From: Podarcis liolepis
Taxonomy: Eukaryota
Assembly: GCA_965112155.1 (NCBI GenBank)
Contig: OZ218101.1
DNA length: 64,000 nucleotides
Reading direction: 5' to 3' (one strand)
Part shown: piece by piece, positions 1-64,000 of the stretch
Layout: every line of letters starts with the position of its first letter
Numbering within the stretch: position 1 is the first letter of the stretch
Position numbers and translations under genes: made by a program
The notes under the pieces: generated by a model
The model's database searches: none
Seen by the model: only the letters and a program-made list of their open reading frames with translations
What the model was told of the DNA's origin: nothing

Positions 1-108
1 CTAATTTCCAGATGTCTGGCAGGCGGGACGTGTCGTCACGCTTGTTCATGTTGTGAGGGTGTTTCTCTATCTCGATGGCTTCCATGATTATTCTCTTGTG
101 GTGATGTT

Positions 109-451
109 CGACACGTCCCGCCTGCCAGACATCTGGAAATTAGCCCTCCCCACAAAAACCGACACCAGAACCAGAGGCACACAGAACGCCATCACCAATC
201 AACCACACCAGACCCAAACCCAGACCCTCTCCACAGATAAATTACAGACACCATCCAGTAGCCAAACCATAGTGGCACCTCCGGATGCTGCACCCCCCTG
301 CAATCCCTACACAGATCTGGCTGGCACAGGGCACAAAACCACAGCTCGCCCCTATACACGAAGCCAAGCCAGAGCACAACTAAGTGCAGTACAGCCATCT
401 TCTCAGAAAAACTCTTCACAAGCTCAAGAGGTCAAGACACGAAAGCTTTAG
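109..451 (+). pseudogene. C-terminal low-complexity tail of the PLE ORF (DTSRLPDIWKLALP...RPYTRSQAR...TRKL*)
   Basis: Continues the same peptide as the minus-strand endonuclease fragment; open to the stop at 451. Confidence 0.6.
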
Positions 452-684
452 CAACTAATCCACACCTAATGACCCACCTAAGTGGTACTCAGAATATCAC
501 TCAAGAAATCACTCAAGATATCCCTCAAGTAATTAAGGAACAAAAGAAGAAAAGGCACACTAACCTGGGAACTTCCTCTCTGCCCAGAACGTTGGAGGCT
601 ATACACCACACCCCCTCAACAGTATTTATAGGAACTCAAACACTGAGATCCTGCTCTGTTCCAGTAACAAGAAGCCGAAAGCAC

Positions 685-726
685 CAGCCTGAAGATGACG
701 AGTGAGACCTCGTCGAAACGTCGCCT
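685..726 (+). ncRNA. Minimal type-I hammerhead ribozyme motif in the PLE pLTR
   Basis: CTGAAGA (689-695), T, stem II GACGAG (697-702)/CTCGTC (709-714) with TGAGAC loop, GAAA (715-718), C-GTC (719-722). Stem I is weak. Confidence 0.8.
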
Positions 727-805
727 AGACACCCCAACTCTTACACGGGAAGACACCCGAAGACACCAAAACCTGCATTCCTGTACCCGTGAAAATCTAC
801 GAAAG

Positions 806-808
<3 letters not shown>

Positions 809-857
<49 letters not shown>
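809..857. repeat. (AT)n microsatellite
   Basis: Pure AT run directly after the PLE end. Confidence 0.98.
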
Positions 858-860
<3 letters not shown>

Positions 861-1258
861 CTAACTGCTTGCATCATGCAATTTCCCCCTCTCTCTTCCC
901 CTCATGCAGCACCTAAATCTGTCCTGTGGGGCTCCCACAAGCCTCCAGAGAAGGTCTGATGAGGGTGTGGAGAGAGGAGAGGAAAGTTCAGTTGCAGAAG
1001 TGGAAAAGCTAGCACAGATGGAATGAGTTAGTTCAATACAAGCCACAGTAAGCAATGCTCGCAGTTACTAACATGGATGAGAGGTGGTGCAGAAAGAGGC
1101 AAGAAGTGCTGCCACTCACCAGGATGGAGATGGGGTGAGGTGGTGGTGATGTCAGGTAGCTCTGAGTGGGCAGCATCAGCATCCTACAGGTGTTGCTGCT
1201 GAGCAACTGGGAACATGGGGCAACTTTGCATTGAGAGGTGGCCAAGTAGGTTGGTTTC

Positions 1259-1615
1259 TGTAAAGGTACCCCTGACCGTTAGGTCCAGTCACGGACAACT
1301 CTGGGGTTGCGTGCTCATCTTGCTCTATAGGCCGAGGGAGCCGGTGTTTGTCCACAGACAGCTTCCGGGTCATGTGGCCAGCATGACTAAGCTGCTTCTG
1401 GTGAATCAGAGCAGTGCAAGGAAATGCCATTTACCTTCCCACCGGAGCAGTACCTATTTATCTACTTGCACTTGGACGTGCTTTCGAACTGCTAGGTGGG
1501 CAGGAGCTGGGACCGAACAATGGGAGCTCACCCCATCACAGGGATTCGAACCGCCGGCCTTCTGATTGGCAAGCCCTAGGCTCTGTAGTTTAGACCACAG
1601 CGCCACCCGCGTCCC
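1259..1615 (-). mobile_element. Sauria SINE
   Basis: Minus strand starts GGGACGCGGGTGGCGCTGTGG, has a B box (GGTTCGAATCC), the typical body and an ACCTTT tail. Confidence 0.93.
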
Positions 1616-2559
1616 TGTAGGTAATATGCAATTCAGCATCCTTAGGGAAAAGCAAAATCCTGATGTTGGAGATCTCTCTCTGCCCTATTGCTAATCAAAT
1701 CTTGCACACACACACCACAGACTATAAAGGTGGATGGAGGCAGGCCCAGTCACACAATATAGAAACGGTCACTGTTGTCAACTGAAGTTTTGCCAGAAAT
1801 ACAGCTCTTCCAAATTTACAGGCATGCTCTCTGGAGTGGAACCTTCTGCCTTGACACAGTCCCACTGGGGTCAGCACTACAAAAAACACGCTAGCTTTTG
1901 TTCCTAATTGGATCCCTTTAGGGGGATACCTGAATATAGCAGCTTAAAAAGAGCCGAAGCTTAAAGCATAAGTAGAACAATTATAGATATTTCTCTCCCA
2001 GGATTTTTCTCCTCAATTCCCTTTGGAAACTGGCTGGCCCCTTTTGTCTATACAGTTGAATAGACTATGGAATCATAGTTCATGTAAGAAGATTAAAAGA
2101 AGCGTCTTCCTTTCACGGAGAGGGAGAAGGGTGCATCCGAAACATCATAGAGGTTAGAAGCTCAGGTCAGGATCGCTATTCGCCTAGGGCTATTAGGATA
2201 GAGGCATGGGAAAACGGATCAAATTTGAAGAGGGGTGCTCAGCTGAAGGAAATACTTAAGGGAGAGTTTAGAAGTAGATGCTAATTGAGTGTCATGTTCT
2301 TGTGCAGCCTGCTCTTGGTTTCATTCTGTCTACACAAGTATTTCAGCTTGCCCTATGGAATGACGCCTGCTGTCCTCCTCCTGCATATGTTCTGGGGGCT
2401 CTCCTGACCTCCCCAGAGCCAACTGGGGGGGGGCAGCACAGGGGCATGCTGTGGGGGAAGAGGAAGGAAGGCTCATTGCCCAAGCTGGAGTTCCCTTACA
2501 GAGCTTCTGCTCATTGGGATTGTGAAATGAATCCCATCTATAGTAGCTAGGTAAGGAAG

Positions 2560-2990
2560 GAATCAAAATATCAATCTACATACCACTTAACCACAATAAT
2601 CTCCAAGCAGTGTACAAGAAACACAATACAGAAAAGGTAAAATTGGTTAAATGTACCACCAGACTTCAATTAAAATGCCTGCTAGAATTCTTTAAAAAAA
2701 GGTCTTCATCAGGGAGGGGGCCTGTGAGGAAGTTCTTCAATATTGGGCCCATAATACTAAACACACAACTCCTTGTGGATCATGAGAGGTGATAGGGCAC
2801 TGTCCATCACATCATGTTTGGAGGCATCACTTTCAAGGTCTTTCACATGATGCAGCACTCAGAAAGATGGCTGGGTGTAACACGGAGGGTGCTACGGTCT
2901 TGGAAGCTTTTCTGATGACCAGAAGGGATCATGGAATCATGGTTGAAATCTCAAAGAAAACATTGGCCCAGCCTATGGCAGTTGCACAAA
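2560..2990 (-). mobile_element. Degraded L2-type LINE 3' fragment
   Basis: Resembles the other L2 3' ends in the window; heavily mutated. Confidence 0.4.
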
Positions 2991-3012
2991 AGGCGATTTC
3001 CATATTACGGAT

Positions 3013-3205
3013 CATAGGAAGCTGCCTTCTACTGAGTCAGACCATTGGTCCATCCAGATTAGTCATGCCTACACTGACTTGGTAGCAGCTCTCCAGAATT
3101 TTAGACAGGAGTGTCTCCCAGCCCTACCTGAAGATGTCAGAGATTGAACCTGGAAGCTCCCACATGCAAAGCAGATGCTCTAGCACAGAGCCACAGCCCC
3201 TTCCC
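3013..3205 (-). mobile_element. Squam3-like tRNA-derived SINE
   Basis: Head GGGAAGGGGCTGTGGCTC..GCATCTGCTTTGCATG..GGTTCAATC and tail GGACCAATGGTCTGACTCAGTAGAAGGCAGCTTCCTATG. Confidence 0.8.
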
Positions 3206-3494
3206 AGAAGGAAAGTGACTGAAAATAATAAAAATAATAATTAATAATAATACTTTTATACAAACATATGATGAAACCACACTTTCAACAATATGACCAC
3301 TTCATCTCAAAAAGGGGTATTTCTATAGGAATCTTATTGGCCACAGTGGGGAAGAGGATATTGGATGGGATGAAAAAGAGTTCTGGTCTTATCTAGTTGG
3401 GCTCCTATCTTGTTTGGTCTTCAGCTCTCCCCAGCTGAGAATAAGATGGTAGCTCTGTAACCTCAAGCCATGTGTTGAGGGATGTATTTATTTA

Positions 3495-3739
3495 CAGTGG
3501 TACCTCGGGTTAAGAACTTAATTCGTTCTGGAGGTCCATACTTAACCTGAAACTGTTCTTAACCTGAAGCACCACTTTAGCTAATGGGGCCTCCTGCTGC
3601 TGCTGCTGCGCCGCCGGAGCACGATTTTTGTTCTCATCCTGAAGCAAAGTTCTTTACCTGAGATACTATTTCTAGGTTAGTGGAGTCTGTAACCTGAAGC
3701 GTATGTAACCTGAAGTGTATGTAACCTGAGGTATCATTG
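3495..3739. mobile_element. Tc1/mariner-superfamily (pogo/Tigger-like) MITE, family A
   Basis: TIRs CAGTGGTACCTCGGGTTA...TAACCTGAGGTATCATTG, TA on both sides, internal AACCTGAAG repeats. Confidence 0.88.
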
Positions 3740-4300
3740 TATATTTTAGGATGCTTTTCCAAGCAAGATTTTTTTTTTTTTAAGAAAAAGAGAAACACAA
3801 CCATCATCATAAAATACAACAGCAAAACAATCCCCACCAACAGAAAATCAGAGCAGAATCAAACAATTCAAGCCAAATACCCAGTGAGATAAAAAGTCTT
3901 CACAGAGTGCTGAAAAGCCTGTAATGTGGAGTTTATAGGGTGGGGCCTACAGCCTAGGCACCGCTACTGAAAAGTTCTTGTCTTATGATATCCCTAGCCA
4001 CAGTTTTGATGGTTGTGGTCTCTGCTGAAGATATCGAGACAAAAACCAGATTTGATTTTGAGGGCAGTCAACTAATGGGCTTTTCAACCTGGACATTTCC
4101 CTCATAACTTCATCAATTTCAGTTAGGTAGTGCAAGATTAAAAAGAAAGACAACAAAAGTAAGAGCAAAGGTATTTTGGAGCTCCACCATTTAATCCACA
4201 GGGGCTTTGACTTTGTTTAAGCTGTTGCTCTTTACTTACATACATTGGCCTGACAGTTTTGGATTTATCATAGATTTCCCATCACTGCTCTAAAGTACTT

Positions 4301-4624
4301 CATACCCTCTCTGTACATTTCTCTGATGAAAACAGGGACATCCCATTCCATAATGATAATTTTACTATTTATACCCCACACATCTTACTGGGTTGCCCCA
4401 GCCACTCTGGGCAGCTTCCAACATATATAAAAACACAACAAAACATTAAACATTTTTTTTTAAAAAACCTTCCCTATACAAGATTGCCTTCAGATGACTT
4501 GGCGGTCCAATGAAAATAGGGACATCCTAAGGAAAAGTGGGACATTCTGGGATCAGTTCAGAAACCAGGACAGGTTCTCGAAATCAGAGACGTCCCTAAA
4601 AAATAGGGACACTTGGAGGGTTTG
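4301..4624. mobile_element. Non-autonomous DNA transposon with GGGACA subterminal motifs and an internal L2-like tail
   Basis: Ends CATACCCTC...GAGGGTTTG; repeated GGGACA; flanks GTACTT/GTATTT. Confidence 0.6.
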
Positions 4625-5399
4625 GTATTTATGCAGCCTCAGTTTTACTCTTGTTTTGCATTTTGGAGGTGTGTGTTTTTTGTTTTGTTTTTTGCAGTCT
4701 GGCAGCCCGATTCAAAGCTCTCTTTTCTAGCCCTTTCCCAAGTAAAAAGCCATATAATTTACCAAAGGGATTTGCTCCTCTCTGATGCCAACCTATTCCG
4801 CTTTTCTGCTTCATGTATTCCAATCAAATAACTCAATAGCATATACTGTGGGCACAGAGAGGCAAAGCAGCATAGAGCGTAATGTGTGTAATTTTAGGTT
4901 TTGCACAGTAAGAATATAAAACCACTGAACAGAGCCCAAGATTTTGCTTGCACTGTCACCAGTGGGAATTGCCAGCAAAGAGACCAGTGACAAGGGTATT
5001 AAATGCTTCAGTTGCCTGCATTTTGCATCATGCCACTAAAATCATGGCAACTGTGAAAACAGGAGAGTATGTAAAATTAATGCACAAAGAAAAGCAAGAG
5101 TCAGGCTGCACACCTATGTGCAGGGACAGACACATCACACATGCAGGGATACATCTGCAAACATAGGGAATCTGTGGCCTCCAACCTTCATCTGCCCCAG
5201 CCAATGACCAGTGATGGGAGTTGTGGTCCCCAGGCTCTGGAAGGCCACAAGTTCCTTATTTGTCTTTAGAGTAATCCCACTGAATAAAGTGGAACACTTC
5301 TGAGGAAACATGCAAACATGCAGGATTAGGCTGCACATTAGTACATTACAATGTACTGATCCTCTGATGGTAATCATCATCAACAACATCAACAATAAC

Positions 5400-5600
5400 C
5401 ATTTAACGTTTGCATAGTGCTTTGAAGTGTTCAACTGTCAAGTTATATTCTGTACAACAATTCTGTAAGGATTGGGGGGAGCAATACTCCCCATATTTCA
5501 CATAGGCAGATTGAGGCTGAGGGAGTGGCTTACTTAAAGCCTAGTGAGATTTGAACTCAGGACTTCTAGATTAAAACTCTTTTAGTCACTATGCCACAGC
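5400..5600 (-). mobile_element. Old MIR/CORE-type SINE
   Basis: GAGGCTGAGGGAG..GATTTGAACTCAGGACTTCT..CACTATGCCAC pattern. Confidence 0.5.
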
Positions 5601-6169
5601 AGAGGATGGGGAAAAAACCCAGTACATTCTGTACTGTGAATTCTGTATTTTTTTCTTTAGAATTCCCATTTCCAGCTGCAATAAAATTTATTTCCCTCCA
5701 AATCCCAATGGGAGACTAACAAAGAGCAGTCAGACCCAAGGTTAATTTATATAAGAAAGATATGATAGCTTGCTGGGCTTTTCATTACTGGAAGAAGGAG
5801 ACACTATCCAAGTCCAAAGAACCATTTTCATTATGGCACTTTCATAACAGAATGCATTTGCATATATGAAGCTGTCAACAAGGCACATTGCTCAATTAAT
5901 TGCTATGTCACTTTGATTGCTTTTTCAATATTCTAATCAGTTTAACTTTTGCAGAGCCTTCTGTGCTCCAACTCTGCTCCTACAGAGCATTTAGTTTAGA
6001 AAACACAACCTTGTTAGTCATTCTTTCTAAGAAGGACAAGATAAGCCCCTGCTGGGTGATATATACTCAGTCTTGAATATCTTCTGATAACCACAGGCTC
6101 TTTTGTGCTTAGCAAAGTTTCCTCACAAGCTTTGAGTTTTACACTTTAAGCTCTTCAAGCTGTGATTGC

Positions 6170-6312
6170 TCAGGGCTGATTGTGTAACCAAAGTCCTCAA
6201 AGTGGTCCAGTGGGCACGTTTGGGGTAAGGCATCAGGTAGGTAAACTGATCCCAAGTTGTTAATGGCTTTGTATGCTAATAGTAACACCCTGAACCTGGC
6301 TCAGTAGCAAAA
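6170..6312 (-). mobile_element. L2 LINE fragment
   Basis: Reverse strand resembles the L2 ORF2 C-terminal region (FRVLL..YKA.N.LG). Confidence 0.5.
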
Positions 6313-6316
6313 CCAC

Positions 6317-6401
6317 AACCTGAGGTAATATTTCTGGGTTAGCGGAGTCTGTAACCTGAAGTGTATGCAACCTGAAGCATATGTAACCCGAGGTACTACT
6401 G
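6317..6401. mobile_element. Family-A MITE, right part only
   Basis: TTTCTGGGTTAGCGGAGTCTGTAACCTGAAG...AACCCGAGGTACTACTG followed by TA. Confidence 0.8.
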
Positions 6402-7160
6402 TACATTTCATTCATTGTTACAACTCATAGCTCACTTATGTGAAGAGGTTGCAAGTGTGAACAAGCCCAGTGGATCTAGGAATCACCTGCCCCCACAGCC
6501 TTCCGAATTCTATCCCACAAAGCAAAACTAGTAAAAACAACTCACTCTCTAGAAAAAAGCAACTCAGGTAATAACATTGGCCATTTGCTAGGCCAGAGGG
6601 AATACATGCCCACAAACCAGTTTGATTATGTTTGGCAGAAGGCAGCCATGCACATGCTCCCCAGCAAGCGCTGGCAATTTTGTCCTGTGGTCTGCAATTC
6701 TGCAGGTGCAGAACTCCCAGTTCAAGTGTGCCCAAAATGTTTTCCTTTGTGATATTCTCTCTCACCTGAATGTCTTTGTCTCCTAATTTTCCTCAGGATA
6801 CAGCAGAGCTTCTGCCAAATCAATTAAATTGTCCCAAATGGGGTTTTGTTTCTGGGATGTAAATAACAACATTTTGTGTATCAGCAGTCCAGGAAGAAAC
6901 CTCAACTACTGCTAATGGCAGCAGTTTTTGTACTGAGCCGGGATCACCTTGTTTTGGACAATAAGCACATAGAATGATGCTTTCTACATCAAAGTAAGAG
7001 TGTACATATGGGGTGAGGCCTACCTTCTCTTTCCCTTTACCCTGGTTATTTTACAAAGAATTAAGATGAACCTGACAAATTATTCAACTGTTGGCTCTTC
7101 ATTAATGAAAAACTTTTTTTGGGTGTGTGTCTGCCTTTATTTGCTGAAATTACTGAATTG

Positions 7161-7410
7161 AGAGGAGATATGATAGCCATCTTCAAATATCTGAAGGGCT
7201 ACCACATGGATGATGGAGCAAGCTTGTTTTCTGCTGCTCTAGGGGGTTGTGCCTGAACCAAGGAATTCAAGTTACAAGAAAGGAGAATCAAACTAAACAT
7301 TAGGAAAAACTTCCTGATGGTAAGAGCTGTCTGACAGTGGAATGGAGTCCCTCAGAAGGTGGCGAACTCACCTTCATTGGAGGTTTTTAAAGGTTTTTAA
7401 AGAGGTTGGA
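7161..7410 (+). mobile_element. CR1 LINE 3' fragment
   Basis: Translates RGDMIAIFKYLKG..., then LNIRKNFLMVRAV..WNG.P and VFK. Confidence 0.85.
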
Positions 7411-7419
7411 TTTAGCCCT

Positions 7420-7795
7420 TAATGAACCAAGACTAGACTATCTCAAGGACTTCCTTGGTCCACATGAAGGTGCCTCTGCAGGACGATAATCTGTGGGAGC
7501 TGGCTCTTCTTGGAATCCCCCTCCACCAGAAGTTAGGTGGCTACCAGAGACAGGACCTTTTCTGGCATGGCACCGTAACCGTGCAATAGCTTCCCATAAC
7601 ATGTTCTCTGGGCATCCCCTATGTATTAATTTAACCTGTCTTGTTTGATCAAGCCTTTAATGCAATATGTGATTCTTATTATGCAGACACCATTCTGCTG
7701 ATTTTGACTTGTTTTGCATTTTATTCTTGTTTTGTTTTTAATCTGTTATTGTAAACTCTCTTGGAGAGAATTTGAAATGAGGAGGGAGTTATACA
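7420..7795 (+). mobile_element. L2 LINE 3' fragment
   Basis: Degenerate R.FS..AP...NS.P motif followed by a T-rich 3' UTR. Confidence 0.55.
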
Positions 7796-9859
7796 TATTT
7801 AAAATACTCTAAGGCTTAACCATGTAATCATTTTTGTGTACGATCATTTTATCTGCATTTCCTACAGTAGTTTCACACCAGAAACACATTAGCCTGCACT
7901 GCATATCATGTGTATCTTTCCTTAGTTTTCCTTTCTCTGTGCTGAATGTGCAATAATAGTGCCCTCTTTCATTTAAATACTACCTTTCCCGTTTTAGTAA
8001 TCAACACCTGTCTTCTCTGGCATTATCCTTTTGAGGAGGGCATCAGAAGAGTAATAAGTAAAGATGTATGATGAATTTGATATTTGCAAATTCTGATAAC
8101 AAACTGACCTGAGCTGCACCTCCCAGACTAATGTGCAGATTTAAACACATTTATCCATTAGCTTTTGATTCTGCCAAATGTTCTGGCACAGTTCATGCCT
8201 CAAAAATGTATTAAAATGTATAGATATGTATACCTTGCTCACATTTAATGTGTGCAAGGTACAGAAATAAAAGAAATGTTTAGAAATGCATACACTTAAC
8301 CTATAGTGCTATAGAAGCAAGCCTCATTGAATTCCACCAGGCTTACTTCTGAGTAGATATGTATACTGTTATTTCTGTTAGAAACATGTATTCTAAGTGA
8401 GAACATGCAGAAAAGTATGTTTAAAAGTATGTATTTAAAATCATATTTATATGCAAATTTTCATGCACATTTGATTATTCCACCCCAAATTAATGTGGAA
8501 AGTGAACTTGAACCAGAAATAGATTAATTCACATATTCCAAATAATGAGATATGCTTCTCCCTGCTCTAGCAGGATTTCCAACTACCTATTTAAATTATA
8601 ATCCAGGTTTTCCTTCCTTTCCAGCCAGAAAGGGTTCCTTCATTCTGATGTAATATCACAGATACATTAAGAACCTAAGAAGTACCTGTTGGGTCAGGCC
8701 AGAATGGTCCATCCAGCCGCAGGTTCCTCAACCCAGTCGTAGACCCAAGCAGGGAATGTTTTTCACCCTGGGGCCTACATTCCCTAATGAGGAACCTTTT
8801 TGAGTGGGTGCGGCCAGGAGAAAAAGTGGGCGAAGCAACAGATGTGAGTATCACCTTTGTGGATTGTGCTACATTCCAGTCACAGCAGAGAGAGGTTTCT
8901 ACACAAGTGTCAATCCAGGCAAGGAAGAGGCATCATCACAGTTTGACCATACATTCCAGCCAGGCAGAAGCACTTGAGGCATGACCAATGAAGGATGTGT
9001 GGGGCTCAGGAAGAGTGTCACAGGTCTGAGGTTCACCAGCCCTGTTGTAGACACCCAGTGAAGAAAAGGCAGCCAAACCAGACAAATCTGAACAAAATTT
9101 ATTTGCCATCAAAGCTAATCTAATTTCTTAATTTATAAATCTGGATTCCCTTTTAAGGTACAGGACAAGAGCTGTGCAATAAAACAGTGGCAATCAAGAT
9201 GTTACTAAGCGGAAGATACAAATCACAGTGGTATAAACTGGCCAAGAATGGACACAGTGGCCAGGCTTCAAGGCAGCGGAGAAGCTGCAGTTTATAGTGA
9301 TAGAAAATGATTTGTTGGTCTTTGGTTGCAGTTCCATCCTTATAATCAAAGAAGGTAGAAAGGAAGTATATGCTGAACTAAAAAGATGATCTCTTTTCAA
9401 ATAGTCAACTATAAAAGGTAGGGTTTCATTATTTTGCAAGTATTAAGGACACCCACCCACTCACTTTAAAGTGTCAGTCAAATTAACAATTATATATTTT
9501 GAGCTAGTTTGGCTTTTTTGAGGAGAAAGAAAGAACATTTCTTTTTTTACTCAAATGTGCTGCAGCTGAAGAAAGAGCAGGAATATTTACACCACGGCCT
9601 TAGATGCAATTTTAAGTAATAAGAACCTAGGTTTATGCTTTGTACCCGGGGGTGCCAGTAGGTCCTCAGTGAATTGTTGCTTAAAATGTGATTCCACATT
9701 TCCCCTGTGAAATTCCAGAGGCCTTGTCATTATTTTGTTGACTTCTCTTACAATTCACATGCAGATGTTGAGGTTGTAGAACTGTGTACTACTACAGACT
9801 TCAGGTGGGTGAAATCATATTTTTGAACAACCCTCCACCCAAACAATGTATTTTGAAGA

Positions 9860-10516
9860 TTTATAACCCACTTTTCATTAAAATAAATCCCTGAGTGGGG
9901 TGCAACATAAAGATATATAATACATAATAAAATAAAACAATCTAAAAAATCGAACCACCACAATCATAATTCACATTTATATCACAGGACCACAAGAGTG
10001 GCAAAACACCTCTTCCAGTCAACTAACCAAATACCAGAGGAAACAAAAATTTCTTTACAAGATGTCCAAAACTATTCAGGATTGATGTCAACCAAACCTG
10101 TGAAGGGCTAGTCACCTGTGAGTGAGCTGGCCACCTCACTTACCAACCTTGCTGCAGGTCCTGATCCAAGCCAAAAGGCAGCTCTGTGTAATGCATGCCA
10201 CTGTGGCTAAGCTATCTGGGAACAGCTGTAGCTGCTTTACCAATCATAGCTGGTATGAGGCACTCTTACTGTGGAGCTAACATGTGTTGACCAAAAATGT
10301 TGGCTCTAGCAGTACTCCCAGACTATGTACTAGATCCCTAAAAAGGAGTGTAAGCCCCTCCAGAATAGGCAACCTACCTAATTCCCAGACACCCAGTATG
10401 TCATGTCTCATCGGCATACTGATAACACTTCATTCCAAACCTCTCAATGACCACTGTCAATGGATTCATATAGATATTGAATAGCATTGAAGGCCAGAAT
10501 GGAACTCTGTGGGGGT
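9860..10516 (-). mobile_element. L2 LINE RT/3' fragments
   Basis: Reverse strand gives PQSSILA (GVPQGS-like) at ~10490-10515 and SLGVLLEP at ~10305-10330. Confidence 0.6.
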
Positions 10517-10700
10517 CACATGTGTGTGTCCAGGAAAAAGGTGGAGTTACTGTGTTCCAGTGCGTTCCAACAGCAGAAAAAAAACACTGCTTCTTCCCAC
10601 CCTTGCCTCAAAATAACACTGTCTCCAAGTTAGTGGTGGCTGAGCCACCTCACTGTGATTTTGCACAAATAGTGCAAAAATCAGGTTTTAAACAGAGATA

Positions 10701-10915
10701 CAGTGGTACCTCGTGATGTCCGTTCTTAACCTGAAACTGTTCTTAACCTGAGGTACCACTTTGGCTAATGGGGCCTCCTACTGCTGCTGCGCCGCCACCA
10801 CACAATTTCTGTTCTCATCCTGAAGCAAAGTTATTTATGTACTATTTCTGGGTTAGCGGAGTCTGTAACCTGAAGCGTGCGTAATCTGAAGCGTATGTAA
10901 CCCGAGGTATCACTG
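10701..10915. mobile_element. Family-A MITE with internal deletion
   Basis: CAGTGGTACCTCG...CGAGGTATCACTG, TA flanks. Confidence 0.88.
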
Positions 10916-12625
10916 TATATAGTACTGCCATTGGGCAATATGAGCCATATTCCCCTCCCCAATCTAGTAGTGCTTTTCATTTCTCCATTACATTGGGTAG
11001 ATTTACATCCTGTGAATGAGGTCATAGAATTCAGGAAAATATTTGGGTACCCCCATACAACCAAGTGACATGGAGTCCCTTGAGCGCTTTTGCTAATTTG
11101 AATAAAATTCTTTTGGCTTTCACCAGTGCTCATCATATGTTTCACCTGAAGAAGAGCCCATCATCTTGTTTTAAATTTCACTTTAGGCAAACATTGCTGG
11201 GAACTCAAGTGTTGTTGGTTCTAAAGTCCATACACCCCTTTCCTTTCCTTCTTTAGTAGTTTCCTGTCAGTATATCTCGGTTTTGTCTCAACATCTGTTA
11301 TCCACTTTTCCTACTGTGATCAAACAAGGGTGCTGCTACATGCCAAATCCATCCAGTATCGGGTTAATGCATGTGAACAACCCATAGAGAGTTCAAGGGT
11401 ATTTAGGTTTTGGGTTGTTGTTTTTTTGTAATTGTTAAGCAGTGACAATGCTCTTAACACAGAGGAAGTGAGATAGTCTCTCTCATCCATTCTCTAATCC
11501 CTAAGCCATCTGCCTTATCCCAGGTCTCTCTCTTTCTATGTTCAGTTCATTTAAATTTTAAATTTTAAAAGCAAAAATGGAAGGAACTGTCTGAGCGGCA
11601 GAAGGGAATAGAGGTCACTGGGAGAACATGCACACCCTAGCAGCACTTTGATCAGACTTTCAGGAATGCTTGTTTCTGAGCACTTTCAGTGTAATGCATC
11701 TAAAAAAACCCTAACCCTTTAAATATCTCCCCCCCCCCATGATACACTGATGTGCTCTTACAACAAACATCCTTGCCATTCATCTGAGTGTTTACCCCAT
11801 AACCTTCTGTACTCACAAAGCTTTCAGCACCAAGGATAGCAGCAGGACTTTTACATCATATATGTAAAGACCTGTTTGTGCAATATAGCAGAGTTTGTCT
11901 TCCCTTAACAGCTTGGGGTGTCTGATAGGAAAGATGTTCTTCTTGCTGTATCACTTAGTTGGGAGCTTCAGAAGCATTCATGAGAAGGGCAACTGCAATC
12001 TCCTGAAGAATAGATCTACAATAAAAAGCAGGAAGCAGATGGGTATGGAACTAGTACAGACTGATTGTCTGTGTGGTAGTTTGCTTAGGGGACTGAAGGT
12101 ATGGAAACTGCACCATGGTGCCCCTATGAAAAGCCATAGATACAGGACTTAGGATAGACAATTAGGGTCAATTTCTCTCCATTTGAGGCAGAGAAGATTA
12201 TAAGAAGGGAGGTTCTTGAAATGTACAAGGAATCCAAAGTAAATACAGGTTGGGAACACCTCTCAATACAAACCATAGGCATTGATTACATAGTGATATC
12301 GTTATGCTCTTATGCAGTACTAGGAGGCAGCAAGCTGAAAACCATTGATGCTGCCTCTAATAGTAAACATTTGAGTGTCAGGGAGTGTGAAAGAGAAAGA
12401 GAAAGTGTATTTACTTTATTCCTTTCTCTGTGTTCTTTTTGTCCGCCAAGTGAAAGGTTTTCTGCACAGATGCCAGGAGAATGATTAATTGATTTTGCTG
12501 TCAAAGGCAGAGAGTGTTGTATGAATGGCATACATGCAGGGGAAAATGTTTTGGAGAAAACTTTGAGTTCTGGTCTCTGATAACCTGTCTTAAGAAGCAC
12601 AACAAATGAAGATAGAGGGCAGGCG

Positions 12626-12627
12626 AC

Positions 12628-12662
<35 letters not shown>
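12626..12662. repeat. (CA)n microsatellite
   Basis: Direct reading. Confidence 0.95.
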
Positions 12663-12666
<4 letters not shown>

Positions 12667-13419
12667 TACAAAGAGAGCAGAGATGCAAGGAACAAAAGTC
12701 ATCTTGTGGGAAAAAGCAGAATCTGCCTTGACCTTTGCAGGCCTTCCAGGCTTGTGTGGAAACACAAAAGCGATGAGGAGCCATGAAAGAGGCAGCATTG
12801 TCAAAGTAAGCCACCTCTTACTGCTTTTCTTTCTACGGTCTCTATTGCCACAAGCTATCTTTTACTCTGTTCAGCCATTGGTTCCATTCTAACCCAGCTG
12901 CCCAGCTTCATTTGCTGGATCCCTTTTCATATATCCTGCAATGATGGTCCAGATTTTCTTTCATCCCACCAGTGACAACATCAGACTCTTCAATCTACCC
13001 CCTACCCCCCAGCACTTTCCCGAAAATGTCTATTGGAAAATTGCTGCTTGTATTGATTGCCATGTCAGTACTGCATGTGTAGGCCTTTTGCAATGATGAA
13101 ATCAATGTTTAAAAAATGGTCAGATAATGATGACATAGGGAGTAAAGAGAGTTGGTTGCAATTTATTTATCTATTGAAAATATGGATCTATACAAATACG
13201 GTGGCAGAAATGTTCAAAGTGTGTGTGTGTTGGGAGCAGGAACTATTTTCACAGACCTTTCAGTCTGTGGAAGCACGGCTCAAAAATCTTATTCCCTTAG
13301 CAAAAACCTCTGTGGAGTGACTTCACTCAGTTGTATTCACAGAAGCAGGGGGGGGGATTTAGGGCTGTGCAAGAGGAGTGCATACACTGGGAGCTGAGGG
13401 TGTGCAGTCTCAAAGCCGA

Positions 13420-13595
13420 GTAAGAGAGGCACTGGGCTTTGGGAAGGAGGTGTGAGGCTCTGACAGGGTCCTAGAGTCCTCCCTTCTCCTTCTCAAAGCC
13501 TAGTTAGTGCTTTTCCAGCTTTGAGAAGGAGGTGGGATGGATATAGGGCCCTGCCAGAGCCTTGCCCTCCTTCCCAAACCCAGGTGCCTCCTTAC
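13420..13595. repeat. Imperfect inverted repeat, ~80-bp arms
   Basis: 13420-13499 aligns to the reverse complement of 13518-13595. Confidence 0.8.
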
Positions 13596-13835
13596 CAAAA
13601 CTCTCTCTTTATATTCGTGATTATGATGTGCGTCATGTAGAGTAAGAACAAATTATACAGTATACGCGTTACAATGCCATATCAGGAAGCATGGGATCAG
13701 ATTTGGATCAGACTGCAGATAGGTCTGGTAATGTGATAGTCATCTGAGTACTCAACCATCAAATGGTTGGTTTGCAGTGTGGGGCCTATAAATGAGATCT
13801 GCTCCTTTGGAAGGTGCTCTTGTGTGTTGTTTATG

Positions 13836-13996
13836 TAGGAAGCTGCCTCTTTACTGATAGGACTATCTAGCTGTGTATGTATTGCCTTGCCTGACTGGCA
13901 GAGGTTCTCCAGGGTCTTACCGAGGCCCATCTGGAGATGCTGGGGTTGAACCTGAGACTTTCTTTGTCCAAAGCAGATGGTCTACCATTGAGTCAT
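13836..13996 (-). mobile_element. Squam3-like SINE
   Basis: Homologous to 3013-3205. Confidence 0.7.
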
Positions 13997-14039
13997 GTTG
14001 CTTTGCTGCAGGTGATGGCAAAATATAGTGGCAGTTTAT

Positions 14040-14236
14040 TTCCTGGGGTAAAATCTTAAAAAAGCCCCAACAATTTCAACCCTAAGAAGCTCAAAACCTT
14101 CAATACTTAAAAAAAAAAAAAGCTCAACAACTGTGGAGTAAAAGGTCAACAACTTTGGTTGGCCCTTTGGTCGGCCCTCACAGCCCTTTATTTCATCAAA
14201 TCTGGCCCTCTTTTGAAAAAAGTATGGACACCACTG
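14040..14236 (-). mobile_element. hAT-like MITE fragment
   Basis: Minus strand begins CAGTGGTGTCCATACTTTTTTCAAAAGAGGGCCAGATTTG. Confidence 0.55.
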
Positions 14237-14276
14237 ATATAGTGGAATCTGATTGGCTAACTGATATCTTCCTTGG

Positions 14277-14377
14277 TAGGGTTGCCATACATTCATAATT
14301 TTCCAGACTTACCTGGAAGATTGCAATCGGCAGTGTTTTCTGTCCAGATTTTCACTGTTTGAAATATGGCAACCCTA
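14277..14377. mobile_element. Short MITE
   Basis: Perfect 13-bp TIRs TAGGGTTGCCATA / TATGGCAACCCTA. Confidence 0.8.
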
Positions 14378-17300
14378 TGAGAAGGGCAATTTGAAGAATT
14401 AAGAAACAATGTTGGGTAGGGAACTGTAAAGAGGTTTGCAGTGGATATGTAACCAGGGAAGAGCAGGGTGAGATGCTCAGGTGGCTTATTTGTATACTGA
14501 AGGGGGCACCATATCCATGCAATCACCTTATGGAAAATAATAATACCACAACAACAAAAAACTGAAAACAGAGCTGTATTGGGTAGGTGGATAATTTCTT
14601 GAAAATACATTTTTGTTCAGTCCTTAAATTGATCTTGTGAATAAGTCAAACACTTCTGGTTAAACTCCATCCCCTGCTTAGTAGAGCCTACTATAGCTAA
14701 TCCTAAATTGTATAACTGGCTGCGTCTGCAAATACTATTCACCCTGATGTGCTTGCCTCTGCAGTCTTTCCTTCTTCTCTTTGTGTTGTCTTCCCTTCTG
14801 TCAAAATGTAGATTGTAAATTCCTTGGGGCAATGGCCTGTTTGTCTTTATGTAAAATATAGAATGTACAATTTACATTGAAAGTGCAGTAAAAATTTTTC
14901 CTACAGATACTTTCATTTAAGGTAAGTCATATAACAGCCTCTTCTGAGAAAGGGTTCTCCCCCACCTTTTTGCTGTAAATGACAACATGGAATAACACTG
15001 GGGCTATATAATAGACAACCAATTACTGCAATATTTTGTGGCTACATCGTTATGGAGGGTTTTTGTTTAGTAGGGAGGGGAATTCAAGCAAATAGATTCT
15101 TTAATGATAACGCATCTCCTTCCCTGAAAATCCTTATGAAAATTTTAGAGGCGATAATTCCCCGTTGGGAAGGAAAAAAGTAAAAAAGGAAGGAAGCCAC
15201 CGCCTCTGTACTCATTGAAGTTCAGGCATCCAAATATTTGCACTTGAAAGTCTTCAGGCACCTTTGAAGTAAGAAGCAAAAGATCTTCAGGCTGTCTGGG
15301 GGAAATGGCTTTGAGGACCCCATTCCTTCTAGGGTTGGCTCCTAAAAATATTCCTCCAACAGTTATTGATCACTTACTATCCCATACACAAGACTGGATG
15401 ACATCTAACTTTTCCAGATGCAGTTAAAATGTTGTGGTTCACTACAGAACCTTACTGAGTTGCATCTGCTTCTCCATGTGACCCCTGCAGTCAGTTTTGA
15501 GATGAAAGTGCCATCATGTGATTAGGCTTCCTTTCACTCTTGATGCAGTAAGATGATCCCATGAAAGGGTCCTCACACAGCAACATTGCTTAGTATTGCA
15601 ACTTAGAGTACAGCAATACTTTCCTGGGATGTGGTAACATGCGGTACTGTTATGAAGTGACTCACTTTCACAAGACTGTACTAGGGAAGGGTACCAAAAA
15701 ATGAATTGGGCCTCAGCAAGAAGCACCACTACACCAAAACTTCCTGGAGAAGTTGATGTCTGGCTAGGATGCTAAATAGACTCTGATCTCTCACGAGCAG
15801 TTTCCTTCCCTACCTACCTTCCTCATCACCCACTCCTACTTCTTCACAAGCTTTCCTTATTGCTGGTAGCCAGGCAGCAGATCCTTGAATGGGGGAGGCA
15901 CAGATGAGAGTCCCCACTTCTTCCCCCAGGCCTGATTGCTTCTTTTCTTGAAATCAAATGCACATGCAGGGTCTTGATGCTAGGGCATGAAATGCATCTC
16001 CTTCTATCTGGAATGGCAAGGCTTAAACCAGGGGTTGCCAATATGGTTCTTACCAGATGCTGTTGGACCACAATTCCCAACTGCCCCAACCAATATGGCC
16101 AAAGTTAAGAGATAAGAGAATTTGTAGTTCAGTAGGATGGCAGCTTAGAACATAATCCTCTTGGATGATGGAAGCTGCAGTTCATCACACTCATCTCAGG
16201 AAGAAGTAGCTGTATATCATCATGTCAAGACTCTGCCTACCTCTCTCCTTTGCCTTTATAAAAATAAATAAATAAGCAGCTAGCAAAAGAGAAGTGGGGA
16301 AATGAGTTCAGATGGACCTCCTTCAGTCAAGGAGTTGCTGCCACAGCAGCTGAGTAGCCACGGCTTATAACAAATCTGTGACAATTTAGTTAGTGCTCAT
16401 ATCTGCAAACAGGTAGGTCAAGAGGACTTATTATGCGTAACATTGCTGCCAAGATGTATGTGAAATAGGTTGTTGACATTTGTAGCTGGTTTTTTTGTGG
16501 GTGGTGTATTTTATTGTTTAAATTATAATTTGGTTGGTTGTATGTATTTTGTACCATGCTCTGGCATTAGCTTTGATTAAGGGGAAACTATAATTATTAT
16601 TATTCTTTAAAAGTGATAAATAATAAATAAATTCACACAACAACAGTTATTGGTGAAATCAAGATAAATAAATGGCACATGACATGGATAGTGGTCATAT
16701 TTTGGGCATGCCTGATAAGGGATAGCAGTTTCAGAATAGATTCAGAATTGCTCATCCTCGTAGGGAGATCAGAATTATCAAAATGAATCATACATTAGTC
16801 TATCATATTTGGTACCCTGCCTCAAGCAGCATCAGATATCTGATTTCTAATTCTTCCTTCAGACAACAGCAAACCATTCTTTGCTTGCACCCCAACATGA
16901 ATCCAGTACTGCACAATGCTACCTAGGAAGGAGAGAGGGAATGGGGAAAGAATTCTTTCCTGTCCCCGGTGCAACCATAATCACACCTGGATGCTTGCGA
17001 TCTGATTGCTTGTATTGAATTTGCAGCAATCTGTAAGCCACAAGTGCTTTTGAAGAGGCATAACATTATCACAGCCCTTCAAAAAACAGAAGCCCGACCA
17101 CACTGTTTGATTCTCTGACCTCCTGTGGCATGGAGAATTCCACAGGTTCTCTGAACACTGCAGGGAGAAGTATTAATGTATCGGCAGGTAAAACCCACAG
17201 TCTCTCTTGCAGATGCCAGCTGCGCTGGATAAATAAATCACCTGCGGTCATTTATGTGCAAATAACATGTGCTGAGGGACCCTTTGGAAGTCAAGTTTTC

Positions 17301-18261
17301 GATCTGTGTTCGGAACAACAGAGCTGTAACGGGAGCAAATAAACACGCACACTCTCCTTCCCGTTCGCTCCCTTCTCCCACTGTGCTTTTGTCGCACTGC
17401 ACTTTGCTCCACCAAGTTAAAGCTGGGAAGTGGCATTTTGCATTAAGTAGATGGCTGGTGCAGAGGAGAAAGAGCCACAAAGTGCACTTAACAAAACTCG
17501 CCATGGTATTGGGAGGTTAAAAACCAGAGCTGAAGTGAGCGAGGCTCATTTCCTCATCAGTGGTGAATTCCCCTGACAGGTCCCATTAAAAAGCCAACAA
17601 GGTCTAGGCCCCCATCTCCCACAGGAACGCCACAATGCAGCTATTACTAAAGTACATTGCCTTTCATTGTGAGCTGGCTGATTAATGTAAGTACAGCACT
17701 TATGTGACAAGGAGAACTGGAGCAAGAGAGGGGCGGGGAATCTTTGATCTGTTTGGATGCCTTACCCCTTCCTTGACTTCAGCTGCTGAGGAGGCTGCTT
17801 TAGAGAGGATGCCTCGGCCTGAAGCTCTTTGATTGTTTCCTTAAACCTTAAACCCTACCATTTAATTCTGATTTGCAAAACCTTTGGCTCACCGCTGTTA
17901 TATATGCTATAATCAAGTGTCATTTTTTTGCTTCACTATTTGCTACGCAGTAGTCCGATAAAAATAATCACCGCTATACAAATGCCTTGCCATTATTTCA
18001 TCCTTTTGTAACTGGGGATGGGGGGGGGGCACCTGTGGCTCGCCTTGAATTTGACTTGTTGAAAATTTGATGAACTAACTTCCACCCCAAAATGGAAAGG
18101 TGCTTGGCTTATTTTCAGGTTATTGCTGAATTCCTACCCAGGTGCATGATGCCTTAGATCTCACAATTCCCTAGTGGCCCGTTAAACCCTGGCTTAGTGG
18201 CTGGGCTGGTGGAGGCAACAACAACAGTGCACTCTGCCTGTGGGGAGGGGGATATAGGGCT

Positions 18262-18410
18262 CTGTCTTATATTGACTTAGCCTATTGTTCCATATAGCTC
18301 ACCATTATCTACATTGACTGGCAGTGGCTCTCCAAGATTTCAGGCAAGAGACCTACCTGGAGATGCCAGGGATTGAACTTGTCACCTTCTGATTTGCTCT
18401 ACCATTGAGC
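18262..18410 (-). mobile_element. Squam3-like SINE, degraded
   Basis: GACTGGCAGTGGCTCTCC..GGAGATGCCAGGGATTGAAC. Confidence 0.65.
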
Positions 18411-20334
18411 AATGGATGTCTTCCTCGTTCTCCTCTCCAGCGCCTGTTACACTGTAGTTGTCCCAAAGGCCATTTCTGCAACGTCAGTAGCCATTGGGGA
18501 AATTACATTTTCCAAAGGCCATTGGTGGATTTAGTCCTGGTGCACTTCTGTGCCAGCTGCCAGAGAGGGAAGGAAGTGACTTCCCTCCTTCCTGCTTATT
18601 ATTGTTAAAGTGCTGCCTCTGCCCCTCTGGCATACCTGGTAAGTTGAATTTAAATGCTTACTTTCTCTTTAAAGCAAACATCACTAGCCCTTAATGCTCA
18701 TATGTGCGCATAGGATGAATGAGTTTCACGGAAGTCTTTGTCTGCAACCCACAGCTCCCAAGTATCTGGACATCACCAATTTGAGGAAGGCTGTTCTACC
18801 CCCTCCAGCATCACTACCTGCTGCATATGTCTCTTACCTGTGTAAATTGCCTTCTGAGCATTGACCTACCAGCTTGACCAGCAATTTGGCCTCACCTTAG
18901 ACTAACTTGAGTTCACAGGATTCTTGTGTGTATGATACTTCTGTGGATGTTCTATTGGGTCTCATTTCTACATAAAATCCATGTTCCAACAGAATCATTA
19001 ATGGAAAGACGAATTTGGGGGTAAATATCTAAGGATAATCATGAAAAGCACAAGGTCTAAATTCACCAACAGCTACTGCTTCCTCCAGTTTGCATCCTTT
19101 TAGCTGAGCCATGGATCACAACCTCCTTTGGCTATCATATACTCATGCAGCCTGTTCAACAATGATCCATAGACCAAGAATATTTAATGAATGCATTGAA
19201 GAAAACTTTAATTTCTGTGGCTAATTCACAAATCGAAAGAAAAGATGTGAAGTAGATGATTTATTAAGTTATGAATAGAAGGAATAATTAATTTCTGGAA
19301 AGCATGCCACCCCCCCCTCCCTGCCTATTCATACTCCCTGCCTAGCTCCTACTGCAACTCTCTGCCCAGCAAGGACAAGCTGTGGATGCAGAAGGCAAGG
19401 TCAGCCGTTCTCACCCACTGAGGTGGATCTTATTCCCAGTGGCTAATCAGCAGAGCCTCTTTTCTGGAGCTCTTTGAAGGAGCAGCACTCAGCTCTCGCC
19501 AAGAGCACCACATATTCATTTGCGGCATTGTGGCCATTTATACTCTATCCAAATAGAATCAGCAATTAGCTGCAGTTGGTAAACTTTGCTAGGAGCCCCT
19601 ATCTGGGCTAAGCTGCCAATTTTTCTCCTTATAAACACATCAGAGAAACAGTTTTGACAGTTTCTGTCCCAGGAAGTTCAATTTCTCCCCAATTAGGGTA
19701 GATAATGAGAAGGCACAACTCGTTGAAACACACAGATCCATGACCCAAGAACAGGCAAGCTCGATTCCAATGGAAGGCGTTCCACAACAAGACGCAGATA
19801 TTGACTGAATGGGCACAGGCACAGGGATGACAAATGGACTGAAAAGAGAATAAGTGGAATGCCCTTTTGCTGTTTCTTTGCAAAGGCTCCAGCATGTGCA
19901 CCTTGGAACTGGAGATTGCTTTATATGCAGTGAAAAGTTGGTGTAGGGGAGACGGAGGAATGGCCAAACATTTATGATATGGGTTCATTTGCATTCTTGG
20001 TTTTATCTGCTTTCGATTTCTACCTAATATTATCAAGCTCCAAAAGTATGCTAGGAATTTATAACTAACTGACATGGCTTGGAATCCAAGAACTTGCTTA
20101 CATTACCCTTTTAAAGGAAAATGTAACTCCTCCACGGTCTAACCAAATAAAAGTACTACTATCCACAAGTCACATTTAGAATATGGAACTCACTGTCACA
20201 TGCTGTGGCAAAGGCTGATAGCATATAAAATAAAATAAAAAGGAATGATACAAAATTCATTTATGACAGGTTCACCAGTAAGTATGATAGAAGAAATGCA
20301 TCCTGTAGGAAGAGTTTAATATGATCATTTTTAC

Positions 20335-20727
20335 CATTATGCATGGTGCAAAGGAAGTTGGATGAAGAAAAGTATTTCTCCCTTTTTCATAATACTAGAA
20401 CTCAGGGACATCCAAAGAAGCTGAATGTTAGGAAATTCAGGACAAAGAAAAATACTTGTTCATGTAGCGTATAGTTTAGCTATTGTATTCACCCCTGAAG
20501 AAGTAGTGATGGCTTCAAAGGAGCATTAAAGCAATTTATGAGGGAGAAGACTATCAATGGCTCCTAGACACAATGGATATGTTCTGCCTCCACTGTCAGA
20601 GGCACTATTGCCTCTGAATAACAGTTGCTGGGAATCCTAAGGGAGAGAGTGCTCTTCTGCTCAGGTCCTGTTTCTGGCCTTTCCATAGGCATCTGGTTAG
20701 TGACTATGATAACAGGATGCTGGACTC
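20335..20727 (+). mobile_element. CR1 LINE 3' end with 3' UTR
   Basis: HNTRTQGHPKKL-like segment followed by the lizard CR1 UTR (GAATAACAGTTGCTGGGAA). Confidence 0.7.
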
Positions 20728-20769
20728 AACCCCCAGTTTCTTCAGGTCCCAGATTCAATCCACAGCACA

Positions 20770-20770
<1 letters not shown>

Positions 20771-20812
<42 letters not shown>

Positions 20813-20818
20813 TATTAA
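20771..20818. repeat. (TTA)n microsatellite
   Basis: Direct reading. Confidence 0.95.
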
Positions 20819-23800
20819 ATAAACACTTCTAAGGCAAAAGGGAAGAGATCCCACATAGACTTCTCAAAGGGACCAAAACCAATACCTTTTCTCCTCTGTG
20901 AAAAAGGGGGGCCCTTGCTGAGCTGCTGTGTTAAGAGATCACATTTCATTATTCATTGAAATGCTTCATCCATTTTGCATCAGGTTACAAAATGAGCAGG
21001 ATGTGGAGGTATAAATTATGATGCAGAAAACTTAATATGCTGGGCTGCGGAGAAGAGGCATTCCAGGTGCTTTTCTCAATGGAGCTCCCTTTCATTACTG
21101 CCTGTTCCACATCCAAAGCCACCCATATTACACCCATCAATGTCAGAGCCAGCTGTGGAAATGTGGAATGAGTAAGCCATCTACCAGGGCTGAAGGTGCC
21201 AAAGGGAGGGCAAAGGCGGGAAGGAGGTGGGGAATCAAAATGGGACAGCAAATATATTGCCTTTATTTACTCAAAAATAAGTTGGGGGGGGGGGAGAGAA
21301 GACATCTGAACTGGCCATGGGACCCTGCCAATGATGCCAGCATATTTGCTATGGGGATGCTCTGATCGGACTTTATCTTTAGATCCAATCATTCATGACC
21401 CACATGGCATTTCTCCTTAATGGTATCATCATCATCATCATCAACCAGCCTCAGAGGCTATGATCAGCAGCAGGAGACATCTGACCCTCTACCCATGGTG
21501 TCCACACAACATCTCCCCCTCCATGTGCTATCATGATTGCAAGATACAAATACATACAATGTTCATCTAGGACTTCCTAAACTTTCATTAGTTGAAGAAA
21601 TGGCCTTGTAGGATATGAAAATCCAGACAATGGCTGTGGTATATATGGATATTATTTACTCATCAGTAAATACTTGATATTAGAACATGTTTTTAAAGAA
21701 GCTATACTATAATAATGGGATGTAAATGCTTGAAATATTCAGAATAGCTCATCCAAATGACATACCATGCAGTATGATCTATGTGCACTTGAAGATCTAC
21801 TTGAAAAACATGAGGGACTATCACAAGGCTCACAGGTGGTGTTTGTGCAGGCACATTCTATGTGGTCCTCTGTCTGTCATGGTGGTAGTAGTGCCACTCC
21901 AGTGACAGGGTGTACAGCTGCCATGTAGCAGCTCAGACTCACACAAATGGGGATTACCATCAAGTATTAACTAGATACCTCTTTTTAGCATCTTACCATT
22001 GCCTGGTAAGACTGAGTTTCAGTTTGTTGATTGGTATTTCACTTCTAAACAATCCCCCAACCTTGTTTTTCTTGACTGCCATTAATGTTCTTGGGATCTA
22101 CTCAATGGTCTACTCAATGGTCTCTAGAGTTCACAAACAAGGGACATGTTACTAAAATCATAGGTAAGGCTACATTCAGACATCACAACAAAACATGCCC
22201 CTTAGGAGCGTTTCCTAGGGATCATAGCAGGGGTGTCAACTTGGATGAACTTGGGCCCCAGGTTATGGGTGCCCAATGGCACCTGTGTCGTAACATGACA
22301 TTGTAACATCATGGCATCACATTACATCAATGTGCCACAGTGGCACTTCGAAGGCCTGGCAGGGTGTCAGACTTGATCCCCAAGACTTTGTCGGGCCTTG
22401 GAGATCATGTCCGAGGCCTTGTGAGACCTCTGATGGAGGTCTGGTAAGGCCTCTAACATCATCTCAGAGGTTGTGTGAGGCCAGTAGAAACTGGGTTGTG
22501 TGGGCTACGACACCCCCAGGGCCCCCAAAGTTAGTGCCTATAGTTCATAGGATTACACCCAGGAGGAAGAATTCAAAATAGGCTATGACAATTTCCTCAT
22601 CAGCACAAGCATTTCAGCTTGCCAGGTGAAATGATTCTCCTCCCTCCTCCCATTACACACTGTTCTGGGGCTTCTCCCACCCCCCAAGCTACTTTCAGGG
22701 TACATGGGGATACAGAGAGAGGAGAAGGGGGAAGCCCTGCTATGCTAGTGGAAGTTCTTGAGTGGGCTTCTGTGGGCAAGACTCACTAGGTGAATTTCCC
22801 CTAAGTGTGCATAATAGGGTTACAGACTATGAGAGCAGCATCTGGGGAGTCTTGTGTCTATCTTAGCCTTCCTTTCACAATGGCGCCATTCATTCCACCC
22901 ACTCTGAAAATCCCTTTGCTAAATATCCAAATGTTCCAGCCACGTTCTTTAGCGTTATGACTCAGGAGAATTCAGAGCAGTCTGCATTATATTTTATTTA
23001 TTGCTTTGTACAGTGTAGTAAATGATTTAAAGATTGTTTTCCCTACATACAACACTATGAGTTATATTACTTAGAAGATAATTGCAGATTAATTAATAAG
23101 TAAAGACAGTCTTGGTTGTTAGAAATTGTTTTAGATTGCTTCCATTTGGTCTCCCAACGGAGGCTCGTTCATCAAGAGACCACCTTTCCAGGGTCAGAAT
23201 ATGAATACACCTTGCACAACTTCCATTAAATTGAAAATGGAATTTAAGTTCTCAAGATTAACTACTTTATACTCACATTTCTTGCCAACCTGGCAATGCC
23301 AGTCCTTACCCTCATTTTACCCTGAAGACCATGAATTATGGGATGGGGAAGCCACTACCCCATCAACAGATGGTGGGCTGCTTTCAAGAGCAGCAGCAAG
23401 GACTGAAAAGAGCGATTGTAGTGCCTAGACTCACTCTCATTCTAGTGCCTAGACTCACAGAACAATAGTTTCCAAATTCTGATTAAACAATAAGCAAAAA
23501 AGCTAAATGTATCTCAAGACTGGTAGACTAGGAAAGGAAGGAAGGAAAGAAGGAAGGAAAGAAAGAAAGAGAAAAATAGGGCAAGAAGTTTTCATAGTGT
23601 TCCCCTTTAAAGTGTTAAGCTGAGTCAGTAATTTCTAAATATAGGACTGGCATCAAGGACCCAAACTCCATCAGGGGGCTCACGGACAAGAACTCTCTGG
23701 AGTTGCTGCTCTTCTTCAACTTGTTTGCCTCCTCTCTCCTAGAGCATAGCAGTGATGAGAGGGAGGAGCAATAGATGCTGCTTCCTTTGTCCTCCTTGGC

Positions 23801-25382
23801 TTTCTGCCTAGCAAGCAAGCAAGCGGTGGAAGTGACAAGGAAAAGGAGCAGCAGTTGGTCATAATGGCAAAGGAGGTAAGCTCCTTACCAAGGAGGCAGG
23901 TGGACCATGGAGAGTGTCTTTCCCAAGGGCCCCCTAAAAGTTGGAACCAATGCTGAATCAGTTGCAAAATTAATCTGGTTAATTACTATTGGACTGAAGT
24001 CTGCCTTTCATTCAGCAGTACCCTAGATATTGAACAGTCTTCAATAATGAGCAGTAATAGGGGATTGAGATGATTTGGGTCCCAGTTTTCTATTGCTTCA
24101 AGTCAACCATTCTCAACTGTGCCACAGTTAGATTCTACACATAATGAGATTGAACTTCTCTACCCTGCAAATTCTGAAAGGGGTGGACCTTACAGAGAGA
24201 GAGAAAGAAGGGGGGGGGCAATTTCTCTTGAGGCTAGCATATGATTGTGTAGGAGGAGTTAAAAAAAAAGACACTGAAATGTTGTTTATTTTTGCTTCTT
24301 AAAGGAAGGATGGAGAAGGCAGGCAGTTTTGACAATAATTGCTTCCTACATTTCTGATGGGTTGGGAAGCACTGGCTGCTCACCAGGCCTTTCCTGTCCC
24401 TCTGCCTCCCAGTATGAGCCACCCTGGCTCACTCCTTCATGCCTGACTGACTCCTCTCCTGATTTATAGTAATTAGGAGCCTCATCATCTGTCCAGAAGA
24501 ACATCTCAGCTTGCTGCATCCTCCCAGCAAGACCAGGGACCATTTGGATGGCATTATCATGGCTGACATTTGTTTACTCACAGGTGTCACATTGGGCTCC
24601 CAGATGGTACTGAGCCACATTGTTTGCTTGTGGCACCTTTTAGTGCTTTCCCTACTGCCACCATGTTTACCTTTTCATGACACAAATGACTGGAAATAGA
24701 AGCGCTTGCTTTGTGTGCTGTCAAGTTCCTTCACAAAAACGATTCCCAAAGCTCTCCACAATGCAAATGGTAAGAATATTGTTGACCCCCGCATATAATC
24801 TTTGGATGTCATCATTCTGCAAGTTTGGGTACTTTTCTAGAATATGAAGTTGATTACCACCTTGCCGATATGTCAAATGATCCCAGGCCAGCAGCGTGCA
24901 TTTTAATGATCCAATATGGATTTCACAATCTGCTCTCTGGCCAGGAGTGCTTCCAATATCTGCTTCTGGCACTTATAATTGGTGAAGGCACTGGATGGGT
25001 TCCTTATTTCCTTCTGCCTTCCAAGAGAAGAGGGAGTCTCAAAGCAGGTGAGGCATGTTTTGTGATAGTGGCAGTTTGTCAAAAATGGTTTGCTCACTTT
25101 GTGCACATTCCTCCTAGGTTTACTTCTTCGGAGTTTTTGGCAGACTAGTAAATCCACACTGGGGCAGGATGAAGCTACTGGGCTTCCTACTCTGCAAGCT
25201 GGGAGAAAATGGGCAGTATCCTATTCCCATGCCCCATCAGTGCAAGCATTTTTATTTGTACAGTGGAACTTCTCTCCTTACTTTCTCCTGAATGTGTCTC
25301 ACACCTTTCCCAAGTCTGCTCTAGAGGGTTGTGGGAGAAACTAAAACAGATTATGGGACATGTGTGTGTGGAGGAGAGGAGA

Positions 25383-26201
25383 CAGTCCCACCACGCAAGC
25401 ATATATTGTTGCATTGTTGTGGTATTTTGGCAGATGGGACTCACCGACCTGGAAAGGTAGCTCATCTCGTGGAGGAAAACTCTGATCCTAAACCTTCACT
25501 GCCTCATTTGTGAGAAAGGGTTCAGGCATAAACTCTGCGGAAAAATTCATTAACCTTGCTATACAACTTTGGGAGAAGAAAAGGCTAAAGAGTTACCGTA
25601 TTTTTCGCTCTATAACATGCACCCGACCATAACACGCACGTAGTTTTTAGAGGAGGAAAATCCGTAGGCATGCCACCGGTAGGCATTCCCTCCATAACAC
25701 ACACAGGCATTTTCCCTTACTTTCTAGGAGGAAAAAAGTGAGTGTTATGGTGCAAAAAATACGGTAATTCTACACAAATCCAGAGTGGAGTTCCTAAGAC
25801 GGTTGGATGGCATCTTGTACACCTCCATCTGGCAACTCCTGCAGTTGATGTGCTGGTGCCAAACGTCTTGCTCTGCTTTCCTTTGCATAACATCAACAAG
25901 GCTAAAGAGGGGGGGTATTCTTGTCTGGTCAGCTCAGGACTTCTATACACACTGTCAAGGCTTGTGCCTCACCCATTTGCAGCTGGAAGGCTAAGGTGGT
26001 TTTGAGTTGTAACTGTAAATTTTTTCACCTTGTTTTTTTTTTTTTTTTTGCTCCACTTCAGTGCTGCTAAGGCAACAAAAACCACACGGAAGGCAACAGT
26101 TACGAGTTAACAGTCTCTGCAGCTATGGCAGGCACTGCGATTATCCAGTGGTTTGACTTCTAGAGGTGCAATCCATTGTCTCTCGAGACGTATGCTGACA
26201 A
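25383..26201 (+). mobile_element. RTE-type non-autonomous retroelement (5'-UTR-like part plus RTE-like 3' end), interrupted by a MITE
   Basis: GGAAAACTCTGATCCTAAACC near the 5' end and TCCATTGTCTCTCGAGAC at the 3' end; a second copy lies on the minus strand at 33362-33550. Confidence 0.55.
25596..25764. mobile_element. Tc1/mariner-superfamily MITE, family C (169 bp)
   Basis: TIRs CCGTATTTTT...AAAAATACGG, TA TSD; near-identical to 34326-34494. Confidence 0.9.
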
Positions 26202-28664
26202 GATTGGGCATTTACTTGGATACAAGCCAATAATTCCCAATCTGCTTTTGGAGCAGGTTCAGACATATTCCTTGTGCATCTGTCCTGGGTTGCAAGAGGC
26301 ATTTAGTAAAGCTGAAGGCCCTCATATTATTTCAGGAGACCCGGAATGTGCCTCAGTGGCATATGCTCAATGCTGTTCAGTCTTTCATACTAAGACAGCT
26401 GCAGTTTGCCCCACTGTTATTGTGACATTTCAATACTCGACTGTTTTATCTCATAATGCACATACAAAACACACACACACACATACTCCTAACAATTATT
26501 CATTTGTGGAGTTGTTCTCTATCATTGCTTAACTATCATATCTCTTTTCTGCTTCTTTTCAGTGCTTGTCCTCTGGTGTAAATCAATTGTGTGTGTGTAC
26601 ATTTTCTCTGAGGGAGGAAATAATCCCACCTTCCCCACGTGTCCCGCCTGCTTGCTGCAGCTGAGACCAAGAAACAAAAAGAAACCTCCAGGTGAACCTG
26701 ATGAGAAGCATGTAGAAAATGAGTAATCTCACTAGCAGCTACAAAACATCAGTCAAAAAACTCAGTGCAGAACTCCTCCTCCTCCTCTCTATGTGGTGCT
26801 CCTTACTATGCACCTAAAAGCAGGGTGTCACAACTGTTCCCCCCACCCCACTAGTATGCTTCTATTCACACTGAAGCCACTTTTCACTGGTTTATTATCT
26901 AGAAAGTGTGTTAGTAAAATAGCAGTCATATCCCACTTAAAATGGTTGTTTTTCAGGGGAGCATCACAGATGGAAACAAAGTACCTGCTCAAATAAAGCT
27001 TTTGCCATGGTGGCATGGGTGATTGCAAAAGCACCCACAGATAATGCACAGGTTAGAGCTTCTATTGTTAGGAATAATCTGAGGCAGCGTTTCAGCTCAT
27101 TATTCACCCATCCCCCAGGGTTTTTGGTTGTTTTTTTTGCCTGTTAGTGGAGGTGCTGCACATTTGCTGACACGGCACACTATTTCTGTCTGCTGTTTGT
27201 CAGCTGAGAGATACCAGAGGGGAAATGCTGGGATCTGCAGCTTCTTTTTTAAAAAGCTAGTATTTCTCTATGGCCCCCGAGGAGAAAGTTGTGGACTGTT
27301 GTGCAGAGACAGGAGGGCTAAAAGGCAAAGCTGTGCTCAGAAGTGAGGCAACGCCAGAGTGTTGGCAGGTGGCATGTGGTGCCCTTTATCCCACCTCAGG
27401 CTTCTCCTGTTCTCTTCTACCTCCCTCCACCCCCTACACACCTAAAGCACCATCGAGTGCCTAAGGATCTCTGTGGATGGATTAAACGAGAATCTGGTCA
27501 ATGGCACCCCAGGTCAGTTCTGAAAAAGATCACCCCCTCCCCACCGCAGCTGGAATGTGTCCTGCTTATCAAGATGGGGAAATGTGATTTCCTTGAGTTT
27601 GCTTTTGCACCTTTTTATTGAAAGAGGCATCTCAGCCTGTTTTCACACTCTGGCTAGCAATATAAATGCTGTTCAAGCTCTTTCTCCAGCTTTATCAGCT
27701 GATATGAGCTGATGTTTCCTTTTTCTTTCGCCACTGCAGAGTGGACACGATACCGGCATTGATGCAATTTGTTGCCGTAATATATGCAGCGATGCTCTTG
27801 CTTTTGTAGCTTTGCCAAGCATCGCTGCTACGGAACAAAGTGTCTCACTTTCTAAAATAAACTGGCCAGTGTGCAGGTGATAATCTCAAGTTACGTGATT
27901 TGATTTGTGCCACTGATCTAGGATAATGCCACACACAAATTTTAATATGAAGTGACTAGATGGTGCTGGTGAATAATGGATGAGATAGCAGCATTCTGAT
28001 GATAGCTTGAGCTACTTTCTTTCTACCACCATCAGCCCATTGCAACTTCTTCCATTTCCCACTATGGGGAGTTATCATTGAAGCCATAGAATTGTAGAGT
28101 TGGAAAAGACGCCAAGGGTCATTTAGTCCAACCAATGCAGGAAGCTCAACATGCAGTCTCCCATCCAGTTTTGAAAGCATACGGGACCCTGCATAGCTTT
28201 GCAAATGTGCTAGCAGTTTTATTGTTGCACCACTAGGGGACATCTACATTCCACACTACATGCTGAGATGGGTGACATCAGACACACTTTCCGAGAATTT
28301 CTGAGGCCTCTTCTGAAGCCTGGGTTGCCTTGACGTTGCCCTCTTCCATCCCTAGTGATGCAGGTGAAGGCTGGTTCTCCTGATCACTAGTAAACAATTC
28401 CTTGCTTTTTAAAAAAGAATAAATAAACTCATGGAATGTGCCACTTCATAAGTGAGCAGAGCTGCCATCTAGGTAGAGAGTAGCTTTTCTTTCTGTGTTT
28501 CAGACAACATGCAATTTGATTGAAAAGCAATGGGGAGCCATAGCTCTGCTTTAATTCCATACACTGAAAGGCACAAACCCTTCTTGATTTGCACAAAGGT
28601 TCCTGTTTGCCCTGCACTGATACCATTGCTATGTTCTTGTGAGCTTTAAAATCTAAGTGCATGG

Positions 28665-29022
28665 TAAAAGGACCCCTGGACGGTTAAGTCCAGTCAAAGG
28701 CGATTATGGGGTTGCAGGGCTCATCTCACTTTCAGGCCGAGGGAGCCGGCGTTTGTCCACAGACAGTTTTCTGGGTCAAGTGGCCAGCATGATTAAATTG
28801 CTACTGGTGCACGGAGGACTGTGATGAGTGCCAGAGTGCACGGAAACACTGTTTACCTTCACGCCACAATGGTGCCTATTTATCTATTTGTACTGGAATG
28901 CTTTTGAACTGCTAGGTTGGCAGGAGCTGGGACAGAGCTCACCTAGTCATGGGAATTTGAACCGCCGACCTTCCAATCAGCAAGCCCAAGAGTGATTAGA
29001 CCACAGTGCCACCCGCATCCCC
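28665..29022 (-). mobile_element. Sauria SINE (divergent subfamily)
   Basis: Sauria body; TSD TAAGTGCATGG (28654-28664) / TAAGGGCATGG (29024-29034). Confidence 0.9.
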
Positions 29023-29337
29023 TTAAGGGCATGGAATGATAGCACCAGTCCCCAGTTCAACAACTGTCATGGCAGCTGAATCTTACTATTTCACCTGATA
29101 TGGATGCTTCCAAAACTCACTGTTTATGAAAATTTTCTAACTGAGAAAAGAGCAGGCCTTTAGTCATTGAGAAATCCTAGCTCACAATGGCCCTCTACTT
29201 GAATCTGACATGGAAGACATTTATGTTCTTCACCATTGGGAGTGCCCAGGGAGACTAATAAAGCAATCCTATGTGGGTCAACATAGAAATATATCCCACT
29301 GAGTTCATGAAAGTTCTTACCCTCATGTAAGAATTTA

Positions 29338-29460
29338 GGGGGTAATCTGTAGCGCAGTGACAGAGCACTTAGTTTGCATGCAGAAGGACCCAGGTTCAGG
29401 GCACAACATCTACAGACAGGGCTGAGAAAGACTCAGTATAAGGCAGCTTCCTATGTTTCT
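29338..29460 (+). mobile_element. Squam3-like SINE with internal deletion
   Basis: tRNA-like head joined to the GACTCAGTATAAGGCAGCTTCCTATG tail. Confidence 0.7.
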
Positions 29461-29678
29461 GTGGAAGCCAAAGCATGCCATGCTGTGAGCTGGTACTTTT
29501 GGTCTGAACTCCTATTACCTGCTTTCCATAAACAGGAAGAGCTGCCATGGCTGAAGAAGAATGCAGAAGTCACCAGTCTGCTGACCTTGTGTTGAGGAGG
29601 ACAAAGAGAGGAAGACTCTAGTGGGAACATGTCCTGCTCTCAGAGGCAGTATATGTTTGAATACCAGTTGCTGGAAAC

Positions 29679-30005
29679 CAGAGGCACCAGGTTGTGAGAG
29701 TATTTGGTGGCAGGTGGGGGACATCCTGACATTCCACATGCATTGTCCCAATGGTGGGAGGAGCCAGAGGCGGAGCCTAATGGTGTGGCAGCTCAGCTTC
29801 AGCAGCCGTCATCTCCTTCTCCTGCTACCACCACCACAGGGGTGGTGACCCCCCCCTCCACATCAGGAAGAGGAAGAGAAGAAGGGGCTGGCCACTAAAG
29901 CTACACCACATTCAGCTCCATGCTTGCCTTCCTCCACCCCCTGATTGGGGGGCTCTCCCCAAAAATATGGGGGGAGGGCTCAGCCCCCAGGCATTGGCAT
30001 CCCTG
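29679..30005. mobile_element. hAT-like element inserted in a CR1 3' UTR
   Basis: Ends CAGAGGCACCA...TGGCATCCCTG; 8-bp TSD CTGGAAAC/CTGGGAAC; CR1 UTR continues on both sides. Confidence 0.65.
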
Positions 30006-30924
30006 CTGGGAACTGCAGTTGGGCAGAGTGTGGTTGCAATCAAGTCCCTGCTTGTTGGTCCCTGGACTCACTGACAGTGAAGAGTAGGGAGTCAATGAAC
30101 CAAACTTCCACAGTTTCTGCTGCCAGAGATTTTACTCACTATGTACCCTTTAGGACACTCTCATTTTAGAAAGGTCATTTTTATTGTATGCTACAATACA
30201 GCACAGGAAAAGAAAGGGATGTGAGCAAGAGGAATAAAAGCAATTGTATTTCTTTCTTGCAAAGCCCTATGGGAGCAAGAGTTTCTATTATGCCAGTGAA
30301 GTAAACAAACATCCCTAATGTATTAAAAAAGCATCTTTGATAAATGCATTCATATTTAATATTGCACTATGCTAGTAAAAATTGAATGCACAGCCTGAAT
30401 CGTGCCTCCTACAAAGATATTTTTTTATTTCACCCTCTTGTGAGCAGCCCCGCTGATTTCAAATACATTATTCACAGTCAGTAAGCCAAAACATGGCAGG
30501 ATCAGAGCCTAATGTTATAGCGGACTGGCTTTCCCCCTGTTTCTACAAATATGTCTGACACATTCCCCTGAGGGTTCAGATACAGCTGTATGCTGCTATT
30601 CCTTCTTGACAAAGGGGTGTGATTTAACCAGCCACGATGACGATGATAGTGGTTTTATATAGCAGGATTTACAATGGAACATCTCTGCAATCCTCCAGGA
30701 ACATCAATGGTCCTCAGCAAATCCTATTAATTTCAATAAGGGCTGGACAGGAAAGGGCGCTGGGGCTTTGTTCAATATTTTCAAGTGGCAAGAACTTAAG
30801 CATGAAAGACAGACCTTGGCGAATGTGCCCAGATATTAGATACCACATTGTTTGTTGCAGTATAATAATATAGCAAGGATAGTGCTGTGTAATACATCAA
30901 GATAAACACATACATTTTCTATAT

Positions 30925-31150
30925 AGTGCTTTCTTATACTGGCTCACATCAGTAGTCCATCAAGCCTGGTATCATCATTCATAACTGGCGGTAACTCTGA
31001 ACAGAGGCGGAGCTAGCTGCTCTGGCACCCGGAGCTGCGCACATGCTGTGCACCTGGGGGCGGAGCTAGCAGCCCGCGGGGCGGGGGGGCAAGCGTCCCA
31101 GGGGCTCTGAAGCAGAAGTCTTCCCCAGCTTTAAAGTTTGAGATCCTTTA
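30925..31150 (-). mobile_element. Squam3-like SINE interrupted by a GC-rich hAT-like fragment (31002-31103)
   Basis: SINE halves flank the insert, bordered by ACTCTGAA/GCTCTGAA. Confidence 0.55.
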
Positions 31151-31534
31151 AGAGGAATGCCAAAGATTAACTTGTGATCAGATAGATTGTCCTTTTTTTT
31201 ACTGTAAAGATGAAGTCACAGTCTTACCTAGCTTGCAAATAAATCAATCATGGCAGATGCCTGGCCTTGGCATTCTTCTTGAAAAAGAAAATCCTAACAT
31301 CACCTTTAGGAATCCTTCCATTGCTCAGCTGTGTTTGTAGAAACTTTGCCTTACATTAAGCCACAACACAGTTTTCCGCCATGTAAATTTATGGCTTCTT
31401 TTCCTGTTTCCAGTGGAAATATAAACATTAATGGCCCTCTCTCAATTTTACTTCATTGTCAATCATACCTTAGTATCAGTGGTGAGTTGGAACCAGAGTA
31501 AGTGTTTGTATTCAACTAAGCTATCCTCAAAGTA

Positions 31535-31878
31535 AGGTAAAGGTAAAGGGACCCCTGACCATTAGGTCCAGTCGCGGACGACTCAGGGGTTTGCGCGCTC
31601 ATCTCGCTTTACTGGCCGAGGGAGCCAGTGTACAGCTTCCGGGTCATGTGGCCAGCATGACTAAGCCGCTTCTGGTGAATCAGAGCAGCACATGGAAACG
31701 CCATTTACCTTTCTGCTAGAGTGGTACCTATTTATCTACTTGCACTTTGACATGCTTTTGAACTGCAAGGTTGGCAGGAGCAGGGACCGAGCAATGGGAG
31801 CTCACCCCGTCACGGGGATTCGAACCACAGACCTTCTGATCAGCAAGCCCTAGGCTCTGTGGTTTAACCCACAGCGCC
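31535..31878 (-). mobile_element. Sauria SINE
   Basis: (GGTAAA)n tail on the + strand; TSD ATCCTCAAAGTA/ATCCTCAGAGTA. Confidence 0.93.
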
Positions 31879-32446
31879 ATCCTCAGAGTAGACCCATTGA
31901 AATTAATGAACCCTAGTAGGTTATGTTCATTAATTTCAAAGGACCTAAGTAGGATTTCATTGGACTCTAACTAGATATTTGGATATTTACAAAATTACAA
32001 CCTAGACACATCTATAATCCTCAAGAGATCGCCTGAGTCATCAGTCATGGTCACCTCATAAAACAATATATAACAATATAATATAATATTCAGCATCATC
32101 ATAAAATGGGGGCAGGAATTATATACTTCTGAGCAGAAACATATGGGATTACACTGTTGGTCTGGATCCAGCCCAGTGTTTGGCAACCACAACATTATAA
32201 GAAGCAGAACAAGACTGTGGAGAGAGCACCTCTCTAGTCTGAATGCAACTGGTTTCCAGGGGATGACAAGGCAAACTTTGAAGAAAGCCTCTTTAGACAT
32301 TCAAAAGTTTAAAGAAATACTTTCAGGGCATTAATTGATTTCATACATACAGCTCAACTGCTGAAAAAGCAAAAGAATACTATGCAATATGCATAATCGT
32401 AATGTCCCCGGAAGTATATTTTATCCTCCAGTACCAAGAGCTCAGA

Positions 32447-32774
32447 GGGATGTGGGTGGCATTGTGGGTTAAACCACAGAGCCCAGGACTTGCCGATCAG
32501 AAGGTTGCCGGTTCGAATCCCCGCGACGGGGTGAGCTCCCGTTGCTCAGTCCCTATTCCTGCCAACCTAGCAGTTTGAAAGCATGTCAAAGTGCAAGTAG
32601 ATAAATAGGTACCGCTCCGGTGGGAAGGTAAACGGCGTTTCCGTGTGCTGCTCTGGTTCACATGACCCGGAAGCTATACGCCGGCTCCCTCGGCCAATAA
32701 AGCGAGATGAGCGCCGCAACCCCAGAGTCGGACACGACTGGACCTAATGGTCAGGGGTCCCTTTACCTTATCTT
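32447..32774 (+). mobile_element. Sauria SINE with a short internal deletion
   Basis: Head, B box and ACCTT tail; TSD TACCAAGAG (32432-32440 / 32775-32783). Confidence 0.93.
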
Positions 32775-33361
32775 TACCAAGAGGTTTAACGTAGCCTTTG
32801 CAATAGCTGGTCTTGAGATAGCATTGCAAAGCCATGACTAGCTCTGATGTGGGGTCAGTAACGTATGGGTATTTGGATCATGTTGGTTCTTCCCACCCCA
32901 ATATCTCCTCCTTCATTCTGATGCAGATGTGGGGAATCCCTCACATGACCCAAACAATAATACCGGTACATTAATAGCCCTTTTGGAACCAGCCGTCTTT
33001 GTGGTGTCAGGAACCCACAAAAGTTATATGTGATTCAGACTCCTGAGGGGAGAGGCGAGGGGAGCCACAGGTACTCTGAGAGAGCTGTCTATGCCAGCAG
33101 TCAGCAGACTTTAGGCTTGGTGGATCTACTCTGTCTTTTACTAGAACCCAACAGTCCAGCACCAGCCAGTGTGTTGAGGCTGCACTGCTCACTTGTCCAC
33201 CATCCAGCTCAGTCACTGCAGAACACCAAGACATTTGCATGCCTGTTCCTAATATACCACAACCAAAATTTATAATGGTTTATTCCCGAGACCAAGGAGC
33301 AGTTCTTGTGTATGTTTAGATGCAATTGACTACCATTTTGAATCAAGCGGGTGGACTTTTT

Positions 33362-33550
33362 TTGTCATTGACATCCGTCTGTCTCAAGAGACAATGGAGT
33401 GCACCTCCAGGGGTGAAGTCAAATGGCTGTTTTAGCAGCACTGAAGTGTGCACTCCCCAGTGCACAAGCCTGGACAGAGTGTATGGAAGTCCTGGGCTGC
33501 CCAGATGACAGGACTACCCTCTTAGTCTTGCTGATGTGGTCCAAAGGAAA
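33362..33550 (-). mobile_element. RTE-type non-autonomous element, 3' part
   Basis: Reverse complement aligns to 25877-26201; ends ...GAGACAGACGGATGTCAATGACAA. Confidence 0.6.
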
Positions 33551-34299
33551 TCAGTATGATGTTATTTCCCCCTACTATTTTTGCTATAATTATTTACATT
33601 TAATCTGAGGAAAAAGTAAGAGGAAAATAGAACTGAAGCTGACTCCAAACACCTTCTACACAGAATACATCATTTGCACCTTAAAAGAGGGATTCTGTCT
33701 GTTCTGGTTAGTCTGTTCTTTAATTATCTTTATGAAAGCAAGGAAAAATCCCCCTAAGGGTTTAGTTCCTTTCTGACTAACTGCTTTTAACTCAGAGATA
33801 AGGGAGACAAGCAGACTAATTTAAAATCCTTTTTTTTTTAGCTTGCACATCTGGGTGAGATGCCTGCTGTCTATTGTTTACTGTGGACAATATTTATTTT
33901 ATGGTAGGAAGGAAGCTGAACTTTATTTTCTGTCATGTGGAAAGGGTAAGCAAAATCAAAAAGTGCCTTAAGGAAATTAAGGAAACCTCTAGATCCTGGG
34001 CTTATATGTGAAAGTCACAGCAGATCAATGCATGGGATTATCTCTTTTCCCAAATCTAGAGCCAAACGGGAGTCATTCTCTTGCTTGCACCCATCCCAGT
34101 TCTTTTATCAGAGGATCTTGAGATACTGAATGCAACAGAGTGGGATATATTCGAATCATTGGATAAATGCTGACACTCATTTCAAATTGCTGCAATCTCT
34201 TCAACTCAGACCTACCAATGGGGCAATAAAGAAGGATTGTGACAAAAGGCACAGTTCCAGCATGTACACAGCTTAATACTTAGCACAAAATAACAAATA

Positions 34300-34825
34300 C
34301 AGTGGTGCCTCACAAGACGAAATTACCGTATTTTTCGCTCTATAACACACACCCGACCATAACACACACGTAGTTTTTAGAGGAGGAAAATCCGTAGGCA
34401 TGCCACCTGTAGGCATTCCCTCCATAACACGCACAGACATTTCCCCTTACTTTCTAGGAGGAAAAAAGTGAGTGTTATGGTGCAAAAAATACGGTAATTC
34501 GTTCCGCGAGTTTTGTCGTCTTGCAATTTTTTTCGTCTTGCGAAGCACGGTGTCGGGAAAGTTTTGGAAAAGGTTCAAAAATCACCAAAGTCTTAAAAAA
34601 CCTCAAAAAAGGCTACCACACCACGTTCTATGAGTTGCTCCTCGAAGTCAAGTCGCAACTGTATTAACGGTGTTAAGAAAAAGGAAACAAACTTGCAAGA
34701 CGTTTCCGTCTTGTGAAGGAAGCCCATAGGGAAAATCATCTTGCAAAGCAGCTCAAAAAACAAAAAACCCTTTTGTCTAGCGAGTTTTTTGTCTTGCGAG
34801 GCATTCGTCTTGCGAGGTACCACTG
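34300..34825. mobile_element. Tc1/mariner-superfamily MITE, family B, with nested family-C MITE
   Basis: TIRs CAGTGGTGCCTC(A)CAAGACGAA...TTCGTCTTGCGAGGTACCACTG, TA flanks. Confidence 0.92.
34326..34494. mobile_element. Family-C MITE nested at a TA site
   Basis: Absent from the sister copy at 35462; TA duplicated at 34324-34325 / 34495-34496. Confidence 0.93.
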
Positions 34826-35461
34826 TATTGAATTAGGTAAATTTGGGGGTGGGTGGAACAAGTTAGTCACTTTTAATTGGAGGTGGTCATGGCTAACTCT
34901 TCACTGAATGGGGTCAATGTTCATTTGCTGAATGAGCAGGTGTTTTTTTTAAAGCCTTATTTCTTTAAATGAAGGTCATTTCGGGTCAGGGTTGAGAAAG
35001 GAGAAAGATTTTAATATCTGACTTTTTAATTCAACAAACACACTGGATTTAGATAAGGCTTTTCAGATACTTGTGCTACTCTCCCTTAACTCAGAAAATA
35101 CACACCTCCCAAGACACAAAAGTATGATTCATTAATGATCTTACAAAATGTCAACACAAATAAGTATTTGAAAACTTCTTTCTACTCTTTCTGAGAAAGT
35201 CAGGAGGGAAGATGGTGTAGATGTGAGAAAGCTGGAGAATGACTGAGAGGGATCGAGTATTAATGAATATTTTATAACGATTGTCTTTAATAAATGTGTT
35301 TTCCCCCAGAAATTTGCTATCAACAAAAGCAACTAATCACATATTCATTCCCTTATGTCAATTTAAATGAAAACCCATAGCAAGAGTCTTTAAGACTTGC
35401 CACATTACAGAGCACACACCGTGGGATGCTGAGCATATTTTCCCTTGAAAGTTTTGAGGTA

Positions 35462-35815
35462 CAGTGGTGCCTCGCAAGACGAAATTAATTCGTTCCGCGA
35501 GTTTTGTCGTCTTGCAATTTTTTTTGTCTTGCGAAGCACGGTGTCGGGAAAGTTTTGGAAAAGCTTCAAAAATACCAAAGTCTTTAAAAACCTCAAAAAA
35601 GGCTACCACACCGCGTTCTATGAGTTGCTCCTTGAAGTCAAGTCGCAACTGTATTAACAGTGTTAAGAAAAAGGAAACAAACTTGCAAGACGTTTCCGTC
35701 TTGCGGAGCAAGCCCATAGGGAAAATTGTCTTGCGAAGCAGCTCAAAAAACAAAAACCCCTTTTGTCTAGCGAGTTTTTTGTCTTGCGAGGCATTCGTCT
35801 TGCGAGGTACCACTG
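35462..35815. mobile_element. Family-B MITE, uninterrupted
   Basis: Same TIRs, TA flanks, internal GTCTTGCG repeats. Confidence 0.93.
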
Positions 35816-36931
35816 TACTGCCAGAGTGTTTCACAAAGTGTTTCACCCATTACTATTCCTTACTTGAATGTTGTTTTTGTTATCAAATTGGCAGAAATAT
35901 AGCAGACAGAGTCCAGTGAGAAAAGAAATTGATAATACCTAGGGTAAACTGATCGAAAACAGTATATAATATGAGGAGAAAATAGAGAGGCTTGTCTTTC
36001 TCAGGTCAGGCCTACACAGGGAAAAAACACCTTCAGAACCATTTTCCCCTCCAACAATCAAATCTCAGTCACCTTCCTCACTTCCTAACTCCCGGCTAAC
36101 TAGAACTTCCAGCCAATCAGAGTCTACTGTCATCCAGACCAATATCTTAAGAATTAAATCCTTAAGCCACTCACTGGCATGGTCCCTGCTGTTGTATGTT
36201 CATCAGTTTTTTTCCTATGCCATCTGTCCTAAAGTCTACCTGCTCCTGTCCTACAAGGCAGAGGGTTATTTTAAGGGTAGGATCCAGATGCTTACTGAAA
36301 ACAAATAAGGAAATGCCTGGGAAAGTGACATATTAGGAAAAGGTTACTCTGTTAAGGTTGAGCTCAACGTTAAACTGTTCCATCCATCTATATGAAGCAA
36401 TAGGACTGGACGGGTCATTGCACTGGGAGAGCTAGAGGTTTTGTGGGTTGCTGAGGTGTAGCTTCATTATGGAAATGAATCAGAAGATGTCACCGCAAAC
36501 TACTTAAGGTATTCTGGAAGCAGTAATTATGTATTGGGCTTTTTATGGAGGTGAAGAGATAGACTGCAACTTGGCAGCAGTGCAAAAGGCCATAGTCATC
36601 TCACCCCCCCGCCCCCCGTGTGTGTGTTTATGTGTGTAACTTTTGTCAGTCTGCTTGAAGGGGTCGGGGCAAACTGCAGCATATGAAATTCTTACAAGAG
36701 TCCTATGAAGTCCTATGACTTAGAGAGAGGTACTAACTTAGAACCAAACCAGACGGGACATAAATGTGTCTTTGCATTTAATGGGCAGATGTTTTAAAAA
36801 TGCAAATTCCATCAGCTGGGAAAATGGATAATTAATGGGATCAGAGCATGCATGGGTGGGAGGATTTAACAATTTCTTCCCCTGCTGCTGCCCTGAGGAA
36901 AATCCCTCTAAAGTCAGCATTTGCACAGGGA

Positions 36932-37057
36932 CAGGCATGGCCTAACTTGGCCCTCCAGATATTTTGGGACTACAATTCCCATCATCCCTGACCACTGGTC
37001 CTGTTAGCTAGGGATGGTGGGAGTTGTAGTCCCAAAACATCTGGAGGGCCATGCCTG
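36932..37057. mobile_element. Palindromic hAT-type MITE
   Basis: CAGGCATGG...CCATGCCTG, long internal palindrome, TSD CACAGGGA/CACTGGGA. Older relatives at ~5160-5255, 16029-16130, 51170-51280 and 58110-58245. Confidence 0.85.
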
Positions 37058-37249
37058 CACTGGGAGGATATGGGGAATTTCCATCCCAAAGCAAATACCA
37101 ACTTCAGAGCAGGGATTTTCCTTGGAGATGTTATTCTCTGGATCACAGATCTACTGGTAGAAAGTACCTGACATTGCATGGGAATTCCTAGAAACAACAA
37201 CACAATGCTCATATGCTGTCAACTGTTCCATTGTCACATATCAGGGGAA

Positions 37250-37432
37250 CATAGGAATCTAGGAACATGAGAAGCTTGATGCTGAGTTAGATCATTGGTC
37301 CAGCTGGCTCAGTAGTGTCAACACTGACCACTAGAGGCGCTTCAAAGTTTCAGTCCATAGACATTCCCAACCCTACCTGGGATTTTCTGTATGCAAAGCT
37401 GATGCTCTAGCACTGAGCTATAGCCCTTTCCC
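37250..37432 (-). mobile_element. Squam3-like SINE
   Basis: Homologous to 3013-3205. Confidence 0.7.
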
Positions 37433-39998
37433 CAGGGTCTGGATTCAAGCCTATAGCAACAGGCCTTAAACCAATTACCTACTGACCTTAGAAATGTGAA
37501 GCAGGGAGTTGGCCTCTGCACCGCAACACAGATTTAATTAAAGGTGGGAAATGTGGGAAGACCAACCACACCAGCCAAGGAGGCATCCTTGTTTCAAGAG
37601 GCTACTGTGGATCTGGTGAACATCTCAGATGCCTATGGAGAGTTGGGGTCAGACTTGCCCACTGGTTGCAGCAACCTGCTTGTGTTTGCTACAGATTGCT
37701 GTTGCCTTTAATTTCCATCTTTGCCTCCACTCTGCTCTCAAAAATGCACAGGAACCAGATCTGACACTGGAGAATGCGGCTTGTACACCAGCTGTCAGAT
37801 ACTGTCAAATGGGGACTATAATGTGTCAGATAGCAACCAATGCTGACTTCTATTGCATGTTGGCTGTCAGGTACAGTCAAATCGCGGGGAATTAAAATGC
37901 CAAAATGCCATTGCTGAACATCAAATATCCACAGATCAAAAGAGTTTTCCACAGAATATTTGCCTTCAAAAATTAAACTTTCTGAAGAGAATCACGGGCA
38001 GAAATTCATTTCCAGTTTAGATCAGCCGTGTTCGGATGTTGCTACAACAGCCAAGCCCTGCTTGGAGAAGGAGGAGCAGGCACATAGCAGCAGTATCAAC
38101 AGCCCCTTCATGAACAAATCAGGCTGAAATCTGATTCAGCATCCATTCTGATTTGTTTGTAGATTCGGAAGATGAGTCTTCATTGGGCTTATGTTATCCC
38201 ACTTTGTCCACTGCATTTCCCCAATACATTTCTCATTGCAATAGTACAGTCTTTGGTATGGGAAGTGGGCTTTTGGCAAAAAAGGAAGAAGCTCCAAATC
38301 AGCTTTAATTCTGCAACCTGAATATGTTGGTATGTGATTGAATCTCACTTGAAAATAGCACACTTTGCCCTCAGTTTTGCACACATTACTTGGCTGAAGA
38401 ACAGCATTATGAAATTGGGTTAGTTGAGCATTTTGAAGGATGACTGTGTTGCTGTTTACATATTATTTTGGAAAGTGTGAATTAGGTAGGTTCGTCTTTA
38501 AATCCTAATTGAATCCAATTTCTCTCCCATCGCTAATTGCACACGAGCTAACTGGAGCAGTGGCTCATACACACACACACTGGTATTTTCATGCGTAAAC
38601 TCTTATCAGAACCCACAATATGCAACAAAAGAGGGAAAGTAACACAAGTAGCAGAAACATCTGAGCCCATGTATGTGTGTGTCAAAGCTGCCCATTGCTG
38701 TTTCACCTTAATAAGTGCAGTGTTAATCATGCGCACAATAATTTTTGCCTACCTTTTATTCGTGGTGGGTCGGGGAAGAGAAAGGATCAAGGGAAATAAA
38801 AAGTGTATGAAGAGAGAATAATTTCCTAAATACTAACACTAGTCTTTCTGCAGAGAGATTCATGGGTCCTCCCCCACCACCACCCTGCACAATTTTTCTG
38901 CAAAATGGGATTAAGTCGAGCTGCAGCATCTGCCGTCAGCTCAAATTCCCCACCTCCCAGAATGGGTACTTGTAATTAAAAGCTTAGCTCACCTTATCCC
39001 TCCAGTTTCCCAGGCGAAAACTCAAAGCCAGCATTTAATTGCATATATATGTGTGAATGTATTTAAAATAGAAGAGAAGGAAGACTGGGGGAAAAGGGTA
39101 AAATGATGGGTGGAAATGTGTGGTACGTATTCTCCCCCCCCCCCACATAAAGAGGTGGTGAGATTTGGAGATGGCAGGGCTACTTTATTTTTACTTTCTC
39201 ATTAGGCTTTGATTTGCATAAGTCAATTGGTTGATGATTCTTTTCTGTTTACATTAGATTCTCTGGGATGGAACACCCAATTATCCAAAACAAATGACAC
39301 CCATATATTAAGTCAACAATTGGGTCAAACACTTGAAGGTTCATTCTGGGATTTATTTATTTATTTTTGTTTGGTGGGAGGGGGGTCGGCGGTCACCTTA
39401 CCCTGAGGCAAGGTGAGATGGTGGACTTCAGGTGCTATTAAGGATGGAAGATCCCCCCTGCAGCCTTATTCAAATGTGTGTGTGTTTGTGTTTTAAGATG
39501 CTCATGGGGCACAGATTGCGAGAAGCACTTTCAAGAGAGGAAACCTCGGAATCTGACTTATACAGAGTCAGACCATTGATCTATCTAGCTTAGTACTGTC
39601 TGCACTGACTGACAGGGGCTCTATAGTACTGTGCACATGCATTGAGTTCTCATTTTTTCAACAAGTTACTCTAGGGTGGTGCCATATTGGACAACAATTT
39701 GGAATATGAATGCTTAGCTTCAATTTCAAAGAGGTTGAGTGCATAGCCACTGCCAAAGGTGGCCTATCAGGTATCAGAGATGGTGAGTAGCATAGAGGTC
39801 CCAGAAAATCCTGTCTGCTTTCCAGTTCAACTAACAGACATGTGTCATAAATGAGACCAACAGTATCCTTTTGGCCTCTTGAGGGGGAGTGGTATGAGAG
39901 GACCTTCATTGTTGGTCCAGTTTTGGGCAAAAATCTAATAGCAAATGAGGATGAGCGTGTGCTTTCTGTGTTTTTCCATTTCAGTACTATACAGGCAT

Positions 39999-40347
39999 GG
40001 GACGCAGGTGGCGCTGTGGGTTAAACCACAGAGCCTAGGACTTGCCGATCAGAAGGTTGGCGGTTCGAATCCCCGCGACGGGGTGAGCTCCCATTGCTCG
40101 GTCCCTGTTCCTGCCAACCTAGCAGTTCAAAAGCACGTCAAAGTGCAAGTAGATAAATGGGTACCGCTCCAGCGGGAAGGTAAATGGTGTTTCCGTGTGC
40201 TGCTCTGGTTCGCCAGAAGCTGCTAAGTCATGCTGGCCACATGACCCGGAAGCTGTACGCCGGCTCCCTCGGCCAGTAAAGCGAAATGAGTGCCGCAACC
40301 CCAGAGTTGGTCACGACTGGACCTAATGGTCAGGGGTCCCTTTACCT
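39999..40347 (+). mobile_element. Sauria SINE, full length
   Basis: 13-bp TSD TACTATACAGGCA (39985-39997 / 40348-40360). Confidence 0.95.
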
Positions 40348-40660
40348 TACTATACAGGCAAGATACCTGTGAAATTAAATAGGTACCTAGAGATCCAATG
40401 AAACTTGCACTGTGTGAACTAGGGGCATCATGAGAAATTGAACTTGTGCATTCCTTCCCCATGAGCAGGTTTGAGTTGAGCAGAGCCCTGCTCAATGCGT
40501 GAGAAGGCTTCAAGCAGTGCTTGTTGAGCCTCTGTCTTCATAATCCCCTTTTCCTGCTCCCCACAACCAGGGCCAGTAGCTGACCTGCAGTGAAGTGGTG
40601 AGGGTTTGCGGTCTCCAGTGGAATGTGTGTGACATGATGCCATTTATGTAAATTTCCAGC

Positions 40661-40917
40661 AAAGAAGAAGAGGAGGAGGAGTTTGGATTTGATATCCCAC
40701 TTTATCACTACCCAAAAGAGTCTCAAAGCGGCTAACATTCTCCTTTCCCTTCCTCCCCCACAACAAACACTCTGTGAGGTGAGTGGGGCTGAGAGACTTC
40801 AAAGAAGTGTGACTGGCCCAAGGTCACCCAGCATCTGCATGTTGAGGAGCGGAGACGTGAACCCAGTTCACCAGATGATGAGTCCACCACTCTTAACCAC
40901 TACACCATGCTGGCTCT
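40661..40917 (-). mobile_element. CORE/MIR-like tRNA-derived SINE with L2-like tail
   Basis: Head AGAGCCAGCATGGTGTAGTGGTTAAGAG, core GGGTGACCTTGGGCCAGTCAC, (TCC/TTC)n tail. Confidence 0.8.
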
Positions 40918-41693
40918 TCCAGAAGGAAGTTTGAGCAACTACCATCACCTTCATTGCCATCCATGATGCTGTGCCCTTGGGTTGATGGGATGGGACAGCA
41001 GAGGTTAGGCACTGTGAGAGTTTTCAAGCCTTTTGTGGCTGCTCAAACTGGGAGTTTGCCAAATTTGCAGTTACCTAAGTCAGACATTTAGGGGTTGGAC
41101 TTCAGGATCTTCATGTATCCCCTAGTTAGTATAACTTGCAGAAAATGCTACATCCAAAGAAATGGAATGAGAAGAGGGCCACAGGAGGTGCAACTTCCGA
41201 GGTGCAAGTGCTTGTTGAAATTGGAGGCCAAACTCAGTGGGACTTACTTCTAAGCAGATGTACACAGGACTGGACTGTGAAAAATTGCTTGGTTCTAAAA
41301 TGACTTGGCTGTATTCAGTCTGCCCAAACAAACCAAATATTTCCCAAATCAAAGAAAATACTGGCTCAGTTACAACCACTAAAGCCAATCCGACATGCAT
41401 CTTGCAATTTCCCTCAAAATTACAACCCTGAGCATATGTATTATTTCCTGAATGCCTCTCGTCACCCAGACCTTTGCTAGTCTCTCCTCTGTGAAACAAA
41501 TCCAAACCAATTATATACATTTCATTATGATCTGCTTACTAGAACAGGAAAGCCAGAAGAGAACAGGGAAAACCTGAATATCACTGACTCAGACTGAATG
41601 TAAAACATTTTATTAGCTTGAATAATATGGCTGACGTGACCCTCTTACTGATTATTTTTTAAAACTAGCAACAATGCAATTATTAGGCTAGGC

Positions 41694-41942
41694 CAGGGGT
41701 CAGCAAACTTTTTCAGCAGGGGGCTGGTCCACTGTCCCTCAGACCTTGTGAAGGGCTGTACAATATTTTTTGGAGAATATGAATGAATTCCTATGTCCCA
41801 CAAATAACCCAGAGATGCATTTTAAATAAAAGGACACATTCTACTCATGTAAAAACACACTGATCCCCACAGTGTCTGCGGGACGGATTTAGAAGGTGAT
41901 TGGGCTGGATCCAGCCCCCGGGCCTTAGTTTTCCTACCCATG
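41694..41942. mobile_element. hAT (Charlie-like) MITE
   Basis: CAGGGGTCAGCAAACT...AGTTTTCCTACCCATG; perfect 8-bp TSD GGCTAGGC. Confidence 0.9.
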
Positions 41943-42428
41943 GGCTAGGCTGTTGGATGGGGAACTTTTTTCCTATGATGGGCTGTTACCCACAGGAAAA
42001 ACAACAACACAACTGGCAACGGTGGATGGAGCTACAGCCCAAAGTGGGAGGAGTTTGCAACATTATATGATTTTCTCTCTCCTCTTCTCTCTCACCATAT
42101 TCTTCTTTCTCTTCCCCATACTCTGTGCTACCCCACCTTTGTCTCCTACTTTCTTTATGCCCCTCATCTCACTTCTCTCTCTTCTCCATCCCTTCCATCC
42201 TGTGTCTGTGGACCACATGAAATTAAGTTGAGAACTGTAGGTTCCTCACCCCAATATAACAAACTTTTTTTTTTAAAAAAAGGCACCCTTGCCTCTTGCA
42301 AAGTCACTGAAGAGTGCAAAAGATTGACAAACAACCTTATCTCCTTTTAGTCTTTGTGTCAATATCAAAGTGATGTCCGAGCCCTGTCAGCAATGCTGAG
42401 CAGCTGCAAATTCTGGATCGAAGACGTA

Positions 42429-42688
42429 CCGTAATTTTTGCTCTATAAGACTCACTTTTTCCCTCCTGAAAAGCAAGGGGAAATATGTGTGCATCTTATG
42501 GAGTGAATGCAGGCTGCGCAGCTATCATAGAAGCCAAAACAACAAGAGGGATTGCTGCTTTCACTGCGCAGCGATCCCTCTTGCTGTTCTGGCTTCTGAG
42601 ATTCAGAATATTATTTTTTCTTGTTTTCCTCCTCCAAAAACTAGGTGCGTCTTGTGGTCTGGTGCGTCTTATAGAGTGAAAAATACGG
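42429..42688. mobile_element. Tc1/mariner-superfamily MITE related to family C
   Basis: TIRs CCGTAATTTTTGCTCTATAAGAC...GTCTTATAGAGTGAAAAATACGG, TA flanks. Confidence 0.85.
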
Positions 42689-43322
42689 TAACTACTGCTT
42701 GAGATTCCCTCACATTGGAATACCTTAAACAGGCAGAGCAAATCTATGATGATACAAGTTTTTATCTGCTACCTACTCAGGTGATTCCAGATTGTTATCA
42801 ATGAGGGGGGAAAGACATCAAAGCAAGCCCGCCTCTTTGCCTTGAGTTCAGAGTGCCGTGATGCTCCAATCCTCTTGCCGTCTATTAACTCATATGACAA
42901 GTGGGAAGGGGAGTGGGCGGCCAGGGAAGAAAAACAGCTCTGTTGGTGTGCCTGGACCCTAGAAGGGATTCCACATCAAAGAGCTTGAATGCAGAGAAGA
43001 TCAAGCCTTCACTGTTTTAAAGAGGTTTAGATGTTCACTATGAATTCTCTTTGATAAAAGAATAAAGTGCTTCTGTCCCAGCGGTGAAAAGCATCTCCAG
43101 GCTTTCACAACTGGTGATGTTTCACAACAGCCCAACATCAGGATGGCACAGCAGCCAAATCATCTCCGTCCCTCCGTAGGCATGTATGTGCTCCTGCTCT
43201 TCATTCAAAAGTACCTCCTTCTTCTTAGATGATAACCTGTGTAGCAATAGCGACTTTACACTGCCAGAATGCAATGGTGCCACCATCTGGACTGTGCAAA
43301 TGCACAATTGTTGCGTGGTTCG

Positions 43323-43466
43323 TAGAATCAGAGAACTGAAGAGTTGGAAGGGACCCTGAGGATCATCTAGTCCAACGCCCTGCAATGCAGGAACATGCAT
43401 AAGGGGATCGAACCTGCACCCTTGACATTATCAGCACTGTACTTTAACCAATTAAGCAACCCAGGC
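43323..43466 (-). mobile_element. tRNA-derived SINE with CR1-type tail
   Basis: Head with GGTTCGATCCCC B box; tail GGACTAGATGATCCTCAGGGTCCCTTCCAACTC..GATTCTA. Confidence 0.7.
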
Positions 43467-43512
43467 TGTTTGTTTGCTCGATCCTTTTGGCAACCGCATG
43501 CTTATATGGTCC

Positions 43513-43672
43513 CAGTGGCGTAGCGTGGGTTGTCAGCACCCGGGGCAAGGCAAGTAATTTGTGCCCCCTAACCCGTGGATTTGCGCCCCCTAACCCGTGG
43601 ATTTGCGCCCCCTAACCCTAACCCCCAGATGGTGCGGCCGGCCCCCACTGCACCCCCCACGCTACGCCACTG
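43513..43672. mobile_element. hAT-type MITE with internal CCCTAA-containing 22-bp repeats
   Basis: Perfect TIRs CAGTGGCGTAGCGTGGG/CCCACGCTACGCCACTG; perfect 8-bp TSD TATGGTCC. Confidence 0.92.
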
Positions 43673-44630
43673 TATGGTCCTGGCTGCAGTACCCCAAGCC
43701 TCCACCACTGTCTCTCTCAGCATTGACAGGTAACAGTAGGAAGTCCCCTGGCCCTCTGTCAGCATGCTGTGGTGGCCAGTGTTTTTGTTTTGCCCAGTGG
43801 ACCACTCACTGGCTAGCACTGAGTAGGAGACTGGACCTGGCCCCAGCTATCTTCAGGTCCATGCCTACTCTCTTTCTCACAGAGCCAGGCAATGGGACGT
43901 GGAGAGTAGGGAGAACAAGCTCACCAAGCTGTCATTTCAGTCACACAAACAGAGGCATATTTTGCTTTCCCTCCTATCAAAAGTAGGCAAGGCCACTTGC
44001 CTAATCATCTGTAGGCAGCAGCCAGCAGCTGCCACTGTGTTTTTATCAACATACACACACACACTTTAAACCACCCTCATCTCAAAGAGAGAAAAAGGGG
44101 AGGGGTGAAAGAGACTGTATCAATTTCAAAGAGGGTGTTTATTTTTGTGTTTTTTTAAAATAAAAAAAAGATTAAAGAGTTTTCTTTTAAAAATTGGAGG
44201 AGAGAGAGATAATGGGGAGCTGTTTAATTTTTTTCAAGAAAAATGAGGATAAGAGGGAGAGAATGTTTTTTAATCTTTCTGCGCTGTTAAGGGAAATCAG
44301 TTTGGAGAGGGATACAAGAAGCAATAATTATTTGGGCTGGCTGGAGAAAAAGGCAGCACAGGTAAAACAAACAACACAGGAAAATATGATGAATTCTGAT
44401 GCATTTGCAGCCAATTTCTTATAAAGAGGTAGGAAATGTTAGCCCCGACTGAATCCCATTCTCTCTCATTTCTAAGTGGGGCACCCTACACTGCTTATCC
44501 TGGCCTGCACAACACAACCTTGTGCATTTTATTATGAAATAAGTCCTAATGATTTCATTGGGACTTTCTCCCAAGTGTGTATGCGTCGCATGATCAAAAT
44601 CTTGAACATGTGCATCAAATACTGGAAGGC

Positions 44631-44817
44631 CATAAGAACACAGGAAGCTGCTTTATGTTGGCCCATCTTGCTCAGTCTTGTCTGCACTGACCAGCAGTGG
44701 CTCTCTAGGATTTCAGACAGGGTTGTCTCCCAGCCTCTACCTGCAGATGCTGGGAATTGCACTTGGGATCTTCTGTTTGCAAGCAGGTGCTCTACCACAA
44801 AGCTATGGCCCTTCCCC
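44631..44817 (-). mobile_element. Squam3-like SINE
   Basis: Homologous to 3013-3205. Confidence 0.75.
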
Positions 44818-45149
44818 AAGGAGAGGTAATGTAAGAGAACAACTCTCTTTTAAATGTTAATAGCAGCTAGGTGATTGGATTGAAACTGTGGCACTGAGGG
44901 AAAACTTTGCTGAAGGGCAGGTAGGAAATTGCTTAAATAAAACAAAACAAACTATTCCCCAATTCAGCTTTTTTTCTTTAAAAATATATAGAAACACCCC
45001 CACCCCCACCCCAGCTGCTACTTGCCCTTTGGAGCAAAAGTTACAGGTGCCCAAATAATAATAGAAAAATAAATCTGGAGACTACTAGAACATATTTTAC
45101 AAATCAAGCAGAAACCAGAATTTAAAAGCGGTAAATAGAATTCCTAGTG

Positions 45150-45187
<38 letters not shown>
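45150..45187. repeat. (GAAA)n microsatellite
   Basis: Direct reading. Confidence 0.95.
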
Positions 45188-45188
<1 letters not shown>

Positions 45189-45357
45189 CCAGGTTTTAGC
45201 TCTTGCTCAATGCTGCACAAAAAGGGCCCACGGCACACCCAGGATACTTTGGGGAAAAGGGGATTTGTAGGTTTGATTCACCTATAGAAAACAACCTTCT
45301 CTAAACATGACTAAATCTCATCCTTGTCCTTTGCCTCAGGCAGCAAAATGTATTGGG

Positions 45358-45537
45358 ATATCAATGGCTACTCATCATGTTGGCTGCGTTCGACCTCCAG
45401 GATCACAGGCAGGAAGTCTCTGAATACCAGTTGCTGGTGAACAACATCGGCAGAGGGCTATTGTCCTCATGTCTTGCCTGTGGGCTTCCTATAGGCATTT
45501 GGTTGAATACTGTGAAAAACAGGACTAGATAGGCCTG
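45358..45537 (+). mobile_element. CR1 3' UTR fragment
   Basis: Aligns by eye to 20553-20727. Confidence 0.6.
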
Positions 45538-45944
45538 GGATAAATTCTGGACATGCTAGCACTCCAGGCCTCTCTAGCCAACTCTTGGAAATCCCATTCA
45601 CTATATCCCTGCTTCATGTCTTCCTTAAGTATCTTTGCCTGACAGGAATGTATCTGTGAGCTGGGACAGTGCCCCTGACTTACCTGAAAGGAGGCTGGGA
45701 ATGTGTGTATAAAAACTAGCCTACTATTTCCAAAGCTGGGCACAATATCCATTGCCTCACACGCTTTCCTCTACAATCAACATTTTGCCCCTGAGACTGG
45801 CCTCATCCAACAACACTAATTATGTTCAGCAGGATATCATCACCTCCCAGTGTTCTCCTCACCCAACAGACCAATCAGATCTCCATTTACTGGAGCAATG
45901 TTTCGATTCAGATGCTCCCACGTTATCCACCAGACCCTCCAAAA

Positions 45945-46160
45945 TTTATTTATTATTAATTGTTACATTGATGGCCCAACTCAAGGTGGTGTCTGAGGCT
46001 CTTCCCTTCCCCATTTTGCCCTTGCAACTACCTTGTGAGGTAGGTTAGGCTGAGAGACTATGACTGGCCTAAGGTCACCCAGTGAGCTTCATGGGCATTT
46101 TAACCCCGGTCTTGCAAAGTCCACACCCAACACTCTAAGCACTATGACACACCAGCTCTC
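45945..46160 (-). mobile_element. Older CORE-type SINE
   Basis: Similar to 40661-40917. Confidence 0.6.
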
Positions 46161-47365
46161 GCCTCAGGTAGGCATAGGCCTGTGCTTGTGAACTGGAAGC
46201 ATGAGACGGCTCTCTTTGTACATCCCTGGTTGTTGGTGAACTGCAGGTGCCATATAATAGGCCACAGATTTGTTACCCCCATTCCTCAGCCTCTATGGGG
46301 ATGCAGTAGCCCTTAATTCACTCACATGTGCAAAGCCTTTCTGAGATGCTCTCACATTACAGGCTGCAAAGCATTACAGGTATTATTTGTAACTAGTCGG
46401 TTCCCCAGCTGACATTCCTCTCCCTTTCAAGATACCATGAGCTGCTCCTCTCACCAAGACTTTTATTTTATTTTTAATTCCAAGACAGTGCCAGCTAAGA
46501 GCCTGAAGGGACTGAGTGACGCCGGAAGATTAAACAGGCTAGATACATACAGTTTAGTTAAACGATGGACACAATATCTGTCTCTGAGGCTCTTTTTGTA
46601 CTTCTTGAAGCACGTTACACTGAGCTTTATTTTATTTATAATTTGTTTTTATTTGCACGCAGCAGGAGAGATACTAAACTCGCCGTAAATGTGACATGGA
46701 GACGTAGCATCGCATAGCTGCAGATGTTACATGAGGTTAACATGATGCAGTTAAACTGCTGTGTCAGAAATGCTGCCCCAGCGGGGAAATAATAACACAG
46801 CCTCTCGGAATTGGCTCACACAGCTAGTGGACACAAGGCATCCTTCCTGGCCTTGAATCTGCAAGTAGCTATGCATGTGGGGAAGAGGCAGGCACTAAGC
46901 AGCTAAGGAGTACCAGGCTGGGACTTTAAATTCTGAACCTGTTAGCAGCGCTGACAACTGGAGGAGCCTTGTCACAGAAACACCTGCAATGCCTCATTGA
47001 TCAGTAGTTGAGAAAAGGAAAGAGGAGAGGTAATAATAGGACATTAAGCCAGCATGTGCCCAATGCACAGAACCAGTAGGACGCAGAAGCCGTGGTAACA
47101 GCAACATAAACAGAAGGGAGAGATTAACTTAAGGCAATAGGGAGCACCTGGATATTCCACAATGGAGCAGGGATGCTCAAAGAATTTGGTAATTCATTAT
47201 GAACTGACCTGGCCCAATGTGCACCTTAGTTATCCTTCTTTCATATTTCCTAAATCAACTGTGCTGGTCCCGGGGGGGGGGGGGAGGTACTAATACCGTA
47301 GCCAAAGTTCAGTCCAGAGTCACTAGCAGGGTAGACGATCACTAGATGAGACGCGAGGTCCGAAA

Positions 47366-47572
47366 CAGGGAGCCGGGCGGGTGAACAGGAACGCTGGTAG
47401 GGCAGCAGCAGGAAGCCAGGCGGGGAACAGGAACACTGGTAGGGCAGAAGCAGGGAGCCAGGCGGGGAACAGGAACACTGGTGGGTCAGCAGTGGGCAGC
47501 CGAGCGAGGAACAGGAACACCGGAGAGTCGGTAGCAGAAAGCCGGGCGAGGAACAGGCACATTGGGAGTGCA
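47366..47572. repeat. 42-bp tandem repeat (~4.5-5 units) inside LTR 1
   Basis: GAACAGG(A/C)AC-initiated units at 47383, 47425, 47467, 47509 and 47551. Confidence 0.9.
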
Positions 47573-47656
47573 GATCTAGGTCTGGGTAACAGCAGGTACT
47601 CCACAACGACGTTGCTCCCGCAACCTGGGACCGGGCTGCCTGACCTTTATCTTCTT

Positions 47657-48007
47657 CTAAGGCCGGGGGCGGTCCCGGCCCCCAGGAGCCCCGCCTCTCC
47701 TGGCCTTAAGGCGAACACTCCTCCTGGGAGAAACCAGTTCCCTTCGCCTCTCTGCCCTAAGCCTCTGCAATTCAGGAGAGGCCAAAGGGTTACTGGGCCC
47801 CCGGGGAGGCTCACCTGTAGACACTGAGTCCTCCAGCACCTCTGGGGCCAGAATGGTTTCACCTGGTGCCTGCCCCTGAGGATCTGGCACAGGTGCGGGC
47901 TCCTCAGCATCTAGGCCTTGCCCCAGTTCAGCTGGCCCTGGAGGCAGGGACTCCTGTGCCGGCTGGGATTCCTCCGGTTCACTCTCAGACTCGGAATCCC
48001 AGGCCAT
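47657..48007 (-). CDS. LTR-encoded ORF, 116 aa, acidic/Pro-rich N-half and Arg-rich C-end (SPRRSVRLKAR)
   Basis: ATG at LTR nt 5; open to TAG at 47657. Coding status is inferred. Confidence 0.5.
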   Translation of the reverse strand: MAWDSESESEPEESQPAQESLPPGPAELGQGLDAEEPAPVPDPQGQAPGETILAPEVLEDSVSTGEPPRGPSNPLASPELQRLRAERRRELVSPRRSVRLKARRGGAPGGRDRPRP

Positions 48008-49896
48008 CACATCAACCTTTGGCAACCTGGGGCGCAACAGATATTTTGGACTGCAACTCCAACTGGAGCCCAGCTGTTGTGTGGGTTTTGTAACACCCCT
48101 TTCCACAATTTTCACTAGGGAGGGGAGGGCTGTGGGCAGAATGAAATCAATAAATTGCAGACCTCAGTGAGCCAGGGCATTGCATTTGGGGAGAGTGAAA
48201 GTGGTGGGAGGCCACCATAGATGGGCGCTGTTCAAAAGAAGACTTACTGCTCACTGCTGAAAAGCATTTGAAAGTCTAGTGGGGAGGATGATGAATGGTG
48301 CTGTGACTGGGCCAGGTGGGTCCTCCTAAGTTCTTGGGGTGCTTGGCCAGTGCCCAACTTGTAGGGACTCTCATTGGTAGCAAACAACATGTGAAATTTC
48401 ATTTCCTGCTGGAGCCTATAAGGGGATGGCTGTGCCTGACTTGAATTGGAGTCACCTTATTGCAGGTGGGGTTCTTTTTGGCATATTGAGCCCCTATATT
48501 TTTAAAATATTCACCACATTCACATTTGTGCTTTCCTAGTCATCAGGAAGTTTAGAATTCAAAGGCAGAAAGTCACCCGGGGTCCTCTACTTCAAAGCAC
48601 ACCCTAGCAGATTAGCCAGTGTGGTTCAGATTTTGGTACCGTGCACTCCACATCAAGTAACTTTAGTAAATATCATTAATGCAGCATTGCTTAAGCAAAT
48701 GGGCCCAATGAAGCAGTTCCTTTCAAGCATCCCCCATCCCCGATTCCTTTTGTTTGTTAATCTCACTGATTAACCAAGGGACACATTTTCAGCTAAAGCT
48801 TTATTCCAGGAGCTGCCAATCTGCTTTAGCCCATGGGCATGTTTGCAAACCAGAGAAACTGCTGAGTGCAGTAGATGGTTTATTTCAAGCCCAACCAGGG
48901 AAGAGGCAGGGGAAGGAGACCCTGTGGGCAGCACGGAAGGCCTCTGTGGGTGCATCAGTGACCATGGGCACCACCTTGGTGATCCCTGCTTTAACCAATC
49001 AATTGAATGTGAACATTTTGCAATGCTGCATAGGAATATAGAGGAAGCCCCATTCTCAGCTGCCATTCTAACCCTAATCCCCTGCATTGGACATAATAGA
49101 TCTACCAAGCACTCCTTCTATTAATCTCACAGAAACCTGATGTGTAGATGGGCACATGCAATTCTCCTTTGAACAAGGCCCTTCCCTTAATTGACTTTAG
49201 CTCTTATTACACATTTCTTATCAGAGTCCTTAGAAAACTTGCACGTGTTTTTGCACCACTCATCAGCAGTGTCTCCAAGGTGCAGGGTTTCCTTCAGGAG
49301 GAGATGGGCAGCCGGCAGGCAAAAGGGATAATTGCATGGCGAATGAAATTCTACGGCACATTGGAGATGGAAATATCACCTTAACAAGCATGGACAGCCC
49401 CCAATGGACTATAAAATTCATTTGGTGAGTGAGATAATTCAAAGAGCCAAGTGACGCAGCAGTAGGAGCTAGAACACATAAATTTAAGCTTTCAGAGCTC
49501 CACCAGGATCCAGCAGAGCCCCCAGTGTGCTTTATGTGGGTACACAAAAATCTTGCAGGCATTCAGTGCTGATCAATCCAGATCAATCCTCTCTCTGTGT
49601 GTGTGCACAAAGTTTGTGCACAAAATCTGTGCACAAAGCCTGCACATGAAGTCCAGGTCATGCAGTGAATATTTTGGAACTGACCCCATGCTGTGTCCTT
49701 CTGCCGAGAACTGTATGGTCCCTTCTCTTTTTTCCTTTCTAAAAAGTTTTTAGCATTGCCAGTCTCGTTACTGAAACTAATACTGGCTAATATATTAGTT
49801 TTACTCTGATACTGTTTTTGTTGTGTTCAAGTGGTTTCATTTAACAAATATTATGAGGACTTGTCCTTAAAGAGCAGGCGGGGGAATAAAGTCAAT

Positions 49897-50175
49897 TTGT
49901 TGTTGTTGTTTAGTCGTTTAGTTGTGTCCGACTCTCCGTGACCCCATGAACCAGAGCACGCCAGGCACTCCTGTCTTCCACTGCCTCCCGCAGTTTAGTC
50001 AGACTCATGTTTGTAGCTTTGAGAACACTGTCCAACCATCTCGTCCTCTGTCGTCCCCTTCTCCTTGTGCCCTCCATCTTTCCCAACATCAGGGTCTTTT
50101 CCAGGGAGTCTTCTCTTCTCATGAGGTGGCCAAAGTATTGGAGCCTCAGCTTCACGATCTGTCCTTCCAGTGAGC
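49897..50175 (-). mobile_element. BovB (RTE) LINE, 5'-truncated 3' end
   Basis: SLEGQIVKLRLQYFGHLMRREDSLEKTLMLGKMEGTRRRGRQRTRWLD...; (CAA)n tail; AGTCAAT repeated at both flanks. Confidence 0.95.
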
Positions 50176-50195
50176 CAATAGTCAATAAATACACC

Positions 50196-50952
50196 TGTCA
50201 GAGCTGCTTCCAGATCCGAGCTCACAGAGGATCACGCTAGCCAGCTTTCACTGTATAAAAGTCTTTATTGATTTACAGTTTCCATTTCCAAGCTGCAGCG
50301 CGCAACTCTACGTCTTATAAGCTAGACCGGCGAAGCTCCGTCTGAGTCCCCGCCTCCTGTACACCAACTTAATACCCTAGCCTTACTCCATCTTTTCCTC
50401 CTGACCGTTCTTCTCTGGGTCCCTCTGCCCCCCGTGGTCTCTTCCTTCCGGGACTCTTCTAATGCTGACCCCCCGGACCCTTCTGTCTCCTTGCGGCGGG
50501 CTTTAGGACCTGGCTCCCTTTCCGGGCTGCTTACTGTGCCGCCTTCCTGTGCATTTGAACTTGGCGCGCGCGCCCAACCTCCCACTTTCCGTTTGACCGT
50601 TTCTTCTCTCTCCGATGGAGGTGTGGCCACTCCTGACTCATGTCCTCCCCCCTGCGGCGAGCCGCCTGATCCCGATGCCTGGCGCCCTTCCTCCGCCCTG
50701 CGCTCTGTTGGGGATGTTGGCCCCGATTTCCAACTGCTGCTCTCTGAACCCCCTTTTGTCCCTTCTTCCTGGGGTGTCCCCCTAAGCTCCCCCCTTGCTC
50801 TGGTCACTGGCGCTCCTTTCTGTGAATCTTCCGATTCACTGGAAAGACTCGGAGATCTCGGGTCGTCGTCATCGCTCATCTTTCCTTCGGACTCCTCCCC
50901 TTCACTCTCTGTTTCCTCCCTTGCCCTCGCCTCTGCTCCTGAACCCCTGACA
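50196..50952 (-). mobile_element. Solo LTR 2 (Gypsy-like, 757 bp)
   Basis: TGTCAG...CTGACA ends; perfect TSD ACACC (50191-50195 / 50953-50957); AATAAA on the minus strand at ~50264-50269. Confidence 0.92.
50322..50951 (-). CDS. LTR-encoded ORF, 209 codons; acidic/Ser/Gly disordered region with basic W-C-containing C-terminus
   Basis: Open from LTR nt 2 to TAG at 50322 (first in-LTR ATG at 50879); codon-level conservation with LTR 3. Confidence 0.6.
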   Translation of the reverse strand, partial: VRGSGAEARAREETESEGEESEGKMSDDDDPRSPSLSSESEDSQKGAPVTRARGELRGTPQEEGTKGGSESSSWKSGPTSPTERRAEEGRQASGSGGSPQGGGHESGVATPPSEREETVKRKVGGWARAPSSNAQEGGTVSSPEREPGPKARRKETEGSGGSALEESRKEETTGGRGTQRRTVRRKRWSKARVLSWCTGGGDSDGASPV

Positions 50953-51456
50953 ACACCATAAACACATAATATTTGGCTATATGAACAACCCATTCTAGCC
51001 ATTCAAGCGAGACAGGTTTGGGTGCCAGCCACTGTACCTCTTCCAGTACCAACTACTGTTTCCCTGCCTCTCCCACCAGAAGACCTAGATGTCATAGGGT
51101 CTTATAGGTAGCTCTGGGATTGTTATGCCAAAGAAAATGCAGGGGGACTATTACATTATGGTGCATGAGCCAGTGGTCACCAACATGGTGCCCTCCATAG
51201 TGATGGAATACAGCTCCCATCTGTCCCAGCCAGCAGGAACAGTGTTCAGAGATGATGGCAGCTGGGACCCAAAAATACATTGACTAGCCCTGCTCTGAGC
51301 AAGCTCAAGATGCTCCACTCCTTTTGTACATTCTGCAATCACCTGGAAGACTTTCCTTTTCTCCCTGGCATCTGTCGCCCTGTGTTTAGGACCGCACAGA
51401 TTCTTAAATATCTAACTGCATCTTTACTTCTTTACTTTTCCCCTGATTTGGCTTTT

Positions 51457-51615
51457 AATACGATACGATATCTTTATTGTCATTGTCCCATGCAGAACAA
51501 TGAAATTGAAAACTATATAAAACTACATAAAAACTACATAAAACTACTAGAAAACTACATAAAACATTCAAAACCCCCTAAAAACTCTAAAACCCCATTT
51601 TAAAATACACTATAG
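51457..51615 (-). mobile_element. Rex1/Babar-like LINE 3' end with an 11-bp AAAACTACATA minisatellite
   Basis: Minus strand ends AATTTCATTGTTCTGCATGGGACAATGACAATAAAG + (TATCG)n. Confidence 0.55.
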
Positions 51616-51830
51616 TATAGTGTATTTTATCATTGCAATTACTGCTTCTGTGTTCCTTACTTAGGCCTCCCTAAGTGCTTTTCTTAAAAAAACAGCAAGT
51701 GGAAAAATGATTTCGATTCTAAACAGGGTTACGGTAAATAGGGGTGCTGGCCAGTGATACTTGCCCTTTCCACCTTTTCTTCTTTTGGGATGGTCTGGAA
51801 CTATTTAGCCCAGATCCTTATAAAAAGTGG

Positions 51831-52073
51831 TGTCATGGGCTCAGGGGCTGAGCCACAGCAGGAGGAGGAGAGGAAAAGGTGGATTAAAGCTCGGGTCTTG
51901 AACTGGTGTAGAGGAGGGGAGGAGTCAGACAGAGCTTTGCCGGTCTAAGGACTCAGACGTAGCGCTGCGCGCCACGGATGTCAAACCAACAATGAACCAC
52001 AATAAAGACTTTTGTTTATAAAGAGCAACTGGCGTTGGTCCTCTGTGAGCTAGGACCTGAGGCAGCGCTGACA
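51831..52073 (+). mobile_element. Solo LTR 3 (243 bp), internally deleted relative of LTR 2
   Basis: TGTCA...TGACA ends; perfect TSD AGTGG (51826-51830 / 52074-52078); AATAAA at ~52001. Confidence 0.92.
51835..51948 (+). CDS. LTR-encoded mini-ORF, 37 aa (MGSGAEPQQEEERKRWIKARVLNWCRGGEESDRALPV)
   Basis: ATG at LTR nt 5; in-frame fusion of the N- and C-terminal parts of the LTR 2 ORF. Confidence 0.45.
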   Translation: MGSGAEPQQEEERKRWIKARVLNWCRGGEESDRALPV

Positions 52074-52877
52074 AGTGGTCACACAAGGAGTGAGCAGGAT
52101 CAACATCCTTTGTCAGCAGCCATTAGCACAGGCCCTGATGGTGAAAGCACAGAAATTGTGCCCTTTTCATTTTGTAATGAGTTGGACAAGCTACCACATA
52201 TCTGCACCTGCCAATATGGTCAACTTAACTATCTTATTAAACATATTTCCTATCCTGGATAACTAATGGATCATACTCTGTTCTCAATGACACCTTTGGA
52301 GCCCACCTAAAAACAATAGATGCGCACTGCTCAGGTGTAACTGAGGGCAGATTATGGCCAATTTTGCACTTATTCAGCTTTTATTGATGCTATAAATTCA
52401 CTTGACCTTCATCCACTCTGTCCCTACTGAGGTTATTTCCCAAACAGCAAACTGCTCCAAAGTGTTGCTTTCTTTCCTCTCAGAATGGTTCCCTGGGCAC
52501 TTTCACACCAAGAAAGTGGTTTGCTGCACAAAGCTACAAGCAACTTTAAAAAAACTAAAAAAAAACAATGTGCTAATACAAAGGCACTCCATCATAGGTA
52601 TCTCTGCAGTTCTGTCTTGAAACGGTAAAAATCTCACATTGGGGAGAAAAAGAATGATATTCATGGTGCTGTCCGAGGCACATCTGTTTCTGTTGCTGCA
52701 AGGAACCAGCAAAATGGAGCTTTAAAAACAAACAAACTCGGCACCACCAAAAAACTTCTCACTGAAGCCCTGCCATGATGGAAAATGTGCCACTTCTCAT
52801 GATCCAGCATACATCAGGAGAGGATGTTTGCTTACATGCAGCATCCCTATGTACCTGCAGACTGTACTAATTATTTA

Positions 52878-53535
52878 CAGTGGCACCTCGGGTTAAGTAC
52901 TTAATTCGTTCCGGAGGTCTGTTCTTAACCTGAAACTGTTCTTAACCTGAAGCACCACTTTAGCTTCAATGGGGCTTCCTGCTGCCGCCGTGCTGCCGGA
53001 GCCTGATTTCTGTTCTCATCCTGAAGCAAAGTTCTTTTTTTAAAAAAATAATATTTATTACTTTTCCAACAATTTAAACACTACAAAAAAGAACAATACG
53101 ATACAATGCAAAAACACCACATAACACATAACACTAACACATTAAACTAACAAAACAAAACAAAAACAAACAAAAACAGTTTAAAGCATATCAAACAATT
53201 TCAATATCTTATCTTTCATTCACTTATTTCAACGACCTCCTCACACCTCCCTTTTTGTATTGCACTTCTGTTAATCGTTTCAGCAATTCCTTTCCATCTT
53301 CCTCTGTTTTCTATCCTATAATTATCTTAACACATTCTAACCTTATTTTTTCTTTTAATATTCTATTAATCTAATTATACTTAATTCCTTATAACATTTC
53401 TACTAAGGCCATATAACTTCATTCCAACATTCTTCTAACATTCAAAGTTCTTAACCCGAGGTACTATTTCTGGGTTAGCGGAGTCTGTAACCTGAAGCGT
53501 ATGTAACCTGAAGCATATAACCAGAGGTACCACTG
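52878..53535. mobile_element. Family-A MITE interrupted by a LINE 3' end
   Basis: Both TIRs and TA flanks present; insert at 53037-53442. Confidence 0.9.
53037..53442 (-). mobile_element. L1-type LINE 3' UTR, 5'-truncated
   Basis: 10-bp TSD CAAAGTTCTT (53027-53036 / 53443-53452); AATAAA and A-tail on the minus strand; GT-rich UTR. Confidence 0.75.
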
Positions 53536-56500
53536 TATTTTCTAAAAAAATTATATACTGTTTGATGGTAAACAAATAAACCTTCAAAGCAGTTCACACA
53601 AAGATCCATGCAGACTCATCAGTGCAATCGGGGACTGTGCTTTTTTGCAGGGTCTCCAACCATTGCAGATTCCCCTTTGCACATGTCATATCTTGAGAAG
53701 AAGCAGTGCTTTTTTGTGGCGGTACTCAATGGTACACAGTACTGGCTCCCCCCCATCTTGATAAGGTAAATGGAGGGTGGGGAGAGCAAGCCAGCAACCG
53801 TGGCTAAAAGGGCGATTGTGAAAAGCAGGAGGCATAGGCTGTGGCAGTGAGGAAAAGGAGGCCCATGTTCAGGGCAGCAGTTGCCGTTCTCAGTCAACAG
53901 GTTGTACCATTCCCCCTCGGCCGCCCTCATAATGTGCGCTTTCCCCGTGGACGCGCTGCTATGTCACTGCTTCGCACAAAACTAATCACAATAAAACAAT
54001 TCCATCAATTAATATGTGCAACAAACAAACCCATTGAAACAGTGCAAAAGTTAAAACAGTTAAAACAGAAATTGAAACCATTAAAATAGGAGGTCTAGGT
54101 TAGGAGATTGGGAATGCTTGTGTAAACAGGTGTGTCTGACAGAGAGCCGTCAGAATGCCAATACTGATGGGGCCTCTCCTATGCTACCATTGAAAAAATT
54201 CATCTCCTTGTTACCACTAGCCAATAATCACCAGCCCAGTCTTGAGCTATTAAATGCAGAACAATTTACAAATGTCTAAAATAGCCAGTTGGTGGTAGAA
54301 TTTGCTCATTTAGCTATTCTTGTGACTAATGAACTCTGTCCAAATATGAGTTCATCACATTGCCGTATTCCATGTGATAATCTCTAGATATTACCAACAA
54401 AATATGCATTTTCACTTTTCCTACAGCAGAAGTTTACACAAAACTAAACTCCATTCTGTCTCTTCTCCACAGTTCCCTCCTTAGTTCTGGTCTGTAAAAA
54501 CACACTTGCATAACTATTAACGAGTAGCTTCAAGGAATGGCATTTCATAGCTTAGGTGAAAAATCTGTCATTTGGCTTTTTACAGTGTTTGGAGAAAAGC
54601 AAGCAGCATTGATTTTTCTCCCCTTTCTCCAATCCACACGTCAAGAGATGAAACAAACAGAAGGAAGATGGGCTCTTGCATAACTTGTGGGAAGACATAA
54701 TTGATAATATGTTTATCTTGTCAGCTGGAGACACCTGTTATGTGATCAGAAGGGTTCCACGGGGTCAAATATGATTTTGTGCCAGCAAAAACAGCAAGAG
54801 CTCTCCTGGCACCATTCCCCCGAGGGCAAGAGAAGGAAGGCGAAGGGGATTAGCACTGATATTTTGCAATGCATTCTTATTAAATTCAGATTCTTTTTGT
54901 CAAGAGGAAAAAGAGGAAGGAATGAGTGATTGGTTTGAGACAGATAAAGGACTCACAAGCTGCAAGAGGGGAGGAGAGTCACGGAGAGGAAACTCATGAA
55001 TGGGAATACAAAGGGCCAAATGTTCTCTGGGGAACTCAGGAAAAATACTAACCAATTTTCTAACTGACTTGGTACCGTCTGTATGAAGCAGAGAGATGAC
55101 AGGAGGGGGTCAGAATGCCTCTTGGGAGTTATCAGGCATATTGAGATACGGTTATATTAAAATCACAGCTCAACAATCTGGATGTGAATATGGAGGAAGT
55201 TTTTTTCCGCCCTTCCTTTAGCGGATTTTGTTTTTTGGAAAACTTCACTGCATAAATGGCCTAGCTTCAAATAATGGATGGCAGCCTCCATCAACATTGG
55301 TGGATGAGTTTTCAAAAACCCTTCCCTAACCATATTTACTTGGAAGTAAGTCCCACTGATTTCAGTGACTACTATCCAAAGGTTTGTACTCTAAGAAGAA
55401 GCAAGCTGGGAAAATTTGGGGATTTATAGTGGATCAAAAACTCCAGGAACCTATATAATGCTTAGCCTGGGTAAACATATGAAAGCATATTTCTGTTTCT
55501 TCAGATGAAGTTTTGCAAACTGTTGCTTGGGCTACTTCACTCCTTTCATCAGTCTTACCTTGGCGAAGGAAGAGGACTCACTTCCCCCAAGGAGAGCCCA
55601 CCATCTCATACTGCCTGAGGCAATGAAGAAGATGATATCGCTTCTCCTGTTGTGTGTACAAAATGTTAATGGTTTAGTTGACACAGAAATGTAAAATGGC
55701 TAAATGTGTACTGGTGAAAAGGTTTAACATGGGGATTTCCCATGGGGCTATATTAAAGCTAAGAAGAGCACTTTGAGCTCTTGCTAAGTAGATAGTTAAC
55801 TAACTCATTGTTGTTCTCTGGTAGCTAACATGTGAGTTTGGTAGTCTTAGATCATATGATGAAGGTATTGGGTCGCAAATCTCCATTTTGAAGGGAGTTG
55901 CCTTTGAGTTTTTGTCTCCATGGAGTGCGGATGTAAATGAAGCTCTATTGAAGGGAGAGGAAACAGCCTAAGGCCAATGGAGGCTGGAATGCAGGCTGTG
56001 GGGAGAGATAGACCTCTGCTTCTAGGTCTGTTTGGATTATTTCACATTTTCTAAGATGCTGAGCCTGTGCTGGACAGCACATTGAAATTTGGGGTGTATC
56101 TTTTATGTTATGTTTTGAAGAAAGTTCTGCCAGTAAAACTTTGAATAATATTTTTATGGGTCTGTTTTCTTCCAAAAGGAATCAGTTCTTGTGCTTCCAG
56201 TTGCTTCAAACTGTGCAATTTTAATATATCCACAACATAAAAGACATCTAGAGTGGCAGCTGAATTTCACTTCCTCACTAGCAATAGGACAGCATCCTCG
56301 ACATCAGGATGGTGCAGGGAAGGTCACATGGCACGCACAGCACTACTCTCCCAATGCCTCACCACCACTCAGCCCCCTCATTGAACCTCTGGTGTCTGAG
56401 GTGGCCACCTCCCCCTAACTAATGGTAGGGCTGGCCTTGTGAACAGGATTCCATCTAAGGGCATTCAGAAGAAGAAGAGGAGGAGGAGGAGCAAATGCCT

Positions 56501-58657
56501 TGCACTTCCCCTTATGTTTCTAACATAAGATCCAGAGACCAATTTGGGTAGATGAGATGCAGATGCTTTGGATGAAGATGTACTCCCCTCTCTCCTATGC
56601 AAGTAAACCCACATCTTAGCCATGAATCAAGAAGTGATACTCCCTTTTAATTTGGGTGTTTAAAACAGTTTGCTAATAGGTGACTTTGGTTCACTCTCCA
56701 CCAGTGATGCAGTCTTTTCATTCAAAGCCCGGAATCTGTCATAGACGCTTGTTTTCACAGGCATCTAGTTTTCTATCAAATGATTTGGCAATTTTCCAGT
56801 TCTTTCAGCCATATGATAGCTAAAATAATATTTGAGGGGTATCTTTTTTTTTTTTAAGTAAAGTAAAGTCAGGTTTCCCTGTTCTGCTTGCTTTTCTCTT
56901 CTCCCCCACCCCCTGCTCCCCAGGTCCATTAGTACCCCATGTCTACTTTGCTTTCTTTGTTTCAGGAAGAAAAAGCACATAGTACAGACACAGCAAAACC
57001 CTTTGGTTGTAAGGTTTTTGAGGGCATTTATTATTTACATCTCATAGGGTTTTAATTAGAGCTGAGAGACTCATCCATTCTGAATAATTTATTTGATTAA
57101 TTTTGCTGCTTCTCCTTGTCAGAAATTCTCCACAAGCAGCTCGTGAGCCTGTGAAATTTATTTGACATTTTGAAACTGTTTGCAGAACCATCTCTGTAAA
57201 TAATTCTTGGGTTGCAGCTTGTTCGTTGCATTGTGCGCGGCTTGCGGGTAGCGAACATGAGCCATCTTGATTCTCCTTTCGTTACAAGTGACAGCACTTA
57301 TTATTATTATCATCCAGAATAATTGTGTAGGGTTTTTTTTTTAAGCAGGGAGGGGAGGAGGCTGAGTTTGAGGCACTTTTGGCAGGATGATGTTGAGCTC
57401 CTAGCAAATATTGTCAAATACTTTCATAAAATGTGCTATCTTGGGAGCATTGTTATGCATGGTCTCGTTCACAAGGGCCATAATTCATAGGCAGAACACC
57501 AAAGGACATTAACATGGTTTCTGTTAATAGTCTTCTAGCTCTCACTCATTCAGCTAGACGTTCTGGTCAGCTTTAAGTGCCTCTTGTATTTGCTCTGCAC
57601 TAGTGAAATCAGATTATTTGGAAAGTACTACTCATGTGTCTAAATAATGTTTGCTTTCTGGAAATTTCTTATCAGCACTTCTCAGGAGAAGACTTGCATG
57701 GGAAGCAGTTTCACAACTAGTTATGCTTCTTCTGGTTAGACAGAGCTAAGACCTGCAGCTGAGTTCTACCCAACAGGACAAGTTTATGACGGACAGTTCC
57801 ACTGATCTGAAAAACAAGAGCCTGAATGTCCTTGGGTTCAATCCAGACCAATTTACTTGAAAGCAGTTCCCACTGAGGTTAATTACAATCCCATTGGAAC
57901 CCAAGTCATCATGACTAACTTGCCCCATTGATTTCAATGGGACCTGAGCTCAAGCAATTTACTCTGGAGCCAACCTGTTGGAAAGGTTGATAAGCATGTG
58001 TCTGCCTTTGCTCACATTCCTTCATCTTCTCCTCTCTCCCTCCTCCTTTGCTGTTCATTCAACACCCTTTCAAAAATGACATATGGTTGGCTTTAAGTAC
58101 TCTGTAAAGCTGGGGGGGGGACTTTTGGCCCAGAATATGTTGCTGAACTACAACTCCCATCTGCGTCAACAAGCATGACCAATGACCTGATATGATGGGA
58201 GTTGTAGTGCAGCAACATCTGCAGGGCTGGAGGTTCCCAACAACCGATGTAAGAAGCATGTGCATGGATGGTGCTGTATAAATGAAAATAGCTAAAGTAA
58301 ATGCATATTCATAGTGGCTGCACTGAGACATACTAAATGGTATTTCATGTTATGCAAGTGAATCTAGCATAGGCCCTACCTTTGTTATCCCTACATTAGG
58401 AGAGGTAACTGCCACCACCAAAAGGAACATAGACATCACTATTATCTGCCCTTCCAGGTGAAGAGCTGCTCCTATAATGAATGCAAGATCTCTGGCAGCT
58501 GAAATTTGTGATGCTGCCATCATAGTGCCTCTTGATCAAGCCATTTGCTGTTATGGACTTGCTGTGTCAAAAATGACTGGTTATTGTTTCACTGTTGGGC
58601 CTTTCCTTGTAATGCTTCTGGTATTGTAAGGTTCCTTGAAGAAAGACAGGGTAAAGA

Positions 58658-58829
58658 GGGAAGGCCTGTAGCTCAATGGTATAGCATTTGCTTTGCCTTA
58701 AGAAGGTCCCAGGTTTGATCCCTGACATCACCAGGTAAAGGCTAGCAATGTCCCTGTCTGAATCCCAAGAGAGCCACTGCTGGCCAGTGTAGACAATACT
58801 AAGACGGGCGAGCCAATGGTCTGACTCAG
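58658..58829 (+). mobile_element. Squam3-like SINE
   Basis: GTAGCTCAATGGTATAGCATTTGCTTTGC..AAGGTCCCAGGTTTGATCCC head. Confidence 0.75.
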
Positions 58830-59715
58830 ACCTGAAATATTTTAAAAATATGAGATGAAATTGTAAGGGGTGCAGTTGTGATGTAGTGGAGTAGAGAAGG
58901 AAGAAACTTTGCTACAACTCTCGGTTATTTCCCCTGTTTTCCAGCCTCTAATTAACATCCCATAAAGTTGTAGAGATATATCTTTAACATCCTATAAGTT
59001 TGAGGCTGCAGGCACGAACATTTTTTTATTTATTATTTTTTGCATCAGGTGTACATTTGGAGGTTCATACTTTTCCGAATCCTAGAGGGTTATGAAAAGC
59101 AAATGTAATTATTAAATTCCTTTGGGTGTATGTCTTAACTCATATTAACTATTCATAGAGTTTGTTTGTATGCATATGCAATATTAATGGACTCCCAAGA
59201 AATCACAGATAGGAGCTGCGCTGCTAATGCCAGTGGACTACTTCTTGGCAATATGGTGCTCAATGTGTGGTACATTTCTTACGGCTCTGACCAGTGTAGA
59301 AGGGTGGATTGCACTCGGTTTCTGATGCAACTGTTGTGAAGCTGTACAGATTCATTTAATTTGTTGAATTCTGATCCTTCTGTGTTCCTCAGGGTTTCCG
59401 CTGAAGCACATCTTGCCCCAACTTTATGTTCATTTAGAAACCAGGTAAAAACATGGGAGTAAATGTGGAATTGATAAAACTTGCTAGTGGGCAACAATAT
59501 ATAGCATTATGAGACAAAATGGGGGGGGGGGAGGAATCACCAATTCCTACACTAGAAGATTAGATAATAACAGAACGGGATAAAATTAGCCAATATAGCG
59601 AGAGGGAAGAAAGTTAGACAACTCAGTTCTTGAAAAGTTAAGCTCTTTTGTGATGTACTTGTGCAATAAGACACTAGTGGATACTTACCTACATAACATG
59701 CTGGAAACAGATCTC

Positions 59716-59864
59716 TATGGAGCAGTGGACCAGTGTGCCTGGCTGTTAACCAGAAGCTTGATGGTTTGAGCCCACCCATGGTTGGCTGTGAGCAGGATTC
59801 CTGCATTGCAGAAGTTTGGACTAGATGACCCTTGGGGATACCAACTCTGCAGTTCTATGATTCT
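59716..59864 (+). mobile_element. tRNA-derived SINE with CR1-type tail
   Basis: Tail GGACTAGATGACC...TTCTATGATTCTA. Confidence 0.6.
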
Positions 59865-60000
59865 AAGATACCTACAAAGCTTGCTGGAAATAGCTTAAAT
59901 AATGGTTTAGCATGCTTATACTCTCTTTTTTGCTGTTGCTGTTGTTTCCCTATGCACTGATTATTCATAGTAAATATGTACATGGCTAAATATACATAGG

Positions 60001-60003
<3 letters not shown>

Positions 60004-60043
<40 letters not shown>
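60004..60043. repeat. (CA)n microsatellite
   Basis: Direct reading. Confidence 0.95.
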
Positions 60044-60044
<1 letters not shown>

Positions 60045-60051
60045 ATATATC

Positions 60052-60185
60052 CAGTGCTATTCTTCTAAACAAAGAGGTGCCGGAACTCACCATGAACACC
60101 TCCCTTGTTCTCTTATAATGCAATGGCGCCCACCTGAGAGGTGCCAGAACTGAGTTCCAGTTAGTTCCAGCTGAAAAAAGCCCTG
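60052..60185. mobile_element. hAT-type MITE
   Basis: CAGTGCTATT...AAAAGCCCTG; 8-bp TSD CATATATC/CATATATT. Confidence 0.8.
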
Positions 60186-60249
60186 CATATATTACATATT
60201 CTGTATGTTTGTAAAGGTTGTTGCCTTATTGTTACTATTGTTATTATTA

Positions 60250-60485
60250 CAGTGGTACCTCTGGTTAAGTACTTAATTCGTTCCGGAGGTCCGTTCTTAA
60301 CCTGAAACTGTTCTTAACCTGAAGCACCACTTTAGCTAATGGGGCCTCCCGCTGCCGCCATGCCGCCGGAGCATGATTTCTGTTCTCATCCTGAAGCAAA
60401 GTTCTTAACCTGAAGCACTATTTCTGGGTTAGCAGAGTCTGTAACCTGAAGCAAAGCATATGTAACCTGAAGCATATGTAACCTG
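60250..60485. mobile_element. Family-A MITE lacking its right TIR
   Basis: Left TIR and body intact; runs directly into a SINE. Confidence 0.85.
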
Positions 60486-60826
60486 TACGGGTCAGTTGTG
60501 TCCGACTCTAGGGTTGCGCGCTCATCTCGCTCAAGAGGCCGTGAGCTGGCACCGTCCGAAGACACTTCCGGGTCACATGGCCAGTGTGACAAAGCTGCAG
60601 CTGGCGAGCCAGCACCAGCGCAGCACACGGAAACACCGTTTACCTTTCCACTATAAAGCGGTCCCTATTTATCTACTTGCACTTAGGGGTGCTTTCGAAC
60701 TGCTAGGTGGACAGGAGCTGGGACCGAACGACGGGAGCTCACCCCGCTGCGGGGATTCGAACCGCCGACCTTGCGATCAGCAAGTCCTAGGCACTGAGGT
60801 TTTACCCACAGCGCCACCTGCATCCC
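60486..60826 (-). mobile_element. Sauria SINE (distinct subfamily), tail lost
   Basis: Sauria head and body with diagnostic variants (GACACTTCCGGGTCAC, GCGGTCCCTATTTATC); no ACCTTT tail. Confidence 0.9.
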
Positions 60827-61439
60827 CGTATTTATTATTATTAGATTCAAGTAATCTCACAAGGAAGAAGCTATTGCGAGTGTCTATCATCCCAATCTTC
60901 TTTCATACTTTGTTTCTTGCTTTTTAAAAACAGCATCCAGAACCTTTGTCGAGAGGTTTCCATGCACAACAAAGTGACCGGTATGTGGATGATAGCATCA
61001 CTCAGTGGCTCCACAGCTGGATGTCCTTCCCAACTGAATTACAAAACAAGCAGAAAGATATACCCCAATCCTTGCTACACAGGACAGGTGGAGAATGTGT
61101 GCACCAGATGTGTGTAGCACAAAAGCTCTTCCAATTTGGGTAGGTCATCTGATCATATGGTACCCTGCCTGTGTGACTCTACCTCACTAGTCAGAGTTAC
61201 AACTGTTTTGAGCATCTCCTTAGCCTCTTCAGCATCCCCCTCAAAGTCCCCTCTTTATCTCTCTCTTTAGGATTTCAGACAGGGACTCTTTCCCAGTCCT
61301 GCCTGGCACCTTCTGCATGCAAAGAAGATGCTCAGCCACTGAGCTACAGCCTTTCCGGAAAACAGCCTAATAGGCACTGGCAGAAGTGAGATTCAAGAAG
61401 TATTGTAATCTTCATTAAACATCTTCAACCATACGTTGC

Positions 61440-61920
61440 ACTATATGCCATAATATTTTAATTGGTAGCTTAATCAATAAGTTAGTTAAGAGCAAGACAA
61501 TTAATCTGCAAAAAATCCTTAAACCAGTTAACAACTGTAATTGTCAGTATACATTAGCATCATATAGGATTATCAGACTTCGTGAAGTATTAAGCTTCAA
61601 TAAACTTTCATTATTAACAGACAATGGGGCCTGTGTAGATGCATTATTAATAATCTCTTGGCTTGCAAGAGCATTGTGATATTTTCATATGAGGAAAGTA
61701 ATTCTTTTATATCAAACAGTATTATTTCAAAGGCATAATTGCGTAATTGGGGTCAGTAATCGCTTGGTCATTCCCAGAGCAGAACATTCTTGCAGGGTAA
61801 AAGATTTATTGTCCTGACAATAGAGAGCAAATTTTAATATTTCTGAAAAATTGAGGCCTATTAATCCTGGCAAGTGTTACTCTGAAACACAAGGAAATGA
61901 TAAAACTTTGATCTAATTTT
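61440..61920. promoter_or_regulatory. Candidate conserved enhancer-like element
   Basis: Unique AT-rich sequence dense in TAAT/ATTA, ACAAT and TGTCA/TGACA motifs; no repeat hallmarks. Confidence 0.35.
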
Positions 61921-64000
61921 CCCTTTGAAGGAGAATTGAAGGGATGGAGGGGGAGACTTAACCACATGTAGCCTGGAACTGATTATAAAACAAATCTGAT
62001 TTTTCAGTAGGGGGAAAACAGCAAGAGCTAAAACCTCTCATTGTAGCCTTAAGATGTAGTTAGTAGGATTTTGTCTTATTACTCAGGAAATGAATAGGTG
62101 TTTCACAATGGCTTTTATGCATCTTCTACTCAGCCAATGTATCTTAAGGTGCCTAATTTTCTGATTCATTACATACTAAATCTTCAATGAAGACTAATTT
62201 TATATGTGGTGACCTTGTACAAAATACCTCAGCCCCCAGTTTATTTTCGTTTTTCAAAATAAACTTAAAATACAACAATGATGGTAAGCTATACTCCATG
62301 GCAGAAACAACCAGATTTGGGTAAGCTCCAAGATGGAAAGGTGGCCAGAAAAATAAAAAAAAAATGGACCATGGAAGAGACAAAGCAGAGATTTGGATGG
62401 AAAACACTGTTTTCTTTGAATGATTTCTGAAACAGAACACGTCAGCTCTGACTGGAATCTTTGCATTGTGGTGGTATTATTATTATTATTATTATTATTA
62501 ATTTGATCTCTAGAATTTCAATGGGAAAGACACAGCAAGGTTTCATAGGCATGGAGGATTGAGGGCACTCTTGATATCAGCAACCAATGGACCAGTCTTC
62601 ATTCCTTCACTTATACCTATAGGTACTGTATATCTACAGTCCCTTCTGGAAAGCAAGATGCAAAAGAATTCACATTAGTCCAATCAAGGATGCCAAGCAA
62701 AGCTTTTAATTAATTTACATCTGGGCTAAATGTGAAACACTCTGCTAGAGGAAACATTCCCCTCCCCCAACACCCCATGGTCCTCTTGCTTGAGCACACC
62801 TTCTTTTTTGATCCCATTCTCTCCCTCTCAATTTATCTTCACTTAATCAAAGAAAGACAGCACAAAACCTTGCAGAGTGACAAAGAAATAAAAATACTGT
62901 TCAATGTTAAGGTAGGAGAATGGAAGTATTGTTGGCGTTGTGATAACAGTTAGCATGAACCTCCACCTAATATGATCAACTTCCGGTTGTGCCTCTGAGA
63001 GAGGGAAAGGAGAGACCTCTGTGTGCTCAACAGCAGATCAAATGAGGTCGATCATCAGTTTGCTAAAGGTCAGTAGATGAATTGTTTATGGGCTCCTCCA
63101 GATGATTTATTTATTGAGTTTTCATTCTGATTGGCTTGCCCAGTGCTTACGTAGAGGGTAGACTATGTTTGGTCTTTATTGAGCACTTGTTCTATTTGCT
63201 TAGAGGGTTTTTACACATCTTCTAGTTAATCACTCATTCATTCATCCCACACTTTCCAAAATGCAAAAGTAGGGTTTCTGTTGTGGTTGTTTAAGTGAAA
63301 TTGTTGCACTAGGGCAACAGAACACTTTAATTTACTTTAAATGTGCAAACCTTAAATTCTGGTATGCACTTGAATCTTTCCTGCAAAATAGCAACAGTCT
63401 GGAGGCGAATTTAAAGTCTGGAGGTACCCTAAATCAAGAAGGCAAAAAGGAGAGGAAGGAGATCATAGAGCAATAAGTATGAGGCAAAGAAAAACTAGGG
63501 AAGACTGTCAGGCATAAGTAAGAATCATGACTAGTAGTCACATACAAAATGCATTAAAAAGCACAAGATTTACAACACACACCTGGTCACACACCTCTCA
63601 TGTGGAGAAGAGAATAAACCTGTCACGGGCACAGACTTGCTACTGAGGCAACTGTAGAGAATGAAACCCCTAAGCAATCTCAGGTAAGACTCCAGGGAGT
63701 TCTGTACAGTGGGTGACAGAGGGTGTCTCTTGCTGCCACCCCACAGGTACAAAATGTAAAGGGACAAGAAGGAACTCAAATGGGCCAAAGAGGAGTTCAG
63801 GAAGATAAAGCATCTGCAACAACATCTGCACTGAGTGGGATGGCTCTAGGACTCACGCCTCCTCCCAAAGCCCTGTGCCTCACATAGCCAGCTTTTGCAA
63901 GGCAACGCAAGGGCTGGGGGTGTGTGTGTGTCACATTTCAGCCTTGCTTCCCTGCATGCACAACAAGGCAGTGTGCAGCCTGTGGATTCCAGGCCAAAGT

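Follow-up and report, generated by a model that had tools for sequence, protein, structure and literature searches.

An integrase tail encoded in the LTR of a lizard chromovirus and its HMGN-like motif

The open frame of LTR 1, a solo long terminal repeat located in a 64,000-nucleotide stretch of DNA from Podarcis liolepis (contig OZ218101.1; this whole stretch is here called the window), is the last 117 residues of a chromovirus integrase. The U3 region of these elements codes for the integrase tail, and we are inclined to think that the RRSARL motif of this tail probably docks on the H2A-H2B acidic patch, tethering the integration complex.

LTR 1 and its open frame

LTR 1 (47260..48011, minus strand) is 752 bp long and corresponds to subfamily A of a Ty3/gypsy chromovirus family, whose LTR pairs lie 5.1 kb apart in two full-length elements (L031 and L032). 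Since its TG...CA ends (TGTGATGG...CCAGCACA) are flanked by a 5-bp target site duplication (TSD), GTTGA, at 48012..48016 (upstream copy) and 47255..47259 (downstream copy), it is a solo LTR. On the minus strand, the following parts can be differentiated: (i) the U3-encoded integrase C-terminal tail (47657..48010), with 117 codons plus stop, which in 3' LTRs is the in-frame continuation of pol; (ii) within this tail, an acidic, Pro-rich spacer (47783..48010) that differs among subfamilies, also by in-frame indels (18 and 30 nt); (iii) ASPELQRLRAERRREL (47735..47782), a predicted charged helix with 15 of its 16 columns common to five subfamilies; (iv) the HMGN-like motif RRSVRLKA (47702..47725), which reads RRSARLKA or RRSARLQA in most copies; (v) a TATA-like GATAAA directly past the stop codon (47646..47651), at the same position in the five subfamilies and with a putative promoter role; and (vi) in the R/U5 part, 4.9 copies of a 42-bp tandem repeat (47366..47573) whose length is specific to subfamily A.

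The original prediction, which was silent on the strand, had described an open reading frame with a 116-aa product, acidic first and then Pro-rich, followed by a predicted helix and an RRSVRL motif. The observation was confirmed on the minus strand: the ATG is at LTR nt 5 (48007) and the stop at nt 353-355, which gives 116 aa from the ATG, RRSVRL is at 47725-47708, and in a natural copy of the family (L002) residues 1-77 contain 17 D/E, 17 P and no K/R, while the last 40 residues contain 14 K/R. Judging from this composition, the spacer is likely to be a disordered tether.

A search of the 1.57-Gb genome with the LTR gave 2168 candidates, the best 40 of which were scored (94-100% identity), and copies of the family were found on most large contigs. 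The nearest named proteins are from Podarcis (84-91% identity). With the frame alone as the query, one protein among 38 candidates of similar length was recovered, a Podarcis fragment made up of a chromodomain plus the tail. No Pfam family was found for the LTR 1 frame, the last 40 aa of the tail had no PDB sequence match at E<=10, and in the ESM Atlas chromodomain clusters under 0.9 were the only matches.

The frame in full-length elements

Two LTR pairs 5.1 kb apart (L031 and L032) were examined, and in both the paired LTRs are 99% identical. According to Pfam, their frames encode gag, protease, RT, RNase H, integrase, a Tf2-type SH3 domain and, at the integrase C-terminus, a chromodomain (PF00385, E=9e-15, residues 1084-1131 of P0002). 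In both elements, the chromodomain frame crosses the polypurine tract (...GRGDG), enters the 3' LTR (VMAWDSESES...) and terminates at the LTR stop; both are broken at other places. As the pol frame extends beyond the chromodomain and ends inside the 3' LTR, the LTR 1 frame is the C-terminal tail of the integrase.

The chromodomain was also searched for in the genome. Among the best 150 of 2870 candidates, open-frame lengths around the chromodomain, counted by hand, were 1558 aa in 33 cases and 1564 aa in 27. Thirty chromodomain loci were retrieved, 28 of them belonging to the group of LTR 1 and two to other chromodomain genes; the frame runs uninterrupted from the chromodomain into the RRSARL tail in 22/28 loci and is lost within the G-rich junction in the other six. 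A replicating sublineage without the tail was considered and rejected: five of these six, all of them A2 copies, show 81 differences from one another, and in-frame copies 80 (21 loci). The five do not resemble one another more than they resemble in-frame copies, and apparently reflect separate slips or base-call errors.

Regarding classification, these elements show gag-PR-RT-RH-IN between the LTRs, a C-terminal chromodomain, TG...CA LTRs, a polypurine tract and a TSD, as Ty3/gypsy chromoviruses do, and their nearest protein matches are chromodomain-bearing Gypsy proteins. Their chromodomain has the Y-W-Y aromatic cage of group I chromodomains, like that of HP1 (PMC3605345): in the alignment, Y, W and Y stand opposite Y, W and F of CBX5/CBX1. 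This Y-W-Y chromodomain is predicted to read methylated H3 tails.

Four further observations concern the full-length elements and their chromosomal location. The sequence past the 5' LTR of L031 (1207-1230; GTTTGCTCCCGCC...) does not have the TGG start of the usual tRNA primer site. On contig C2 (104475170-104485323), three chromodomains lie exactly 5005 bp apart in frames of 1558 aa, likely as a head-to-tail array with common LTRs. Contig C20 holds a large share of the internal-region matches from several chromovirus families, and may be the W chromosome or other low-recombination sequence. Finally, L032 is nested within GCA-rich tandem repeats beside a family D LTR (213-470 and 6352-6663).

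Expression of the frame on its own

Two uses of the peptide had been originally suggested: an integration tether, if fused to integrase, or a chromatin modulator or transactivator, if expressed alone. The former has gained ground, in that the frame is fused to integrase, the motif of the family is nearer to HMGN than that of the window copy, and the block which contains the motif is selected at the protein level; tethering itself stays a candidate function.

The latter is unsupported. It would have the LTR frame translated separately too, from its own ATG, into a 116-aa protein that modulates chromatin from thousands of solo LTRs, and we consider this very improbable. Accessory genes that overlap U3 exist in retroviruses, every placed copy has its ATG at LTR nt 5, and Podarcis gene models (P0005-P0007, automatic predictions) start at the methionine of the tail. 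But in retroviruses such U3-coded accessory genes have a frame separate from pol, and in the full-length copies studied here the frame is continuous with pol. Besides, in one natural copy of each subfamily (A, A2, B, C and D) the stop is within about 15 nt of the TATA-like ATAAA or overlaps it and, in consequence, the frame lies upstream of the likely start site. The ATG itself belongs to the terminal inverted repeat (TGTGATGG against CCAGCACA), LTR 2 has AGG in its place, and old solo copies have decayed at the anchor codon of the motif. As for transcripts, three RNA runs of a related species, each sampled at 6-12%, yielded 212, 197 and 148 reads. LTR reads on both strands, seen in all three runs, speak for a separate protein; a GT-AG joint into U3, which would speak for it as well, was found in none of the 212, 197 and 148 reads of these shallow samples. 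Few reads were internal, and in the two bulk libraries nearly all of these came from one strand. In solo and 5' LTRs, LTR 1 among them, the frame would be a passive passenger, located upstream of the LTR's own likely promoter. There is also an annotation trap here, in that solo LTRs of these families bear frames of 100-200 codons which gene finders splice onto gag.

Conservation of the motif and selection on the tail

The motif originally reported, RRSVRL, is real, but it is not the form of the family: the family form is RRSARL and the valine of the window copy is a rare variant. Conservation across copies, proposed at the outset as a check, was confirmed in 30 subfamily A loci (a set that includes the window copy and five loci with one common flank), as RRSARL is present in 24 of them (19 in frame) and the remaining six comprise two RRSVRL, two RRSAHL and two different sequences. 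RRSARL is also at the motif position in 27/28 loci of the A2/B set. In the older families C and D, in each of which 27/30 loci could be placed, RRSARL is kept in 12 and 11 copies, respectively, the main departure being decay of the fifth motif codon (the putative anchor Arg, a CpG codon) in 11/27 C and 11/27 D copies; in any case, this codon is still the commonest one in all sets. The U3 regions of the five subfamilies, all from one genome, are 76-93% alike.

The family form, RRSARL-K/Q-A, matches the HMGN core RRSARLSA at 7/8 positions, and the window copy at 6/8. By chance, shuffling produces RRSxRL in 0.13% of cases for the whole tail of the window copy and in 0.9% for its last 40 aa. A match of at least 7/8 to RRSARLSA appeared in 5/40,000 shuffles of the whole tail and 8/40,000 shuffles of the last 40 aa, in a test chosen after seeing the motif.

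Selection was studied in 72/118 loci (open frame of 105-131 aa, a loose match to the block, duplicates removed) by means of net pairwise divergence between subfamilies and Fisher tests. Between A and D, helix and motif together show 4.6 silent changes on 17 sites and 0.1 replacement changes on 49 (helix: 3.9 on 12.7 and 0.06 on 35.3; motif: 0.74 on 4.5 and 0.03 on 13.5), and the spacer shows 14.5 silent changes on 45 sites and 23.3 replacement changes on 117. The scarcity of replacement versus silent changes in the block is significant (p=0.0007), as is the difference between block and spacer (p=0.0003), while their silent rates are equal (p=1.0). The columns common to the five subfamilies amount to 15/16 in the helix, 0/3 in the linker, 5/6 in the motif (the unshared one being the decaying CpG codon) and 18/54 in the spacer. 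CpGs at codon starts are kept in all five subfamilies in 4/6 cases, against 2/17 for other CpGs. Indels between subfamilies are of net 18 or 30 nt ahead of the motif; in R/U5 they are many and of any length. This pattern of divergence, along with the in-frame indels, indicates that the tail is under selection as coding sequence, the block being its constrained part. The helix-plus-motif block is, hence, under purifying selection across the five subfamilies.

The stronger signal is in the helix, and the data leave selection on the motif and on the helix unseparated: for the six motif codons alone, conservation relative to the spacer is not significant (A vs D, p=0.12). Since the motif codons have accumulated less than one silent change, constraint acting on their DNA would be compatible with the data too. 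All this bears on a different explanation, according to which the selected unit is the ASPELQRLRAERRREL helix, binding another host factor or the integrase itself, and RRSARL is kept by chance or as a DNA promoter element. The numbers just given for the helix, the distance of about 60 nt between the motif and the downstream TATA-like box, and the proposal that the functional unit of plant CR domains is a helix with an Arg-rich start (PMC11302176) are all in its favour; yet the three linker residues vary freely, as opposed to the motif, and the silent rate of the block is that of the spacer. We regard this explanation as rather unlikely.

The basic end of the tail could instead be a nuclear localization signal (NLS) or a generic nucleic-acid-binding patch whose likeness to HMGN is incidental. 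The classical bipartite NLS pattern is present in 22/22 A, 13/13 A2, 5/5 B and 15/17 C copies; related long tails all end in basic sequence with no common motif; and putative NLSs are described for beet CRM integrases (PMC3605345). Nevertheless, subfamily D lacks the pattern in 14/15 copies and keeps R-R-S-A-R-L-x-A, the non-basic Ser, Ala and Leu are also kept, and the patch is Arg-rich, with one or two Lys at most. An NLS or generic patch is, to our mind, unlikely, although less so than selection on the helix alone.

The likeness to HMGN and the proposed mechanism

Returning to docking on the acidic patch, some structural precedents are available. According to a cryo-EM study (PMC12487698), the fifth residue of RRSAR in HMGN2 (R26) and of RRSSR in Dsup (R367) enters the pocket formed by H2A E61/D90/E92, and the Dsup motif PPRRSSRLT binds the acidic patch. 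Yeast Dot5, an unrelated protein, has RRSARIAT in the same role (PMC13347269). The lizard motif does not seem to come from the host: the frames of L031 and L032 gave no HMG14_17 match (PF01101, E<=1), and capture from a host HMGN gene was ruled out by codons. In the host HMGN-like loci, two of four of which held the motif, Ser is TCN and Leu is TTA; in the LTR motif, Ser is AGT and Leu is CTT or CTC. This difference in codon choice favours convergence over capture. In L328 (1500-1700) there is an HMGN-like copy, decayed and seemingly intronless, with RRSARLSA and several stops.

The mechanism would operate as follows: (i) the tail would be translated from genomic RNA as the end of pol and retained on the mature integrase; (ii) past a long acidic leash, the helix and the HMGN-type anchor would dock on the acidic patch, the fifth motif residue acting as the arginine anchor in the manner of HMGN2 R26 or Dsup R367; (iii) the chromodomain cage and RRSARL, separated by a leash of roughly 95 residues, would bind the integrase to the nucleosome at two points; and (iv) the choice of integration site would be affected. 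A prediction of the complex between the last 40 tail residues and the genome's own H2A/H2B gave a score of 0.02, obtained with no alignments and for a peptide outside the calibration of the tool. Around 44 insertion sites, no 10-bp periodicity was detected (P=0.85), in a test of low power. These same 44 sites (A, C and D) have A/T five bases to each side of the duplication centre (37/44 and 39/44) and G as the first duplicated base in 23/44, a symmetric target preference.

More tentatively, it is conceivable, if short of probable, that a convergent HMGN-mimic anchor in the LTR makes the intasome a two-point reader, and that the LTR-coded tail is an exchangeable slot, occupied in related lineages by RRSARL, an AT-hook-like motif or an Arg-rich LxW motif. 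If so, LTR swapping could alter the integration location of an element.

Distribution among LTR families and other chromoviruses

LTR 1 had been described as non-alignable with LTR 2 and LTR 3 in spite of a common reading phase. Both points hold: the best blastn match is of 21 nt (E=0.026), and the phase is T-GTG-ATG in LTR 1, T-GTC-AGG in LTR 2 and T-GTC-ATG in LTR 3. A full-length LTR 2 element likewise has a chromodomain frame, although a degenerate one, that continues into the LTR; the common phase of LTR 1 and LTR 2 is thus due to the fact that both frames continue pol into the LTR. The pol proteins of the two families are 47% identical over 1040 aa, and LTR 2 and LTR 3 are 72% alike over 202 nt. 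The RRSxRL motif is not shared by LTR 2/3; LTR 2-type families have an Arg-rich LxW motif at their end.

LTR 2 (50952-50196, minus strand, 757 bp, TSD GGTGT) is a solo LTR, as is LTR 3 (51831-52073, plus strand, 243 bp, TSD AGTGG). In LTR 3 the spacer is almost entirely gone, but a 38-codon frame remains with RKRWIKARVLNWC, matching RKRWSKARVLSWC of LTR 2, and the ending in other families is RRRLGVKQLLCW; this end looks like a second conserved terminal motif. One member of the LTR 2 family (L063, 5290-6705) has a chromodomain without the aromatic cage, about 150 acidic residues ahead of the LTR and a far longer tail.

In other chromoviruses, an apparent enrichment of RRSxR past the chromodomain (7/128 vs 1.0 in shuffled sequences) was biased, as the query held the motif and one of the seven proteins was of LTR 1's own family. 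The claim was dropped because queries without the tail gave RRSxR in 0/72 clusters from 102 metagenome and viral loci, and in 1/128 proteins versus 1.2 expected (150 matches, of which 22 chromodomain-only or short ones were dropped), this second negative being weakened by the many tails in the survey that are chimeric gene models. The single protein has RRSARIAAR shortly past the chromodomain. From these comparisons of sequence, the RRSARL tail motif is lineage-specific and no general feature of chromoviruses. Proteins of Rhineura floridana and Vipera latastei have a long acidic-Pro-basic tail with different ends (the LTR boundary being placed by the look of the junction), and one chromovirus family of the genome (L064) ends right past the chromodomain.

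Past the chromodomain, an AT-hook-like [RK]GRP[RK] is present in 15/128 proteins (P0173, P0181, P0185 and 12 more) versus 0.2 in shuffled sequences. In these 15 integrases, one of them named as Astyanax, RPRGRPRR stands directly past the chromodomain; they are probably related lineages. No report of such a motif past the chromodomain was found in the literature search.

Comparison with known systems

A close design is that of the plant CRM elements of group A (RLG_Cereba, Beetle), whose CR motif is coded in the 3' LTR (PMC3059260) and whose putative targeting part sits on a poorly conserved tether (PMC11302176); in beet Bingo elements, pol also reads into the LTR (PMC3605345). Pol enters the 3' LTR in the lizard element as well; in CRM-A, the LTR codes for a putative targeting part made up of a helix with an Arg-rich motif, joined to a spacer of low conservation. 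But while the CR motif of CRM-A (TRARAR/K) replaces the chromodomain and has CENH3 as its modelled partner, the lizard element has an intact group I chromodomain upstream of the polypurine tract, to which the LTR adds RRSARL, and there is no TRARAR/K in its tail. The plant CRM design of an integrase tail coded in U3 occurs, then, in reptiles.

With HMGN, Dsup and Dot5, the tail has in common a short motif in a low-complexity chain (7/8 positions with RRSARLSA; SPRRSARLK vs PPRRSSRLT in Dsup). Unlike HMGN, it is part of a retrotransposon integrase, has no PF01101 match and uses codons that differ from those of host HMGN; the likeness is one of sequence. If the tail motif binds, the HMGN motif would have arisen by convergence once more.

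Acidic-patch tethers are known in foamy-virus Gag, LANA and IE1 and have been suggested for MLV p12, (PMC9040877, PMC5072296), and integration sites are redistributed once the PFV Gag tether is lost (PMC9040877). Like the foamy virus Gag CBS, MLV p12, KSHV LANA and CMV IE1, the tail is a candidate acidic-patch tether in a mobile-element protein; unlike them, being Gag or DNA-virus proteins, the candidate anchor is on the integrase, is LTR-coded and has an HMGN-type sequence. If the motif binds, the tether would be on the integrase itself, as opposed to the described mobile-element cases, which use Gag or DNA-virus proteins. Both ingredients are already known, LTR-encoded integrase tails in plants and acidic-patch tethers in foamy-virus Gag. 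In the literature searched, mostly outside subscription journals, no report was found of an integrase that combines the two, of a retrotransposon integrase with an HMGN-like motif or of the tail described here in reptiles.

Finally, the element resembles vertebrate and fungal chromoviruses (Sushi-like) in domain order, in the chromodomain at the integrase C-terminus, in the TG..CA LTRs and in the 5-bp TSD. It differs from them in that most Sushi-like chromoviruses have at most a few dozen residues past the chromodomain, 15/128 carrying the AT-hook-like RGRPR there. If its motif binds, the short peptide described here would bear on how vertebrate chromoviruses choose chromatin. In general terms, the tail is LTR-coded in the manner of CRM and its anchor is likely of the HMGN type, while the element is a member of neither CRM nor HMGN.

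Follow-up and report, generated by a model that had tools for sequence, protein, structure and literature searches.

In retroviruses, HIV nef, MMTV sag and foamy virus bel overlap the polypurine tract (PPT) and U3 and are copied to both long terminal repeats (LTRs), as separate open reading frames (ORFs) on their own mRNAs. In plant chromoviruses it is the polyprotein itself that extends into the 3' LTR, namely in all elements of CRM group A and in Beta Bingo1-4 and Bingo7, and the LTR-coded part of CRM is a putative targeting domain (PMC3059260, PMC3605345). The chromoviruses of the Tf1/sushi group are characterized by self-priming in place of a tRNA primer (PMC6317226), and V-clade chromoviruses occur in amniotes (PMC2774666). 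A first-pass annotation of the window, a stretch of 64,000 nucleotides from the lizard Podarcis liolepis, reported a protein-coding frame in solo LTRs and regarded such overlap as no standard Gypsy feature, which does not agree with the plant chromoviruses of PMC3059260 and PMC3605345. In the open-access literature we found the Pol-into-LTR layout described for plant chromoviruses only, and for vertebrate elements no account of such a Pol extension, which may nonetheless be present in subscription papers, supplements or Repbase reports.

The frame belongs to a family here called F2, which by its gag, a pol with protease (PR), reverse transcriptase (RT), RNase H (RH) and integrase (IN) between two LTRs, and a short target-site duplication (TSD) is a Ty3/Gypsy chromovirus, with a weak but consistent chromodomain match at the integrase C-terminus that lacks the cage aromatics. 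Like the V-clade elements Sushi-ichi and Amn-ichi/ni/san of the Tf1/sushi group it has gag followed by PR-RT-RH-IN-chromodomain and is self-priming, and its LTR termini agree with the motifs TGTYANR...CNTNACA of Sushi (PMC3601003). Judged by these traits of the sequence, rather than by an RT tree against named members, F2 is a Tf1/sushi-type chromovirus, but unlike in that group its Pol fills U3, with about 370 residues beyond the chromodomain, and the aromatic cage is absent. In common with plant CRM elements, its polyprotein frame enters the 3' LTR and its copies cluster in chromosome regions rich in repeats. However, CRM elements use a tRNA-Met primer whereas the primer-binding site (PBS) of F2 pairs with its own LTR, a CR motif replaces the chromodomain in CRM whereas the F2 chromodomain lies upstream of the PPT and its LTR part has no Pfam family, the host of F2 is a lizard, and the LTR-coded part of F2 has 209-232 residues; the relation is one of convergent layout, not of membership. 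The retroviral genes show the same overlap of coding sequence with PPT and U3, but the F2 frame is continuous with pol, and no env ORF was found in the full element.

Solo LTRs in the window

The positions of the LTRs and their features are given in Table 1; the window's own copies have a mid-chromosome position. The 209 stop-free codons of LTR2 were confirmed, and they cover the inferred U3 completely and extend 22 nt into R.

Table 1. Solo LTRs and their features, with positions in the window
Feature	Position	Strand	Remarks
LTR1, solo LTR of the second chromovirus family, F1	47260..48011	-	TSD GTTGA
LTR1 frame, 117 codons	47657-48010	-	starts at LTR nt 2
LTR2, solo LTR of family F2, subfamily A1	50196..50952	-	757 nt, TGTCA...TGACA
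LTR2 TSD, ACACC	50191-50195 and 50953-50957		5 bp
LTR2 frame, 209 codons and TAG	50322..50951	-	open from LTR nt 2
LTR2 WARAPSSN codons	50552..50576	-	likely DNA-level element (inferred)
LTR2 TATA-like TATTAA	50369..50374	-	within V-L-S codons, 31 nt 5' of the self-primer; putative promoter
LTR2 self-primer, 11 nt	50333..50343	-	LTR nt 610-620, codons S-D-G-A-S
LTR2 AATAAA	50264..50269	-	polyadenylation-type signal by sequence, non-coding 3' part
LTR3, solo LTR of subfamily B	51831..52073	+	243 nt, TSD AGTGG, internal deletion at nt 26/27
LTR3 remnant of the subfamily B Pol tail, 38 codons and TAA	51832..51948	+

LTR3 had been taken for a relative of LTR2 that lacks 513 nt. It is instead a subfamily B copy without 558 nt of that subfamily's LTR, with a single junction: nt 27-243 show 93-97% identity to all 39 other matches listed, which are subfamily B copies of mostly 801 nt, and the deletion is private to LTR3 and common to none of these 39. 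The in-frame nature of the deletion was considered as evidence for selection and rejected, since it occurs in this single copy. A recount over the 33 codons that LTR2 and LTR3 share reproduced the earlier figures, 11 synonymous and 8 non-synonymous differences, exactly; three of the eight (S>I, G>R and S>L) are present in 0 of 30 B copies and are thus changes that LTR3 acquired after insertion.

The 3' part of LTR1 contains 42-nt tandem repeats (47380-47589), whose copy number varies among F1 copies (LTR of 663-752 nt). At the window edge (1-143) there is a perfect 35-nt inverted repeat (1-35 and 109-143).

Full-length elements and the pol frame

A degenerate pattern for the C-terminal codons of the LTR frame has 4687 matches in the genome and a reversed control none. 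The first full element was recovered from two LTR matches 5.8 kb apart, and has by Pfam a gag with a zinc knuckle, then a pol with protease, RT, RNase H, integrase, SH3 and the weak chromodomain. From the chromodomain the pol frame continues through the PPT, where the pol/LTR junction reads G-G-F-E-G-G-M-D-V-R-G, and across all of U3 to a stop at LTR nt 629-631, whose position is constant across subfamilies while the codon is TAG, TAA or TGA. That pol might be in frame with LTR nt 2, as the first-pass annotation had suggested, turned out to be the case: of 30 loci retrieved with the pre-LTR region, 19 have chromodomain and LTR start in one frame, and 12 of the 30 stay open all the way from integrase to the stop in the LTR. 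The remaining 11 are out of frame between chromodomain and LTR, mostly at the G-runs of the PPT, and five of them form one tandem array. A break between integrase and chromodomain in that first element (L031), considered as a sign of a separate ORF, was rejected because it is private to that copy (1/30). In subfamily A5, 15 of 20 loci are open into the LTR stop; unbroken ORFs of 1515-1569 aa in A2-A5 run from protease to the LTR stop with PR, RT, RH, IN and chromodomain, subfamily B has an unbroken 998-aa ORF from RNase H to the LTR stop, and in subfamily E one of two elements is open from SH3 to the stop.

Two UniRef Pol predictions from Podarcis muralis (P0001 and P0002) contain the whole tail, the latter (1498 aa) with 87% identity across the entire 209 aa; these "Gypsy retrotransposon integrase-like protein 1" entries are automatic, and the tail is neither described nor noted as LTR-encoded. 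Neither the 209-aa nor the 117-aa LTR frame matched any family in a Pfam scan, and a search of the ESM Atlas gave no usable match and was uninformative. Assembled contigs from three presumed-RNA runs and one other cover parts of the stretch; no listed piece bridges the PPT-LTR junction, and such contigs do not show start or strand.

The two alternatives offered earlier were a long Pol extension running through the PPT into the 3' LTR and a separate accessory gene, and it is the former that agrees with these data. There is no stop between pol and the LTR frame, and the frame is not a separate ORF with its own start: the first in-frame ATG varies in its alignment column, which is 25 in A1-A5, 14 in both C and E, and either 2 or 14 in B, no ATG common to all subfamilies was found, and the inferred promoter is situated where the ORF ends. 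It is almost certain that the LTR ORF is the C-terminal tail of the element's own Pol.

Selection on the LTR frame

A total of 165 distinct LTR copies fell into 14 groups; five single-copy groups were left out, and 160 copies make up the eight subfamilies compared (A1-A5, B, C and E). The full frame, of about 197-232 codons, is kept in 120 of the 160, with only 13 of 30 copies intact in subfamily B; the intact share is inflated, since the LTR matches were ranked by likeness to intact queries. dN/dS was compared between natural copies, which carry post-insertion noise so that the values are biased upward, and amounts to 0.19-0.36 (kappa 1) or 0.27-0.48 (kappa 3) over all 28 subfamily pairs. When all six frames were examined, as had been proposed, the sense frame was the lowest in all eight pairs tested (0.28-0.45). 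An equal bias in other frames had been named as an argument against selection; four frames have values of 0.9-2.9, but the mirror antisense frame has 0.41-0.58, which is expected because its third positions are shared with the sense frame, and dN/dS by itself is insufficient to exclude it. This antisense frame (window 50326-50961, + strand) is open for 211 codons, and for 373 in full elements, without an early ATG, and is likely a by-product of the sense-frame composition. In seven element pairs dN/dS of the LTR part is 0.25-0.36, against 0.05-0.14 in RT/RH/IN, with a dS that matches that of RT/IN. Within the tail each of the two ends has a pN/pS of 0.35, and the weakly constrained middle one of 0.62.

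A CpG-aware computation on this CpG-rich sequence gives a neutral expectation of about 2.2 non-synonymous changes (N) per synonymous change (S), lower than the approximately 3 assumed before. The synonymous excess nevertheless proved real on the larger data: of the codons with a single change in three independent subfamily pairs, 115 are S and 85 are N (binomial p = 3e-14 against 2.2, p = 6e-6 against singletons, and only p = 0.02 against 5'/3' LTR pairs). The two empirical controls, with N/S of 1.7 for singletons and 1.36 for 5'/3' LTR pairs (38.5 S and 52.5 N in 21 pairs), are below 2.2 and so not purely neutral, and the latter is probably mixed with recombination between copies. Of 67 invariant residues 48 are encoded by more than one codon, and in SSESEDSQK, PKARR and SASEESR the residues are kept while silent sites vary, indicating constraint at the protein level. 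Differences between subfamilies build up in replicating lineages, of which solo LTRs are the products. The purifying selection proposed for the solo LTRs is a signal between subfamilies, and it acted on the multiplying elements, not on the solo LTRs themselves.

Putative promoter and self-primer within the coding sequence

The PBS pairs with the LTR over 10-11 nt, located 146-148 nt from the LTR 3' end, at 27 of 30 junctions, and PBS and self-primer covary as three sequence types (A1-A4/B, A5 and E). We take the primer to be the first 11 nt of the transcript, carried over from Tf1, and the self-primer position then indicates a transcription start at LTR nt 610. TATTAA or a variant is found about 30 nt upstream of the self-primer, inside V-L-S/N codons. 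Further upstream, the eight subfamily representatives agree in seven of the eight codon columns of WARAPSSN, even at silent sites, and this near-invariance suggests a DNA element. The R-W-x-K-A-R-V-L-x-W-C module, which had been assigned to the protein, is conserved in part at the nucleic-acid level, since it overlaps the TATA-like box and the primer and reads WSSVSLLNWC in subfamily E. A start at nt 610 would leave almost the entire ORF upstream of the transcript; solo LTRs would then not be expected to express it, and very probably they do not do so from their own promoter. One stretch of 630 nt would thus be integrase tail, LTR promoter and primer of reverse transcription, a case of dual coding.

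Chromodomain, FxGF motif and tail

The chromodomain is weakly matched by Pfam Chromo (E 0.0095, 16.3 bits, below the cut-off of 25.1) and by HP1/CBX chains (E 0.005), and it also aligns with the canonical chromodomain of F1. At the three positions aligned to the cage aromatics of HP1, F2 has N, K and T, and the aromatic cage is absent. Behind the chromodomain follows LFTPTLSASTFxGFDSD, in which FxGF, with x varying, occurs in 87 of 90 motif matches, a count that takes in overlapping loci, and dN/dS of this stretch is 0.05-0.23. FxGF lies before the LTR, not within the LTR-coded part. A search of 1.84 billion representatives gave 18 matches. FxGF recurs in the distant relatives P0011-P0014, and two distant relatives have the same plan, that is a degenerate chromodomain, FxGF, a junction-like stretch G-G-x-x-E-x-x-D-V, an acidic region and a basic L-L-x-W end; an acidic-then-basic L-L-x-W ending like that of the tail is seen in P0012 and P0013. 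The basic end may also resemble CENP-C motifs, a likeness not used as evidence.

The same FxGF characterizes LEDGF-domain partners (bioRxiv 10.1101/624023), such as the LEDGF/PSIP1 partners MLL1, IWS1 and JIL-1 (DFxGFDE). F2 has STFxGFDSD with an upstream Phe behind its chromodomain, and distant relatives have an acidic F-x(8-10)-FxGF once or twice. The sequence thus has FxGF with an upstream acidic or phosphorylatable linker, but the match is one of four letters and the preceding residues are Ser/Thr in F2, not acidic; furthermore, LEDGF tethers to active chromatin whereas F2 copies crowd in terminal repeats. A complex prediction with the 35-aa FxGF peptide and the IBD of lizard PSIP1 scored 0.01, with controls that were not folded, and is not taken as a verdict on binding. 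AlphaFold2 run without alignment on the 463-aa tail gave a mean pLDDT of 44, which is not used as evidence of disorder since even the chromodomain was not modelled.

The second family, F1

F1 (LTR1 of the window; L163, L164 and L216-L245) has a single gag-pol frame with a canonical chromodomain. Its 117-codon LTR frame ends in RRSxRL..., just before the TATA-like box of F1, and a self-primer-like match is located at LTR nt 391. The frames of chromodomain and LTR agree in 10 of 30 PPT junctions (two spurious matches left out), the low agreement being due to a PPT G-run that varies by one or two bases around the in-frame length, and S:N between diverged copies is 7-9 : 8-12 (the frameshifted copy L236 dropped). 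With these two values the case for the F1 LTR frame as a Pol extension is suggestive.

Distribution along the chromosomes

A5 PPT-LTR junctions were counted by hand among the first 100 of 381 exact matches, 94 of which are on contigs C1-C5. Among these matches listed, 37 of the 94 lie within 1 Mb of a contig end, where 1.7% are expected, and 57 lie away from the ends. Around the crowded A5 copies there are TTAGGG arrays and a satellite of 505 bp. Both LTRs are present at 17 of 20 terminal A5 loci and differ by 0-9 nt, and 15 of these 17 have their own TSD; 10 of the 20 have older F2 sequence within 400 nt, four are beside the 505-bp satellite and one is in TTAGGG. With C20, small scaffolds and second LTRs dropped (expectation 2.6%), the share within 1 Mb of an end is 14/22 for F2 internal regions and 3/22 for those of F1, and for LTRs 6/34 in A1, 1/32 in E and 0/27 in F1. 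Telomeric repeats flank 12 of 31 B LTR rows, some rows being duplicates or belonging together as the two ends of a single element. Most lacertid chromosomes are acrocentric and have pericentromeric arrays that are telomere-like (PMC7290949), and the crowded ends may therefore be centromeric ends.

The 505-bp tandem satellite (L257:7168-7670, L264, L260 and L205) forms terminal blocks, interleaved with F2, on C1, C5, C6, C8, C11, C14 and scaffold C54, and is possibly pericentromeric or subtelomeric; on chromosome-size contigs, with 150 of 260 matches listed, it is found at one end each of C5, C6, C8 and C11. A 185-bp tandem repeat is located at the start of a 1.4-Mb scaffold (L199, G000:C10:1-300), with one related match in L193. 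F2 sequence adjoins terminal telomeric arrays at the ends of C2 and C9 and at the start of C14 (L209, L213 and L214). At L062 (C8:90.25 Mb) and L103 (C5:0.27 Mb) a B-type LTR or element is located between (CCCTAA)n and (TTAGGG)n, and this flip in orientation of the telomeric array may mark recombination between terminal copies. Tandem element arrays with shared LTRs are seen in L080-L084 (C20:8.90-9.04 Mb) and L064-L066 (C5:0.27 Mb). G000:C20, which with 40 Mb is 2.5% of the genome, has 16 of 40 F2 and 18 of 40 F1 internal-region matches and could be the W chromosome.

Possible role of the tail and alternative explanations

There is a high probability that the LTR frame constitutes the last 209 codons of a chromodomain-bearing Gypsy pol, with an acidic tail that likely helps to tether the integration complex at chromosome ends; that the tail acts in target choice is, taken separately, just short of an even chance. 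The frame continuity, the purifying selection between subfamilies, the complementarity of primer and PBS and the end-crowding of young full-length copies are the observations from which the following cycle is drawn. A full-length RNA would start at LTR nt 610 and prime its own reverse transcription, and translation of Gag-Pol would end within the 3' LTR, at the stop at nt 629-631, yielding an integrase in which a degenerate chromodomain is followed by about 370 residues. During reverse transcription U3 would be copied to both ends of the element, and recombination between the LTRs would leave solo LTRs in which the frame persists passively, upstream of the promoter that they carry. With the integration complex tethered by its acidic tail to the chromatin of chromosome ends, new copies may be steered there.

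The same Pol extension may also be a tolerated read-through of U3 without a role in targeting, which stays open and disordered since stops or hydrophobic changes harm the polyprotein or RNA stability, while the crowding at ends reflects survival of insertions in gene-poor terminal repeats; this has a considerable chance of being correct, though less than an even one. It would fit a dN/dS near 0.3, which exceeds the enzyme values three- to fivefold, the many in-frame indels between subfamilies, the coincidence of the best-conserved C-terminal and WARAPSSN codons with nucleic-acid elements, and the lack of end enrichment of the E and F1 LTRs. The 57 of 94 A5 junctions away from the ends and the lower enrichment of A1 LTRs also speak against targeting; full-length elements may simply persist at ends. 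However, SSESEDSQK, PKARR and SASEESR keep their residues despite silent change, very young A5 copies with separate TSDs are already crowded at the ends, and the F1 internal matches are less so than those of F2. It is improbable that the tail, translated within Pol, is released by the protease, or made from a spliced RNA, as an accessory protein such as a trans-activator or an antagonist of host defence, similar in effect to nef, sag or bel: a long, charged, low-complexity region with a basic end, and the similar ending in P0012 and P0013, would suit such a protein, but the LTR has no conserved separate start, and intact copies have neither a stop nor a frame change between integrase and tail.

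Expression of the ORF by the solo LTRs, kept by selection on the host as a domesticated multicopy gene, is hardly conceivable even though the frame is kept in 54 of 75 solo LTRs examined and A copies have an in-frame ATG at codon 25; the copies are young, with a divergence of 1-4% within subfamilies, so that intact frames are expected, LTR3 has decayed, and the inferred promoter is at the 3' end of the ORF. There is likewise next to no chance that CpG mutation, purine-rich composition or the antisense frame makes the pattern without any selection on the protein. CpG transitions, at about 16 times transversions, do lower the neutral N/S to 2.2, and the mirror frame is open for up to 373 codons, but the synonymous excess persists within non-CpG transitions and within transversions, four frames show no deficit, and the sense frame is continuous with pol. 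A bolder extension of the preferred reading, in which F2 is a vertebrate counterpart of the plant centromeric retrotransposons, is rather unlikely. In such an element the methyl-lysine cage would be lost, and the long tail with its FxGF host-factor motif and its LTR-encoded motifs would target terminal heterochromatin (acrocentric centromeric ends and telomeric arrays); U3 would be wholly dual-coding for protein, promoter and self-primer, and the second family would have become alike independently.

Implications

LTR frames of this kind are prone to annotation as spurious host genes (e.g. P0006), and the apparent gene in solo LTRs becomes a case of dual coding. Thousands of copies (the 4687 motif matches) make the protein-level selection on the tail readable. 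If the tail steers integration, this young and abundant family would be a vertebrate system in which the colonisation of centromeric and telomeric heterochromatin by retrotransposons can be studied.
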